Assembly: GCA_965112735.1 (NCBI GenBank)
Contig: OZ218963.1
Span: 1,302,001-1,366,000, forward strand
Reading direction: 5' to 3'
Length of the DNA stretch: 64,000 nucleotides
Source of the DNA: Phaeosaccion multiseriatum
Lineage: Eukaryota > Protista > Ochrophyta, other classes
Notes under the pieces: model-generated
The model's database searches: none
The model's input: only the letters and a program-made list of their open reading frames with translations
Told to the model about the DNA's origin: nothing
Shown here: positions 1 to 64,000 of the stretch, one piece after another
Layout: every line of letters starts with the position of its first letter
Position numbering within the stretch: position 1 is the stretch's first letter
Translations under genes and position numbers: made by a program

Positions 1-252
1 AGAGCTCTCTAGTCCCTGATGATGACGCTGTGATGACACAGAGAGGCACTTTGATTTGCCCCACGGGTTGGACACCTCTATTGGAGAAGGTCTCCAATGC
101 CCCCGCGTCGGGCCCTTGTACTCGGGCCCTTGTAGTCATCTATCTCCAATGCCCCCGCGTCATGCCCATATGCCCTTTGTAGTCATCTATCTCTCCGAGT
201 GGCAGCCCCAGACAGACAGACAGACAGACGGGCGGGCGTTTCTGCCTCTGCC

Positions 253-405
253 TTGAGTGAGAGTGGCGGTGTGCATGTTGCGAGTGAGTGTGTGTGTGAG
301 TGAGTGAGTGAGTGAGTGAGTGAGTGAGTGGGTGGGCGAGGTGTGAGTGAGTGAGTGAGTGAGTGGGTGGGTGAGGTGTGAGTGTGTGTGTGCATGTGCG
401 TGTGG
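253..405. repeat. (GAGT)n/(GT)n microsatellite
   Basis: Directly visible tandem GAGT and GT units. Confidence 0.9.
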
Positions 406-779
406 GCACGTGTGCAACAGCGCGTATGTAGTACATGGAGATGAGGGCGAGGTTAGCGAATATCTAAAGTACAATTTTTAGCCATTGATATTCTCCTTAA
501 CATGAGAGCTAAGTAGGGGGGGGGGGGGGGGGTGTCGTAAAGCTGTGAGGCTCTTGCCTCGGGATGGAATACTTCGATAAGTCAACAAACAACGCGACGG
601 CCCCCGACACGAGAAAGGAAGGAGGAACGGTACCGCTCCAAACGCCAAGGCCAAAGCCCACAGCCCAAAGGCCAAGACCACAGGCTCAAGGCCAAGGTGA
701 CGGCCCGGCCACCCCTCTCCTCCCCACCGCCTACCGTACCCACCCCCCCCCCCACCTCCTCCACTACTACATCGTACCA

Positions 780-3700
780 CTACTTTTCACCCCCATGCTC
801 TGGCCTGTGCGTGAATTCCCAATCCAGATGCACAAAGGCTCTCTCCACCGCCTCCAGCTTCTCAATGCGAAACTGTAGACTCTCTCCAATGTCGTGTGCT
901 TCCCTCAGTGGCATACCCTCCGGCAGCACAATGTCGACCTCGACGAGAAACATCGGGCCGAAGTGATAGGCCCGTACTGTATCCACGTATTGAATGCGAT
1001 CGTCGTGGCTGATCACCATGTAGGTAATCTGTTGCAGGAAGTGGGCGTCGGCAGTTCGGCCGACGATGGTGTGTGTCTCGCTGACAGCGGTCCGCCCCCA
1101 AATGATGATGATGTAGCAGGCAATGGCGATGCCTCCGATGGGGTCAACGTACCAGAGGGCAGGCACCGTGCCGCTCACCACCAGACCACAGGCACCCACA
1201 ACGTTCATGAGCACGTCGTTCCAATGATCCTGACCACAGCAGAGAGCAGGAGAAGGCGTGGGTAGGAAAGACAAGAGGGGGAGAGAGAGGGACAGAGAGA
1301 GAGAGACAGAGAGAGACAGAGAGAGAGAGATTTTGAGTCGGCGCTGTTCTCTGCTAATCGGAGAGGGAGGGAGGAGTGGGCGCTCAGAGCAATCAAGAGG
1401 GTTTTGCTTTGCTTTGCTTTGCTCTGCTCTGCGCTGCCCTTCATCGCTTTGCTCTACTCTGCTTCACGTCGCTTCGCTTCGCTTTCTCTCTCGTCTCTCG
1501 TCTCTCTCTCTCACTCTCCCACCTTTACATACACATCCCCATATACCTGAGCAAAGGCTTGAACGGAGGAGCTGCCTGTGAGGCGCCCCACCTTGCGACA
1601 GTACACGAACAGCAGCAGCTTGGTGGCGATGATGCACGCCGTCATGACCTTCACCTTGAAGCTGAACGCCACGAACACCACGTCCCCTTGAAACCCCGTC
1701 GTGAGCCTAGTAAGTAGTGAGGGACCGATGAGGTGCACAAGCAATAGCAGGAGGAGAAGGGGGGTGGGGAATACGCATTGACTCGCTTACGCACACACTC
1801 GCCTATTACTCCTTCGCTCTCTCTCACTCTCTCTCTCTCTCTCTCTCTCAGTCCTTCTCACCCACTCTCGCTCTTCCTCACTCACTCTCTCACGAGCCTG
1901 CTCTCTCACATATTCATACTCACCCACACAAGTGCGCTCTGTCGCTCACTCACTCACTCACTCACTCACTCAATGACTGTCCCACACTCTCGCTCCACTA
2001 CAACTACTCTCTCTCTCTCTCTCTCTCAAACACACACAACCACTAACCTCCGGGCACTGCTAACAAACACCTGCAGTGCTGCACTCCCCATTATCATCGC
2101 AAAGATGATCACCCCCACAGGCTCCAGTCTAGATTTGCCCACTGATACGAAACGGCAGGACGAGCAAACGGAGGACGGGGGAGGTGACACAGGAGGACGG
2201 GTGGGAGCTCTCTCTTCTCAGTTTCAGTTTGATTGCCACACCCCCCGGAAGAGTGTGAGCAAGTTCCACAAAATGGAGAACACGCACGCACACATCCACA
2301 CCTGCACCCGCACACACACACACACACACCTACACATACGCACACACATACACACACATACATACACACACACATACACACACGTACACACGTACACACC
2401 TGGATACTCCCCTCTGAGATCTTGTCGCTCCTTTAGAAAGTCTACCACTGTAGAGCACGAGGGGAAGTACAGTGGTGATAGTGAGTGAGTGAGTGCAGTG
2501 AGTGCAGTGAGTGAGTGAGTGAGTGAGTGAGTGAGTGAGTGAGTGGGTGGGCGGGTGAGTGAGTGAGGAGGAGAGAAAAAGGGGAAGAACGATGGGCGTG
2601 GGGGGAGTGAGGGACAGCACGAGGGGAAAGAGGGTCAGTGACAAGTCGCCCCAATGCCTCCAAATGCCTCCGAAAGAGGGTCAGTGACAAGTCGCCCCAA
2701 TGCCTCCAAATGCCTCCGAAAGAGGGTCAGTGACAAGTCGCCCCAATGCCTCCAAATGCCTCCGAAAGAGGGTCAGTGACAAGTCGCCCCAATGCCTCCA
2801 AATGCCTCCAGCAGATAGCGCAACGTTGCAGCACGTAAAGGGCCTGCACACAAGCGAGGCGAGTCATTCTTTCCCCCACCCAGCGCTTGCTGTAGGCCCA
2901 GTGGTCCATCCTCCGCCACGAGACGTTATATCCTCACTGGCGCGTGTGTAGGGCTCACTCCACGGCTTGTCATCCATCTGTTTATCTGTCTATCTATCCA
3001 TCAATGTATTTATCTGTCAGTCTTTCCTTGTCTATCAATCAATCAATCAATCAATCAATTATCTATCTATCCATCCATCGATCTATTTATGTATATGAAT
3101 CCATCTATCTATCTATCTATCCCAATATTCTCTGCAAACGATCCGCCACACGTACGCACCATACAGAATGAAGCCACTCACGAGGTCCAAAACCGAATCC
3201 AGCAGCGACGCCAACACCGCCATTGACATGGAGCACCACATATTGACTCCATTCACCACCACCAGCACGAGGTTGGCCAGGAAGCTCACGCGCAAGGCAA
3301 GGCTTGCGGCACGAGTCTTCTCTGTCGCATTGAGCACGAGCTTCTCTAAGGGCTGCAGAGGGCAGAATGGGCCGGGAGGGGGGGGTGGCGATTCGATGAC
3401 GACAAGCAGAGAAGGATGGGTGGGGATTTGGTTGAGGAGGTTATACGAGAGATCAAGACAAGCAGAGAAGGATGGGTGGGGATTTGGTTGAGGAGGTTAT
3501 ACGAGAGATCAAGACAAGCAGAGAAGGATGGGTGGGGATTTGGTTGAGGAGGTTATACGAGAGATAAAGATGAGCGCTGGGTGTGGTGTGTGCACCTTAA
3601 GCGGGCGGGTACGAGAAATGCTGGAGCTACTACCATAGAGAGAGAGAGCTTCTCAATCTACTATAGAGAGAGCTGCTCAATGTACTAAAGATAGAGAGAG

Positions 3701-4534
3701 CTGCTCAATCTACTATAGAGAGAGAGCTGCTCAATGTCTCCGAGTGGCACCCAACACGCCAGAAACACCCCCATATTTCATCATCTTGTGTCTCTCAAGA
3801 CTTGCCTCCACCAGGGCGCCAACCCCTCCACCCCAATGCACACTCTCTCGTATGTATATCTATGGGGGGTAGTCACGTCCAGGGCGAGCGTGAGCACTTA
3901 CGCGTTCCTCTTCTTCCTCGTTGTCGCTAGCCCCGGAAACTTCGTCAGGACTATGCTGTGTGAGTATGAAGTCAATGAGGTCGTTCTGACGCTGGTAGAA
4001 TGTCGCAATCCCCCCCGTCAAGTTGGCCAGAGGGCGCTTCTTGGATCGAAACTCCTGCGAGACACACACACACACACACACAAAACACACACCAAAATAA
4101 ATAGAGCAGGAAGAACAGGAGGGGAAAAGGGCGTGTGTCTGGCTCTTCTCCTCACGCACCTTCTTGCCCTGTCGGCACAGACGCTCCCCTCTCGCGGTGT
4201 AGCAATCGCACCCTGTCTCATGGCTGCATGTCCTCTCAATGGTCTGCCTCCCGTGGCCGGCCTCGATTTGCCCCCGAGGAGTATGCATTAATATCAAGGA
4301 CGTCTCCGGAGAGAGCTGTGGTGGCAGCACTTGATCGCCGAGGAGCGACTGGGAAGATCCATTCGTCTTTGACGAGCCGTCTCCCGACGGGATCCTGAGA
4401 AAGGTTGGCCTTGACACGCCCGCGTCCCCATTGTCCGTGCTACCAAAGCTGTTTTGTTCTACGTCGTCTAGCAGGCGAGTCGTTACCTCTGCAGGTACTC
4501 CTGCTGCTTTTCTGGATCTTCCTTCGTGCTCCAT
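780..4534 (-). CDS. Cation diffusion facilitator, Mn-CDF (MTP8-11-like) metal tolerance protein, 7 exons
   Basis: GT-AG exons 4534-4160, 4054-3902, 3352-3160, 2447-2400, 2141-2048, 1706-1547 and 1229-780 join in frame. Motifs: FYQRQNDLI, ASLLDSVLD (TM2 DxxxD), YPVGKSRLEPVGVII, AQDHWNDV, DTVRAYHFG, EAHDIGESLQ, VERAFVHLDWE. Start ATG 4534 is the most plausible choice. Confidence 0.93.
2626..2809. repeat. 46-bp intronic minisatellite, ~4 copies
   Basis: GAAAGAGGGTCAGTGACAAGTCGCCCCAATGCCTCCAAATGCCTCC starts at 2626, 2672, 2718 and 2764. Confidence 0.92.
3401..3568. repeat. 56-bp intronic minisatellite, 3 copies
   Basis: GACAAGCAGAGAAGGATGGGTGGGGATTTGGTTGAGGAGGTTATACGAGAGAT starts at 3401, 3457 and 3513. 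Confidence 0.92.
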
Positions 4535-4817
4535 TTGTCCCTCTCTCCCTCCGTTTGTTTTGGTGGGTAATTCTTGTGAGATCAATTTTTTTGTGAGGAT
4601 CCCTCCTTGCATACCATAGCAAGATGAGAAGTTTCTCCCCGTATATTCTAACTGAAGCCTGAACTCCCTTTCATATGAAATCTTTACTGCAGTCAATAAG
4701 CTCTCACTGAGGAGGGATTTATAAAGGAAGCAACCATCCAAAGAGGGAGGAGAGGCCGGTGGGTCGAATGAGTTGAAACTCAAACAATTTGGATTTCCCG
4801 CCCGATATGTATGAGAG

Positions 4818-5024
4818 TGGGCTTATTGCAGCATATTTCCGCCCTGGACCTATATTCCCGCCCTGGACTTGCGCCTAGTTGGCGTCTGCCCTAGGCCGCG
4901 GGCCTCCGGTCCCCGCCTAGGCCGCCGCCTAGGCGGCCTATAAATAGGCCGAGGGCCTACCGCCCTCGCTAGGCCGGGCAATTTTCCAAAATAGGCCTAG
5001 GCCGCTAGGCGTGCACGGGGCCGA
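4818..5024. mobile_element. MITE-like element, CCTAGG-rich family B
   Basis: Ends in CTAGGCGTGCACGGGGCCGA, identical to 24422-24441. Internal GCCGCCGCCTAGGCGG is shared with 28156. TGAGAG lies at 4812-4817 and 5025-5030 (possible TSD). The left TIR is degenerate. Confidence 0.65.
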
Positions 5025-5177
5025 TGAGAGCGCGATGAATCAAGACAGATCAAGATGGGGAGGCGCACCTCGCACACCCAGACACGGTGAGGGTGCCGAG
5101 AAAGACTATACTCTCCCCCGCCTCCACGTTCACATGGCGTGGCTCATGCATAGTCGCTACCCCTTTGGCCGAGCCTG

Positions 5178-6616
5178 TCATTGATTGTAGGGCAGAGGAG
5201 GGGCCGGAGGAGGGATCGAGGGGATGGGGGCTAGTTGAACAGATGAGGAGGGAAGCAGAGAGGCAGCAGCAGCAGCAGCAGCAGCAGAAGCACAGTAGCA
5301 GCAGTTGGTGATACCGCAGCAGAGAAGAGGATGTGATGGATGGTTCCCCCTGCCCCACACATCCATCCATACCTACTCCATCCCTACCTACCTGAGTCAG
5401 CATAGAGCAGGGATGGGTCAACGAGCACATCCGCCGACTGGAGAGCCGTCCAGCAGCTCAGAGACGTCTCTGTCGCCTCCCCCTGCCCCTCCTGCCCCTC
5501 CTCCTCATCACCCGCCGGATAATACATGCCCTGCACGCCCACTGCGCCTCCATCCGCCGCGCACACGACAAAGGCCCCCACGTACTCGAGATTGAGGTTC
5601 TTGATCAAGGGGTACACGACATCTGCACACAGCTGCAGAATGCCCTGGCGAAGAGGCCCCCATTGCGTACATGTCTCCTCGAAGGAGGTGGCTGCCAGAA
5701 CCACCACCTCCTCAGCTGGAAGCGAGGGATTCCATATGGGAACCTTTTCCCCCAACTCTGCCGCTGCTGCTGCTGCTGCGGCCGCCACCAGAGCCTCACA
5801 AGCGCCCCCCCCCGCTCCTCCGCCGCTGTCCTGGGCGTCGTCCGCTGGTGCGGGTTGGCCACTTGCGAAGGTTGCAAGGGCTGCCGCCAAATCCCACTCC
5901 TGTGCACCACCCTTTCTTGACGCCTTTTCCTCCGCCTCACGAATACGGCTACTCCTCCTTCTCTTGAGGCGCCGCGGTCTGCCCGCTGGCCGCTCCCATG
6001 GCAGCGCCCGTGCCCCTAATACCGCTCTCCCTTTCAGTGTCTCTTTCGCGAGCGACGCCACTTGCGATGCCCGCTCCCTCTGCCGGCTCATGTCCGCCAC
6101 GCTCGCTTTTACGTAGCTCGCCGTTCCCAGGGCTATTTGCACCGCCTCAACGTAGTCCAGCTCGCACCCTTCCACCTCTCCCTCTCGCAGCATTGCTCGA
6201 GCGTAAGTCCATGTCCGCCTCATCCTTGCTCGAGCCTTCAACGTCCACTCGGGGAGATCCACCTCCTCCGCAGCCTGCGGCTCGGATGCGAGCACATCTG
6301 CACAGCACGCTGGGAAACGCCTAGTGTCCTCTTGCACTCTCAAATCCACGGCGCCTACCCTCTTCTTCCAGTCCCACAACGCTTGCTGAGAAGCTTGATA
6401 GCGGTGCAAGAGGCGGATCACGTCAGCCTGCTGCTGCTGCTGCCCTGCGTCCTTCGTACCATTCAATCTTGGTTCCCCTGCTTTTTGTGCTGCATCCTCC
6501 TTCAGACTTTCTTTTTTCTCTTTTGCCGCGTCTTGTCGCGCCTTGGGAACGTCCACTCCTGATGCTGGTGGGAGAGATGGCGGAAGTGCTTGTTGGTTTC
6601 CCTCTTTACTGGCCAT
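5178..6616 (-). CDS. Hypothetical protein, ~425 aa, probably 2 exons
   Basis: A 410-aa ATG-initiated ORF of non-repetitive composition. A GT donor near 5391 and an AG acceptor near 5231 give the ending APIPSIPPPAPPLPYNQ*. No family recognised. Confidence 0.65.
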
Positions 6617-6706
6617 GTCGCTGAGCAGGAGGATAAAGAGGAGGGAGGGAGGATGAGGAGATAAAATCCCAAATCCAACTGTGATCTGTTCGTGTTGGTT
6701 ATCCGT

Positions 6707-7347
6707 GGGACCCTGGACAAGATTACATGTAGAGTACCCCAGTAATCCGGCCGAAGCAAAATCAGTAATCAGGCCGGCTGCGCCGGCCGTAATCAGAATC
6801 AGATGATCTTGTCCAGGGTCGACTCCCTCCCTCCCTCCCTCCCTCCCTCCCTCCCTCCCTCCCTCCCTCCCTCCCTCGATCCTCCCTCCCTCCCTCCCTC
6901 CCTCCCTCCCTCCCTCCCTCCCTCCCTCCCTCCCTCCCTCCCTCCCTCCCTCCCTCCCTCCCTCCCTCCCTCCCTCCCTCCCTCCCTCCCTCCCTCCCTC
7001 CCTCCCTCCCTCCCTCGCTCCCTCCCTCGCTCCCTCCCTCCCTCCCTCCCTCCCTCCCTCCCTTCGACCCTGGACAAGGTTACGGTGTGCGCCGGCCGTA
7101 ATCAGTAATCAGCCCCCGGCTGGCGCATAATCAGTACTCAGGCCGGCTGGCGCCGGTCATAATCAGTAATCAGGCCGGCTGCGCCGGCCGTAATTTCTAA
7201 TCAGGTAGGTCGAGGCCTAGGCCTAGAACCGCCGGCCTAGGGAGAAAAAATGGCCGGCCTACTAGAGCGGCCAACGGCCGCCGGCCTAGGCCTAGAGCGG
7301 GCGTAGGCCGCTCGGCCTAGGGCCTAGAGCATAGTAGCTTCTAGGCC
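6707..7347 (+). mobile_element. Composite element copy 1: family-A MITE (6707-6822) + (CCCT)n (6823-7063) + family-A arm (7064-7213) + family-B fragment
   Basis: Inverted repeats GACCCTGGACAAGAT / ATCTTGTCCAGGGTCGA and internal TAATCAGTAATCAGGCCGGCTG subrepeats. The right arm is highly similar to 10270-10539. Confidence 0.8.
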
Positions 7348-7616
7348 CAAATTGAACTTCTTCTTGCTTGCCCCGTCCCCCCCCCCCGTCCCAAAGCATT
7401 CCATAAAACTTAAACTGAAATACAGAATCCTTCATCTTTGTAACGCACGGGGGGGGGGGGGGGGGGTTCAACAAGCGCAACAACAACGCCTTTGTCTCCC
7501 CACAAAAAATGAACTTTCCCCACAAAAGTGGGCGGTGAGGCCGTGGACCCCTTTGAAGTTCTCCCGCCTGCACGACGGGGGAGTGGTTGTCACTTTCCCT
7601 CTTCGATCGAAAGAAG

Positions 7617-9050
7617 ATGGCCTGCTGCTGGCACAAGCGCCTACGGATTGGGCGGGGCACTACTGCGGGTTATGCCTCGCTGCTTGATGTGAACAAGACG
7701 CAGATTCCGTCGGTCCTGTGGCACAGGATCTTCGGCTACTTGGATGGGCACGGCCTTCACTTGACAAACTGTACATGCAAGGTAATAAGGGAAGAAGAAG
7801 GGGAAAAAAAGGAAGAAAAGAAATGGGCCCTCTTCATCCATTCCGGCCTTCCCCTTCCTCGGCTCCTCCCCTCACTCTGTGTCTGTGGCTGTCGTAGGCG
7901 TGGAGGCACCCCAATGACCCCCTGTGGAGAGAGCTCTGGGTGCGCAACTTTGGTGCCCTGCCCGATGTGGAGCCCTGCTCGTGGAGAAGCAGCTGGAAGA
8001 GGGAGTTTCTGAGGCGCGTCTCCTGTGGGCTTGCTCCAGGAACAGTGTCTCCCTTCTTTCTCAAGAATGGTAAGCACTAGGCCTCTCGTTATAACAGGAG
8101 ACAGTCAGGATGGGCCACGTCTTAAACACCTCTCCTCTAATGAGGGGGGTGGCTGGGTAGAGCTATGGAGGAGGGGCACCTGTCTCGTGCGTATATCTTG
8201 TTATTTTTTAATTGTCTCTGAAGATCTTGCCACACCTGTTGCGCCTGTTGCTTTCGTTCCATCTTCAAGTCCGTGTTGCGCTCTCTTCCGTCCCGGACTG
8301 GTCCAACAAAGGGGAGCCAACTTCGGAGGAGCTATGCCGATCCATCCACATCGTCCACCACCAACAAGACCTCCAGCAGCAGCAACAGGAGGAAGCGGTG
8401 GATACAAGTCCCCACACCCTCACGGCCACAGTGAAGCCGGTCGAGGAAGTTGGCATTCGTATTGCCGGCATCGCTACAGCGCCTCCCGCTGCTATCACCA
8501 CTATTACGACTGCCGCCACTGCTGGTGACCTGTCGAGGGTCGCCCTCAACGCAGCACATGTGACCATCAGGAGCATTATCGGCCTGCCGAGGGGCGCGCA
8601 AAACGTGGCGGCCATTGATTTCAAGGTACGGGGGTCTCCATCGCGGGGTGTTTGCTATGGAGGGCTTAGGGGAAGAGGCAAACGATTCGGCCCACCACAT
8701 GAATCAGTATAAAGGTGCTTCCCACTCTCTCTCTCTCTCTCTGAAAAGACTGAGCCTCTCCAAACCTCTTCCTGCTGCTGCTGCTCCCGCATCCCGCATG
8801 TGCGTGTTCGTATGTGCGTGGTGTTTTCTATTGCTCCATTCATTCACTATTCCTTCAGCTTCAGTGCATGAGGTTCCTGAGTCCCAAGGGGTATTTCGAC
8901 GTGGAGATGCTCGCAAGCTGCCTCCTACGAGCCGCCTTCATCAGCCTCCACGCCCTGGGTATGCAGACGCTTCCCGCCCTCCTGCCTGACCTGCGCCTCG
9001 CTGCGCACTCCTCGAGAGACAATGTCATCTTCCTTGCCTGGTGTGAGTGA
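7617..9050 (+). CDS. F-box-like protein A, 4 exons
   Basis: Exons 7617-7781, 7898-8069, 8270-8625 and 8859-9050 splice in frame. F-box-like IPSVLWHRIFGYLD...TCK|AW...DPLWR. Paralog of 22445-23939. Confidence 0.8.
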
Positions 9051-9274
9051 AGCACCACTGTGTATCCCTACCTCGCCTTTCAACTTACACGGTGTGCCCG
9101 GCGCTCCAAGAGCGCACCCACACAAACATGGCCGGAAGGTAAATAATAGACACACTAAGGCGAGAGTGGCGTCCTCACCAGCCCCACAGTTAAGTGGTTC
9201 CAAGCCGGCGCCAGGGCACTGGAGAGCCACGTAGACAAAGAATGGAAAAGGATAGCTACTCGGGTTTGGTGTGA

Positions 9275-9365
9275 TTGACCCCTGATGCACTATCGCCCAC
9301 ATTCTCGATAGTGCGCTATCGGCCGCCGGCCGATAGCGGATAGCGGATAGTGCATCAGGGGTTGA
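9275..9365. mobile_element. 91-bp mini-MITE, family C
   Basis: TIRs TTGACCCCTGATGCACTATC and GATAGTGCATCAGGGGTTGA match at 18/20. Perfect internal hairpin CGCTATCGGCC-GCC-GGCCGATAGCG at 9314-9338. Confidence 0.75.
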
Positions 9366-9682
9366 GGGTGGAGGGGAAAGGGGAGGGAGGAAAAGTGGGG
9401 GTGTCTATACCCAAAAGCGTGCGGATGGCAGCCGACGCAAGTCAATAAATAACACAATAATACACCTCTTCGCCCCCGAGAGGAGCTAGCTATAATGGCC
9501 GTGAGCTTAGCTCGCGCGCTCGAGCTACTGGGAGGAGGAGGAGGAGGAGGAGGAGGTTCTCTGGAGGGGCTGGCGATGATTTCCACCCGCAGCTTTAACA
9601 ACGCGGACAGCCATGAAGGTTTCACCCGCTTGCACCTCCCTTCGGACCAGCACACGCTGTGCCTTTTCTTTTTTTTTTTGTT

Positions 9683-10552
9683 TATCCAGGGTCGACTCCC
9701 TCCCTCCCTCCCTCCCTCCCTCCCTCCCTCCCTCCCTCCCTCCCTCCCTCCCTCCCTCCCTCCCTCCCTCCCTCCCTCCCTCCCTCCCTCCCTCCCTCCC
9801 TCCCTCCCTCCCTCCCTCCCTCCCTCCCTCCCTCCCTCCCTCCCTCCCTCCCTCCCTCCCTCCCTCCCTCCCTCCCTCCCTCCCTCCCTCCCTCCCTCCC
9901 TCCCTCCCTCCCTCCCTCCCTCCCTCCCTCCCTCCCTCCCTCCCTCCCTCCCTCCCTCCCTCCCTCCCTCCCTCCCTCCCTCCCTCCCTCCCTCCCTCCC
10001 TCCCTCCCTCCCTCCCTCCCTCCCTCCCTCCCTCCCTCCCTCCCTCCCTCCCTCCCTCCCTCCCTCCCTCCCTCCCTCCCTCCCTCCCTCCCTCCCTCCC
10101 TCCCTCCCTCCCTCCCTCCCTCCCTCCCTCCCTCCCTCCCTCCCTCCCTCCCTCCCTCCCTCCCTCCCTCCTTCCCTCCCTCCTTCCCTCCCTCCCTCCC
10201 TCCCTCCCCCTCCCTCCGTCCCCCTCCCTCCCTCCCTCCCTCCCTCCCTCCCTCCCTCCCTCTCTCCCTTCGACCCTGGACAAGATTACGGTGTGCGTCG
10301 GCCATAATCAGTAATCACCCTCTGGCTGGCGCATAATCAGTACTCAGGCCGGCTGGCGCCCGTCATAATCAGTAATCAGGCCGGCTGCGCCGACCGTAAT
10401 TACTAATCAGATAGGTCGAGGCCTAGGCCTAGAACCACCGGCCTAGGGAGAAAAAATGGCTGGCCTAGAGCGGCCAACGGCCGCCGGCCTAGGCCTAGAG
10501 CGGGCGTAGGCCGGGGCCTAGAGCATAGGCTTCTAGGCCAGTCTGGAGCCGA
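9683..10552 (+). mobile_element. Composite element copy 2: TIR stub + (CCCT)n (9696-10269) + family-A arm (10270-10419) + family-B right part
   Basis: Same junctions as copy 1 (TCCAGGGTCGA|CTCCCT ... CTCCCT|TCGACCCTGGACAAG). Ends in GTCTGGAGCCGA, the exact reverse complement of the first 12 bp of the 28131 element. Confidence 0.8.
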
Positions 10553-10692
10553 ACCCACCACCCCCCCCCCTCTTTTACTTCTACTCCACTCACACACTCG
10601 TGCAGACAGATAAACTCGGGCTTATCTTGTAAGTACATAGTGGGCTCTGGAGAAGGTCAAGGGCTAAGAATGCAAGATACTTTTGTATTCTT

Positions 10693-13064
10693 TTAGAAAA
10701 TGAGATTCATCTGCGGGGCCTCGCTCTGAAAGTGCTTCGCTTTCCACTCGAGGAGAGCGTGGTAGTTGCGAGTCACGCCGCTTAGCAGATCCAGCCCTCC
10801 GCGATTGCTCACTCCGCTCGATCCAGCAGAAGCAGTGGTGGCGGTGGTGGGCTTTGCGCCCCCCCCATCTCCTCCTTGCTCCTCCTCCGTTGCGCGCTTC
10901 GCGGCGCCGCTCCACACCAATGGCGCCACCACTAGAGCCGCTTCAAAGTACCGTTCCGCGATCTCTATGGCCTCTGCCTGACCGTCCAACACGAAGCAAA
11001 CAGCAACATTGTTGAGTAGCGACGGACTGCGTGGCCATTGCTCCAGCCCCTGTTGATAGAGAGAGCACGCCACTTGCAGCTGCCCAAGGATGGCAGGGTA
11101 CTGCGAGGGGAGGGTTAATGAGGGGTGACAGCAGTACAACGGGGGGCACGTTAGGGGTCGTATGTGTCCCCACAGCAGCCAACGGAGGGCGGGGGTTAAC
11201 ATTAACGTGGTGGGGCAGGACGCGCTGTCCGTTTTTCGACCTGCAGCATCAACCAACAAGCTCAACTGCTCTGTTCTTCCAACATGGGAAAGGAAACACT
11301 GATGATGAGAGAGAGAGGACATTCGCACCCCTGGCCCAAACAAGGCAGTGCAGTCCTTCCGCCGCTCCACCATCCACGCACGCTGGTACACACCCGCTGT
11401 TGTGTTCCAGTCCTTGTTCATTCGCCACCCCACAACGACAACTCAAGTAGTACACCCGTCCTTACTTACTTTCGCTTGCGCCGCCACCGCTTTAGGAGAA
11501 GGCTCTAGCTCTGCGGACAGGCGCTGGGCCACGCTCAACGCCTCTCTTATGTCCTCCTGCGTGCTCGCACTCGTACCGTCCGGTCCCCCCCAGCGCATTC
11601 TCCTCTCCAAGAGGATGTCAGATGCTCGCCAGTCCTCCGGGTCCACTTGCAGGCAGCGCTGCAGCCAAGCCTCGTCGCTCTTCCAATGTCCCACTTGATG
11701 AAAAGTGTGACGAGCCAAGAGTGCCAACGCAGCGACGTAGGCACTGGCCGCTACCCAGCCAAAGGCGTAGCAGACTAGAGTACCGCTTTCCCTCCTCCTC
11801 CTCCTCCTCCCCCTCCCCCTCATATGCTCTTTGCCCTCCGCCGGCGGCTGCTGCTGACTGCTGCGCTGTCTCTGTGAGTTTTCTCTGTTTGTTGCACATC
11901 GGGCGAAACTAGTGGCCGCCACGCTGTCTCTGCTTTTCCGCTCTCGTTCCCTCCCGCCCAACCTGTCACCTCCCGTACTCCCTGCTGTTGATGTCGTATT
12001 TGGCGTGTCAGACGCACTCACGCGAGACGCAAAGAGGCACCGAAAAGCCCCTGCCAGCAGAGGCACGAAGGAAACAGAGGCAAGGTAGGTGTAGCGATCG
12101 CCTCCCAGTTGGACCCACCCGTGCTGCAGCAGCCCGCTTACGGGCAAGAAGAGCACGACGTAATGCAACCACGCCGCGCTCACGAGCATCAGAGCGGCCC
12201 GCCCCCCCAACTCCTCGCAACCCTCCCTGTCATCGTCGCCATTGTTGCCAACACTGTCGCTTTGCCGCAGGAGTACGGCTCTCTTGTTCTCGCTGCTGCC
12301 CTCTCCCCCGTCAGAGGTGCTCCTTTTACCCCCCCCCCCACGGCAAGTCTCCAAAGACCTTTGGCCGTACCAGTCCTGCTGCTGCATCACGAACCGCTGC
12401 TGCTGCCGCTGCCGCTGTCGCTCCACCGCACAGCCAACGAGCTCCCTCCCCACGACCACCACACTCACACCTGTCAAGAGCAGCACCAGTCCCACCCCTC
12501 CCATTCTGCCGTATGCCCCGTGCTGTAAGGCCGCCGCTATACAAGTGTCCGTGGTCTGCAGAGCGTAGTGGGCACGGAGACCGACGGGCCACGGCATGAG
12601 CGTGACGTACAGCCACACCGTCCGACACGCTTTAATGGCACGCTGCGGGCCCTCGAAGGGAGGCCAGGGGGGGAGGGAGGAGGGGGGAGACAGGGTGGGA
12701 GTCGGGGGTGCAAGTAATGCTCAATAGCGTCAGAGACCATTCTTTCTCGTCTCCTCCCTTTGGCCTGCGCGGGCAAGAGACTTGTTACTCGTGGAAGGAC
12801 ATACCTACCTGCGGCCATTGCAGCCGAATAATGTCCGTTTCAGCGTCGCTGGCGCCCAAATTAGCAGACACTGCCATGTACCCCATACCACACGTGACGA
12901 GCAGCGCCGGCAGCTTGCCGTTGAGGTAACGAAGGCACGCTTGCAGTGCCTCCCTGTGCCCTGGAGACGGCGATGGACAGGGAGGGGCGGAGGAGGGAGT
13001 AGTGCAGCCGCCTCTCGCCTTGGGCGCGTGAGACTTCGCTGTAGACTCGGCCAACCGCCGCCGC

Positions 13065-13103
<39 letters not shown>

Positions 13104-14660
13104 GGGAGTCGTGACCCCAGCCCTGTCTCTCCTGGGCCTCCTCGTAATATGTCAACGAGGGCAAAGGTAACCGGCCACGTCACTGCCGCGGTCTTGCTGG
13201 CGATGGCTGCCACCAGCAGCAAAAGAGAGCCAAGGGAGAGCATCAGTGGGATCATCGTTGATGCCCAACGCCTCCTCCACTTGTTCCCTCCATGCATGCG
13301 AGGCGTAACCACGACGGGTGCGTGCAAGTACATCCACAGGCTGGACAGGCTGAGCAAGAGGCTGAGCGTGTAGGGGAAGCAGGATGGCCAGGCCACCACC
13401 TCCACGTGTAGTGGATGTACGGCCCAGATCGTCGTGGCGAGAAGGCTCGGGAGCCACACGCTCCACAGGCCGTCGAAGGTGTCTCTCTCCTTCAGCGGCA
13501 GCGGCGTGGCGGCTGCTCGGCTCTCCTCCAGTACGGACCCCTCCTCTGACCCCTCCTCGCTACCCCTCGGTGCTCTCCTATCCCTCTCTTGGTCGAGACA
13601 CACGCCTACCTCTCCCTGCTGCTGCTGATCGCTCGCTTGAGATGTTCTGCGTCGACGAGCAAGCCCGTCAGTCCCGCCGTGTGTATAGAGCGTTGCCAGA
13701 GGGGCCATCTCCGCGTGGTTACTTCCTCCTCGTACGCCGCCGCTGACTCCACCACCCCCATCCCCGTCCACCTCCGTCTTCCTCTCCGAGCCAGGTCCCT
13801 GGACATATGTGTATGCCTGTCTGTTCCTGTCCCGGGAAGCTCTGCTCTCCCTCCCACCGTACAGTGACAGGATTGCACAACAAATCCCGAAGAGCAACAT
13901 GCTATTGAAAGAGTGCAGGACCAAGGAAGCCAATCGAAAAGTGACCGAGTGTCGATCTTGCAACAGCCTCTGCTGGTGGTGCTGCTCCTTCGCTGCTTCT
14001 GGGGTATAACAGCCTTGCTGCTGCTCGCCCCCCTCCCCGCTCCACAAAGCCTGCAGTGGAAAGTCTCCCCATTTCACAACAAGAGCTTTGGCGGCCCACG
14101 CGACCGGCTCGTACACGTACACCAGGGCATACGATGGATACATCGCCAGCCAAGGATCCCTTCCAGAAAAGGATAAAAGGGGAAGGGAGGGGAGGGCAGG
14201 TAAGAGAGGTAAGGGAGAGGAATAGAAGAGGGCAAGATGGCATTTTGAAAGACAGAGAAGAAGCCCAAAAAGAAGAAGACAGGACGTCCCCTCATGTTTG
14301 TTGTTTTACCGAAGAAGCTCCTCTGCGGCATCTGAGAAGAAGTTCATTTCATCGTCTAGAAGAGGGAGAAACTGCCAGTCCGAACAACCCTCGCTGTGGG
14401 AATTAATGGCACAAGAAAGAGGGAGAAGACGGGTTGAGAGAGGAAGGATGGAAGGAATGATGCTCAGAGGATGCAGTTAGAGAGAGACGGGTGGTGGGGA
14501 GAGAGGGTTTGTTCACAGGCGCCGTTAAGTCAACCAACCTGAAGAGCAGCAGATGCCGAGACAGAGGCCAATACGCACATATTACGCAGCCTACGATTAC
14601 AGTGGCCGCTACGACTCCACGCAGAAGGAGAGGCACTCGGAGGCGAGGCCAGGTGTTCAT
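10693..14660 (-). CDS. TMTC-like GT-C fold protein O-mannosyltransferase with C-terminal TPRs, multi-exon
   Basis: N-terminal TM, LLDDEMNF acidic motif (~14350), YVYEPV, LVLHSFNSMLL, WAVHPLHVEVVAW, ASKTAAV, WPVGLRAHY, LPVSGLLQHG..DRYTYL, WKSDEAW and TPR-like LYQQGLEQWPRSPSLLNN. 3' exon boundaries are approximate. Confidence 0.85.
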
Positions 14661-15759
14661 CTAAGGCCTTTTAAGTCAGAAAGGTGCGGTGGGGCGGATT
14701 CTTATTTTATTGACTTATGGAGCATTCTTCCTGACATATGAAATAATGATATGAAATAAATTACAATTATATTATATTATATTATATTATATATACAAGA
14801 CAACAAAATTCAACTGTTCACTAGCGTATGATACGCGGCGTCAAAGTTGGTCGCCTCGTTTCTGACGCCACAGCGGCAGCCAAGGCCGAGGCTTACAGTG
14901 AGAAATAGAGGAGTCCCAGCTAGACAGGAAATGCTATGCTCATACAGCCGCCGGCAAAAAATATAATACCATTTATTGATTAGTATTTTTAGTGACTAGG
15001 GAAGAAAGAAGAAAAGAGAATGTCCTTGGTCCTTCCTACTTTATTTTTAGTGATTTTAGAACGTCGCCTTTCCTTGGGGGGGAAATGCTTACTAAGGTAA
15101 GATACAGATGGTGGGCGGAAGGCACGCAGCGATGTCAAACAGCATAGCCCAACCTTGCGAGTGTTAAGCACGCCATCACGCTTTCTATCTCCTCCTGCTG
15201 CTGGTGATGCTGGGAGGGATCCTGCTACACCCCGCGGCTCCATCTCCTGCGCTGAAGCCTCGTTCAGGCCGTCCTGAGGCAGTCCCAAAGACCCTCACCA
15301 TATATTATCACCACACCATATCAGCGAAGGTCCTGAGCAAACCACATCAACACACTGCTGCAGCTCTGCAGCTCCGTCTCCGGCACAAGGGTCATCCCGT
15401 GCGGCGAGTCGCGCGTGTGGTGCCATCGGCTGTCCCCCTTTGAAGGCGAGGGCACAAAGGTTGCACGGAGAGAGGACTACGGGTAGCAACCGGCCCATAG
15501 GACAATACCTGCAAGGTACCTACCGGCAAAAGGTAAGCATGCACAGGGGCATCCGACATCTCTGACGGATGACGACGCGGAGCCTTTGCTTCCCTTGCCT
15601 CTGTTCTGATGACTGCCGAGGGAGGGGCCCAGCATGGTGTGGTAACACGAGACGTGTGAGGCGCGCAACCGTAATAAAACGGCATAGCATAGCAGAGCCC
15701 CTTCTCATGCTCACATCCTCGCCCGCTTGCCCGCTTGCCCTTGTTTCCCCTCCTCATGC

Positions 15760-16335
15760 TCACTTCCTCGCCCGCTTGCCCTTGTTTCCCCCGCCCGATC
15801 CGCCCGCCGCCTTGCGCTTCCCCTTGCCTTTGTTGCTGCCTCCAACCCCGTCCCCCCCCCTCCGATCGCCCTTCCCTCTGTCACCCTTGCTGCCGTGCCT
15901 CCCGCTCCCCCCCAAGTGGTCTCCCGCTCCCATCCCCGCCATCATCGCGCCACCTCCCATCCCGTCCCCGAGGCCGTGTTGGCTCCCCATCAGCCCGGTG
16001 GCACCACCCCCGCCTAGCAGAGATGATCCAGCAGCACCTGACAGAATCTGGTCTCGCTTCTGCTGGAGCATGGCCTGCTCACGTGGGGTAGGGTAAGACA
16101 AGAGAAGAGAAATGAGTGGCATTGAAGGGGGGGTGCGGTAGGACGGGAAGTGAGGAGCGAACGAGTTTGGGGTCATGAAGGCAAGGGAGGAGAAGGAGAA
16201 AGAAGGGGGAAGGGAAAGGGGGACGGACGGACGGACGGACGGACGGAAGGCAAGGAGGATTCCTTCTCCCGTGCAACTTGTTCTTGAGAGAGGGGCGCCC
16301 CGACGAATAATAAAGCAAACAGGAAGAAAGGAGCG

Positions 16336-16383
<48 letters not shown>

Positions 16384-19294
16384 ACACACACGCACGCACG
16401 CACGCACAAACACTCCACCGCACCACTCTTGCACTCGCCAACGGCCAAGGGCCTGTCTGTGTGTGCCTCACATGGCGACATTGCTCAACTCACACACCCA
16501 CGCACGCCCTCACCCACCCCCTCCTCCACCTTGTCCAAATATTCGCCTTTGCCTGGTCTCTTGCTCACCCTCCCACCAAAGTCCACGTCCCCTCAATCCT
16601 ACCAGTAGACATCTGACATGTATCTCTATGCCGTGCAGGCTCTCTCTCTTGCCTACGATGAACCGCCCCTCAACTCACTCACTCACTCACTCACTCACCA
16701 GATCATTCTCCTTCTTCTGCGCAATCTTCTGCAGGCTGAAGAGGGTGAGCGTGTCTCTCCGGAGCTCATCGGACATGTCCATAACGGCTTTGCTGCCCAC
16801 CATGCGCTCGGGGACACCCAGCTCCGCCATCATGAGATTCGCCTAGTGCAGGGTAGTTTGGTGATAGAGCAGCAGCAGCACAGCAGCAGCAGGAGGAGGA
16901 GGAGGAAAAGAGTTGGTTGATGCAGCCCCCGCGGTAAGGGGGAGTTCGAAACCAGCGCACAAGAAGAGGGCATGAGAGAGAGACACACAGAGGCAGAGAC
17001 AAGGGAACATGAGAGAGAGGCGAAGGTGTGAAGCAGCAGGGGGGAATTCGTCCGGAAGAAGGACAGTAGGGTGAACATACAGAAATGCTTCGAGTGTGAC
17101 AGGAAGAACAGCAGGGTGAACACACAGAAAAGCTTTGCGTGTGAAAGGACGAACAGCGGCTTCTTCTTCTTCGGACAGAGGCTGAGGACTGCCCACCCCT
17201 GAGCCCCAAACTCTCCTCAATGAAACCCTGGGGGACCTTCGAGGGCTCCGTGCATAGCCCCCGACTCCAACTCTGCCCTCGAGTTCAGCCAGACCTGAAC
17301 CAAAAACTCGACTCGATTCGCAATATGTCGACCCTGTATATCGTGTACATATATATACATATAATTTGTCGTCCATCCGTACCTTCTTCAGCAGGTTCTT
17401 GCCCAGCTGCTCCTTGGGCGTCTGCGAGGCCTTCGTAAGACGGTTGCTCTGTAGGTACGGCTGGCCTGGACGTGGGGTGCGATTCTCACTACCACCCCCT
17501 CCTCCGCCAGACCCATCCCCTCCAGGGGCCACAGCTCCTGTCCCGCCTGCCTCCACTCCCCCTGCTCCTACCCCTGCCCCCCCTCCTCGCCGTGCGTCCT
17601 GCAACGCAGTGACTTCATCCCCGATCTTCGTGACGTCCTTTCGTTGCCTCAGCTTCTTGATTTGGGCCTCTACCTGCTTCAGCTCCGCTCTGCCCTCGCC
17701 ATCGTTGTTGTTACAGCAGCCGGGGAGAAATCAAGTCAAGACGGATCGTCAGGTTGTATACACACATACACACACACATACACACACACACACACACCAC
17801 CACCACTTGGGGGCGAGGGGGGGTGGGCACCCAAGCACGGCCGGGCACAGCACGCACCTAAGATTCGTCTCCTCTTGCTGATTGGCAGAGGACTTGCGGA
17901 AAAGTAGCTCCAGTTGCTGTCTGCGCTGCTGCTCGTACTCCACATCGAACACGTCCAGCCCTGCGAGAGAGACAGGATCAGTTTCAGTTTGCCCACGCAT
18001 CATAAGAGGTAACGAGAAAGAAGCAGCGGCAGCGGCAGCAGCCAGGGAGGGCGACAGTATTAAAAAGCGTGTGCACTACTGCACTACTTGTAGGCCAAAC
18101 CGAACCATAGAGGTCGATATAGAGGTCGATATAGAGTGCTTACCTGCGGTTCCCCTGTAGGTGTTGTATCCCTCCGCTGCGGCTCTCCCCTTCATGAGCC
18201 TGCTCGCCACGGAATAAAAGCGATGCTGGAGCTGCTCCACAGAGCGAGAGCCAGGCGTCCAGCTGTAACGATCGAACACCACCGGCCAGCGGAGGTCGTA
18301 ACGGTGACACAAGTCGACGAGGTGGTCGGTCTCTAGTTTCGACCACAGCGGGTCCTGACACCGGAGAGGAATGGATGAGCAAGCCAAGAGAAGGGGGGGG
18401 GGGCTATTGGGTTGGTGTGGAAGGTTGTGAAGGCGGCGGGGGGGGGAGGGGGGCATGTTTGGAGCGATGTTTGGAGCGATGTTTGAAGGTGGGGGAAGGA
18501 GCCCAACGCCTGCCTGGGCTCTTTCTTACCTGCAGGAATCTGTCGTACTCCTCTTGCGTATACTTGACGGGATCAACGGCAATATTGTACCGTGCGTAGG
18601 GATAGTCAGGATACTCCATGCTGCTCTTGACCCAGTGATACAGCTTGACGCCGTCCTTACGAGCCGAGTTACTGAAGGGTGCCCACTCCCTGTTTCAAAA
18701 GCAAAGAGGTACGACGTTGAGAGGGCTGGACATGCAAGATCGACAAAATTGTGTGAGGGGAGCGCATGTCACTTACCATTTGGTCGATCCGTTCAAGGAT
18801 CGCTTGTCCTTGAACACAGAGGGTTTCTTGGAAGGAACCTGTGTGTGTCCCAAGGGAGAGGGGAGGTCACGTGACGAACGAGGGATGGGGACAGGCTCGA
18901 AATAGCACTTACACAACCCCTAAATTGATTTAGCCCCCGGCAGCGGCGAGCCAGCTCTCAACCGTTCTTTCCTCTTGCGTTGGGACACACAACCGGTCCA
19001 ATTCTCAAAACATCACCCCCCTCCTCCCTCTCTCCCTCTGGTGCTACTTACAATGGGCGGCATGCCTTCCGTTCCGAGCAATGCAAAGACCTCCCTACTC
19101 ATGCCTGCGGGCGGCTTCGTTTTGGAGCCGACACTGCCCTTCGTAGCGACGCCGGCACCCTCCCCAGCAGCAGCACCGCCGCCATTGCCGCTGCCCCCTG
19201 CGGTCAGCCCAAGACCCAGCGCCTTGACGGCCGCAGCCTCCTCGTTACTGCCCGCGGGCTTCCCCAGCCCGAGGATGTCTGCGACATCGCCCAT
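15760..19294 (-). CDS. DMAP1: DNA methyltransferase 1-associated protein 1 / SWC4 / EAF2, multi-exon
   Basis: MGDVADILG, KPPAGMSREVFALLG, WAPFSNSARKDGVKLYHWVK, YPYARYN, SANT-like WSKLETDHLVDLCHRYDLRWPVVFDRY..RSVEQLQHRFY and FDVEYEQQRRQQLE. The basic terminus KGKRARK* at 15760 is a tentative end. Confidence 0.9.
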
Positions 19295-19705
19295 CACGTG
19301 ATAGGTGGCCCTCCAAAAAAAAAAATTAGATCAGAGTGGGGATTTCCCCATCTGGTGCCATCCTTCCAGGCGTTCCTTCGCCCTTCTCTCCCTTCTCCAC
19401 TCCAGTAACCTGCGCGTCCTGCAGAAACGTGTCTCTCCTCCTGAGACAGACTACTTGTTGTGCTGCGGCTCTTCCCGTCCGTGCGGTTACCGTATGTGTC
19501 AAAGGTGGCTCAGAGAGCAGCGACGAGAGTGAACAGTGAGGAGGAGGAGGCCGACCAGGACGTTCCCACTCAACACACGGCCTCATCAAGCTCAGTCTTC
19601 GCGGTCAAACTCGCCCCTCTTCGTCATACTCCCGCTAGAACCCAGCAGCCACGAGTGCACCCCGCTATTGAAGACGAGCAGCCGCAACAACCCCCCCCGG
19701 CCAGT

Positions 19706-22053
19706 ATGGGACAGGCAGGCTCAGCACCAGCAGCAGCAGAAGGCAATGCAGCTGCCAACGAGCTTGATGAGTCTGACGAAGTCGAGGTGCTTATTCAGGA
19801 GGGACCCATGAATAGGCCGGATGCCGGCCCTGTACATCAGCAGGTGTGTGTATGTCGACCCTTCTTCGGGCTTTGTGAGAGGGAGGGCTGTTGGATAGTA
19901 GGTAAAATGACGGGGCCGGTGTTGACTTCAACAAACGGGCCCATTTCGCTGGCAGCGGCATTGACACTGTGCGTTAAGCAATGGTATTTCAGCAAGCCTT
20001 GTCTAACGGGCTTCGCCTTCCTCTCTTTTATTGAAGTTTCCATTCTCACATCGGAAATCGCAAAGTCAAGTCTTTAATTGAGTTTGTGGTGTCTTCTTCC
20101 TCCCGCTCTCTTCTCCGTCCATCCATCCCGCATTCTCTCTCCTCCATACTTGCATTGCCTCGTTCCCCTCTCACGATTCTCCCCTCCAATTTGCGCTTCT
20201 CCTTGTCCCCGGATCTGCTCCCTCTCTCGTGCTGCTGCTCTCCCACCCACACCACACCGACGACAGAAACTGAAAAGCTGGGACCCGCTTCTGACGGGCA
20301 AGAAGCTGGTGGTCATCTACTCGTTAATAACGTGCTTCTTCATCCCGTTCGGAGCAGTGCTTCTCCGGGACGATGACACCACGTACGACCACTCGTTCCA
20401 GTACGACGGAGATGGAGCTGAGTCTGACGACTGCAAAATCACGACTTACAACGAGGGAAGGACGTGCACCATCGACTTTGTGATGGATAAGGACGTGGAC
20501 GGGCCCGTGTACGTGTACTATGAAATAGACGACTTCTACCAAAATCACGAACGGTGAGCGCCAGCCGTGGGAGCCACCTTCCGACTCTCCTAAGAGTGAC
20601 TGGCTAGCCTTGGCCGCACTGGCAACAGTACTCTGACAGTACCTTATGTGCTCGAGACGTGGCGGGGCGGCCCTGATTATCGATTGAAACTCGAATTGAT
20701 TGGGGGGGGGGCACGGTACTGCAGACCAACAAGCTCCAAAGGCGTACGATGGCTTCCATGGTTTGACATGTTTCTTGCGCTGCATTTTGTGCACCCCTCT
20801 CCTCTGTCGTGTCAGAACTTCCGAGCTGGGTGAGCGCACCCACTCCTGCAGGCCTCGCCCCTCACCCCCCACCCCCCCCCCCTGTCCACCCTCCTCGCGT
20901 CACCCCTCGCTCCCCGCCCCTCTGGCCAGATACGTGAGCTGCTACAGCCAAGACCAACTGCAGGGCGAAACAGACGGAGACACGAGCGACTGCGCACCAC
21001 TCACCTACAATGGCAGTCTGTTGCTCAATCCCTGCGGTCTGACGGCCAACACATACTTCAACGACGTCATCGGCTTACTGGACACCACCACGTCCGGTGG
21101 AGAGACCCTGACCATGGAGGAGACAGGCATCACATGGGAAGAGGATCTCGATCGCTTCAGCCAACCGGACGGCTTCACCTATGCCGAGTGCGAGCTACCA
21201 GGTTGGTGATGCCCCTTGATGCTCTTCTTCGCCTCCCTCTCTTTTGGAAGGGCACAACAAAAGAAAGAGATGAGGGGCTTTTTGTTTTGTTTGTTTGGGT
21301 TTTGTCAACCGTCCTGGCAGCAGCAGCAGTGTCCAAAGCTGAAGATTCCCCCCCCCCTCCCCTCCGTCCCCATTCTGTCCTGTTGTGTTACCACCCGACT
21401 TGCATGCAATTGCAATGAATTTTCGCGGTAATTAACTACAGGGGACTGTGCCGCTTGCCTGGGCAGCTCGTATGCCGACGCCTGTTCCTTCGTGACGGAG
21501 GGAGGTGTACGATATGCCTACTTTTACCCCGACGAAGACACTACTCAGTACCTGTACGAGACTTTTCCCCAGATCAGTCCGCTCAAGGGAGTCACCGACG
21601 AGCACTTCATTGTGTGGATGAGAGCCGCGGGGCTGCCGAGGTTCAGAAAGCTTTACGGCATGTGAGTGAGTGAGGAGTGGGTGAGGACACAGCGGGAGGG
21701 AAGTCGCCGAATGCCGCTCCCTGGCCGCCAGTCCCTCCCCCCGACCTTCACTCTTCATCTGACCCCTCCCCTCCCCTCCCCTCCTCTCCTCTCCTATTCG
21801 TAGCATCAAGGATGATATCCCGGAAGGCACGACGGTGAGCTTTGAAGTAACGGCCAACTTCCTTGTGGCGGACTTTGAAGGCAAGAAGAAGATCGCGCTG
21901 TCCAACACATACCTGCACGGACCCAAAAACCCGTACCTTGGGCGCTCGTTCCTCGCCACGGGCTCTCTCTCTCTCCTGCTCGCCGCCATTGTGCTCGTCA
22001 AGACGGCGGCATTCAAGAGGGAGGAGGGAAATATCGCCTACCTCATTGGATAA
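19706..22053 (+). CDS. CDC50: CDC50/LEM3/ALIS family P4-ATPase beta subunit, 5 exons
   Basis: NRPDAGPVHQQ|KLKSWDPLL, TM1, PVYVYYEIDDFYQNHER|YV, NPCGLTANTYFND, EHFIVWMRAAGLPRFRKLYG, FEGKKKIALS..GPKNPYLG and a C-terminal TM. Confidence 0.93.
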
Positions 22054-22444
22054 TAACGTACCCCCTCCCTTTTTTATATACATCCCTCTATATTATATTT
22101 CCGAGCATCGCTCGTATTAATATTTACTGACTGACTGTTAGGGAAAGGAGGGGAGGAGGCCGCCTCTCCGGCCTTCCCGTAGAGAGCGAGTGGTGGCTCT
22201 TAGCAGCTCCACGCAAACGCCTCTGCCTCCTTACCACCGCTCTTGCTTCCAGCGACACTACACAGCCCAGCCCTCCCCCTTGCTACAGCTTCGAGCACCA
22301 CACGACACCGCACAAGTGGTGGTCGCTGCCACTTGTTGAAAGGTGCGTCAAGGCGAACCTAAAAGGGTGCTGTTGCTCCTGCTGCCCACAAGAAGGGGAC
22401 TAAGAAGAAGCGTGAGCGACAGCGCTGTTGTTGGTGCTTTCGCT

Positions 22445-23832
22445 TCACTCGACCCCCGCCTGGCCGTCCCCGGTGGGAGCGGGGGGCACGCTGTCTGAGT
22501 CCACGCTCCACTTCAGGAAAACGGTGTTGTCCTCGGTGGTGCGGACCATGAGGTAGACAGGCTGCGTGGGGAGCTCCACGCCCATGGCGCGGAGGCTGAG
22601 CGTCGCGGCTTGCACTACGCAGGTGGTGAAGAAGGAGGTGTCGTAGTAGCCTTTGGGCGACAAGAACACGAAGGACTGGACCTGCGGGGTGAGAGGGGGG
22701 GGGGTGACAGCGATGTCGAGTTCGGACCGACGGGAAGAGATGTGTGTGAGGAGCCCTGAGAGAAGCCCTGACTGCAGCGAGTTTTGCCTCCCCAGACAGT
22801 ATCAGCCACAGGCCCCCCTTTCCCGCTTTGCAGGACAGCGCCCATTGCAGGACGAGAGATGGAAACGAGAGCTCTGGGTGCGTACCGAGACAAAGTCGCC
22901 AGGGTCTTGCCCCGTCGTTGCGGGCCCGATCAAGCACACAATCTTGACATGTGGCCCATTGAATGCCATCCTCGCCATGTCCGTTGGAATGGCATCGCGC
23001 AAGGCGGGCTCCTCCGTCACGGCGGGAACTATCGCAGCGGCTGCGAGCAACAGAGAACCTGGCGCCGCCACCGAAGCTTCTCCGAGGGACGCGGCCGAAG
23101 CGTCTTCCGCATTGGCCGGGGGAAGGCCACTTGCCGCTGCGCCTTCGGCCTCTTCTGCTGCCGGAACCTTTAGCATGAGGTTGGCTCTCTCGCTGCTAAG
23201 GACCAGTCGCGCTGTTGGGGGAAGGGGCGGGTGACGGCAGCGGATCGGGGCTCTCGTGTGAGGCACAGAGCGGTGCCAGTGGCGCTGCGAATGAAGGAGT
23301 TTATCGGGGACCGTTGCTCGGCTCACCATTTTCACTGTAGTACTCGCTCAGCGTGCCAGCGGGGACTCCACAGCGAGACCTTATGAACAGCTCAGTCCTC
23401 CACGAGCTTCTCCAAGTCAAAGGCTCTGCCTCGGGAAGTTCTCCGAAACTGTTCACCCACAAGTGTTTCCAGAGCAGGTGGTTGGGGTCGCTCAACCACG
23501 CCTGCACGATCAACGGGGGCGGAGGCAGGCAAACACCGAAGAGCGGTGAGATGTAGCGAAGGCACCAGCAAGGAGTGGGAGGAAGGCAGAGAAGAGAGAG
23601 AGGGAAAAGGAGAAGAGGGGAGGTGGGGAAGAGGATAGCTCTTTCTTTATTTCACCCTTCCCTCACCTTGCACGTCTGGTTCACTGCCCAGAGGCTGTCC
23701 ATGTCCAAGAAGGATACGACTTGTCCCCACAATTCCCCGGGCACATCGCCCCAGCAGGGTTTCGCGTCCGAAGAGGGCTGCTTTTGGTTGCTGCGGCAGC
23801 TCGTCCGCTGTTTTCTGCGGCTGGGGTCTCTC

Positions 23833-23885
<53 letters not shown>

Positions 23886-23939
23886 ACTGCTCCTCCTCTT
23901 GCTGCTCCTCCTCTTGCTGCTGCTCCTGGTGGCGGCCAT
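22445..23939 (-). CDS. F-box-like protein B, 4 exons
   Basis: Exons 23939-23667, 23501-23327, 23211-22886 and 22681-22445 are in frame. WGDVPGELWGQVVSFLD...QTCK|AW. Intron positions match F-box A. Confidence 0.8.
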
Positions 23940-24274
23940 GGTGAATATGGCTTGCTGTTGATCGTCTGATTACCAGTTGTTGTGTATAAAAGAGAGAGAG
24001 AGAGAAGTTGAAGATACAGCTATGGCGGCCGTTATTACCGTGCGCATCACGGACCACCCAATTCTGAAGGTGGGAAGGAAGGGGCCATCGCCATCGAGCA
24101 CCACCCCTAAATAATAATAATAAATTAACCCCTTAACTGTGTCAAGCGAGCACCACCCCTAATTATGTCTTTTGTGTCAAGGGGTACTCGCGGTTGAGTA
24201 TGTTGAGTGCACTTTTGACGCCCCCCTGATTTTTTTTGGACGCCAAATGACGATTACTTTGTCACTGCCGAGAG

Positions 24275-24441
24275 TGCCTAGAGGCGGGCTAGAGGCTGCC
24301 TAGAGGCGGGCTATCGGCCGCCTAGGGCTGAAAAGTGAGCGGCCTAGAGCGGCCGGAGGCCGCCGGCCTAGGCCTATTTCGGCCGAAGGCCGAGCGGCCT
24401 AGCGGCCTAGAGCCTAGGCCGCTAGGCGTGCACGGGGCCGA
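24275..24441. mobile_element. Family-B MITE, right part
   Basis: 24321-24415 aligns closely with 28383-28473. The terminal 20 bp are identical to 5005-5024. Confidence 0.75.
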
Positions 24442-24690
24442 TTAGTGCTTGGCTTGCTTCACTGACTTCCGGCTGAGCCAGTTGTGCCTTCGGCTCCAGG
24501 CTTGCTTCAGGCTTCTTCATCCTTCGCAGCTCCTGCTCTCTTGCCTCCCTCGCCAGCACCACTGTGGTACCTCTTGAAGTCCACTTCCCTCACACGTCGC
24601 CCGCTGCTGGTCGTGCCGGTCTTCGTTTCCTGCGCTTGCTTTGCTCATAGGTAGTGGTGTTCCTCTTCGTCCTCCTCTTCACTACTGCTG

Positions 24691-25100
24691 CCACTCACCC
24701 ACTCACTCACTCACTCACTCACTCACACACTCACTCACTCGCTCACTCACTCACACCCTCACTCACAAACTCACTCACTCACCCACTTCACCCACTCGCT
24801 AACTCACTCACTCACTCACTCACTCACTCACTCACTCACTCACGCACTCACCCACTCACTCACTCACTCACCCACTCACTCACTCACTCACTCACTCGCC
24901 CACTCCCTTACTCTCTCACTCACCCACTTCACCCACTCACTAACTAACTCACTCACTCACTCACTCACCCACTCACTCACTCACTCACTCACTCACTCAC
25001 CCACTCCCTCACTCACTCACTCACCCACTCACCCACTCAATCACCCACTCACTCACTCACTCACTCACTCACTCACTCACTCACTCACTCACTCACTCAC
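24691..25100. repeat. (TCAC)n microsatellite
   Basis: About 400 bp of TCAC units, resuming briefly at 25453-25479. Confidence 0.92.
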
Positions 25101-25714
25101 TTGGCCTGATTCGGCAGCAGCTCCCCATTAGACCATTAATCTACAGCGGGCACTAGACCATTGATCTACAGCGGGCATCTCTCGGGGAGGGAGAGCCCAT
25201 AGCTACGGTACCCTGCCTGCTTCGGGGCACCATGCCTGCCACTCAAGCAGTGACCACACTGGGCTGGGGACTCATGGGGGTTGCTTCTCACGGACGCCGC
25301 TAGTACACGGAGCATATTGATACCACTGATGGGTCCTATTGGAAAGCTCAACACATCATGGTACACAGTATAGCACTAGGAGTAGCCTAGTCATTGATAT
25401 CATAGTCATTAGCAACCGATCAACCTACCGAGCAAGTTCGCTCTACGTCATACACTCACTCACTCACTCGCTCGCTCACTGAGAGGAACTGCCACCTCCT
25501 CCCGTCGCTGCTGCTTCTCCTGCAGCAGCTGGTGGTACAGCAGTTGGTGGTACAGCAGCTGCCCTGCCGCCTCAAATCGGAAAACTTCTCCTCGCTCCCC
25601 CCGCCGATGAGCATCAACCCGCTGCCATCTCCTGCCGTCCGCTGCCACCCCCTACCTTCCACTACCGTCCACTACACGCCACTGCCACCCACTAAAATAT
25701 ACACTCCTTCCCTC

Positions 25715-27935
25715 TTCCCTCCCTCCCTCCCTCCCTCCCACCCCCCCTCCTCCCTCCTTCCCTCCCTCCCTCCCTCCCTCCCTCCCTCCCTCCCTCCCTC
25801 TCTCCCTCCCTCCATCCCTCCCTCCCTCCCTCCCTCCCTCCCTCCCTCCCTCCTTCCTTACGTCCCTCACATCTTCCTTCCTTCCCCCCCTCCCTCCCTC
25901 CCTCCCTCCCTCCCTTCTTCCTTCCTTCCTCCCTCCTTCCTTCCCCCCCTCCCTCCCTCCCTCCCTCCCTCCCTTCTTCCTTCCTTCCTCCCTCCTTCCT
26001 TCCTTCCCGTGTTCCTTTCTTCCTTCCCTCTCTCCCTCCCTCCCTGCCTCCCTCCTTCCTTCCCTCCCTCCCTCCCTCCCTCCCTCCCTCCCTCCCTCCC
26101 TCCCTCCCTCCCTCCCTCCCTCCCTCCCTCCCTCCCTCCCTCCCTCCCTCCCTCCCTCCCTCCCTCCCTCCCTCCCTCCCTCCCTCCCTCCCTCCCTCCC
26201 TCCCTCCCTCCCTCCCTCCCTCCCTCCCTCCCTCCCTCCCTCCCTCCCTCCCTCCCTCCCTCCCTCCCTCCCTCCCTCCCTCCCTCCCTCCCTCCCTCCC
26301 TCCCTCCCTCCCTCCCTCCCTCCCTCCCTCCCTCCCTCCCTCCCTCCCTCCCTCCCTCCCTCCCTCCCTCCCTCCCTCCCTCCCTCCCTCCCTCCCTCCC
26401 TCCCTCCCTCCCTCCCTCCCTCCCTCCCTCCCTCCCTCCCTCCCTCCCTCCCTCCCTCCCTCCCTCCCTCCCTCCCTCCCTCCCTCCCTCCCTCCCTCCC
26501 TCCCTCCCTCCCTCCCTCCCTCCCTCCCTCCCTCCCTCCCTCCCTCCCTCCCTCCCTCCCTCCCTCCCTCCCTCCCTCCCTCCCTCCCTCCCTCCCTCCC
26601 TCCCTCCCTCCCTCCCTCCCTCCCTCCCTCCCTCCCTCCCTCCCTCCCTCCCTCCCTCCCTCCCTCCCTCCCTCCCTCCCTCCCTCCCTCCCTCCCTCCC
26701 TCCCTCCCTCCCTCCCTCCCTCCCTCCCTCCCTCCCTCCCTCCCTCCCTCCCTCCCTCCCTCCCTCCCTCCCTCCCTCCCTCCCTCCCTCCCTCCCTCCC
26801 TCCCTCCCTCCCTCCCTCCCTCCCTCCCTCCCTCCCTCCCTCCCTCCCTCCCTCCCTCCCTCCCTCCCTCCCTCCCTCCCTCCCTCCCTCCCTCCCTCCC
26901 TCCCTCCCTCCCCCCCTCCCTCCCTTCCTCCCTCCCTCCCTCCCTCCCTCCCTCCCTCCCTCCCTCCCCCTCCTTCCCTTCCTCCCTCCCTCCCTCCCTC
27001 CCTCTCTCCCTCCCTCCCTCTGCTACGATATAAGGCATCCCAATATGCCTTCAGTATTATCCAAACGTATTAAGGTAACAAAAGGTACCCTCCCTCCCTC
27101 CCTCCCTCCCTCCCTCCCTCCCTCCTTCACTACCTCCCTCCCTCCCTACCAACCTACCTACGTACCTCCCTCTCTCTGTCTCCCTCCCTCCCTACTACCT
27201 CTCTCTCTCTTTCTCCCAGCCTCCCTCCCTCCCTCCCTCCCTTCCTCCCTCCCTCCCTCCCTCCCTCCCTCCCTCCCTCCCTCCCTCCCTCCCTCCCTCC
27301 CTCCCTCCCTCCCTCCCTCCCTCCCTCCCTCCCTCCCTCCCTCCCTCCCTCCCTCCCTCCCTCCCTCCCTCCCTCCCTCCCTCCCTCCCTCCCTCCCTCC
27401 CTCCCTCCCTCCCTCCCTCCCTCCCTCCCTCCCTCCCTCCCTCCCTCCCTCCCTCCCTCCCTCCCTCCCTCCCTCCCTCCCTCCCTCCCTCCCTCCCTCC
27501 CTCCCTCCCTCCCTCCCTCCCTCCCTCCCTCCCTCCCTCCCTCCCTCCCTCCCTCCCTCCCTCCCTCCCTCCCTCCCTCCCTCCCTCCCTCCCTCCCTCC
27601 CTCCCTCCCTCCCTCCCTCCCTCCCTCCCTCCCTCCCTCCCTCCCTCCCTCCCTCCCTCCCTCCCTCCCTCCCTCCCTCCCTCCCTCCCTCCCTCCCTCC
27701 CTCCCTCCCTCCCTCCCTCCCTCCCTCCCTCCCTCCCTCCCTCCCTCCCTCCCTCCCTCCCTCCCTCCCTCCCTCCCTCCCTCCCTCCCTCCCTCCCTCC
27801 CTCCCTCCCTCCCTCCCTCCCTCCCTCCCTCCCTCCCTCCCTCCCTCCCTCCCTCCCTCCCTCCCTCCCTCCCTCCCTCCCTCCCTCCCTCCCTCCCTCC
27901 CTCCCTTCCTCCCAGCCTCCCTCCCTCCCTCCCTC
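25715..27935. repeat. Two very long (CCCT)n arrays separated by a ~67-bp AT-richer spacer (27021-27087)
   Basis: Near-perfect CCCT cores at about 26065-26910 and 27246-27905, with degenerate edges. Confidence 0.95.
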
Positions 27936-28130
27936 TGTCCACTGTTCCTACGCCCCCCCCCGGCCCTCTCATGTCTTGCCCCTTCGTGCTGTACTCTGGA
28001 GTATTCATGTCTTCCCCCTCCTCCTTACTCTGGAGTGTTCTAGACTGGAGTGCTTTCGCCGGCCGCTGCCGCTGGCGCTATCATCCGTCATCCGGCCGGT
28101 TGTTGGTGTCTCTCGTCTCCACCGCTAGGT

Positions 28131-28495
28131 TCGGCTCCAGACACGCCTAGGGGTGGCCGCCGCCTAGGCGGATTAGGGCGGCGGCCTAGGAGTAGTGGAC
28201 CGAGGGGGGGAATTTTGCCCCTGGGCTGGCCCGGAGCCCGCCCAGAAGTCTACTCTTGCACTCCTTGCCTGTCCTGCGAGGAGTGCCAGCCTACCGGCCG
28301 GTGTGCTGCCATTGGTGGCCCCAGGCACACTCGCGCGCTCGCGACGAGGTGGCATAGAGGCACTCTAGCGCCTACAAGCGGCCTAGGGCTGGAAGGGAGC
28401 GGCCTTGGGCGGACGGAGGCCACCGGCCTAGGCCTACATCGGCCGAAGGCCGAGCGGGCTACGGCCTAGAACCGGCTAGGCCTGTCTGGAGTCGA
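28131..28495. mobile_element. Complete 365-bp family-B MITE with 20-bp TIRs and a 6-bp TSD
   Basis: Left TCGGCTCCAGACACGCCTAG and right CTAGGCCTGTCTGGAGTCGA match at 18/20. CTAGGT lies at 28125-28130 and 28496-28501. Confidence 0.88.
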
Positions 28496-29076
28496 CTAGG
28501 TCGCCGTGGGTGGGTGGGTGAGTGAGTGACAGTAATTAAAATTTAAACTGAAACTGAACTGAAACGCCTCCTTTGGAAGCAGGCTTTGCACAGAAGAGGT
28601 AATAGACAGTACAAGGGAAGAAAATGCGGTGATCCGTGTTGCATGATGCTAGTTAAGCGTCCGCAGAGAGAGAGGAACAGGAGGAGGCTTGCAGAGGAGC
28701 GCAGTCACCAAACAGGGAACAGGGAGGCAGCCCTTGCAGACGGAGCAAACAGCAGCAGCAGCACCAGCCTTAAGGCCGATTGATTGATTCTTTGCCAGCT
28801 GGTAAGTTAAGCGTAGGAGTCGAGGCGTGGTGAGTTTCTCTGGTCATACGATGCCCCCCGCCCCCTGATCTCTGCCTGTCTTGTTTGCCCGTTTCCCACT
28901 CACCCCCCTCCGTTCGCCTGCCACCACCAGGCCCAGAGACGCAGGAGCCTTAGTTTCAGCAGAGGAGGGGCGGCCGGTTCCTTTACTACGGGCCGAAAAG
29001 AGTGGTGACGCAAGGATGAGAATCCTTCGCCCAGAGGCTTGAGAAAATTCCTCCCGCTCTTCCTTGTCGAGGCGAG

Positions 29077-30925
29077 ATGGGGGCGGGGGCGAGCGCCAGC
29101 GGCGGGGTTGGAGGCGCGAATGGAGGCCTCAGCTACCGAGGTAGTGGAAGAGAAAAACAGGGGTCCAACTTCTCCCACTTGTTGGAGGATGTGGAGTCGG
29201 CCATAGACGCTCTGGGACAGGAGTACGAGCCGTACAAGCTGGCGCTCAGAGATGTCAGCTTCGACACTTGTCAGGTCACCGACTTTGACACCCCTCGGTT
29301 GATTACCCATTTGCAGGGGATGGGGGTAGACAACTCTGAGCATCGGCAAGAGTTAGTGCGTCTGTTTAGGTGAGGGAGAGGCAGAGAGAGAGGACGGAGG
29401 AACGAAGACAAAAGGGAGAGTGAAAGCAAAGCAATCCCCCCATTCCCTCTTAACTCATATTCCCCGCTCCCCACCCTCGTCCTGCTGTTGGTCCTGTGTA
29501 CGTGCGTATCCTCTCTTAGGGAGTGCACAAGAGGCAAAGGCGCAGGACACCTCGCTGGAAAAGCGTGTGATGTCGCCACCAGCCCCAGCCCCAGCCACGG
29601 GAAAATCTCCTCCGACATTGTTCGAAAGGCCTCCGGATGCGGGGAGGTTCTGCGTGTGGACCTTGGCGCTCCTGCGGCGGCTGCTGGTGCTCCTGCTGGT
29701 GCTGGAGCAGGCGCTGCTGGGGACGGAGAGACGGCGTCGAACACTCCAACGAGCGTCACTCCCACGAGCGTGCCATCTTCCTTTACAACCGATCTAGAGC
29801 CGCGGATAGGAGTTGTGGCCGCCGGAGGTGAGGAAGAGGGGCGCAAACGGTCAGCAGCAGAGCAGCCGCTCCCACCGCTGGCAGCAGCAGTGCGGAGGAA
29901 ACGGTCAGTGGCGGCCATTCAAAGTGGGTTGGGGTGCGTCCCCGCCTCCTTCTGGAAGTACTTGGAGAACGGCAAGTACGTCATATGGAAGATGGACAGG
30001 GAGCAACTGAGCGCTACGCTACGAAGAGAGGAGGAGTGGTCGGGTCTGGCGTCAGGGTCTTGGGAAGGACTTGATGGGATGACGTTGCTGATGGGAGGAC
30101 TAGACCACCTACCCGCGCTGCACCTCAGTCCGGAGAATGAGAATCGATTGAAAGATCACTTTACCGAACAAGGTCTGGACTTTTACCGCCTCGTCCTTGC
30201 TGGGCTCATCCACGACGAGGGCAGGCATCTGAACAAGTCAGGGAGGGTTTCAGGGGCCGCGTTGGAGGGACCTGAAGGGTGGGCTACAGCAGAGAGCCAG
30301 CGGAGGATGCCGAGCGGAGACGGCAGCGGCGCGATAGGAGGAGGAGTGCCCTTTTGTAGCTCGGTGGCGCTGGACAAGCTTCAGTTTGTCAGACAGAGCA
30401 AGGGCGAATCGGTGAGGATGGGACTCTTCTTGCTTCCTGCTTGTTGCTTCCTGCTTGTTGCTTCTTGCTTCCCACTTTTTGCTTCCTGCTTCCTACTTTT
30501 TGCTTCCTGCTTCCTGCTTGTTGCTTGTTGCTTTACTGTGGTATTGTGTTTCCGGTGGGGCCGGAGGGACACACACTCTGCTTTCTGTCTCTCATCTCCG
30601 TCTGTCTCTGCCCCCGTGCCCTTCCTACCCATCCTCTGACCCCGTGCCCTTCCTACCCATCCTCTGACCCCGTGCCCTTCCTACCCATCCTCTGACCCCG
30701 TGCCCTTCCTACCCATCCTCTGACCCCGTGTCTGTCTCGTGTACCCGCGTCTCGCTGCTCTGCAGGCCGTGAGGGAGGGCGCCGGAGAAACGTACTGGCA
30801 TCGAGTCGTGGAGGAGAGCACCGGAGCAAGGCTTGTCGTGAAGCATATGATCCGACCTACGACGGAGGCAATGGCGAGGGAGGGGGGGCAGCAGCAGGAG
30901 GGAGGCATATCAACACCACCACCAC

Positions 30926-30979
<54 letters not shown>

Positions 30980-31190
30980 GCGGCTCAATCGTATACGGAG
31001 GACTGGGGAGTGGCGGACTTGAAGACAGGAGCATCGTGGACGTGCGCTTCCCAGCGGGTGTGGAGGAGTTGATCCAGCGGCAATTCAAGCTCGGGATGTG
31101 CTGTCGTCACATGCTCCAAGTGCCTCGCACTGCCTGGGGCGTTCACGGAGGCTTGCCGGTCCTCGAGCTCGAGCCGCAGCAGTTGGTGTT

Positions 31191-31231
<41 letters not shown>

Positions 31232-34200
31232 GTATGTCCAGAGGACGGTGGGTGGGCTCTCGTGACGTCCACACCTGGGTGGCCATGGAGATTTGCGAGA
31301 TTGGGAACATGAGGCCCAAGTTGGAGGAGGGCGGGGAGCCGCTCGTACAGTACAACAAGCAGTGGTTCTGGAAATGGGTGTCACAGTTAGCGGAGTGCCT
31401 GGTGGACATGCACGATAGAAACGAGGTGCACGGCCGCCTCTCTGTGGATAACTTGCTCCTCAACGCTCAAGGGGAGCTAAAGGTCCGCCTGGGTAGCCTC
31501 GGGGTGGACGCGGACGTGAGCATGGACGTGTATGTAGACGTGGATGGCTCCAGGGGGGACGGGAAGGGGGAGAAGGAGGGAGGGGTAGGACGGTCGTCGC
31601 TAGAGCAGCGTAAGATGGACGACCTTCGAGCTTTCGGTGTGGTGTTGTACGAGATGGTGGCAGGGCTGTGGCCGCCTCCGAGGGAGAGTGAGGCGTGGAA
31701 GTCGATTGAGCAGCAGCAACAGCGGCGGTTGGTGATACAGCAACAGGAGGAGCAGGAGCAAAATGAGGAGGAGGAGGTGGAGGAGGAGGTGGTGGAGGAG
31801 GAGGAGGAGGAGGAGGAGGAGGGGTGGCGGGAGGAAAAGGACGGCAGCAGGAGTATAGAGGACAGCCGCGGCAAAGGCGAGTACATGGTGACACAGCCAG
31901 AAGGCAAGAGTGGTGGAGGTGCCATGGCTGACGCAAGTGGTGGGGTGTGGTGGGGCAACATCCAAACGTTAGCAGGGGATGCCATCAAGGACCTGCTGCA
32001 GTCGCTGCTTGCTCTACCTGGCACACCCCTACCCTGCAGCGAAGGAGCGGCACGAGGAGGACGAGGAGGGACCAAGAGGACAAAACGAAGCAGGGTGGTT
32101 CGAACCGCCCGAGACGTGCTCTCTCGCGTGGAGGAGGGAGGACTGGAAGCAAAGGTGATGCTGAAAGAGGACTCCTCCGGGGCTTCGTCGGCCTCCATTG
32201 TGCATTCGCTGGAGAATGGTTGGCAACAGGACGACGGAGGAGGCAGGGGTACGAGACGAGGAAGCGGCAGCGGTGGTGGAGGTTACGGAAGCGGGAAGCG
32301 AAAGGCCAGTTTGCATCGAATGCTGTCGGGTGGCAGTGAGGTGAGGCCTCAACACGGCCAACACGGCCAGCTGCAGCACTCCGGGGCGCGATTGGGCGAG
32401 CTGGGAGGAGCCGGTGGAGGAGGGGGACAGCACGCGAACAAGCGCCCTGGTTTGCAACGGGAGGGCACCGTGAGCTACCGCCTCGCGGACGACTCGCCTG
32501 ACTTTAAGCCCTCCATCTTTGTCAACGGTGCCGATGACGAAGCCAACGGAACAGTGTTCGACGGTCGCAGAGTGTCGGTGGAACGGCAGAACCACCAAGA
32601 GGGGGCCAACAAGCTGGGAGGACACCGAGCAAGTAGGGTAGGACAGCAAGACGGGCGAGACTCTACGGCGGTTGGTGATACAGCAGCAGACACAGCAGAC
32701 AGTGTGAACGCAGCAGCAGGCAAAGGCCGGCGGCGGTCGAGCGCGAGTCAAGTGGCATTGCTGCTCGGACAGGCGAAGCAGAATGGCGTGGTGCTGGGGC
32801 AAGCTATGCTCAGCAAGATACAACATGCAGGCCACTCTTCGCACGCTGTCCTCCCTGCCGCTGCAGACGACGATCCATTGAGTCTCGCCACCTCCTCCTC
32901 CTCAAAGTCTGATGCGACGGCAGCTGGGGAGGGTCAGCAAGAGAACGAAGCAGCAGCAGTGGGTGATACAGCGCGAGCGGGAGGAGTCGAGGATGGCACT
33001 TCCGGTCAAAGCCCGTCCACAGTGACGGCGGAAGCGACAGCACCAGTTGGTGATACACCAGCAACATCGGCAGCAGCAGGCGGAGCAGGAGCAGGAGCAG
33101 GAGCAGGAGGAGGAAAAGGAGGAGCAAGAGGAGGAGGGAAAGGAGGAGCAAGAGGAGGAGCAAGGGGAGGAGGAGGAGGAGCGGACGCGGAGAGGAGTAG
33201 TTCAGGCAACCGGCGACCGTCAATGGCGACCATCTTGAGGCTTGAAGCTATCGCAGAAGAGCTCGAAGCAGCTTACGAAGGGGCCAAGGGACTGTCTCTC
33301 GCTTTGTCGTCACTCATCAAAGCGGGCATGATGACTACAGGGGTGGGAGGAGAGGGCGGGCGGGAAGGAGGAGGAGGAGGAGGGAAGAGCCCTCCGCCGT
33401 CGTCCATTGCCATCCTGCTGGCCATTTCTCGGGCCAGTCACACCTGGCACAGCATCCGAGAAGAGGTCTTTATGGAAAAGTTGCGCAAGCTGGCCACCCT
33501 CGTTCCACTCTACATGAACTCGTCACCCTTCGACCGAGCATTACAGCAAGCCGCTCTCTCTGCGGTGGCCACCATCAGCAAGCTCGACGAAGGACATCGG
33601 CACTTGTTCCAGCCTGTGGCTGTAGCAGGGGCCGTGCTTCGGGCCATGGAGCGGTTTCCGGTCGACATTGGCATTCAGATGGTGGGCTGTTGGGCCATTG
33701 GTAATCTCTGTACTTGCTGGAAACGGTCGTTACAGGCCCTAACGGATCAGGGGGCGTGCGAGGCTGTATTGAGTGCGCTGAGGGAGTTTCCACATCAGCC
33801 GAGTGTGTGTGCGGCGGCGTGCTGGGCAGTGCATAGCCTGTGCCTCAACACCGCCAACAAGGATGTGCTTGGCTTGGGCGGCGCGGGGGAGCATATGGTC
33901 AAGGTGAGGAGTGGGCGGAGGCAAGGGGCGGAAGGGCAGGCAGGGAGGGAGGGAGGGAGGGAGGGAGGGAGGGAGGGAGGGAGGGAGGGAGGGAGGGAGG
34001 GAGAATGGGGAAGGGTATAAAGACGACAGTCGATCGTAAGGTCACGCTTCGCTCGGAGAGGGGAGGAGCCCTTCTTGTGTTGTGTTGTTGTCCCCGCTGG
34101 GGGTGGGGTGGGTATTTCCTTTTGCTCTGAGACAAAGGGCCCAATCATCCTGCCTCGTCTTTGTCCCGAGGGGCTGCGCTCTAGTGCACATGCACTTAAC

Positions 34201-36210
34201 TCTTCGCCTCTCCGCACGCACGCACGCATGAAACGTACATAAATGTGCCCCTTCCCTTCCCTTCCCCCTCCGCCCAGGCCATGCGAGAGATAACAGATGA
34301 CAGAGACGTGGCGTACCAAAGTATGTGGAGCGTGGGGGTGCTGGCGGCCAACGAGCCTGGTAATGCGCGTGCGCTGGGCATGCACGGCGCGTGTGCAGTG
34401 TGCACAGATGTGGTCAAGGCCTATCGAGACGACCTTCCCATGCAGGTGAGGTTGTTGGTTAGACAGGGGGCTCTGTCCCTCTGTCCTGCCTTCCCCTTCT
34501 TCACCCCTTGCCTCCCTCTTCGCTCTCCTCTCCCCCCCCTCCCGCCCTCCCCCGCTCTCCCCTCTCCCATCCTATACTGCCCTCGACGCCTTGTCGAGCA
34601 TGGCATTAACACCCGCAACGCATCCGCACTCCGTCACTCCATTCCCTCCCTTCCCTCCCTCCCTCCCTCCTTCCCTCCCTCCTTCCCTCTCTCCCTCCCT
34701 CTCTCCCTCCCTCCCTCCCTCCCTCCCTCCCCCCCTCTCCTTCCCTTCCTCCCTTCCTCCCTCTCTCCCTCCCTTCCTCCCTCCCTCCCTCCCTCCCTCC
34801 CTCCCTCCCTCCCTCCCCTCCGTCGCTCCCTCCGTCGCTACATCCCTCCCCCCCTCATTCCTTCCCTCCCTCCTCCCCTCCCTCGCTCCCTCTCTCCCTC
34901 CCTCCATCCCTCCTTCCCTCCCTTTCTCCCTCCCTCCCTCCCTCCCTCCCTCCTCCTCTCCCTCCCTCCCTCCTCCTCTCCCTCCCTCCCTCCCTCCATC
35001 CATCCATCCATCCCTCCTTCCCTTCCTCCCTCCCTCCCTCCCTCCCCTCCCTCCGTCCATCCACAGCTGCGAGGCTGCAACACCACCCGATCCTTGGCGC
35101 ACGTTGACAAAGAGAACAGGAAACGGTTACACGAGGCTGACATGGGCAGGAGCATCATTCTCGCCATGAACACGTGGGAAGTCAACATTGAGCTGCAGAC
35201 CAAGGTACGTTACGTCGGGCAAGGACAGGCGTATGAAATGGGCAGTGGGCATATGGGTAGGCATATGGGAAGGCTTAGGAGCAGGCATATGGGCAGGTAT
35301 ATGGCCAGGCATATGGGTGGGCAGTGGGCATATGGGTAGGCATATGGCCAGGCATATGGACAGGCATATGGGCAGGCATATGGGCGGGCATATGGGCTGG
35401 CCTTTGGAAAGGCATATGGGCAGGCATATGGGTGGGCAGTGGGCATATGGGCAGTGGGCATATGGGCAAGCATGTGGGCAGGCATATAGGCAGGCATATG
35501 AGCAAGCATGTGGGCAGGCATATAGGCAGAGGCATCAGGGTAGGTATGTGGGCAGACATATGGGCACGCATATGGGTGGGCAGTGGGCATATCGGCAGGC
35601 ATATGGGCAAGCATGTGGGCAAGCATGTGGGCAGGCATATAGGCAGGCATATGAGCAAGCATGTGGGCAGGCATATGGGCAGGCATATGGGCAGGCATAT
35701 GGGCAGGCATATGGGCAGGCATATGGGCAGGCATATGGGCAGGCATATAGGCAGAGGCATCAGGGTAGGCATATGGGCAGGCATATGGGCAGGCATATGG
35801 GCAGCCAGGCGACCAGGCTCTTCCCTCACGCGCAGCCTCACCCCACCTCATCTACTTCCTCCCCCGTCTGCGTACCCGGCCTACTTGCTGACTTACTGTA
35901 GGCCTGTGGAGCCCTCGAGGTCTTGGCCTTGGCAGGCGTGGAGGAGAGGGCAGCCCTTGGAGAGCTCGGAGCCTGTGAAGCCGTTCACAACTGTCGAATC
36001 GTGGAAGGGGCAGGCTTCATGCTGCTGCGGGTGGCGTCCAAAGCGGAGGTGGCCCTGTCGGAGGAGTGTCCTGCGAATCAGCATCGGTTTAAGGACATTG
36101 GTCATCGGCATAAGAAGGCAATGGACGAGGTGGAGAGGGAAGCGAAGAAATTGGCCAAGGAGGCGGCGAAGGCTGCAGCCACGGCCACTTCCGTATGCAT
36201 CATCAGTTAA
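29077..36210 (+). CDS. Myristoylation-motif, SAM-like, pseudokinase, ARM-repeat protein, 6 exons
   Basis: Exons 29077-29369, 29520-30411, 30766-33903, 34278-34445, 35067-35204 and 35902-36210 join in frame. MGAGAS start; kinase-like LVVKHM, VAMEICEIGNM, MHDRNEVHGRLSVDNLLL, DLRAFGVVLYEMVAG; ARM-like IQMVGCWAIGNL and AACWAVHSL. Confidence 0.85.
30612..30730. repeat. 28-bp intronic tandem repeat, 4 copies
   Basis: CCCCGTGCCCTTCCTACCCATCCTCTGA; TGAC recurs at 30637, 30665, 30693 and 30721. Confidence 0.92.
35225..35803. repeat. 12-bp intronic minisatellite (GGCAGGCATATG)n
   Basis: Variant units fill most of intron 5 of the kinase-like gene. Confidence 0.92.
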
Positions 36211-36602
36211 TAGGGGAGGGGAGGGGGGGAGGGAGGGAGCGAGGGGGGGAGAGGAGAGGGAGGGAGGATTAGCCAGTCACTGACTGAGTTAGGAGGGGAG
36301 GGGAGGAGGAGGGTGGTCGGGGAGGTGGAGAGGAGAGGGCGGGGGGGGGTCAGGCGTCGAACATCATTCATTCATTCACTGACTGAGCTGGATCGGAGAG
36401 AGCGGAGGGGCTGTGCGGCTGTCCGACAGTGCGCGGGTGTCTCTCTGTAGGGGGGGAGGAGCGACAGCTCTGGCTGGTACTTCGAAGTGTATTGCATCCT
36501 GCAGAGTGTAGGTATGGATGGGTATATGGGTAGAGCTCATTGATCGCCTTCGTATCTGTCCGTCGTTCTTAGGGACCCTCATAAATTGCAATCGCATGTG
36601 CT

Positions 36603-36859
36603 CGCCGGCGCCAGCCGGCCTGATTACTGATTACAGCGGGTGACCAGCCGGCCTGTTTCCTGATTATGGTCGGCACGATCGCACAGCCGGCCAGTGAGTA
36701 CGGGCCACGATCGAAGGCCACATGAGCCTAGAGTAGCTACGCCTCGCTCGCGCACCGCCGGGCTGATCAGCCAGCCGGCCTGATTAGTGATTATGACCGG
36801 CGCCAGCCAGCTGATTACTGATTATGGCCGGCGCACACCGTAATCTTGTCCAGGGCCGA
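36603..36859 (-). mobile_element. Family-A MITE copy, reverse orientation
   Basis: Reverse complement begins TCGGCCCTGGACAAGATTACGGTGTGCGCCGGCCATAATCAGTAATCAG, matching 7064 and 10270. Confidence 0.8.
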
Positions 36860-37406
36860 ACTCTCCTGGGTGCAAGACACCCTTCTACAAGACCCGAATG
36901 GCCCTTACGTAAGGAACAGGAGTTTCAGTTTGTTAGGCCTCCACATGCTGCAGTCCATAGAAAGACGAGGGCGACACGACGCGCGTGTTCAAACTCGCTA
37001 AAACAGTAGTTTGCGGTGGAAGGGGGGGGGGGGGGAGGTCGTTTGGGTGTCTCAAAACTTTCTTTCTTTGACCTCTCTTTTCCTGTCGCGGCAATACACA
37101 TACACAAACAAAATGTACACGCATTTTACACTTTTACAATGTTGGACTATGGTAAAAATACAAAAGATAGCTATGCATCAGTAAACTGATTGCCTCCTCC
37201 TTCCCTCCAGTGGTCTGACGCTCGCTGAAACTAACACTGACAAATTGAGGGCTCTGCTGCAGAGCACGACACCCCCACACGGTTCCTTCCTTCCCTTCCC
37301 TTCCCTCCGCCATGTGAAGCGACAACAACGGGAAGTGTAGACGCCTTCAACAAATCGGCTTTGTGATGCACCAAGCCAGTAGCAATAGGCTGCGCAAGTT
37401 GGTTGT

Positions 37407-40400
37407 CTATCCTCGCGCCAGCGATTTGAAGAACTTCCGCTGGATGGCCTTGTTCTGGAGAGTCTTGGGTTGGGCCACCTTGCTGCCCCACTCCTGGGCC
37501 AGAGCCTTGCAATCCGTCCTCGAAGACACACGAGTGAGGCCCGCCAGGTACTGCCCACGCAGCTCCTCACTCAGCCCAGCGAAGAGCGGGGCCGAGGCCT
37601 GGCATGCCCAGTCGAGAATGGTGGTGGTGCGAGCGTAGGACGAGGCCGTTCGCCCCCAGGGATCCACGGGAATGGCCGCCACCTCCTCCGGCATGAAGGC
37701 GTGAAGGAAGGCGCCCATGGCACTCGCGTCGGAGAAGAGGGTCTCCGCGCCGGGGCAGTCGTGCAGGGTGCCTTCAGTAGCGCACTTGCGGGCTGCCTTG
37801 GGCGCATCGCCGCTGCAGGAGCCCTCTTGACGAGAGCGCATGAAGTCCACAAAGCTCATGCCGTTCTGCTCGCTGAGGTGCTTGCGCAGGGCCGGGTACA
37901 TGGCCTTGGGGTACACGAGGGTGTCGTAGAGGGAGAAGTCGAGGTCCTGCCAAGCGCCCATCGCCTTGGAGGTGCCCGCTTGCCAGCAGACCTGAGCTCA
38001 CACAGAGGGAGAGGGGAGGTAGAGAGGGAGAGGGGAAGGGGATTGAGGTAGCTGTCGAAAAAGTAATGCATTTGCTTCTCGCGGCTCCAAAAGTAACACA
38101 AGAGCCACAGAAGAAGCAACCTCCAAGTACTGCCGACACTATCCGCCGCCCTCCCCCCCCCACCAGCCCCCTCCAGAAACCACAAACCACAGTATGCATA
38201 GCCTTTGCTCCTTCCTTCTCTTACCATTGCGTCTCCTTCGTCGTCCGTGTAGGAGCGGTACGGCAGCACGGGCTTGCCAAAGCGGAAGAGGTGGCGGTAG
38301 TCAACGTCCTCGAAAATCACCTTGTCGGAGTCAGGGAGTGCGCGGGGGAAGGAGGGAGAGAGTGAGTGAGTGAGCGAGTGGTGCTTGTGCGAGTGAGTGA
38401 GTGCGACGAGTGAGTGATCCTCCCTCCCTCCCTCCTTCCATCCCTTCATCTCTGCCTCCCTTCCCCTTCTTACCTTGTCGGAGTCCATGTGCAGGACAAA
38501 GGCACTCTCCGGGGAGGTGAAGAGGTCAGAGCGCAGCTTGTTGTACTGCTGTTGGGCGTACACATCCATGCCCTCCTCCTCCTCCTCGATCATGAGTCGG
38601 ATGGGGAAGGGAGGAGGTGTCTTGCCGTGCAGGAAGAAGGCCACAACCTCTTGCAATTGGGCCTGGTCCGCCTCGGTACCCAACACCACCACCTCGGTGG
38701 CGAAGGGCACGCGGGCAATGATGGAGCTCAGGCTCGTGGGGACAAGGTCGATGCCACCCACCACGGCCCGGAGGACGACGCTGACGGCAAAGGCGGGGTC
38801 GGAGGCAATGTCGGGCATGGACACATCCCATTCCTCCGAGAATTCCACGTCCTCCTTCCAGGGCAGCCTCCCATCCTCGGCCTCGTCCCTCAGGGACAGC
38901 AGCCATCCGAACTCGCAGTGGCGACTCCCCTTCGCCATCTTGCGCAGTTCGGGGGCGATGTTGTGCGTCTTGGCGAGCTGCAAGTCCGCTCGGCAGGTGA
39001 AGGGCGGACGGTTGGGGGGAATGTCCCACACGTTGACATCGCTGCTGAACACATTGTACTCGTTCCACGCGGAGGGGTTGTGGAAGCCCATGGGGATGGT
39101 AGCGGACGGCTGCGAGAAGGCCATCTGGCACAGGAGCTGCACCATATTGATGGCGTAGGGGTGGAGCAGACGCTTGATGTCGTCGTCCACTCCGTCCAGC
39201 AGGAGGCTTTCGTCATCGATAGTAGCGAGAGCAGCCTCCTCGACTTGGAGTGCCGAGGAGAACTTAGGCAGCTCATCCCGGAGGCGCTTGTTCACATCCG
39301 CGGGCAGCAGCACCTCGGAGCTGTCCCCACCAAAGGCCTTGGCCTCGAAGCCGAACAGCTCGCGAACGAACAGATTAGTCTCCTCCACAATCTGGGCTTC
39401 CTCTGCAGTGCTGCCCTGGGCGATGGCCAGTGGGGCCCAGTCCAGCAGGAGATTTCCGTTGATGTCGTACACATCCTTTCGCAGGGGTGGGCGGGTGAGC
39501 ACGGTGCCCACGGTGAGGTAGTAGATGATAGACGTGTCGGGTCCGCAGTACTCGTCGGCCCACAGGGCGGTGAGGGCTGGCATGGAGGAGTTGTGCACCT
39601 GTTGGTAATACAGGCAGGGAGGGAAGGTGTGTGTGAGAGTGAGTGTCCGTAGGTATGCCCATGCTCGTGCGTGGTCCTCCTCCCTCCGCTCTCTCCTTTT
39701 CTCTCCGCTCCCTCACTCCCTCTGTACCACCAATAGCTACAGCCACTCACTCCCTCTGTACCACCAATAGCTACAGCCACTCACTTGGACGACAGTGCCT
39801 GAGCTGCTGAGGCCCCCCATGGTGCGGTTGAAGATGAAGAAGTCGTGCGGGTGTACCTAGAGGAAGAGAATAGGAGGTAGCAAAGAGAACAAAAGCGTAA
39901 GTTAGACGAGTTGCCAGGTCAGTCAGAGTAGTAGTGTGCGGGCAGGCTCTCAATAAACAAGAAGGGAGAGATGCCGCTCGGAGATAAGAACAGTCGCTCG
40001 GACGGAAGGGCAGTCGAAGGAGAGCTTTTTCATTTCCCAACCAGACGGGGTGGCTGAAGTGGTGGGAGGGACGCTTGGGGAATCAGTTCAGTGGGATGCG
40101 GCACGGTCACGGTAAGGAGTGCGGATGGATTGCGCCGTCGGTGGGCCGGAGAAGAGAGAAGCAAGACAATCTCTCTCACCCACTCACTCACTCACCCCAA
40201 TGGCAATCTTGTCCACACTAGACCAGTGAAGCTCGAGGGACCGTACAGACTCCGCCGCCTCTTCGTGGAAGTCCGCGTACGCCGTCATAAACACGCACAT
40301 ACCCTCTCCACTGAGGGCGTCATCCAGCAGAGTCAGATGCTCTTCCTCCTCCTCCTCCTCCTCCTCCTCCTCCTTGCTCTTCATTTGCTCGCTGTCGAGC

Positions 40401-40856
40401 AGGTGGGCCAGCTGTCGAGTGGCGACGGATAGACTACGCGTGGCTCCTGCCGCCTTGACGTAGACCGGAGGAGGGGTCGGGGTGGGGGGTACAGGTGTTG
40501 GTGGTTCCGTCACGTCCGTGCATACGACTGCGCCGTCACCAGGAAGGAATTGGTCGGCGAACTCCTCCTCTGCGGCTGCCGCGGCCTCCTCGCTGTCGTA
40601 GCAGACACGGCAGAGCTCGTTGGTGTCTAGTTTAGGGGTTTGCGGACGTGCGTGAGAGTTGGAGTTGGAGTTGGAGTTTCCAGTTGGTAGTTGTGGAGGA
40701 TGGGTCGTGGGTGGGTGCGTGGGTGTGAGGGTTGAGTGTGTTGTGTCATGTGTGTAAGGGAGAGGACGAAGGTTAGGTGGTGAGTCTTATGAAATGGTTT
40801 CCGCCTTGGGTGTGCGAGTTGAGTGGGGGACAACTCTAACCCCCACTTGCAACACA

Positions 40857-40892
<36 letters not shown>

Positions 40893-43800
40893 GTCTCTCT
40901 CTCGCACCCCTTCCCCCGCTGCTCTCACTGCATACCACCTCCCCTCCTTCCGCTCTCTTCCGACCTCCACCCCCCTGCCTCTCTCTCTGCCCTTGTTCCA
41001 ACTTACCTCCATCGACGGGGGGAGGGGTCGTTGGCGTAGGCACCGGAGTGGGACCCCCGACGTCAGGCAGCGGCGGTGTGCCCGGCAGAACCGGCAAGAA
41101 CTCATCGCAGGGGAGGAACTGACCGTACCCGCAGTAGCGGCAGTTATTGGCTTCGGAAAAGGGCGAAATGCAACCGGTGCCTCCAAACCCCGCGGTGCAA
41201 GAGCGATCACGCACGCACGCAGTCACAGAGCATGACCCGATTCCACCACAGCCCACGGTTGGTGGGGTGGGGGTCGGTGGGGTAGGTGTGGGTGGGGTAG
41301 GGGTGGGTGGGGTAGGGGTGGGTGGGGTAGGGGTGGGTGGGGTAGGTGTGGGTGGGGTAGGGGTGGGTGGGGTAGGTGTGGGTGGTGTAGGTGTGGGTGG
41401 GGTAGGGGTGGGTGGGGTAGGTGTGGGTGGGGTAGGGGTGGGTGGGGTAGGGGTGGGTGGGGTAGGGGTTGGTGGGGTAGGGGTGGGTGGGGTAGGGGTT
41501 GGTGGGGTAGGTGTAGGAGGGGTAGGTGTAGGAGGGGTAGGGGTGGGAGAGGGGGGCGTAGGTGTGGGGGAGATGGGGCTGCCATCCAAAGCCGTGTCAC
41601 AGTCAAGGAAGCGGCCTCCACAGTAGCGGCAGCTGTTGGTGGCGCTGAGGGGGGCGATGCATCCGGTACCTCCTGGTCCGCCCAGCTCGCAAGCAGGGTC
41701 TTGTACGCAAGTGTTGCCGCCGATTCCACACGAGGCGATTCCCGCACAGCCCGTTGGTGGGGTAGGTGTAGGTGGGGTAGGGGTGGGTAGGGTAGGTGTA
41801 GGAGGTGTAGGTGTGGGTGGTGTAGGTGTAGGAGGGGTAGGGGTGGGTGGGGTAGGTGTAGGAGGGGTAGGTGTGGGTGGGGTAGGGGTGGGTGGTGTAG
41901 GAGTGGGGGACGGTCCACCAACTGGTCCACCACCAGGGAGGTACGTGTCGCAGTCGAGGCTTGCTGAATCGGGGCCACAGAAGCGACAAGCAGTCGTGAA
42001 AGGGTGCTGGCAACCTGTGCCGTAAGGTGGGCTCAGGCAGGCCGAGTCCAGGATACAGCTCTTGTTGATGCAGCCAAAGTTCAGAAACTTGCACTCCTCT
42101 CCACCGGGAAGGGGCACCCCGGGCGTGGGCACGCCCGGCGTTGGTGCGGTGGGTGTAGGTGTGGGTGGGGTAGGTGTGGGTGGGGTAGGTGTGGGTGGGG
42201 TAGGTGTGGGTGGGGTAGGTGTGGGTGGGGTAGGGGTGGGTGGGGTAGGGGTGGGTGGGGTAGGTGTGGGTGGGGTAGGTGTGGGTGGGGTAGGGGTGGG
42301 TGGGGTAGGGGTGGGTGGGGTAGGTGTGGGTGGGGTAGGGGTGGGTGGGGTAGGGGTGGGTGGGGTAGGAGTGGGTGGGGTAGGTGTGGGTGGGGTAGGG
42401 GTGGGTGGGGTAGGTGTGGGTGGGGTAGGTGTGGGTGGGGTGGGGGTGGGTGGGGTAGGGGTGGGTGGGGTGGGTGTAGGAGGGGTAGGGGTGGGTGGGG
42501 TAGGGGTGGGTGGGGTAGGTGTGGGTGGGGTAGGTGTGGGTGGGGTGGGGGTGGGTGGGGTAGGTGTAGGAGGGGTAGGTGTGGGTGGGGTAGGGGTGGG
42601 TGGTGTAGGAGTGGGGGACGGTCCACCAACTGGTCCACCACCAGGGAGGTACGTGTCGCAGTCGAGGCTTGCTGAATCGGGGCCACAGAAGCGACAAGCA
42701 GTCGTGAAAGGGTGCTGGCAACCTGTGCCGTAAGGTGGGCTCAGGCAGGCCGAGTCCAGGATACAGCTCTTGTTGATGCAGCCAAAGTTCAGAAACTTGC
42801 ACTCCTCTCCACCGGGAAGGGGCACCCCCGGCGTGGGCACGCCCGGCGTTGGTGCGGTGGGTGTAGGTGTGGGTGGGGTAGGGGTGGGTGGTGTAGGGGT
42901 GGGTGGGGTAGGCGTGGGTGGGGTAGGGGTGGGTGTGGTGGGGGTGGGTGGGGTAGTAGGGGTGGGTGGGGTAGGTGTGGGTGGGGTAGGCGTGGGTGGG
43001 GTAGGTGTGGGTGGGGTAGGGGTGGGTAGGGTAGGTGTAGGAGTGGTAGGGGTGGGTGGTGTAGGTGTGGGGGACGGTCCACCAACGGGTCCACCGCCAG
43101 GGAGGTACGTGTCGCAGTCGAGGCTTGCTGCATCGGGGCCACAGAAGCGACAAGCAGTCGTGAAAGGGTGCTGGCAACCTGTGCCGTAAGGTGGGCTCAG
43201 GCAGGCCGAGTCCAGGATACAGCTCTTGTTGATGCAGCCAAAGTTCAGAAACTTGCACTCCTCTCCACCGGGAAGGGGCACCCCCGGCGTGGGCACGCCC
43301 GGCGTTGGTGCGGTTGGCGTAGGAGAAGGGGCGGTCGGCGTGGGAGAGGGAGCGGCGGGGCCTCCGATGGGTACGTCGCAGTCGATGTACTGACCGAAGC
43401 CGCAGTAGCGACATGGGTTGCCGGGCTCGATGCACCCCAAGCCTTGCGAGGAGGTGGCACAGGTGGGGTCTGAGGTGCAGGTCTGTGCGTGGTTCGTGGT
43501 GGTGGGGGGTTGGAGCGATGGTAGTGGATGGAGGTATTCGTAAGTCGGGGAGACATAGGTGAATAGCTAGGTAGGAAGGGGCTTAACAAGCCGAAAGTGA
43601 CGTAACTGACGCAACGGCAACCTCTTACCTGTATCCCGACGAGGCAGGCGGCGGTGGTGTCACAGGCAGGGTCGCCTGCACCCGTGGTCTGGAGTCTCCT
43701 CCTGTGGTCGTTGTTGTAGTCCCTCTCCTCGTCCAGCCGTCTTGTTCCACCGTCAGTACCAGTGGGGCCGAGCGGGCAGCCCAGAGGCAGCAGAGCCCCG

Positions 43801-43894
43801 GCTGTGTCACCGAGGCACGAAACGTCGCAGAAGGCCCCCTCTCCTCCGGCGCCGCCACAACCCTCAGCCTCGCACGTCTCCTCCGTGTCCTGCA

Positions 43895-43927
<33 letters not shown>

Positions 43928-46333
43928 CCAGGGCAATTGGTGCTTCAGCGGCAGCATTGGTGGTCCCGCAAGACGCTGCGAGCGGGGGCTCGAGCGTGTC
44001 GCAGAGGATAGGCATGGACAACGGAGAGTGTCCTAGCAGCACGTCCCGCGCTTGCTTCGCACTCTCCATGCAGGGACGGCAGGTGTCGCCAAAGTTGCCA
44101 AAGTAACACGCGCTCTTCAGCTCCTTCAGCGCCTTGGACGCGTCCGGGGCCAGCCACGGAGAAGTAGAGGAAGCAGCACCCTCCTCCTCCTCCTCCTCTC
44201 CGGAGGTGGCCACCACAAGACAGCGGGAGTCGCAGATGGCAACTCCCCCGCCGTCGGACAGGCAGCGCTCGTCACACTTGGGGGCGGGGGGTGGAAGCTT
44301 GGTACTGCACATCATCACGTGCGGGTTCATGGTGCACGAGCCCTCCGAGGGGGTTTCCGCGGTGAGGTGTTGCTGCACTTGCTTGACGGAGTAAGCGGTG
44401 TGCGACAGGCTGAGCGCCCTCTCGGCCTCCTGTGCCAGCTCCACATCGGTGTAGCACTGGCGGCAGATCTGCGAGTCTTCGGGGTTGGTGTCGTCCTGGT
44501 AGCAGTGGTACCCGTTCCAGCGCTGGCTCGGTCCGGTCCGGCATGTTGCGTCAAAGGCGTAGGACATGCCGGCGGGCAGCGGGTTGGTGCCGGCGAGAGC
44601 GGCGCAAAACGCCTGCTCCTCGGCACTGCCGGTGTCTGTGTAGGAGACAGAGGCGTCTTCGTCTTCGCCTCCAAGCGATCGCCCCTGGTGCTTCTTGAAG
44701 CCTCCGCTCTTGATGGAGGCGTGCACAATGTGCGTGCCGGACTGTGGATGGCAGTGGATGGGGAGGAGGAGGGTACAAAAGATTAGAGTAAGGGGGAGGG
44801 AAGCCTACGCACGCCGCCTACGCACGCGCAATCGGGGCACCAGAAATAATAAAAATAAAAACCAACCGCAACAGAACAAACCTGGAGACCTCTTCTCACC
44901 TGCTCATCGTCCTTCTTGGTGAGCCTTCTGTGGGAGGAGGCGGAGACGTCCACGAAGCCGATGTTCTTGAACAGATCTGTGTGCACGAACTTGTGCACGT
45001 ACTGCTGGTAGATTGGCCAGGCGTAGGGGAAGTCGCTCGCCGCCCTCCAAATGGCCACGTCAAAGGGGTTGCTCTCAATCTCGGGAGGGAACCTCTTCTT
45101 CACGTAGAACAGGAACTCCTTGAAGGACGGGTCGTCGAGGTTGTAGAGCGCATTGCCGTTGATGTGCCCCACCACAGACCAGGATGAAGACTCGTGCACC
45201 GTCTTGACGAAGCTGTCTCCCCTGAAGACTCCTCCTTTCATCCAGAAGTCGCTCGGGGCGGCTGCGTCCCACATGGCCGTGAGGTCTCGCGGGTTGGAGA
45301 TGGTGTTGTCCCACTCCAGCTGAGCCATCCTTGCTGTTGGTTATCGTCCGTACGCACGGGAACAAAGACGCGTAGGCAGGATGTAGACGGCAGCACGGTA
45401 TGGCACAGAATGGCAGAGGGAGGGTGAGAGAGACACGTCAGTTTGTGACACAGCAGCAGCAGCAGCAGCGAGGCATGGCTGACTGAAAAAACGAGCGAAC
45501 ACACAGCCACCCACGCACACGCACACGTTTTTGGGTCGTCGCTTGGGGTGGTTTGGTTGGTACAATTCTCTCCCTCCCCTACGTCTGGCCTGTGCCGTTG
45601 TCCCTGCTCTCCGCCCTCTTTGGATGGGAATCAGCCAAGCGGGGCAGCAGTGCCTCGTCCTTGCCTCGCTCCGCCCTCGTTTTCATCCACCCGCCCACCC
45701 ATCCACCCACTGCCACCCACACACTCACCCACGCACTCACTTACCATACATCTTGAACTGCTGACTGACTTCCTCATTGAGGAAGATGTTGTAGAACTGA
45801 TGCGAAGGTCCTGCGGGGTACCCGTCCTCTTCAGCCGTGAGGTGCGCGAACGCCAACTTGACGTCCCTGAAGCACGAGCGCAGGGAGTCCGGCACAGCAG
45901 CCAACGTGGAATCACTGATCTTGTCTGGGCCGTAGGCATAGTACAAAATGAGGTCCATCTTCGCCTCGGGAGGACCCGTGGCGGAGCAATCAAGGCCGAC
46001 CCAGGAGTCGCCAAAAGCCTCCTTGAGCAGCGTTGCATCCCCCGACCAGAAGGGGGTCACAAGTGCCATGGACGCATTGTTTCTCTCCTCCTGCTGCTGC
46101 AGGTCTTCGGATCCCGACCCCCCCACCCACAGAGACCTGATCACCCTCCCCCCCCCTCCTTCTTTTCCTCCTCCAGATGCAGATGCCGAAGAGTCAAAGT
46201 CGCTGACGAGACTGCCCCCCATCATCATCTTGCTGCTAAGAGCTAGCAAGAGGCATGCCGAAGTCAATGCCGCGATGATGACATCCTTTGTCCGCGCCAC
46301 CGCGCCCCCACCTTCTCCGCGTGCGGCCGACAT
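37407..46333 (-). CDS. ~2306-aa type II membrane protein: GT-like domain, Cys-rich modules with (PTP)n linkers, then two further GT-A-like (DUF6492-like) domains, 9 exons
   Basis: GT-AG exons 46333-45745, 45333-44900, 44741-43629, 43482-41007, 40626-40196, 39856-39785, 39598-38474, 38320-38225 and 37991-37407 total 6921 nt with consistent phases. Signal anchor VIIAALTSACLLLAL; HINGNALY; QQYNKLRSDLF..LHMDSD. Confidence 0.8.
41255..43320 (-). repeat. Coding 15-bp repeats (PTPTP) alternating with three near-identical Cys-rich modules
   Basis: GGTGGGGTAGG(G/T)GTG units. The ECKFLNFGCINKSC...LDCDTYLP block appears near 41910-42150, 42620-42860 and 43075-43315. Confidence 0.93.
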
Positions 46334-47432
46334 GGTTCAGGCTGTGTGTGGCACTCCTATTCGGGAAGCAAGGGAGTGTCGAGGGAGGGCGGGCGAGGGC
46401 CAACCGGAGATACAAGCAAAGATCCAACCAGTCGCGCAACCAGCGGGACGACGATGCGAAGCAGGAATGAGGGAGAGGGGGAGGGCGAGAGGTTGCAGTG
46501 GGGGGGGGATGAGCTACGAAAGGGGTCACGCTTCTATTCCCCAAAGGGAGGAGGGAATCAATAATTTTTTCCCGGCTGCCACCCGGATTGGCATCATCAC
46601 ACCAGAGCGAATTCCAGCACAGCTAGCTAGTCTAGCTACCACCTCCCACCTGGCTGGTGCTGGTGCTGCTGCGCTGCTCCTCCTTCTTCCTGTCGTTTCT
46701 TTGGAAGTTTTTAGATTCCCTTCTCCTGCTCCTCCCTCGCGCTGGTTGATCAGCAAGCTTTCATACTCTCTCTCTCCGAGCGAGTCCAGCGTGCTTGTTC
46801 GCGCTGCGTCCGCTCCCTTCCTGCTGGCTGTTTACTGGTGCTAGGCCACCAGAGTAGGTTGGGGTATGTTGTGTAAGCGCGTGCTCCCCGTGCGGGAGGG
46901 GAAGCACCTCAATCACCGAGTACAAGCCCTCTCATTTTTACAAATTCGGGACGACGAAAGGGGGCACAAACGAAGGGCACACAAACTGGAATTTTTTTTC
47001 CTTTTTTTTTCTTTTTCGTCCCTTCCGCAATTCAACAAGGACTTTAAGGAAGCATAAATTTTCTCTATTTTGACTTAGTACCCTTGAGTACAATACCTTT
47101 CGAAAGCAACGCTCTCTCCCTCTCACGCTCCTCCTTCAGTGAACACCTCTGTGCAATCGGAATTGAGGGGAGACAGACCGACTTCACTGGGCTTCCATCG
47201 ATGAGACAAAGTGTGCATTTGTGTGAGATGTATCCAACAGTAGGTAGATGGAGGAGCCCTGAGGACGTCCACATAGCTACTGTACACGTCTCGAGAGGGG
47301 AAAGTTGGAGGGAAAGCTTCCGTGTCTCGCAGCACCACGACTGCATTGTGGATTCCCTCCCCAACCAGCCTGCACCCACCAGTCTCCCAGTCTACCAGTC
47401 TACCACAAAAATTAAAGGGCTGTGCCTTGCCC

Positions 47433-49226
47433 TCAGTCCTGGTGGGAAGAAGAGGCTCCCGCCAGCATGACGTCATCCACAAGGAGGCCGATGTCGCTGG
47501 CAGGCACGCCCAATAGCCCTGCTTGATACGGGATGGGGCGACGCGCACGGAACGGAACCGCAGGCAACAACAAGAGAGGGGAGATGAAAATGAGTGGCCG
47601 TGCGACAAGAGAGCAGTTCGAAGGCGGATGGAAAGGGCGGGGCGAGGCGAGGAGACACTTTAGCTCGACCCTCCCTTCCTTCTCAAGAAAAGGAGGACTT
47701 TCTTCGACCATGGAAAGAAAAGCGAAAAAAAGCCCAGCTTCTCCTCGTTTGTTCCCTTCTCTTCCCTCCTTCTCTCCTCCGGGCACGCTTCCGCCGAGAC
47801 CAACAGCATGCACTACGACCCCTCCTCTTCTTTCTCTCTCACCTTCCACGATGTCCCACGGAGTTCCGTTCTGAGATGCTCCACCACCCTCCCGTATCAT
47901 CCCCACGGCAGCCCCTCTCGCTTCCCGGGGGGGGGGGGCCTCTGGTCCTGCGGCGGCGGCTACTGCTGCTGCCCGTGCTGCTGCAGCTGCTGCAGCTGCC
48001 TTGTCGGAGCTACGGGAAGCTCTGGCGCCGGCTGCCCCGACTGCTGCCCCGGCCGCTACATTGACTTGCAGCACCAAGGAGAGCAAGTACACTCCTCCCA
48101 AAAGAGCCGCGCACAGATTGAAGGGGAAGGTGGCGTCCATCGGATAAGACAAGTCCCTTGAGGCGGCAAAGGCAAAGGCCGCTGTGCCCAACACCGGCCC
48201 TCCCACGTCGCCCACCAGCGCCGCCAGCTGTAGCAGCAGCACCATGCCACTCTTGCTGCCCTTGGTCCGTGCCGTGGCGCCCATGCTGCCGCCCCTGCTC
48301 GCGACGCCTTCGTTGGCACTCGTCGCACTGGCGCGCAGAGAAAGCTGCAGGAGCAGGGAGGCTCCAGACCTCGACAAGATGGTCGCACCGTGTAGCGAGG
48401 CCAGTGCTGCCAGCACACACGCCCACAGTGACCACCCCAGCGTGTCTTCCGCCCCACCGCTCGAAGAAGATGCGCGTCGGCGGCTTAACATCTGACGGTT
48501 ACAGGAGAAAGCAGAAAACACACGACGAAGCACACGTAACAGAGCGAGATGTAAAGGTTTGCCCCAGCGTGTGTGCGTGTGTGCGTGCGTGTACGCAAGG
48601 TATCAATAGGACCGGACCAGTCCAAGCCTCACGCACCTGTTGCACCTGATACAGGGCCAGCAGGACCACAATCTGCAGCCCGGCTCCGAGGCGGATGGCT
48701 CGCAGCGGCGATCGAAGAGGCAGACGCACCACCCTGGCTGGCAGGCAGGAGAAGACGCCGGCAAAGGCCACACCGGCCAGGGCCAGAGCCGGCCCGACTC
48801 TCTCGGGGCTGAAGCCCATGCCCCCGTCACTGATGGAGCTGAGCATCCACATGGGCAGTAGGGCCTCTAGTCCGGTCTGAACGGCGCAGCTCAAGACGTA
48901 CACCACCACCACAGTCACCAGCAGCGCTGCTCTGCCACCGCCATGGCAGGTGGAAGCCTCGCCCCCCCTCCTCCTCTTGCCTTTCTTCCCCTTCTCTGCG
49001 GCTGCCCTTCTGCTGTCTGGCAATACTCTAACCCTGCGCCCTCTCGAGAGGAACCCGCCACCTGAAGACGAGCAGCAGGAGCAGCACCACCAGTTACTGT
49101 CTCCCCCCACCCCCGCCCCTCCTCCTCTTCCTCCTCCTCCTCCGCCTCCGCCTCCGCCTCCACCCCCGCCCCTCCCTGACCGTGCTGCTGCTCCGGCGAC
49201 GATGCCACGAGCCATGCCCCCACCAT

Positions 49227-49257
<31 letters not shown>

Positions 49258-50763
49258 TTCAAGGTCAGGGTCACTTCTCTCCTCTCCAAGCAGGTCCGGC
49301 CGCGACCCTCTACCCTGTTTCCGATGCGCCGCCTGAATGGCCTCCACGATGGCCTGCTCCGTCTCTTGCTCCGTGTCCCTGCTTCTGCTCCATCCCGAGC
49401 CCCCTCCCCCTCCACCACCGCCCCTGCCCCAGCCCACGCCACCACTCCCAATGCTGCCCTTTGGACGCAAGGGTCTTGCGCGACCATCCGATGAATGTTC
49501 CATTTCTATCCCATCCTGTAGAGACCTTCTTCGTCGCCGCTTGTGCCCCCCTTCTCCATCCCCAGCCCCAGGGGGCGGGGGGCGCACCATGCCACCACCG
49601 TTGTCCTCCACCCCGCCAGCTTCGGCAGCCGCTCCAAACCGCACATCCTGTTGCCACCGTCCTTCTCCTCCCCCCCCCGCCGCCTCCCTCTCCTCGTCTT
49701 GTAGCACCCACATTTGCCGCGTTTCGTCATAGGTGAATTTGTTCTCCTCGCCCAGATTAGCAAGAGTGGGTCTCTTGCGCCCACCCAACCACAAGCGTAG
49801 GCTGGAGCCCCACCCTCCCCCCCGTTGCCCCCCGCCACTTGCTGTTTCTCCCCTCCGCGTCGGTGGGTGAGTGCCTCCGACTCCAGCCGACACAGAGGCG
49901 AGAGGCCCATTGCTGCTGCTAGCGCTACTGTTGTGTGCCACCACTGACGGTGGTGAGATTTGGACGTCCTCTGGACAAGCCTCGTCGTGCCCAGGCGGCT
50001 CTCCGATTTCCAATTGCTCCACCAGCTCTGTCAACCCCCTTTCCTCTGGCGCTTCCCCGAGCTTACACGTGGAGGTGCCCCCAAGCTCTTGGGGAATCTG
50101 TTCCAATGGAATCACTTCCAGCAAGGCAGGTAGGAAGTCCGTTCCACAAATCTTGAGCTGTGGATGCGTATGCACAGAAAGAACGCGTGGATTGGGGCGC
50201 AGACGGACGAAAGAGGGAGTAAGGAAAGCCTGAAATATGAAATGTTAAAAGCTGAGGTGGATCGCTGACTTGCAATCAATAACATCAATTCACCTGCCCC
50301 TTCTTGCCCTGTATCCTCCCTCTCCATGGCGTTCGTTTTCTACTCTCACCTTGGCCTTGGTATTGGCGGAAAGCACATTGGCGACAACTTTCCAGGAGCC
50401 GGCGAACCACCAAGGCGCATTTATGATGATGATCGCGCTTTGGCGGCCAGGGTAGTGGTTCTGCATAACCTCCGCAGTGGCCGATAGGTATGTCAGCATG
50501 ACCTGGACGGCAGCGCAAGGCAATGATGGGCACAAGAAGGTTACTGAGAGCAGGGCTGAGGGCGCACGCGACGACTCGAATTAAGTCAGGAGAGGTGAGG
50601 CACGCCAAGGGGGGTCAGCCAAAAGGGACGAATGCCAAATACCACACAGTTTCGTGTACTCTTCTTACCTTGTTGTTCCGCACGGTATTTAGCGTGAGCC
50701 CTTTCACATCCAAAACGGTCGCCAGCGTGTCATCTGGCACAACAAACGCACACAAGGGCGCGT

Positions 50764-50845
<82 letters not shown>

Positions 50846-52741
50846 GAGATGGAGAGAAAATGGGTCAAATGCCGTTCGAAGGGAGGGGAGGGAGTGTCTA
50901 GCAGCACAGTCACGCCCGGCCAAGCCTGAGTCTGAGGGAGATGACGTCACGCCCGGCCAAGCCTGAGTCTGAGGGAGATGGATGGGGTGTGGGGTGGAAG
51001 GACGCCGCACAGCACTCAGCACTCAATAGGGGTCAAAGGCGCTCTTTGTGAGCCTCCCACCCAACCTCCTCCCGCACCACTACAGTTCCGGCCGTACGTA
51101 CGTACAGTGCATGCAAACTGAAAGTAATGTAACGCTACGTACCATCGCCCATCGACAGCCGGGTCCATATGTACTCGTTGACAAAGGTGTAGTGCCGCTG
51201 CATTGCAGAGCCGTCCACCCCCAGCGCTGCGAGGCGACCGAACTGCATCCTCCCCGGGCTCTCGTAGCACACGATTTCTCCCTCCTGCAGCCGACATACA
51301 TGGGTCGAGCGAGAGAGCGTTACTCAGAGATTGTGAGACCAAGGCTAATTAATATAGAGTGTGAGCAACAGTATGTGTGGCTTGCAAAAGTGAGGGCAGC
51401 AACTTACACCCTTTCTCCGCTGCTGATACTGCTGCTGCTGCCGCTGCTGATGCTGATGCTGCATGCCACCTACCTTGGTTCTGCCATGCAAAAAGTGAGG
51501 GTAGCACTCCTTGATGAGGTGGAAATTGGGTTGCCTTTCTCGCAGCACGCGTCCCACTTTCATCTCCTCCTTCCAGCGGCAGGTCGCGTCCCACATAGCC
51601 TGGGCCTTGCGCTCTGACCGGCACGCCCGGAGGTACCGGCCCGGGGGGGTTGTTGGGCTAACCTGGGGGGTTGTTGGGCTAACCTGACCGTCCCCTGACT
51701 CGGTGGCCCCACCCCGCCCTTCTTCGAGACTTAGCAGAGGTACCGAGTCTGTAACTGCCCCTGCCCCTGCCCCTCCTGCTGCTGCTGCTGCTGCTGCTGC
51801 TCTTGAGCGAGACTGACGGGTAGTGGGGACTGGAAAAGCAATGACGACTGCAGAGATCAGCGCAGCAGTCAGGACGCAGACTAGAGCCACCGGCTTCCCG
51901 TCGAAGGCCGAGACGCCCCAAGTCTGTTGCCCGTGAAAGGAGGGGGAGAGGTGTAGAGGGGGGAGGGGAGGGAGGAGCAATTGGTTGGGGGGAGGTATTC
52001 TCGATAACGGCCCAGCTCAGGACAGGACAGGGTGGACACAGCAGCAACGAAAAGGCTACTCACCCACCCACCCACCCATGCATGTACGCACAGTCACAAA
52101 CGCACCTTCCTCCATAGAAGACCTCCCATCAAGGGCCCCGCCGCGAAGCCTATGAAGAACATGACGTGAGAACTCGCTCCCTCCACAGACGCCCCAGTGC
52201 CACCCGTCAGTGTATTACCTTTAGCACTGGAGCTTCCGGTCCGTCTTTCCTCCTCGCTGAAGCTGTTGCTGTTTCTGCTGCTGACGACACACTTACAGAG
52301 CAAGCTCGTGAGCGCCCCACTCAGGCTTCGTGCCAGGAGGAGGCCACCGGCGCTGTCTGCAAAGAGACCAAGCCATATCAGCAGCAGCGAGGTGGCGAGC
52401 ACAGCGCCCATGAGTAAGCCTCGGTGCGAAGGGAAGCGGGCCATGAAGGGCCAGCATACGTTGACCACTCCCCTTCCCGCCATGTAGCCGGCATACACGT
52501 GGCCCCATTGTCGCGCGACGAGAGCCCACTCCTCCGGGTCTCGCTGAGTCGCATCGATAGCCTCGTCGTCCTGAAGCTGCCCCTGTAGGTCTAAAGCGGC
52601 CTGCTCCTCCTGCTGCGGCATCGTGTCCAGCCCCAGGTACTCGTACAGCAAGAGAGGTCCAATCGGAAGGAGCATGGAGCGCACCAATGCGTCGCATAGC
52701 AGCGCCACGTTCAAGCTACTGCTCCTCCTGGCCCTGCCCAT
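47433..52741 (-). CDS. MFS (ZIFL/DHA1-like) transporter with a CRAL-TRIO/Sec14 domain and a Sec16-like motif in the central loop, multi-exon
   Basis: N-half: LLLARSLSG, GFAAGPLMGGLL. CRAL-TRIO: RYLRAC, YPHFLHGRTK, TVLDVKGL, MQNHYPGR..IINAPWWF..W, LLEVIPLEQIPQELGGT. C-half: LLPMWMLSSISDGGMGFSPERVG, GDVGGPVLGTAAFA. Confidence 0.82.
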
Positions 52742-53073
52742 CACTGGAGCAACCCTACAATTATGCAATTACTTTACACCCCATACCATCCAAGTTACCC
52801 GCGTGGCAAGTAAGGTGAGGTGTGAAGAAGAGGAAAACAGAGGTGGAAAGGTAAGGATAAGGAGGAGGCGAGTGGCGGTCGGCCGCGCGGGCCGGGGCCG
52901 GGCCGCCGAGGCGGCATTCATTGACTTAAACCTTCATCCTTTTCCTTTCCTTTCCATTCCTTCCTTTCACACATTCTCTGTTGTGAATATATGAATGAAA
53001 ATATGAACCACCCTCTCAGGGAGGCCGAGACAGGGAGATGTCCAGAAACGCCTTGGCCTGTCTGCGCCGATTT

Positions 53074-57259
<4,186 letters not shown>

Positions 57260-57502
57260 CACACGCTTCTCCCTCCTTCCTCTCTTGCCTGATTCAAGAC
57301 CGTCACACCCTCTTCGCTTTCAAGTCTGTTCTTTCTGCTCATTCGGCTTTTCCTTCCCCCTTCCCTTCCCAACGGCGTACCACCAACGCGTTTTCTGTGG
57401 GGAGGCAGTCCCCCGGGGGGTTCACCTCTGGATGGGAGCGCCAGACCGAGAAGACAAGGGCGGGATTGAGACGGCTGAGAGGATAGGAGGAGGGATACGA
57501 AC
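57260..57502. promoter_or_regulatory. Putative bidirectional promoter for katanin p60 and UPF1
   Basis: Only 243 bp lie between the divergent start codons. Confidence 0.6.
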
Positions 57503-59504
57503 ATGAGTATCCCTCCGGAGGACCCCGCCGTCCCTGGTGTGGACGACTGGGTGGCGCAGAGCGAGCACGGCTCCGAGTACGGCGGCGACGATCACCTGGA
57601 GGATGATATCCTTGGGGTGGCGGGTGAGGGTGGTGGAGACGATGGGGGTGGGGAGAAGGGGGGCGGTGAGCAATCCGAAGCTGGTGCTGGTGCTGCTACC
57701 GCTGCTGCTGCGGCGGCGGCAACTCTGGGCGGTGGGAAAGAGGAGAAAAGTGCTGCTGCTGCTCCTGCTGGTGCTGCCACTCCTGCTGGTGGTGGCCAAG
57801 CGCCGCCGGAGGAGGACGGCTGGATGGACGGTGCCGACAGCGTAGTGAGCCATAATGCCTCTGCCGCCCCTCCCAGCGTGGCCCCGTCCTACAGCGCCTA
57901 TGCGGACGGGGAGGACGAGGATGCAGATCTGGCCAGCGTGGGAACAGGGATGGAGACACTGACCCTCCATGAGAAGGATGGGGAAGGAGGATCCACTGCT
58001 GCTGCTGCCGCGTCGTCGGCTGCTGGGGGGCTTGACGAGGCCTCTGCCCTTGGAGACGACAACGACGAAGAGGCGCAGGAGGGAGTCGAGTCGGCTGAGT
58101 GGGCTTGCAAGTACTGCGGGATCCACGACCCTGCGTGTGTGGTCAAGTGCGTCGAGTCGGGCAAGTGGTTCTGTAACTCTTGCGGCAACTCTTCGGGAAG
58201 TCACATCATCCAGCACCTTGTCCGCGCCAAGAACAAGCAGGTGGGTGGGTCTGCTTGCTGCTGGCTCGTAGCTTCTCTTGTTTGTCGTTGTCGTCGTTGT
58301 TGTTGTTGCTACTGTTTTCAAATCCATGTTCACTCATCTTTAGCCTCTCTCTCTTGTCGCTCCCGCTCTCCCTCCCTTCACCCCCCCCCCCACCTCCACC
58401 CTCCCTGTGCACACAGGTGTGTCTCCACCCAGACTCCCCCTTGGGCGAGACCATTCTCGAGTGCTACAACTGCGGCTCGCGCAATGTCTTCCTGCTGGGA
58501 TTCGTCCCGGCCAAGACCGAGAGCGTGGTGGTGCTGCTGTGCCGAGTGTGTGTGGAAGGCGCCCATGCCCTCAAGGAGATGGGGTGGGACCTGTCTGAGT
58601 GGCTGCCACTCATCCAAGACCGCCGCTTCCTTCCGTGGTTGGTCAAGGTTCCCTCCGAGCAGCAGCAGCTCCGCGCCCGACAGATCTCCGCCGGGCAGAT
58701 CGCCCGTCTGGAGGAGCTTTGGAAGGACGACCCCAACGCCACGCAAGATGACTTGGACAAGCCCGGGGTGGACGACGAGGCGCAGGTGCGTGCGTGCGTG
58801 TCAGAAGCGAGAGGGACTAACTTGCTAGGCGCCACATTCCCCCTCTCCGGAGCATGTGGAGTGTGTTTTCTGCCGCTGTGCTCTCCTTTGCTCTCCTCTC
58901 CCTCCACCCCGCCTCCTCATTGTACCTCGCTGCTGTGTTTTCTGCTGCTGTCGACAATCTTCCCTCTCGGCCGCTTTTCCCTTGCCCCCCCCCCCTCCTC
59001 CTCTCTCCCGCCCGTACCCTCTCTCTCACATACACACACACACATAGCCCGTTCTGCTTAAATACGAAGACGGCTACCACTACCAAAACATCATGGCGCC
59101 GCTGGTAAAGATGGAGGCCGATTACGACAAGAAGATGAAGGAGAATCAGATGCAGGAGGGTGTCTCTGTTCGCTGGGACCAAGGCCTCAATCAGAAGCGT
59201 GTCGCAATATTTAGACACACGCAGGTACGGTACGGTGCACTTGGGGTCAGAACAATAGTGACCACTGAACTGAACAAAACGCCCCACCCCCACCTTGGTT
59301 GGTCGATGCACAAATTTACCACAGCAAGAAGCGATGGGGGGCTACACTATTCTGTTGTCCAAACACTCCAACCAACCCCCAGCCCAAGTCAACCTCCCCT
59401 TATCCCTTCTTCTCCCTTTCCCCCTTGTCCCCCTCCCTTCCAACCCATCCTCCCAACATTTCCATCCTTACGTTTTCTCTGCCCTTCTCCTCCCGCTCGC
59501 TGCC

Positions 59505-59557
<53 letters not shown>

Positions 59558-62500
59558 CTTATGCATGTTTGCTGTTCGTTTCCTCCGCTGGCATCAGGAC
59601 GAGGCCAACATGCGCATGGTCATTGGGGACGAACTCAAGCTGCGCATGGACGCGGGGTCCGCTCGCGTGTACGGCCAGGCGTGGGAGGGGGTGGGACACG
59701 TGTTGAGGATCCAGGACGGGGAGGTGTCGCTGGAGATGAGAGCCGCACAGGTGTGTGAGGCTGGGAGCAGAGCGAGTACCATCGACGTTTGTCTCTTGTC
59801 TGTTTGATCGATCACACTCAGTGTTCTCCAACGCGCTGTTCGCCCCATTTTGTGGTTGATGTATGTATAGCATGTGTGGAAACTAAACCCCTTAGGTGGT
59901 TCCTGTTTGAAGTCAATGACTACACCCCTTTTAAGGGGGAGGGATCCCCCGACATGATTCATGATTCCCCTACAGTATTCTTCTCTGTTCCCTCCCTCCC
60001 CTCATCCCTTCTTCCCCTGTAGCATTCTTCTCTTGTTCCCTCTCCCCCAACCTTAACCCCCCTCTGACACTCTTATCTGCCCCCCCCCCCCCCCCCACGT
60101 ATGCCTGTAATCTTCGCCCTCCCTCCCTCCCTCCCTCCCCCCATCCGTCCTTCCCCCCCCCCCAAAAACCCTCAAAGGTGCCTATCGAGATGACGGAGGG
60201 ATACGAGGTGGAGTTTGTGTGGAAGTCCATCTCTTACGATCGCATGCAAGCCGCCCTCAAGTCCCTCGCGGTGGACGACACGAGCGTCAGCGGCTTCCTC
60301 TACCACAAGCTCTTGGGTCACGAAGTGGAGCCCCAAATGCTCAAAGTCAACTTGCCCAGAGTCTTTTCCGCCCCAGGCCTCCCCGAGCTCAACCACTCGC
60401 AGTTCTCGGCGGTCAAGTCGGTGCTGCAGCGACCCCTCAGCTTGATCCAGGGCCCCCCCGGCACCGGTAAGACGGTCACATCGGCGACGCTTGTTTTCCA
60501 CCTCGCCAAGCAAAACATGGGCCAGGTGCTGGTGTGTGCTCCTTCCAACGTGGCGGTGGATCACCTCACGGAGAAGATCCACCTCACCGGCCTGCGGGTG
60601 GTGCGGCTGGCCGCCAAGAGCAGAGAATCCACTTCGTCCAATGTGGACCACCTCACTCTACACACCATGGTGCGCGAGCTCGACACCCCCGACAAGGTTG
60701 AGTTCCGCAAGCTTGCGCAGCTCAAAGAGGAGCAGGGAGAGTTGGTGGCGGCGGATGAGCGCAAATTCCGCAGACTGCGCTCGCAGACGGAGAGAGAGAT
60801 TCTGCACGCTGCTGACGTCATTTGCACCACGTGCGTCGGAGCGGGCGACCCTCGCCTGTCCAACTTCCGCTTCCGCCAGGTGAGAGGGACACAGGGGGAG
60901 GGGGAGGGCGCGTTGAGAGTGGTGTTTGTTTGTAGGCAAAGTTTGGGGCGCTTCATTTCTTGTGTGTTTCAAATTCAAAGTGCACCCATTTCCTTCCCTC
61001 CCTCCATCACTCACACACTCACTAGCTGACCGGTCCTAACGTCCGTCTTCGCACCCCCCTCCCCCTCCCTCCACTTCCCCTCCCCTCCTCTCCCCTCCTC
61101 TCTTCTCCCCTCCCCTCTCCGCCCCCCTCCCCTCCCCTCCTCTCTTCTCCCCTTCCCTCCCCTCCCCTCCCCTCCCCTCCCCTCCCTTCCCCTCCCCTCC
61201 CCTACCCTCCCCATATAGGTGCTGATCGACGAGGCGACGCAGGCGATGGAGGCGGAGTGTCTCATCCCCATAGTACAGGGTGCCAAGCAGCTCGTCCTGG
61301 TGGGCGATCACTGCCAGCTCGGCCCTGTCATCATGTGCAAGAAGAGCGCCAAGGCCGGCCTCACACAGAGCCTCTTTGAGCGCCTGGTGTTGCTTGGCAT
61401 CAGGCCCATTCGTCTGCAGGTGTGTGTGGGCGTGGATGGATGTGTGTGTGGGTGTGGTTGGGTGGGTTGGTGGATGGGTGTGCGCGTGTCGGTGTTGAAC
61501 GGCCTCTTATCTGGGACCTACTTAGGGCGAGCAATAATGAATGATGGTACGGTACCCCACACTTCTTTCCCCAGTCCGTGCTTGTTCTTGTTCTTCCTTT
61601 CCCCCCTACTTTACTGTACCGCTGTGGAGGACACACGTACGAAGAGCTCTCTACCTCTCCCGCACACCCCTCTGAAGCGTGTGCGTATCGCGTTGCCACC
61701 ACCCCCTGCCCATGCACTCCCATCCACTGCCATCCACTGCCATCCACTGCCCCCTCCCTCTGTCAGGTCCAGTACCGTATGCACCCCTGCCTGTCGGAGT
61801 TCCCCTCCAATATGTTCTACGAGGGCACGCTGCAGAACGGCGTCACGGAGGCGGAGCGAACCATGGCACAGGTACGTGTGTGTACAGGAGAGGACGTGTA
61901 TGGGGGTAGGAGGAGGAGGAGGAGGAGGAGGGAGGGAGGAGGAGGGAGAGGAGGAGGAGGAGGAGGAGGAGGAGGGAGGAGGGGGAGGAGGGAGGAGGAG
62001 GAGGAGGAGGCCATATCTGCCATTGGCATGGAATCTCTGTCCGCCCTCCCCTTGCATCATCATCACCAGGCTGCCCCTGCTTACATCACATTCATACCTT
62101 CACTAGGCTGCCCCTGCTTACATCACACTCATACCTTCACCAGGCTGCCCCTGCTTACATCACATTCATACCTACCTCCTCTCGACTGCCACTCCTGCGC
62201 TTGTCCTCCCCCCCCTGGGCCATTCCCCACCCATACCATCGTCATTGGTGTTGTGCTGTTGTTGTGATGTTGTGCTCTGCAGGTGGACTTCCCCTGGCCC
62301 GTTCCCTCCAAGCCCATGTTCTTCCACATCACAAATGGCGTGGAGGAGATCTCCAGTAGCGGCACTTCCTACCTCAACCGCACAGAAGCAAGGTTCGTCC
62401 GCCTCATTGTGCATGTATGCATAACCGCTTCTTCGACCCCAATGGCTTCCCCTCGCGCTTCGTTTGTTTTGCCATACACACACATACATACACACATACA

Positions 62501-63553
62501 CACACACACGCCACGCATCCATCATTTCGGACTCCCCCCTCATGACCACATCCTTTCCATCTCTCCCAATACCCAACGAGGCGTAGTGCGAGGCGTTGTG
62601 CGCAGAGAGAGAGATCAATGTGCGCCTCACACCCACCCACCTCTCTCTCTCGGCCTTCTCTCTCTGCCCACCCCTCGTCGTTTTACCCACCCCGTTTCCT
62701 CCCATCCAATCGCGCAGCAACGTGGAGAAGGCGGTGACCCACTTTTTGAAGAATGGCGTTACACCGGAGCAGATCGGCGTCATCACCCCTTACGAAGGGC
62801 AGCGCTCCTACATTGTGTCCTACATGCAGCGCTCCGGCTCTCTACGCTCCCAGCTATACGCGGACATTGAAGTCGCTTCTGTGGACAGCTTCCAGGGCCG
62901 AGAGAAGGACTTTATCATCCTCACGTGTGTGCGCTCCAACGAACACCAGGGCATTGGATTTCTCTCGGACCCGCGCCGCCTGAATGTGGCCCTCACGCGG
63001 GCAAAGTACGGCACCATCCTGGTTGGAAACCCTCGTATTTTGGCCAAGAACCCTTTGTGGAATGCCCTCATCAACTACTACAAGGAGAATGACGGGCTGG
63101 TGGAGGGCCCTCTCAACAATATGACTTCTTCGATGATGTCCTTCCCGAAGCCTCGGGGCCGGCCTGACGACCGCAGGCTGTACTTTACAGCTCTCGCTCA
63201 GGGCAACATAGACCCCAGAGCGGCGGGGGCGGGAGGACCGGGGGGGGGGATACCTTCAGGTGAGAGCGGGGGGTGGGGCAGGAGAGTACCCACCAGACAG
63301 CAAGCCGCTGCTGTTGCTGTCGGATTGAGTATGATTGTTGCTGATCTTGGGGGGGGGGGGGTGATTGTGCTTTTCGATTGTTGGGTACTCTCGCTGATAC
63401 GTCACGCCGCTGATTGACCTCATTGCTTGTCAAGACCCCCACTCCGACTGCTGCTGACAGACACACGATTCATTGTCCCCATGGCTCCCGGCTTTCTTTT
63501 TGGACGCACACAACACTCACTCACGCACACGCACACACACTCACACTCGCACG

Positions 63554-63593
<40 letters not shown>

Positions 63594-64000
63594 ATTGATT
63601 CTCCAGGCAAGATGCCGAACGGGCACCCTCAGCGCCGTTACGAGCCGATGGACAGTCGCTTCGACCCCCGCTACGACGGACTGCAAGCGGGGCCTCCGGG
63701 CCCGGGCATGTACGGCATTGGAGGCGGAGACCCTCAGGTATGTATGTACGTGTGTTCTTGTGTCTTCTCGATTAGAGTGCTCGCACCTGGCCTTACATAG
63801 CCTTACATACAACACAGATTCTTTGACGGGGTGTGTGTGGTGGGGGAGGGGGGGGAGGGGGGCAGTATGAAGACGGGTTTTCCCCATGCTTTTGTTTGCT
63901 TCCGTCTGTGTGTGTCGTTCTCAAATGAACCGCCATGTAGGTACGTACTACTAGTACTACTACATGTGTCTTACTCCCTTCCTTCTCCTCTTTTTTTCCG
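57503..64000 (+). CDS. UPF1: Regulator of nonsense transcripts 1 (SF1 RNA helicase), 3' end beyond the window
   Basis: CH domain [31 protein letters not shown] and LECYNCG; [64 protein letters not shown]. Confidence 0.97.
59506..59557. repeat. (GAT)n microsatellite in a UPF1 intron
   Basis: About 17 GAT units; the source of the spurious poly-M and poly-D ORFs. Confidence 0.9.
62064..62174. repeat. ~37-bp tandem repeat, 3 copies, in a UPF1 intron
   Basis: CAC(C/T)AGGCTGCCCCTGCTTACATCACA(T/C)TCATACCT is repeated three times. Confidence 0.88.

Follow-up and report, generated by a model that had tools for sequence, protein, structure and literature searches.

A predicted ochrophyte gene for a twelve-helix MFS-type protein with a Sec14/CRAL-TRIO domain between its two halves

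A single gene on the minus strand (52741-47433) of the window, the 64,000-nucleotide stretch of Phaeosaccion multiseriatum contig OZ218963.1 that was analyzed, is predicted to encode a protein of 1234 aa in 8 exons. Two sets of six TM helices flank, in order from the N-terminus, a complete Sec14/CRAL-TRIO domain and a disordered linker of 358 aa. The reading that this is one gene and one polypeptide, a 12-TM MFS fold with a complete Sec14/CRAL-TRIO domain in the TM6-TM7 loop, is given a probability of about 95%. The features of the locus, in window positions, are as follows.

47433..52741, minus strand: whole gene, 8 exons, 1234 aa
52106..52741, minus strand: exon 1 (aa 1-212), TM1-TM5, MFS N-half
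51474..51923, minus strand: exon 2 (aa 213-362), TM6, low-complexity linker and start of the Sec14 domain
51143..51284, minus strand: exon 3 (aa 363-409), part of the Sec14 domain (EGEIVCYESPG...), placed by alignment with P0001 and with the consensus of the family
50669..50733, minus strand: exon 4 (aa 410-431), Sec14 beta-strand with invariant D418 (LDVKG)
50350..50502, minus strand: exon 5 (aa 432-482), Sec14 core (HYPGR...INAPWWF...)
48637..50157, minus strand: exon 6 (aa 483-989), C-terminal end of the Sec14 domain, linker and TM7-TM9
49696..49764, minus strand: short linker motif ANLGEENKFTYDETRQMWVLQDE (aa 614-636), conserved among relatives
47843..48491, minus strand: exon 7 (aa 990-1205), TM10-TM12 and Ala-rich tail
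47522..47842, minus strand: probable intron 7, 321 nt, GT..AG, in frame and stop-free
47433..47521, minus strand: exon 8 (aa 1206-1234 and stop), conserved C-terminal helix VPASDIGLLVDD

All introns of the 8-exon model are canonical (GT..AG) and the frame is kept throughout, from the start ATG at 52741-52739 to the stop codon at 47435-47433, which bears out the same-strand exon chain of the original prediction. Exon 1 carries the conserved residues D17 and R21 (TM1) and R138 (TM4) and the TM5 core GFAAGPLMGG. A GT..AG interval inside this exon (52218-52150) is better kept as coding than spliced out, since a full TM5 that aligns with P0001, the nearest relative, is thereby restored. In exon 2, TM6 lies at 51896-51834 and the Sec14 domain begins at ~51644 (RYLRAC...YPHFLHGRTK), the first ~57 Sec14 residues being encoded by the same stop-free exon as TM6. 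D418, in exon 4, falls in a column that is D in 92/92 sequences. Exon 6 holds the last ~50 Sec14 residues (50157-50008), the disordered, Gly/Ala/Arg-rich linker of 358 aa (50007-48934) and TM7-TM9 (48933-48637), with conserved residues E913, W919, GG927-928 and R971; by our own arithmetic, the chance of a 507-codon exon of this kind without a stop is ~1e-6 at the local base composition. Two ORFs had been singled out in the original prediction, 51345-51980 for a TM helix and the start of CRAL-TRIO and 48499-50175 for the end of CRAL-TRIO and C-half TM helices. Both have this content, but the true exons are 51923-51474, within the former ORF, and 50157-48637 (TM7-9). As TM and Sec14 sequence stand together in two exons, the fusion is independent of linking separate genes. 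At the 3' end of the gene, 47842-47522 is probably an intron; it is in frame and stop-free, and hence may also be retained. Downstream of it lies the family-conserved C-terminal motif, the helix VPASDIGLLVDD, which aligns with IPLADVSNLIQD of P0001 and whose D1215 is conserved in 67/68 sequences. Of the 35 residues that are invariant or nearly so in the family, 32 are identical in the window protein. Short-read DNA contigs (four runs, one sample) showed zero differences from the pieces of the locus compared, and end at repeats.

The Pfam scan of the window protein was made on exon pieces. Exon 5 alone matched CRAL_TRIO above the cut-off (44-48 bits against 22.6; E 2.3e-11 at 44.2 bits), and its best PDB sequence matches were yeast Sfh1 and Sec14. 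P0001 covers CRAL_TRIO profile positions 3-153 of 153, the window protein aligns with it over this region without a break at 42% identity, and between the family profile and yeast Sec14 the match has E 2.5e-34. In AlphaFold models of two orthologues, the insert of P0001 superimposes on the Sec14 domain of AtSFH5 with Z 21.9 and that of the diatom protein P0112 on SPF with Z 22.1; these structural matches (Z about 22) extend over ~227 residues, and the CRAL-TRIO fold is complete, N-terminal helices included. A complete CRAL-TRIO between the MFS halves, as originally claimed, is thus what was found, with Sec14 sequence lying between TM6 and TM7. The domain is tethered by ~64 flexible aa on one side and by the 358-aa disordered linker on the other, and both connections are long and of low pLDDT in the P0001 and P0112 models.

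Schaaf et al. 2008 are said to have assigned Y111, Y122, S173 and T175 of Sec14 to the PtdCho head group and R65, K66, E207, T236 and K239 to that of PtdIns; the identities of these residues were checked against 1AUA. The window protein has L357, C368, L413 and T415 at the PtdCho sites (family consensus i, v, l, v), so that this set is not kept, Y111, Y122 and S173 being replaced by L, C and L. At the PtdIns sites it has C313, R314, G450, T479 and K482, with T479 and K482 placed from an ungapped local alignment; three of the five are kept or conservatively replaced, and R65 and E207 have become C and G. Classical phosphoinositide/PC exchange by the Sec14 domain is unlikely, since the head-group residues for these lipids are kept only in part.

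The TM halves are far less easily recognized. The original prediction had expected Pfam to return a split MFS_1 with CRAL_TRIO between the halves; of this the CRAL_TRIO match was obtained, but the exon 1 match to MFS_1 (aa 12-147, TM1-TM4; E 2.4e-5) scored 23.9 bits against a cut-off of 33.4. MFS_1 or Sugar_tr was matched at E <=0.001 in only 3/45 relatives, and PDB profile searches with the TM halves gave E 0.008 at best. Hydropathy segments number 6+6 in the window protein, and the evidence for the fold comes from the models of P0001 and P0112, which are 31-42% identical to it. With both TM halves of P0001 taken together, SPNS2 was matched with Z 20.1 (348 aa, 3.6 A) and SotB (DHA1) with Z 19.5; for P0112, SotB gave Z 19.9 and SPNS2 Z 19.0. 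The alignments of the two models to solved MFS structures cover 345-368 residues at 3.6-4.4 A and take in both halves. The two TM halves are accordingly modeled as packing into one 12-TM MFS fold, as the original prediction had it, with a well-packed MFS cavity in both orthologues. Predicted cytoplasmic loops contain 30 K+R and the other loops 9; we infer that the N-terminus, the C-terminus and the central loop are cytoplasmic, which would put the Sec14 domain at the opening of the transporter towards the cytoplasm.

MFS motif A is G-x3-D-[RK]-x-G-R-[RK] in the TM2-TM3 loop (PMC3041735); it is absent from the corresponding loop of the window protein (W-P-F-M-A-R-F-P-S-H-R), where only Arg residues are left, and the family columns are variable. 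Antiporter motif C (G-x3-G-P-x2-G-G) is present at aa 198-207 (GFAAGPLMGG; GFTAGPLIGG in P0001). In diatom members the TM5 GP is swapped for S-[IM], so motif C is not family-wide. With motif A degenerate and the TM5 GP lost in diatoms, transport activity is not assured. Across the family the buried residues D17 (72/77), R21 (66/79), R138 (85/91) and E913 and several helix-packing Gly/Pro are conserved.

About 190 relatives were collected, with exon 6 used as query, and the family of which the gene is a member is conserved, with representatives in diatoms, a pelagophyte and a pinguiophyte. P0001 matches over the whole length at E 3e-109, with 38% identity in the N-half, 42% in the Sec14 domain and 39% in the C-half. 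CRAL_TRIO is present in 45/45 long relatives scanned, and in complete relatives it is mostly preceded by 4-6 hydropathy peaks and followed by about 6. The whole architecture is encoded in some relatives by single MMETSP transcripts and in L001 and L002 by uninterrupted, intronless genomic ORFs, which agrees with the single-gene fusion originally proposed. The Sec14 domain, with many near-invariant columns, is the most conserved part; mean column identity in the TM halves is 17-24%. The linker motif ANLGEENKFTYDETRQMWVLQDE recurs in 25/92 relatives and is a low-confidence beta-hairpin in the P0001 model; when exon 6 was scanned whole, no Pfam family was matched at E <=1, and the Sec16 C-terminal region had no match at 49700-49780. 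Database names of the relatives read only "CRAL/TRIO domain" or "hypothetical" and leave out the transporter, the TM halves having diverged too far for sequence models to recognize. A full-text literature search found no paper describing an MFS protein with an inserted Sec14 domain. That search thus brought up no described example, and none was known to the original prediction; the protein is no one-off, however, a large family being already in the sequence databases.

The nearest recognizable MFS relatives of the TM core are ZIFL/DHA1-like. The C-half profile aligned with the canonical MFS_1 (ZIFL-like) protein P0087 at an hhalign probability of 88% over 89 columns, a marginal similarity that runs through the ZIFL-type TM7-loop motif LW..(S/P)...GG(L/M)G(F/Y). 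Like ZIF/ZIFL DHA1 antiporters of plants (ZIF1, rice ZIFL/TOM1), the window protein has a 12-TM MFS fold and this TM7-loop motif, which is ...EIFSLWAESDRKYGGLSFSSEDVG in rice ZIFL motif 1 (PMC3041735) and LEALLPMWMLSSISDGGMGFSPERVG in the window. It also shares GxxxGPxxGG in TM5 and an Arg-rich TM8-TM9 loop, where RSPLRAIR partly matches the ZIFL motif [RK]-x2-G-P-[IV]-x3-R. ZIFL proteins further carry a Cys motif, C-[PS]-G-C, at the N-terminus and a His motif, [PQ]-E-[TS]-[LI]-H, after TM6 (PMC3041735); neither CPGC nor PETLH was found in the 1234-aa translation. The TM6-TM7 segment of ZIFL is a "variable region" (PMC3041735), which agrees with the earlier statement that ZIFL/DHA1 proteins have a plain loop here. 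That loop is short, whereas in the window protein the Sec14 domain and linkers of several hundred residues take its place, and the canonical MFS signature has degenerated. The substrates known for ZIFL proteins are small, polar chelators rather than lipids, which runs against a lipid cargo.

As to function, the two proposals of the original prediction, a lipid-gated transporter or a hand-off of cargo, are plausible, and the likeliest activity is that of an H+-coupled exporter which would be fed or regulated by its tethered cytoplasmic Sec14 domain. The TM core would be an active proton-coupled DHA1/ZIFL-like antiporter, a role drawn from the buried D17 and R21 (TM1), R138 (TM4) and E913 (TM7) and from GxxxGPxxGG (TM5). 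The tethered Sec14 domain would bind a hydrophobic ligand other than phosphatidylcholine and pass it to, or receive it from, the inward-open cavity, and the two parts would jointly move a lipophilic molecule across and off the membrane. Such an exchange of ligand between the Sec14 domain and the MFS cavity is favored over rigid gating because both Sec14 connections are long and of low pLDDT, and is held at somewhat short of even odds. Its fuller form, in which a shuttle-type lipid-transfer domain and a transporter or flippase are covalently joined, the Sec14 domain extracting or delivering a lipophile at the cytoplasmic leaflet and the MFS part moving the same molecule across the bilayer, is put forward tentatively. 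If true, it would be a two-step, one-polypeptide path in ochrophyte algae for the export or import of a lipid-like metabolite. Lipid-transfer proteins and transporters or scramblases are increasingly thought to be paired, but the pairs known so far are held together non-covalently and are difficult to demonstrate; we know of none in which a lipid-transfer protein is hard-wired to a secondary transporter. A conserved natural fusion hints, in the Rosetta-stone sense, at a common pathway for a Sec14-type carrier and an MFS transporter, and it offers one gene to knock out, localize and reconstitute. Diatoms, in which the family is widespread, are major primary producers whose lipid and isoprenoid metabolism is unusual, and structure-based re-annotation would expose a new, very divergent MFS subfamily.

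The exon structure could in principle be an artefact, with two or three adjacent genes (MFS N-half, Sec14, MFS C-half) misjoined or the assembly in error, given that the gene model is predicted and that 52218-52150 and 47842-47522 are ambiguous from DNA. This reading is close to refuted: two single exons hold TM and Sec14 sequence without a stop, six-helix half-MFS genes would be non-functional alone, the parts stand in identical order in transcripts and intronless ORFs of other species, and independent short-read contigs agree exactly with the locus pieces. A possible but rather doubtful alternative to ligand exchange is that the MFS core moves a small solute, in ZIFL/DHA1 manner, and the Sec14 domain reads membrane lipids or binds a lipid signal and so switches or localizes the transporter, analogous to SPX domain control of SPX-MFS phosphate transporters. 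By sequence, the TM core is closest to solute antiporters, conservation within the family is highest in the Sec14 domain, and the PtdIns set is partly kept (K66 as R314; T236 and K239 as T479 and K482), although R65 and E207 are lost. The insert occupies the loop between the rocking halves, where ZIFL has its variable, possibly regulatory region (PMC3041735), but long disordered tethers on both sides fit direct mechanical gating poorly.

It is a good deal less probable that the 12-TM part is a non-transporting membrane anchor or scaffold, from which the Sec14 domain, on a long leash bearing a conserved motif for partner binding, shuttles lipid at a contact site in the manner of MOSPD2, a tail-anchored CRAL-TRIO protein at ER contact sites (PMC9692390). 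The degenerate motif A, the loss of the TM5 GP in diatoms, TM halves that diverge faster than the Sec14 domain, the very long linkers and the short motif conserved in some relatives would all suit an anchor, and MOSPD2 offers an earlier case of a CRAL-TRIO protein anchored in the membrane (PMC9692390). The family-wide buried D17, R21, R138 and E913 and the helix-packing Gly/Pro would then be hard to explain, twelve helices are costly as an anchor, and both models have a well-packed MFS cavity. MOSPD2 resembles the window protein in that its CRAL-TRIO is permanently held at the membrane by transmembrane sequence (PMC9692390), and differs in having one C-terminal helix and an MSP domain, without a transporter fold.

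Other known systems share one part of the architecture each. Sec14-type proteins (yeast Sec14/Sfh1, Arabidopsis SFH5, human SPF/SEC14L2) have the complete CRAL-TRIO fold, but are soluble or fused to nodulin, GOLD or other soluble modules, whereas here the domain lies inside a polytopic transporter. SPNS2, MFSD2A and the bacterial Spinster homologue exemplify an MFS fold able to move amphipathic lipids; they are without a lipid-transfer domain. For the TM core, SPNS2 gave the best or nearly the best match (Z 20.1/19.0); the likeness is structural, and its Z-scores are within 1-2 units of those of many non-lipid MFS proteins. The SPX-MFS vacuolar phosphate transporters (PHT5/VPT1) likewise join an MFS to a cytoplasmic ligand-sensing domain; their SPX domain is N-terminal and binds inositol pyrophosphates rather than lipids, unlike the present central-loop insert. 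Finally, P4-ATPase-guanylate cyclase chimeras of stramenopiles and alveolates are likewise lineage-restricted unions of a lipid transporter and a cytoplasmic module in the same broad organism group, with another transporter class and another partner joined end to end rather than by insertion (PMC13466520).

The window protein, the 1234-aa product of a minus-strand gene at 52741-47433, is one polypeptide in which an MFS fold carries a Sec14 fold in its central loop, and this design is conserved family-wide. Open segments were found in a chain encoding, in order, MFS-like transmembrane (TM) helices, the Sec14/CRAL-TRIO domain, a Gly/Ala/Arg-rich stretch and further TM helices, and the reading frame was uninterrupted once these were joined at canonical GT..AG sites. 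The same-strand exon chain of the original prediction, a CRAL-TRIO domain inserted between the two 6-TM halves of an MFS transporter, was thus confirmed in its order. An in-frame stop (52771-52769) lies ahead of the ATG at 52741. The exons are:

52741-52106, minus strand, exon 1
51923-51474, minus strand, exon 2, TM6 and the first Sec14 helices
51284-51143, minus strand, exon 3
50733-50669, minus strand, exon 4
50502-50350, minus strand, exon 5
50157-48637, minus strand, exon 6, the Sec14 end, the linker and TM7-9
48491-47843, minus strand, exon 7
47521-47433, minus strand, exon 8, a family-conserved C-terminal motif

As had been predicted, a single stop-free exon (exon 2) holds a TM helix together with the start of the CRAL-TRIO domain, and another (exon 6) holds the end of that domain together with C-half TM helices; since each bridges TM and Sec14 sequence, the fusion is independent of any splice choice. 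Third-position GC was 0.73-0.81 in the structured exons, versus a GC of 0.49-0.60 in whole introns. Exon-by-exon Pfam analysis placed CRAL_TRIO on exon 5 above cut-off (E 2e-11) and a weak MFS_1 match below cut-off on the TM1-TM4 part of exon 1 (E 2e-5); no family was detected on the remaining single exons, these pieces being too short or too divergent.

The intervals 47522-47842 and 52150-52218 (both minus strand) are multiples of three with no stop, and either splicing or retention keeps the frame. Comparison with orthologues suggests that the former is a candidate intron and the latter coding. The 69-nt GT..AG interval 52218-52150 was rejected as an intron as splicing shortens TM5; read-through gives a full TM5 (SHVMFFIGFAAGPLMGGLLW) aligned residue for residue with TM5 of P0001, the nearest orthologue (SSVMRCLGFTAGPLIGGMFW), and the interval was therefore taken as coding. 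The in-frame, stop-free, 321-nt GT..AG interval 47842-47522 was treated as an intron because the conserved C-terminal motif, whose D1215 is kept in 67 of 68 sequences, sits in the short exon after it. A search of sequencing runs for RNA at the locus gave no RNA run, its matches being confined to four runs, all DNA-like and from a single sample. Contigs of these short reads break at repeats and showed zero differences from the locus pieces, introns included. Apparent joints in these runs were rejected as splice junctions, their 20-24-nt sides lying in CAG/GCT-type repeats.

Encoding of the architecture by one message or gene, rather than by separate transcripts, is supported in relatives by two kinds of evidence. 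The proteins of the P0001 cluster and those of Phaeomonas and Grammatophora originate from MMETSP transcriptome assemblies, so single messages encode the full architecture in those organisms. Two close relatives are uninterrupted genomic ORFs and provide one-polypeptide evidence free of splicing: P0084, on a 35-kb Tara scaffold (called gene 3001-5769 in the genomic stretch L001, within a still longer open frame), and P0075, on a 20-kb JGI contig (3001-5598 in the stretch L002).

Exon 6, used as query in an exhaustive HMMER search, returned 92 proteins, many of 800-1100 aa, and a second search, seeded with Sec14-region sequence from one of the diatom proteins, returned 101 proteins of 533-1257 aa, for nearly all of which the precomputed annotation is CRAL_TRIO only. 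A word-index protein search gave no match to TM7-9 and, with P0001 as query, P0001 itself only, probably because candidates were swamped by low-complexity words. When exon-6 hits were compared with the spliced protein by local phmmer, P0001 (947 aa) matched at E 3e-109 through the Sec14 domain and the TM halves on either side of it, and dozens of others matched twice, once within the Sec14 region and once in the C-terminal TM part. P0001 is 38% identical to the window protein over the N-half, 42% over the Sec14 domain and 39% over the C-half, and these similar values indicate orthology of the whole protein, not of one domain. The window protein is identical at 32 of the 35 invariant or near-invariant residues of a 45-member alignment. 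Pfam scanning found CRAL_TRIO in 45/45 members and MFS_1 or Sugar_tr at E <= 0.001 in only three; by hydropathy, complete sequences mostly have 4-6 segments ahead of the Sec14 domain and about six behind it.

The design, for which a search across stramenopiles had been proposed, extends beyond this genome to diatoms (Nitzschia inconspicua, Nitzschia sp. Nitz4, Cyclotella cryptica, Cyclotella meneghiniana, Stephanocyclus meneghinianus, Grammatophora oceanica, Amphora coffeaeformis and Bacillariaceae sp.) and to other ochrophytes (Pelagophyceae sp. CCMP2097 and Phaeomonas parva). A quick FastTree analysis joined the window protein to Phaeomonas, P0001 and a Tara Oceans sequence in a small cluster of non-diatom sequences, separate from a large diatom clade, a placement only indicative given the long branches. 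Source names of the relatives are limited to "CRAL/TRIO domain containing protein" or "hypothetical protein". A full-text literature search, with most subscription journals outside its coverage, found no description of an MFS transporter that encloses a Sec14 domain, in keeping with the original prediction, which named no described example. The only membrane-anchored CRAL-TRIO protein discussed in the literature found is the tail-anchored MOSPD2 (PMC9692390), and the Seminavis genome paper counts 40 CRAL-TRIO genes in that diatom and leaves their architecture undescribed (PMC7335047). As family sequences are already public under uninformative names, we rate the architecture as a combination of two known kinds, neither categorically new nor already known.

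The expectation that the two TM halves fold as one MFS was borne out in models of two orthologues, P0001 (alignment of 45 sequences, mean pLDDT 73.7, pTM 0.60) and the Nitzschia inconspicua protein P0112, 24% identical to P0001 (92 sequences, mean pLDDT 76.9, pTM 0.66). For P0001, pLDDT is mostly 85-97 across the TM helices and Sec14 domain and below 50 in the linkers. The best MFS matches to both its TM halves were human SPNS2 (Z 20.1, 348 aa, 3.6 A), the DHA1 protein SotB (Z 19.5) and DgoT (Z 19.4), followed in order by NupG, OATP1B1, GlpT, FLVCR, MdfA, NorA and MFSD2A; these matches cover residues 2-897 with the insert skipped. For P0112 they were SotB (Z 19.9, 345 aa, 4.3 A), DgoT (Z 19.1) and SPNS2 (Z 19.0). 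All are well above the Z of 13-14 that unrelated helical bundles can reach. MFS subfamilies differ from one another by no more than 1-2 Z units, which leaves the subfamily unassigned by structure. The inserts matched the Sec14 folds of AtSFH5 (Z 21.9) and SPF (Z 20.8) in P0001, and of SPF (Z 22.1) and AtSFH5 (Z 21.5) in P0112. The MFS fold was recognised by a VIA search independent of Foldseek; the best 50 Foldseek matches to the whole P0001 model were Sec14 proteins only, with no MFS among them. By transfer from the modelled orthologue at 38-42% identity, the window protein would adopt the same MFS fold.

Profile searches of PDB sequences gave no significant MFS match for the N-half (best GLUT9, E 0.008) and no match for the C-half, so MFS membership rests on predicted structure and one profile link. 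That link is P0087, a protein from the exon-6 search and the only sequence bridge from the family C-half to canonical MFS (MFS_1, E 1e-60), with 1068 aa in two tandem MFS_1 units, the second carrying the ZIFL-like block SLWavSPkniGGLGYstedvG. The family C-half profile aligned to its TM7-9 with an hhalign probability of 88% via ...LW.(S/P)P...GGLGY....G, a block also common to rice ZIFL motif 1, EIFSLWAESDRKYGGLSFSSEDVG (PMC3041735). An ESM-atlas look-up of P0087 gave generic plant MFS_1/Sugar_tr clusters only, with no family name. Both the window protein and P0001 retain the TM5 antiporter core G-x3-G-P-x2-G-G. The family has a degenerate motif A in the TM2-TM3 loop, and neither the Cys nor the His motif specific to ZIFL proteins occurs in the window protein. 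Given this marginal sequence kinship and the missing motifs, the TM core is best regarded as a new and divergent subfamily of the MFS, not a ZIFL member, whose nearest recognisable kin appear to be ZIFL/DHA1-type antiporters.

Conservation within the family protein is highest in the Sec14 domain, and the family profile matched residues 60-269 (native numbering) of yeast Sec14 at E 2.5e-34. We take the phosphatidylcholine set of Sec14 to be Y111, Y122, S173 and T175 and the phosphatidylinositol set R65, K66, E207, T236 and K239; an alignment with 1AUA shows the expected residue at every such Sec14/Sfh1 position. In the window protein the former set is absent as such (L357, C368 and L413, with T175 kept as T415), and the latter is partial (C313, R314 and G450, with T236 and K239 kept as T479 and K482 in an ungapped local alignment). 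Judged by these residues, classical PtdIns/PtdCho exchange is unlikely. Family-specific near-invariant residues of the domain include YPHxxHG, HY, E399, D418, HYP and QIPxExGG.

The Sec14 domain is tethered on both sides, TM6 being followed by about 64 low-complexity residues and the domain by 358 disordered residues with a basic cluster at their end before TM7. K+R residues number 30 on the predicted cytoplasmic side versus 9 on the opposite side; from this count and the usual MFS topology we infer that the N-terminus, even loops, central loop and C-terminus are cytoplasmic, and with them the flexibly tethered Sec14 domain. Among the 92 sequences, buried charges are conserved (D17 in 72/77, R21 in 66/79, R138 in 85/91 and E913 in 86/90), as are many helix-packing Gly and Pro residues, which argues for a working transporter, probably proton-coupled.

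The reading ranked first, tentatively and at a probability of roughly 0.4, is a hand-off in which the core would be an H+-coupled exporter-type MFS and the Sec14 domain would bind a hydrophobic ligand beside its cytoplasmic mouth, passing it to the transporter or taking it from it; in favour of this are the length and flexibility of the tethers and the buried charges that the core retains. A Sec14 domain acting as sensor or regulator of the transporter ranks second and is judged somewhat unlikely. A contact-site lipid shuttle, with the MFS part serving as its anchor, is doubtful; the conserved buried charges point to a core that transports. Mis-joining of separate genes, given the two bridging exons and the single ORFs of relatives, is highly improbable.

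The linker of the window protein and P0001 holds two common islands. Island 1, ANLGEENKFTYDETRQMWVLQDE (49764-49696, minus strand), has the pattern A-h-LG-x2-N-x-[FY]-x-[FY]-D-x5-W-[VI], which recurs in 25 of the 92 relatives; the P0001 model shows it as a small beta-hairpin, and it is probably a partner-binding site. A Sec16-like identity had no support, Pfam giving no Sec16 match. Island 2, EQAIVEAIQAAHRKQ, was compared with P0001 only. Directly before Sec14, diatom members share a conserved motif that forms a beta-hairpin (P0112 residues 434-441, consensus KCVYxDGSPAxVP) and is absent from the window protein, and they lack the TM5 GP of the antiporter core; together these features indicate at least two family sub-types.

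Plus-strand ORFs under the linker, such as 48950-49336, are long, antisense and Pro- and Leu-rich; they were rejected as genes, being mirror images of the low-complexity, Gly/Ala-rich coding strand. Within intron 4, the short-read contigs of all four runs break at a long (GT)n/(CA)n microsatellite (50754-50857). The upstream same-strand neighbour (approximately 53077-54650, minus strand), separated by about 335 nt from the ATG at 52741, is a multi-exon AAA ATPase that is katanin/Vps4-like judging from exon matches to AAA, AAA_lid_3 and Vps4_C, the Vps4 C-terminal oligomerisation domain.

Follow-up and report, generated by a model that had tools for sequence, protein, structure and literature searches.

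A conserved hairpin motif in the central loop of an ochrophyte MFS–Sec14 transporter family and its likeness to the Sec16 C-terminal tail

Results

An MFS transporter gene with an inserted Sec14 domain

The window, which is the whole 64,000-nucleotide stretch of DNA analyzed here, corresponds to C14:1302001-1366000 of the Phaeosaccion multiseriatum assembly (67 Mb, 22 contigs) that was also used for the genome-wide scans. The sequence is eukaryotic and GC-rich, and it contains introns and microsatellites. A (CTCC)n microsatellite at window 25704-27935 extends over 2.2 kb (~557 copies, 91% matches) with a local GC skew of −0.96. Shorter (CA)n/(GT)n runs at 50780-50860 and 53100-53200 lie in or beside the introns of the gene described below and appear as H-T-H-T or C-V-C-V in ORFs. 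Gene fragments next door, at 53270-54650 on the minus strand, resemble an AAA+ ATPase of the katanin/Vps4 type, as judged by eye only.

The gene of interest lies on the minus strand. Exon-wise Pfam matches and tblastn with orthologues gave the domain order MFS N-half, CRAL-TRIO, linker, and MFS C-half, and the Pfam matches of the exons were limited to MFS_1 and CRAL_TRIO. Its features, in the direction of the coding strand, are as follows:

52094..52768, minus strand: first exon, MFS N-terminal half (MFS_1, E 4e-5; tblastn)
51012..51893, minus strand: exons that complete the MFS N-half and encode the N-terminal portion of the Sec14/CRAL-TRIO domain (tblastn with P0001, P0074, and P0083; homology blocks 51468-51893 and 51120-51293, splice sites approximate)
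50290..50535, minus strand: CRAL-TRIO exon (PF00650, E 9e-13; tblastn)
48499..50175, minus strand: open frame of 558 codons, probably one long exon, with the CRAL-TRIO end, the Gly-rich linker, and TM7-TM8 of the MFS C-half
50011-50166, minus strand: C-terminal end of CRAL-TRIO (last ~55 residues), which starts the 558-aa frame
49768..49815, minus strand: basic/hydrophobic stretch G-W-x3-L-R-L-W-L-x2-R-K-R-P upstream of the core motif, a short helix in the orthologue model
49702..49773, minus strand: linker peptide under study, residues 135-158 of the 558-aa frame
49702-49761, minus strand: core motif A-N-L-G-E-E-N-K-F-T-Y-D-x5-W-V-L, a predicted β-hairpin of an F-x-Y-D strand and an x-W-V-L strand
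49324..49362, minus strand: second linker island (E)-x-x-I-V-x-A-I-Q-A-A-H, a modeled helix between the hairpin and TM7 (family consensus LAIQA)
from 48927, minus strand: TM7 of the MFS C-half in the 558-aa frame
48066..48434, minus strand: next exon, later TM helices of the MFS C-half (tblastn)

Together, the Sec14/CRAL-TRIO exons span 51893-50335 on the minus strand. Many long ORFs overlap in all frames around the gene, and the sequences searched were single open frames or orthologue proteins. The linker peptide had been singled out in an original prediction made from the DNA alone, which placed it in an island of complex sequence inside a Gly/Ser-rich linker and likened it to the C terminus of Sec16. 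Its position was borne out: the peptide reads from 49702-49773 in a minus-strand frame, and the surrounding translation (window 49669-49809, minus strand) is stop free. The description of its setting held in part, in that the island is complex and the 338-residue linker of the 558-aa frame is Gly-rich (25% Gly, 11% Ala, 11% Arg), but Ser, at 9%, is not dominant. The Sec16 central conserved domain (PF12932 and PF12931) is absent from the window-gene exons, and the orthologues give CRAL_TRIO and MFS-type matches; because this central domain is missing from the host, the window protein does not belong to the Sec16 family.

The linker motif is conserved across an algal transporter family

An exhaustive HMMER search of 1.84 billion representative sequences with the 558-aa frame yielded 95 relatives, many of them 800-1100 residues long with both CRAL_TRIO and MFS-type Pfam matches. 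All of the named relatives are from ochrophyte algae (Chromulina, Phaeomonas, and MMETSP transcriptomes), and the others are encoded on Tara and JGI metagenome contigs, several of which carry the gene as a single uninterrupted ORF. Neither an MFS transporter carrying an inserted Sec14 domain nor the hairpin motif was described in the papers searched, and strings of motif fragments returned no match. The MFS transporter with an inserted Sec14 domain and a hairpin in its central loop is a widespread, previously undescribed algal family.

With a motif HMM, the consensus A-x-L-G-x-E-N-x-F-x-Y-D-x5-W-V-L was detected in 38 of the 95 relatives, which together read A-[HYFN]-L-G-x-[EK]-N-x-[FY]-x-[YF]-[DN]-x5-W-[VI]-L. 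Retention in orthologous MFS-Sec14 fusions, on which the original prediction depended, is therefore what was found in these 38/95 proteins. The position is equally constant: in all 10 motif-positive relatives with both flanks located, the motif lies between the end of CRAL-TRIO and TM7. Relatives carry G-hydrophobic-hydrophobic-G-W-x-R-x-R before the motif and acidic residues after it, and in an extended alignment the upstream stretch reads G-hydrophobic-hydrophobic-G-W-x-R-x-R-hydrophobic. Most motif-bearing relatives also have the A-I-Q-A-A-H island, as does a paralogue encoded elsewhere in the same genome. Shuffled linkers gave 0.02 motif matches, against 13 seen. An ESM Atlas feature search with the motif segment scored ≤0.82 against unnamed clusters and was uninformative.

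A profile built from seven orthologues, none of them from this genome, had only two credible matches in the whole 67-Mb genome, the window site (53 bits, E 2e-12) and one on contig C11 (E 4e-6). The C11 paralogue (L006, G000:C11:2049584-2052679; ORF 946-2049, minus strand) has the same layout as the window gene: CRAL-TRIO end, linker, H-A-F-L-G-G-E-N-K-F-S-Y-D...W-V-L, L-A-I-Q-A-A-H, and MFS C-half. Its linker is acidic and Gly-rich and includes a run of ~25 glycines.

The motif is absent from 35 linker-spanning relatives with short linkers (the P0004-P0080 group; 55-113 residues, with one of 157), and a few others have a reduced Y-S-F-D-H-x2-Q-x-W-V form, which in P0031 and P0033 reads Y-S-F-D-H-x2-Q-K-W-V. 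A phylogeny of the 51 longest family members was built with FastTree and midpoint rooted; some of its branches are long. Motif presence required 3 changes on the tree, compared with 17 when the labels were shuffled. On this tree, all deeper branches carry the motif, and the proteins without it group in a single nested clade with good support, so the motif appears to have been present in the family ancestor and lost once.

The motif is predicted to form a hairpin in a disordered loop

An AlphaFold2 model was made for the transcript-derived orthologue P0001 from a 65-sequence alignment. Confident bundles of long helices, about six per side, surround a confident Sec14 fold that superposes on Sec14p, Sfh1, AtSFH5, and SPF (Foldseek E 5e-9 to 1e-7), with yeast Sec14p, Sfh1, and AtSFH5 being closest (E ~5e-9). 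Most of the linker (residues 483-671) falls below pLDDT 50, and it contains only three structured elements: a helix at 574-583, the hairpin, and a helix at 622-644 that corresponds to the A-I-Q-A-A-H island. In the hairpin, strands 600-603 and 608-611 pair F-V-Y-D with Q-W-V-L, and the block has a pLDDT of 57. Since the hairpin is at pLDDT ~57 with flanks below 50 and both domains are mostly above 90, the model shows the motif as a local hairpin with no confident packing against either domain. In MFS transporters generally, the loop between TM6 and TM7 faces the cytosol, and by analogy the hairpin-bearing loop is probably cytosolic.

The features of a docking motif are thus present: conserved residues in a low-complexity, low-pLDDT region with no packing on a domain, although the module is longer and more structured than a classical linear motif of 3-10 residues. 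Conservation, a disordered context, and a predicted free hairpin together argue that the peptide is a real, conserved docking-type motif.

Stramenopile Sec16 tails contain a similar predicted hairpin

The Sec16 of this genome was identified on contig C8 by its Pfam TPR_Sec16 match (L001, G000:C8:1229049-1232714; ORF 262-3321, plus strand). About 120 residues from the end of this 1019-residue frame lies Y-P-E-A-K-H-A-D-V-G-E-S-M-D-A-Y-Y-D-D-K-L-K-R-W-V-F-P, and the same element is found in a partial Sec16 from Laminaria digitata and in a metagenomic Sec16 relative (L004). These three tails, all of stramenopile type, were the ones compared, and their common pattern near the C terminus is P-E-A-x2-A-D-V/L-G-x2-M-x-A-Y-Y/W-D-x5-W-V-F-P. 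A Sec16 C-terminal motif with spacing and key residues like those of the transporter motif (A-x-V/L-G...Y-D-x5-W-V-hydrophobic) is therefore present in these three proteins. The plant and fungal Sec16 consensus, in the form quoted in the original prediction, may lie nearer to the transporter motif than the stramenopile Sec16 version does.

Sampling of Sec16 tails was extended with several searches. Word-index protein searches with the motif region or the central domain, with or without the tail, of this genome's Sec16 returned only one partial Laminaria protein, with Ala/Gly low-complexity words probably crowding out other candidates; a metagenome scan gave two Sec16-like loci, only one with the tail; and scans of viral and prokaryotic-genome collections found no Sec16 tails. 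No Pfam model covers the tail element. A second invariant island, N-D-P-L-A-A-L-M-A-P-P, occurs ~55 residues past the hairpin in L001 and in the Laminaria and metagenomic Sec16 proteins. AlphaFold2 folded a 58-residue segment of Sec16 into a hairpin (pLDDT ~70-76) between Y-Y-D and R-W-V, in the same register as the transporter hairpin.

The C-terminal conserved region of Sec16 binds Sec23, Sar1-GTP, and Sec12 (PMC3408419, PMC3275590, PMC4980449), so the literature agrees, for the region as a whole, with the proposed link to Sec23; our literature search found binding known for the whole region and none mapped to the hairpin itself. A published p115–Sec16A motif is N-terminal and vertebrate and was set aside as not relevant to the C-terminal hairpin.

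Profile comparison of the transporter and Sec16 motifs

The two motifs have in common A-x-(V/L)-G-x4-x-x-Y-D-x5-W-V-hydrophobic and similar flanks. The top-scoring domain of the transporter-motif HMM, built from 34 sequences, coincided exactly with the hairpin in each of the two full Sec16 proteins, at only 5.6 and 1.2 bits, and the Sec16 HMM, built from three sequences, aligned in register over at least 18 columns in 18 of the 38 motif-positive relatives, with 12 bits for the best orthologue (E 0.05 in a 15,000-protein space) and 4.7 bits for the window protein. With only three stramenopile-type Sec16 tails, plain HMM searches gave no significant match in either direction, and Sec16 was not retrieved by the genome-wide scan with the foreign-orthologue profile.

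Profile–profile alignment gave a stronger signal. Aligned motif to motif with hhalign, again with three stramenopile-type tails on the Sec16 side, the families matched in register with a score of 24.0 (P 2.6e-6, probability 89%), compared with 8.0 ± 2.3 for 300 column shuffles (maximum 18.4; 0/300 reached 24.0) and 8.8 for the reversed profile. Both halves contributed: the N-terminal half, in which A-x-hydrophobic-G is in register, scored 9.4 against 4.9 ± 1.3, and the C-terminal half scored 19.5 against 6.2 ± 1.9, with 0/150 shuffles reaching the observed score in each case. When the full 241-column Sec16 tail was aligned with the 817-column family alignment, the motif–motif match was the top alignment (P 0.003, probability 10%), and each motif was the best-matching segment of the other family. 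A joint transporter and Sec16 profile found only the three known loci in the 67-Mb genome, all three of which are part of the profile. Two weak extra genome matches, L016 and L020 (C8), are not the motif. The Sec16-profile test of the transporters put forward with the original prediction was accordingly divided, plain HMMs not being significant either way and the profile–profile comparison with three tails being significant. On these alignments, the evidence for kinship of the transporter peptide with the Sec16 tail is only suggestive.

The hairpin core recurs in other proteins

A degenerate DNA pattern for Y-Y-D-[DE]-K-x-K-R/S-W-V matched 13 sites in prokaryotic genomes (L021-L033) in proteins seemingly unrelated to Sec16, and so served as a negative control. 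Six are near-identical bacterial N termini that look, by eye, phage-integrase-like, and three bacterial proteins have a common S-G-F-A-P-Y...Y-Y-D-E-K-x-K-R-W-V context. Searching PDB sequences with the peptide, with the Sec16 tail, and with the motif profile turned up nothing significant and no solved complex; the best matches of the motif profile, at E 0.5-1.4, were V-Y-D-E-E-S-G-E-W-V in Pcf11 and Rrs1 and F-V-F-D-K-T-S-Q-S-W-V in RanBP3. Y-Y-D-E-K-x-K-R/S-W-V appears to be a favored hairpin sequence. Because this core recurs in unrelated proteins, the stronger half of the Sec16 match is a generic hairpin sequence.

Discussion

The linker module can be set beside several known systems. Sec14/CRAL-TRIO proteins with added modules, such as yeast Sec14p and Sfh1, plant AtSFH5, and human SEC14L/SPF, have the lipid-binding fold seen in the orthologue model; here, however, the domain interrupts a 12-TM MFS transporter at its central loop, and the hairpin module comes after it. 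A close parallel to that module is the C-terminal conserved region of Sec16 (CTCD/CTR), likewise a short conserved island in disorder, with matching spacing and key residues and a predicted two-strand hairpin preceded by a basic amphipathic stretch and followed by acidic residues. The two differ in that Sec16 has x-M-x-A where the transporter has E-N-x-F, and the P-E-A and F-P flanks are found in Sec16 only; Sec23, Sar1, and Sec12 binding is known for the whole Sec16 region, and the transporter is likened to it by sequence and predicted hairpin.

Known linear motifs that bind Sec23 include the proline-rich PPP motifs of Sec31 and of TANGO1/cTAGE5 and the Sec31 active fragment, which dock on the inner COPII coat. 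Like the linker module they are short elements in disorder, but they are proline-rich or W-N-type extended peptides and are without sequence likeness to the Y-D...W-V hairpin. The first β-hairpin of EVH1/WH1 and Ran-binding (PH-like) domains has a similar hydrophobic-x-aromatic-D-x5-W-V arrangement, a RanBP3 chain being among the top, nonsignificant PDB matches; those hairpins belong to a β-sandwich of ~110 residues, whereas the transporter has two strands with disordered flanks. An EVH1/RanBD PH-like domain was ruled out on the grounds that there are two strands only, flanks below pLDDT 50, and no Pfam match.

We propose that a short basic amphipathic helix, the β-hairpin, and an acidic tail would make up a module of ~45 residues in the disordered TM6-TM7 loop of an ochrophyte-specific MFS transporter, immediately after its Sec14/CRAL-TRIO domain, and that the module most likely serves for docking, either by recruiting a soluble partner or by directing the transporter itself to a site. 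The lead candidate partner would be whatever the Sec16 C-terminal hairpin binds at ER exit sites, either Sec23-Sar1 or Sec12, and a module that bound one of these could place the transporter at ER exit sites or tune COPII assembly. The parts of this proposal differ in strength. That the module binds in trans is probable. That its partner is COPII or ER-exit-site machinery, in common with the Sec16 tail, is plausible but less likely than not, and that the module truly reproduces the function of the Sec16 C-terminal hairpin and stations a lipid-sensing transporter at ER exit sites is doubtful. As a whole explanation, a conserved docking module of ~45 residues that recruits a soluble partner or the transporter itself, with the partner of the Sec16 hairpin as the lead, has about an even chance of being right. 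COPII cargo normally binds Sec24 rather than Sec23, which counts against Sec23 as the partner. The original prediction was that the transporter may engage COPII directly; we would put it no more strongly, because the plain HMM matches are not significant, the hairpin core recurs elsewhere, and the literature does not map binding to the hairpin.

The principal competing account is that the likeness to Sec16 is convergent, with the Y-D...W-V hairpin being a common stable solution that serves in the transporter as a docking or oligomerization element whose partner has nothing to do with COPII. Occurrence of the core in unrelated bacterial proteins and of close variants in PDB chains of Pcf11, Rrs1, and RanBP3 is what this account would lead one to expect, as are the nonsignificant HMM matches between the two families and the divergence at family-specific positions, L-G-x-E-N-x-F in the transporter against V-G-x2-M-x-A in Sec16. 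It explains less well why the N-terminal half, outside the generic core, adds its own hhalign signal, beyond all 150 shuffles, and why the flanks are alike in both families, basic and amphipathic before and acidic after; the joint profile also matches only three loci in 67 Mb, although all three are in the profile. We regard convergence as a serious possibility that falls somewhat short of an even chance.

Two further accounts dispense with an outside partner. The hairpin might act as an intramolecular latch, folding against either the lipid gate of Sec14 or the cytosolic side of the MFS domain and so coupling lipid occupancy to transport, and its location between the two domains, together with its retention alongside the A-I-Q-A-A-H helix just before TM7, fits such a role; yet the 65-sequence AlphaFold2 model, with its low-confidence hairpin and flanks between confident domains, predicts no confident docking, and one clade works without the motif, making a latch improbable. 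Alternatively, the peptide could be functionless, a chance complex island or a piece of in-frame intron sequence in a genome rich in GC, as might be entertained where long ORFs overlap in all frames and splice sites are approximate. Conservation at the protein level in transcript-derived (MMETSP) orthologues, in apparently intron-free orthologues, and in the paralogue, along with the near absence of matches in shuffled linkers, leaves very little room for this account.

Even without the Sec16 link, a new algal family is defined that combines an MFS transporter, a Sec14 domain, and a docking hairpin in the central loop. Were the Sec16 link true, a single hairpin of ~20 residues would be a portable ER-exit-site address, and the partner-binding determinant of the essential Sec16 tail would be pinned to one hairpin and be directly testable. 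The transporter would then couple a Sec14 lipid sensor to COPII, and in heterokont algae ER export would be tied directly to the lipid status of membranes and to solute or lipid transport.
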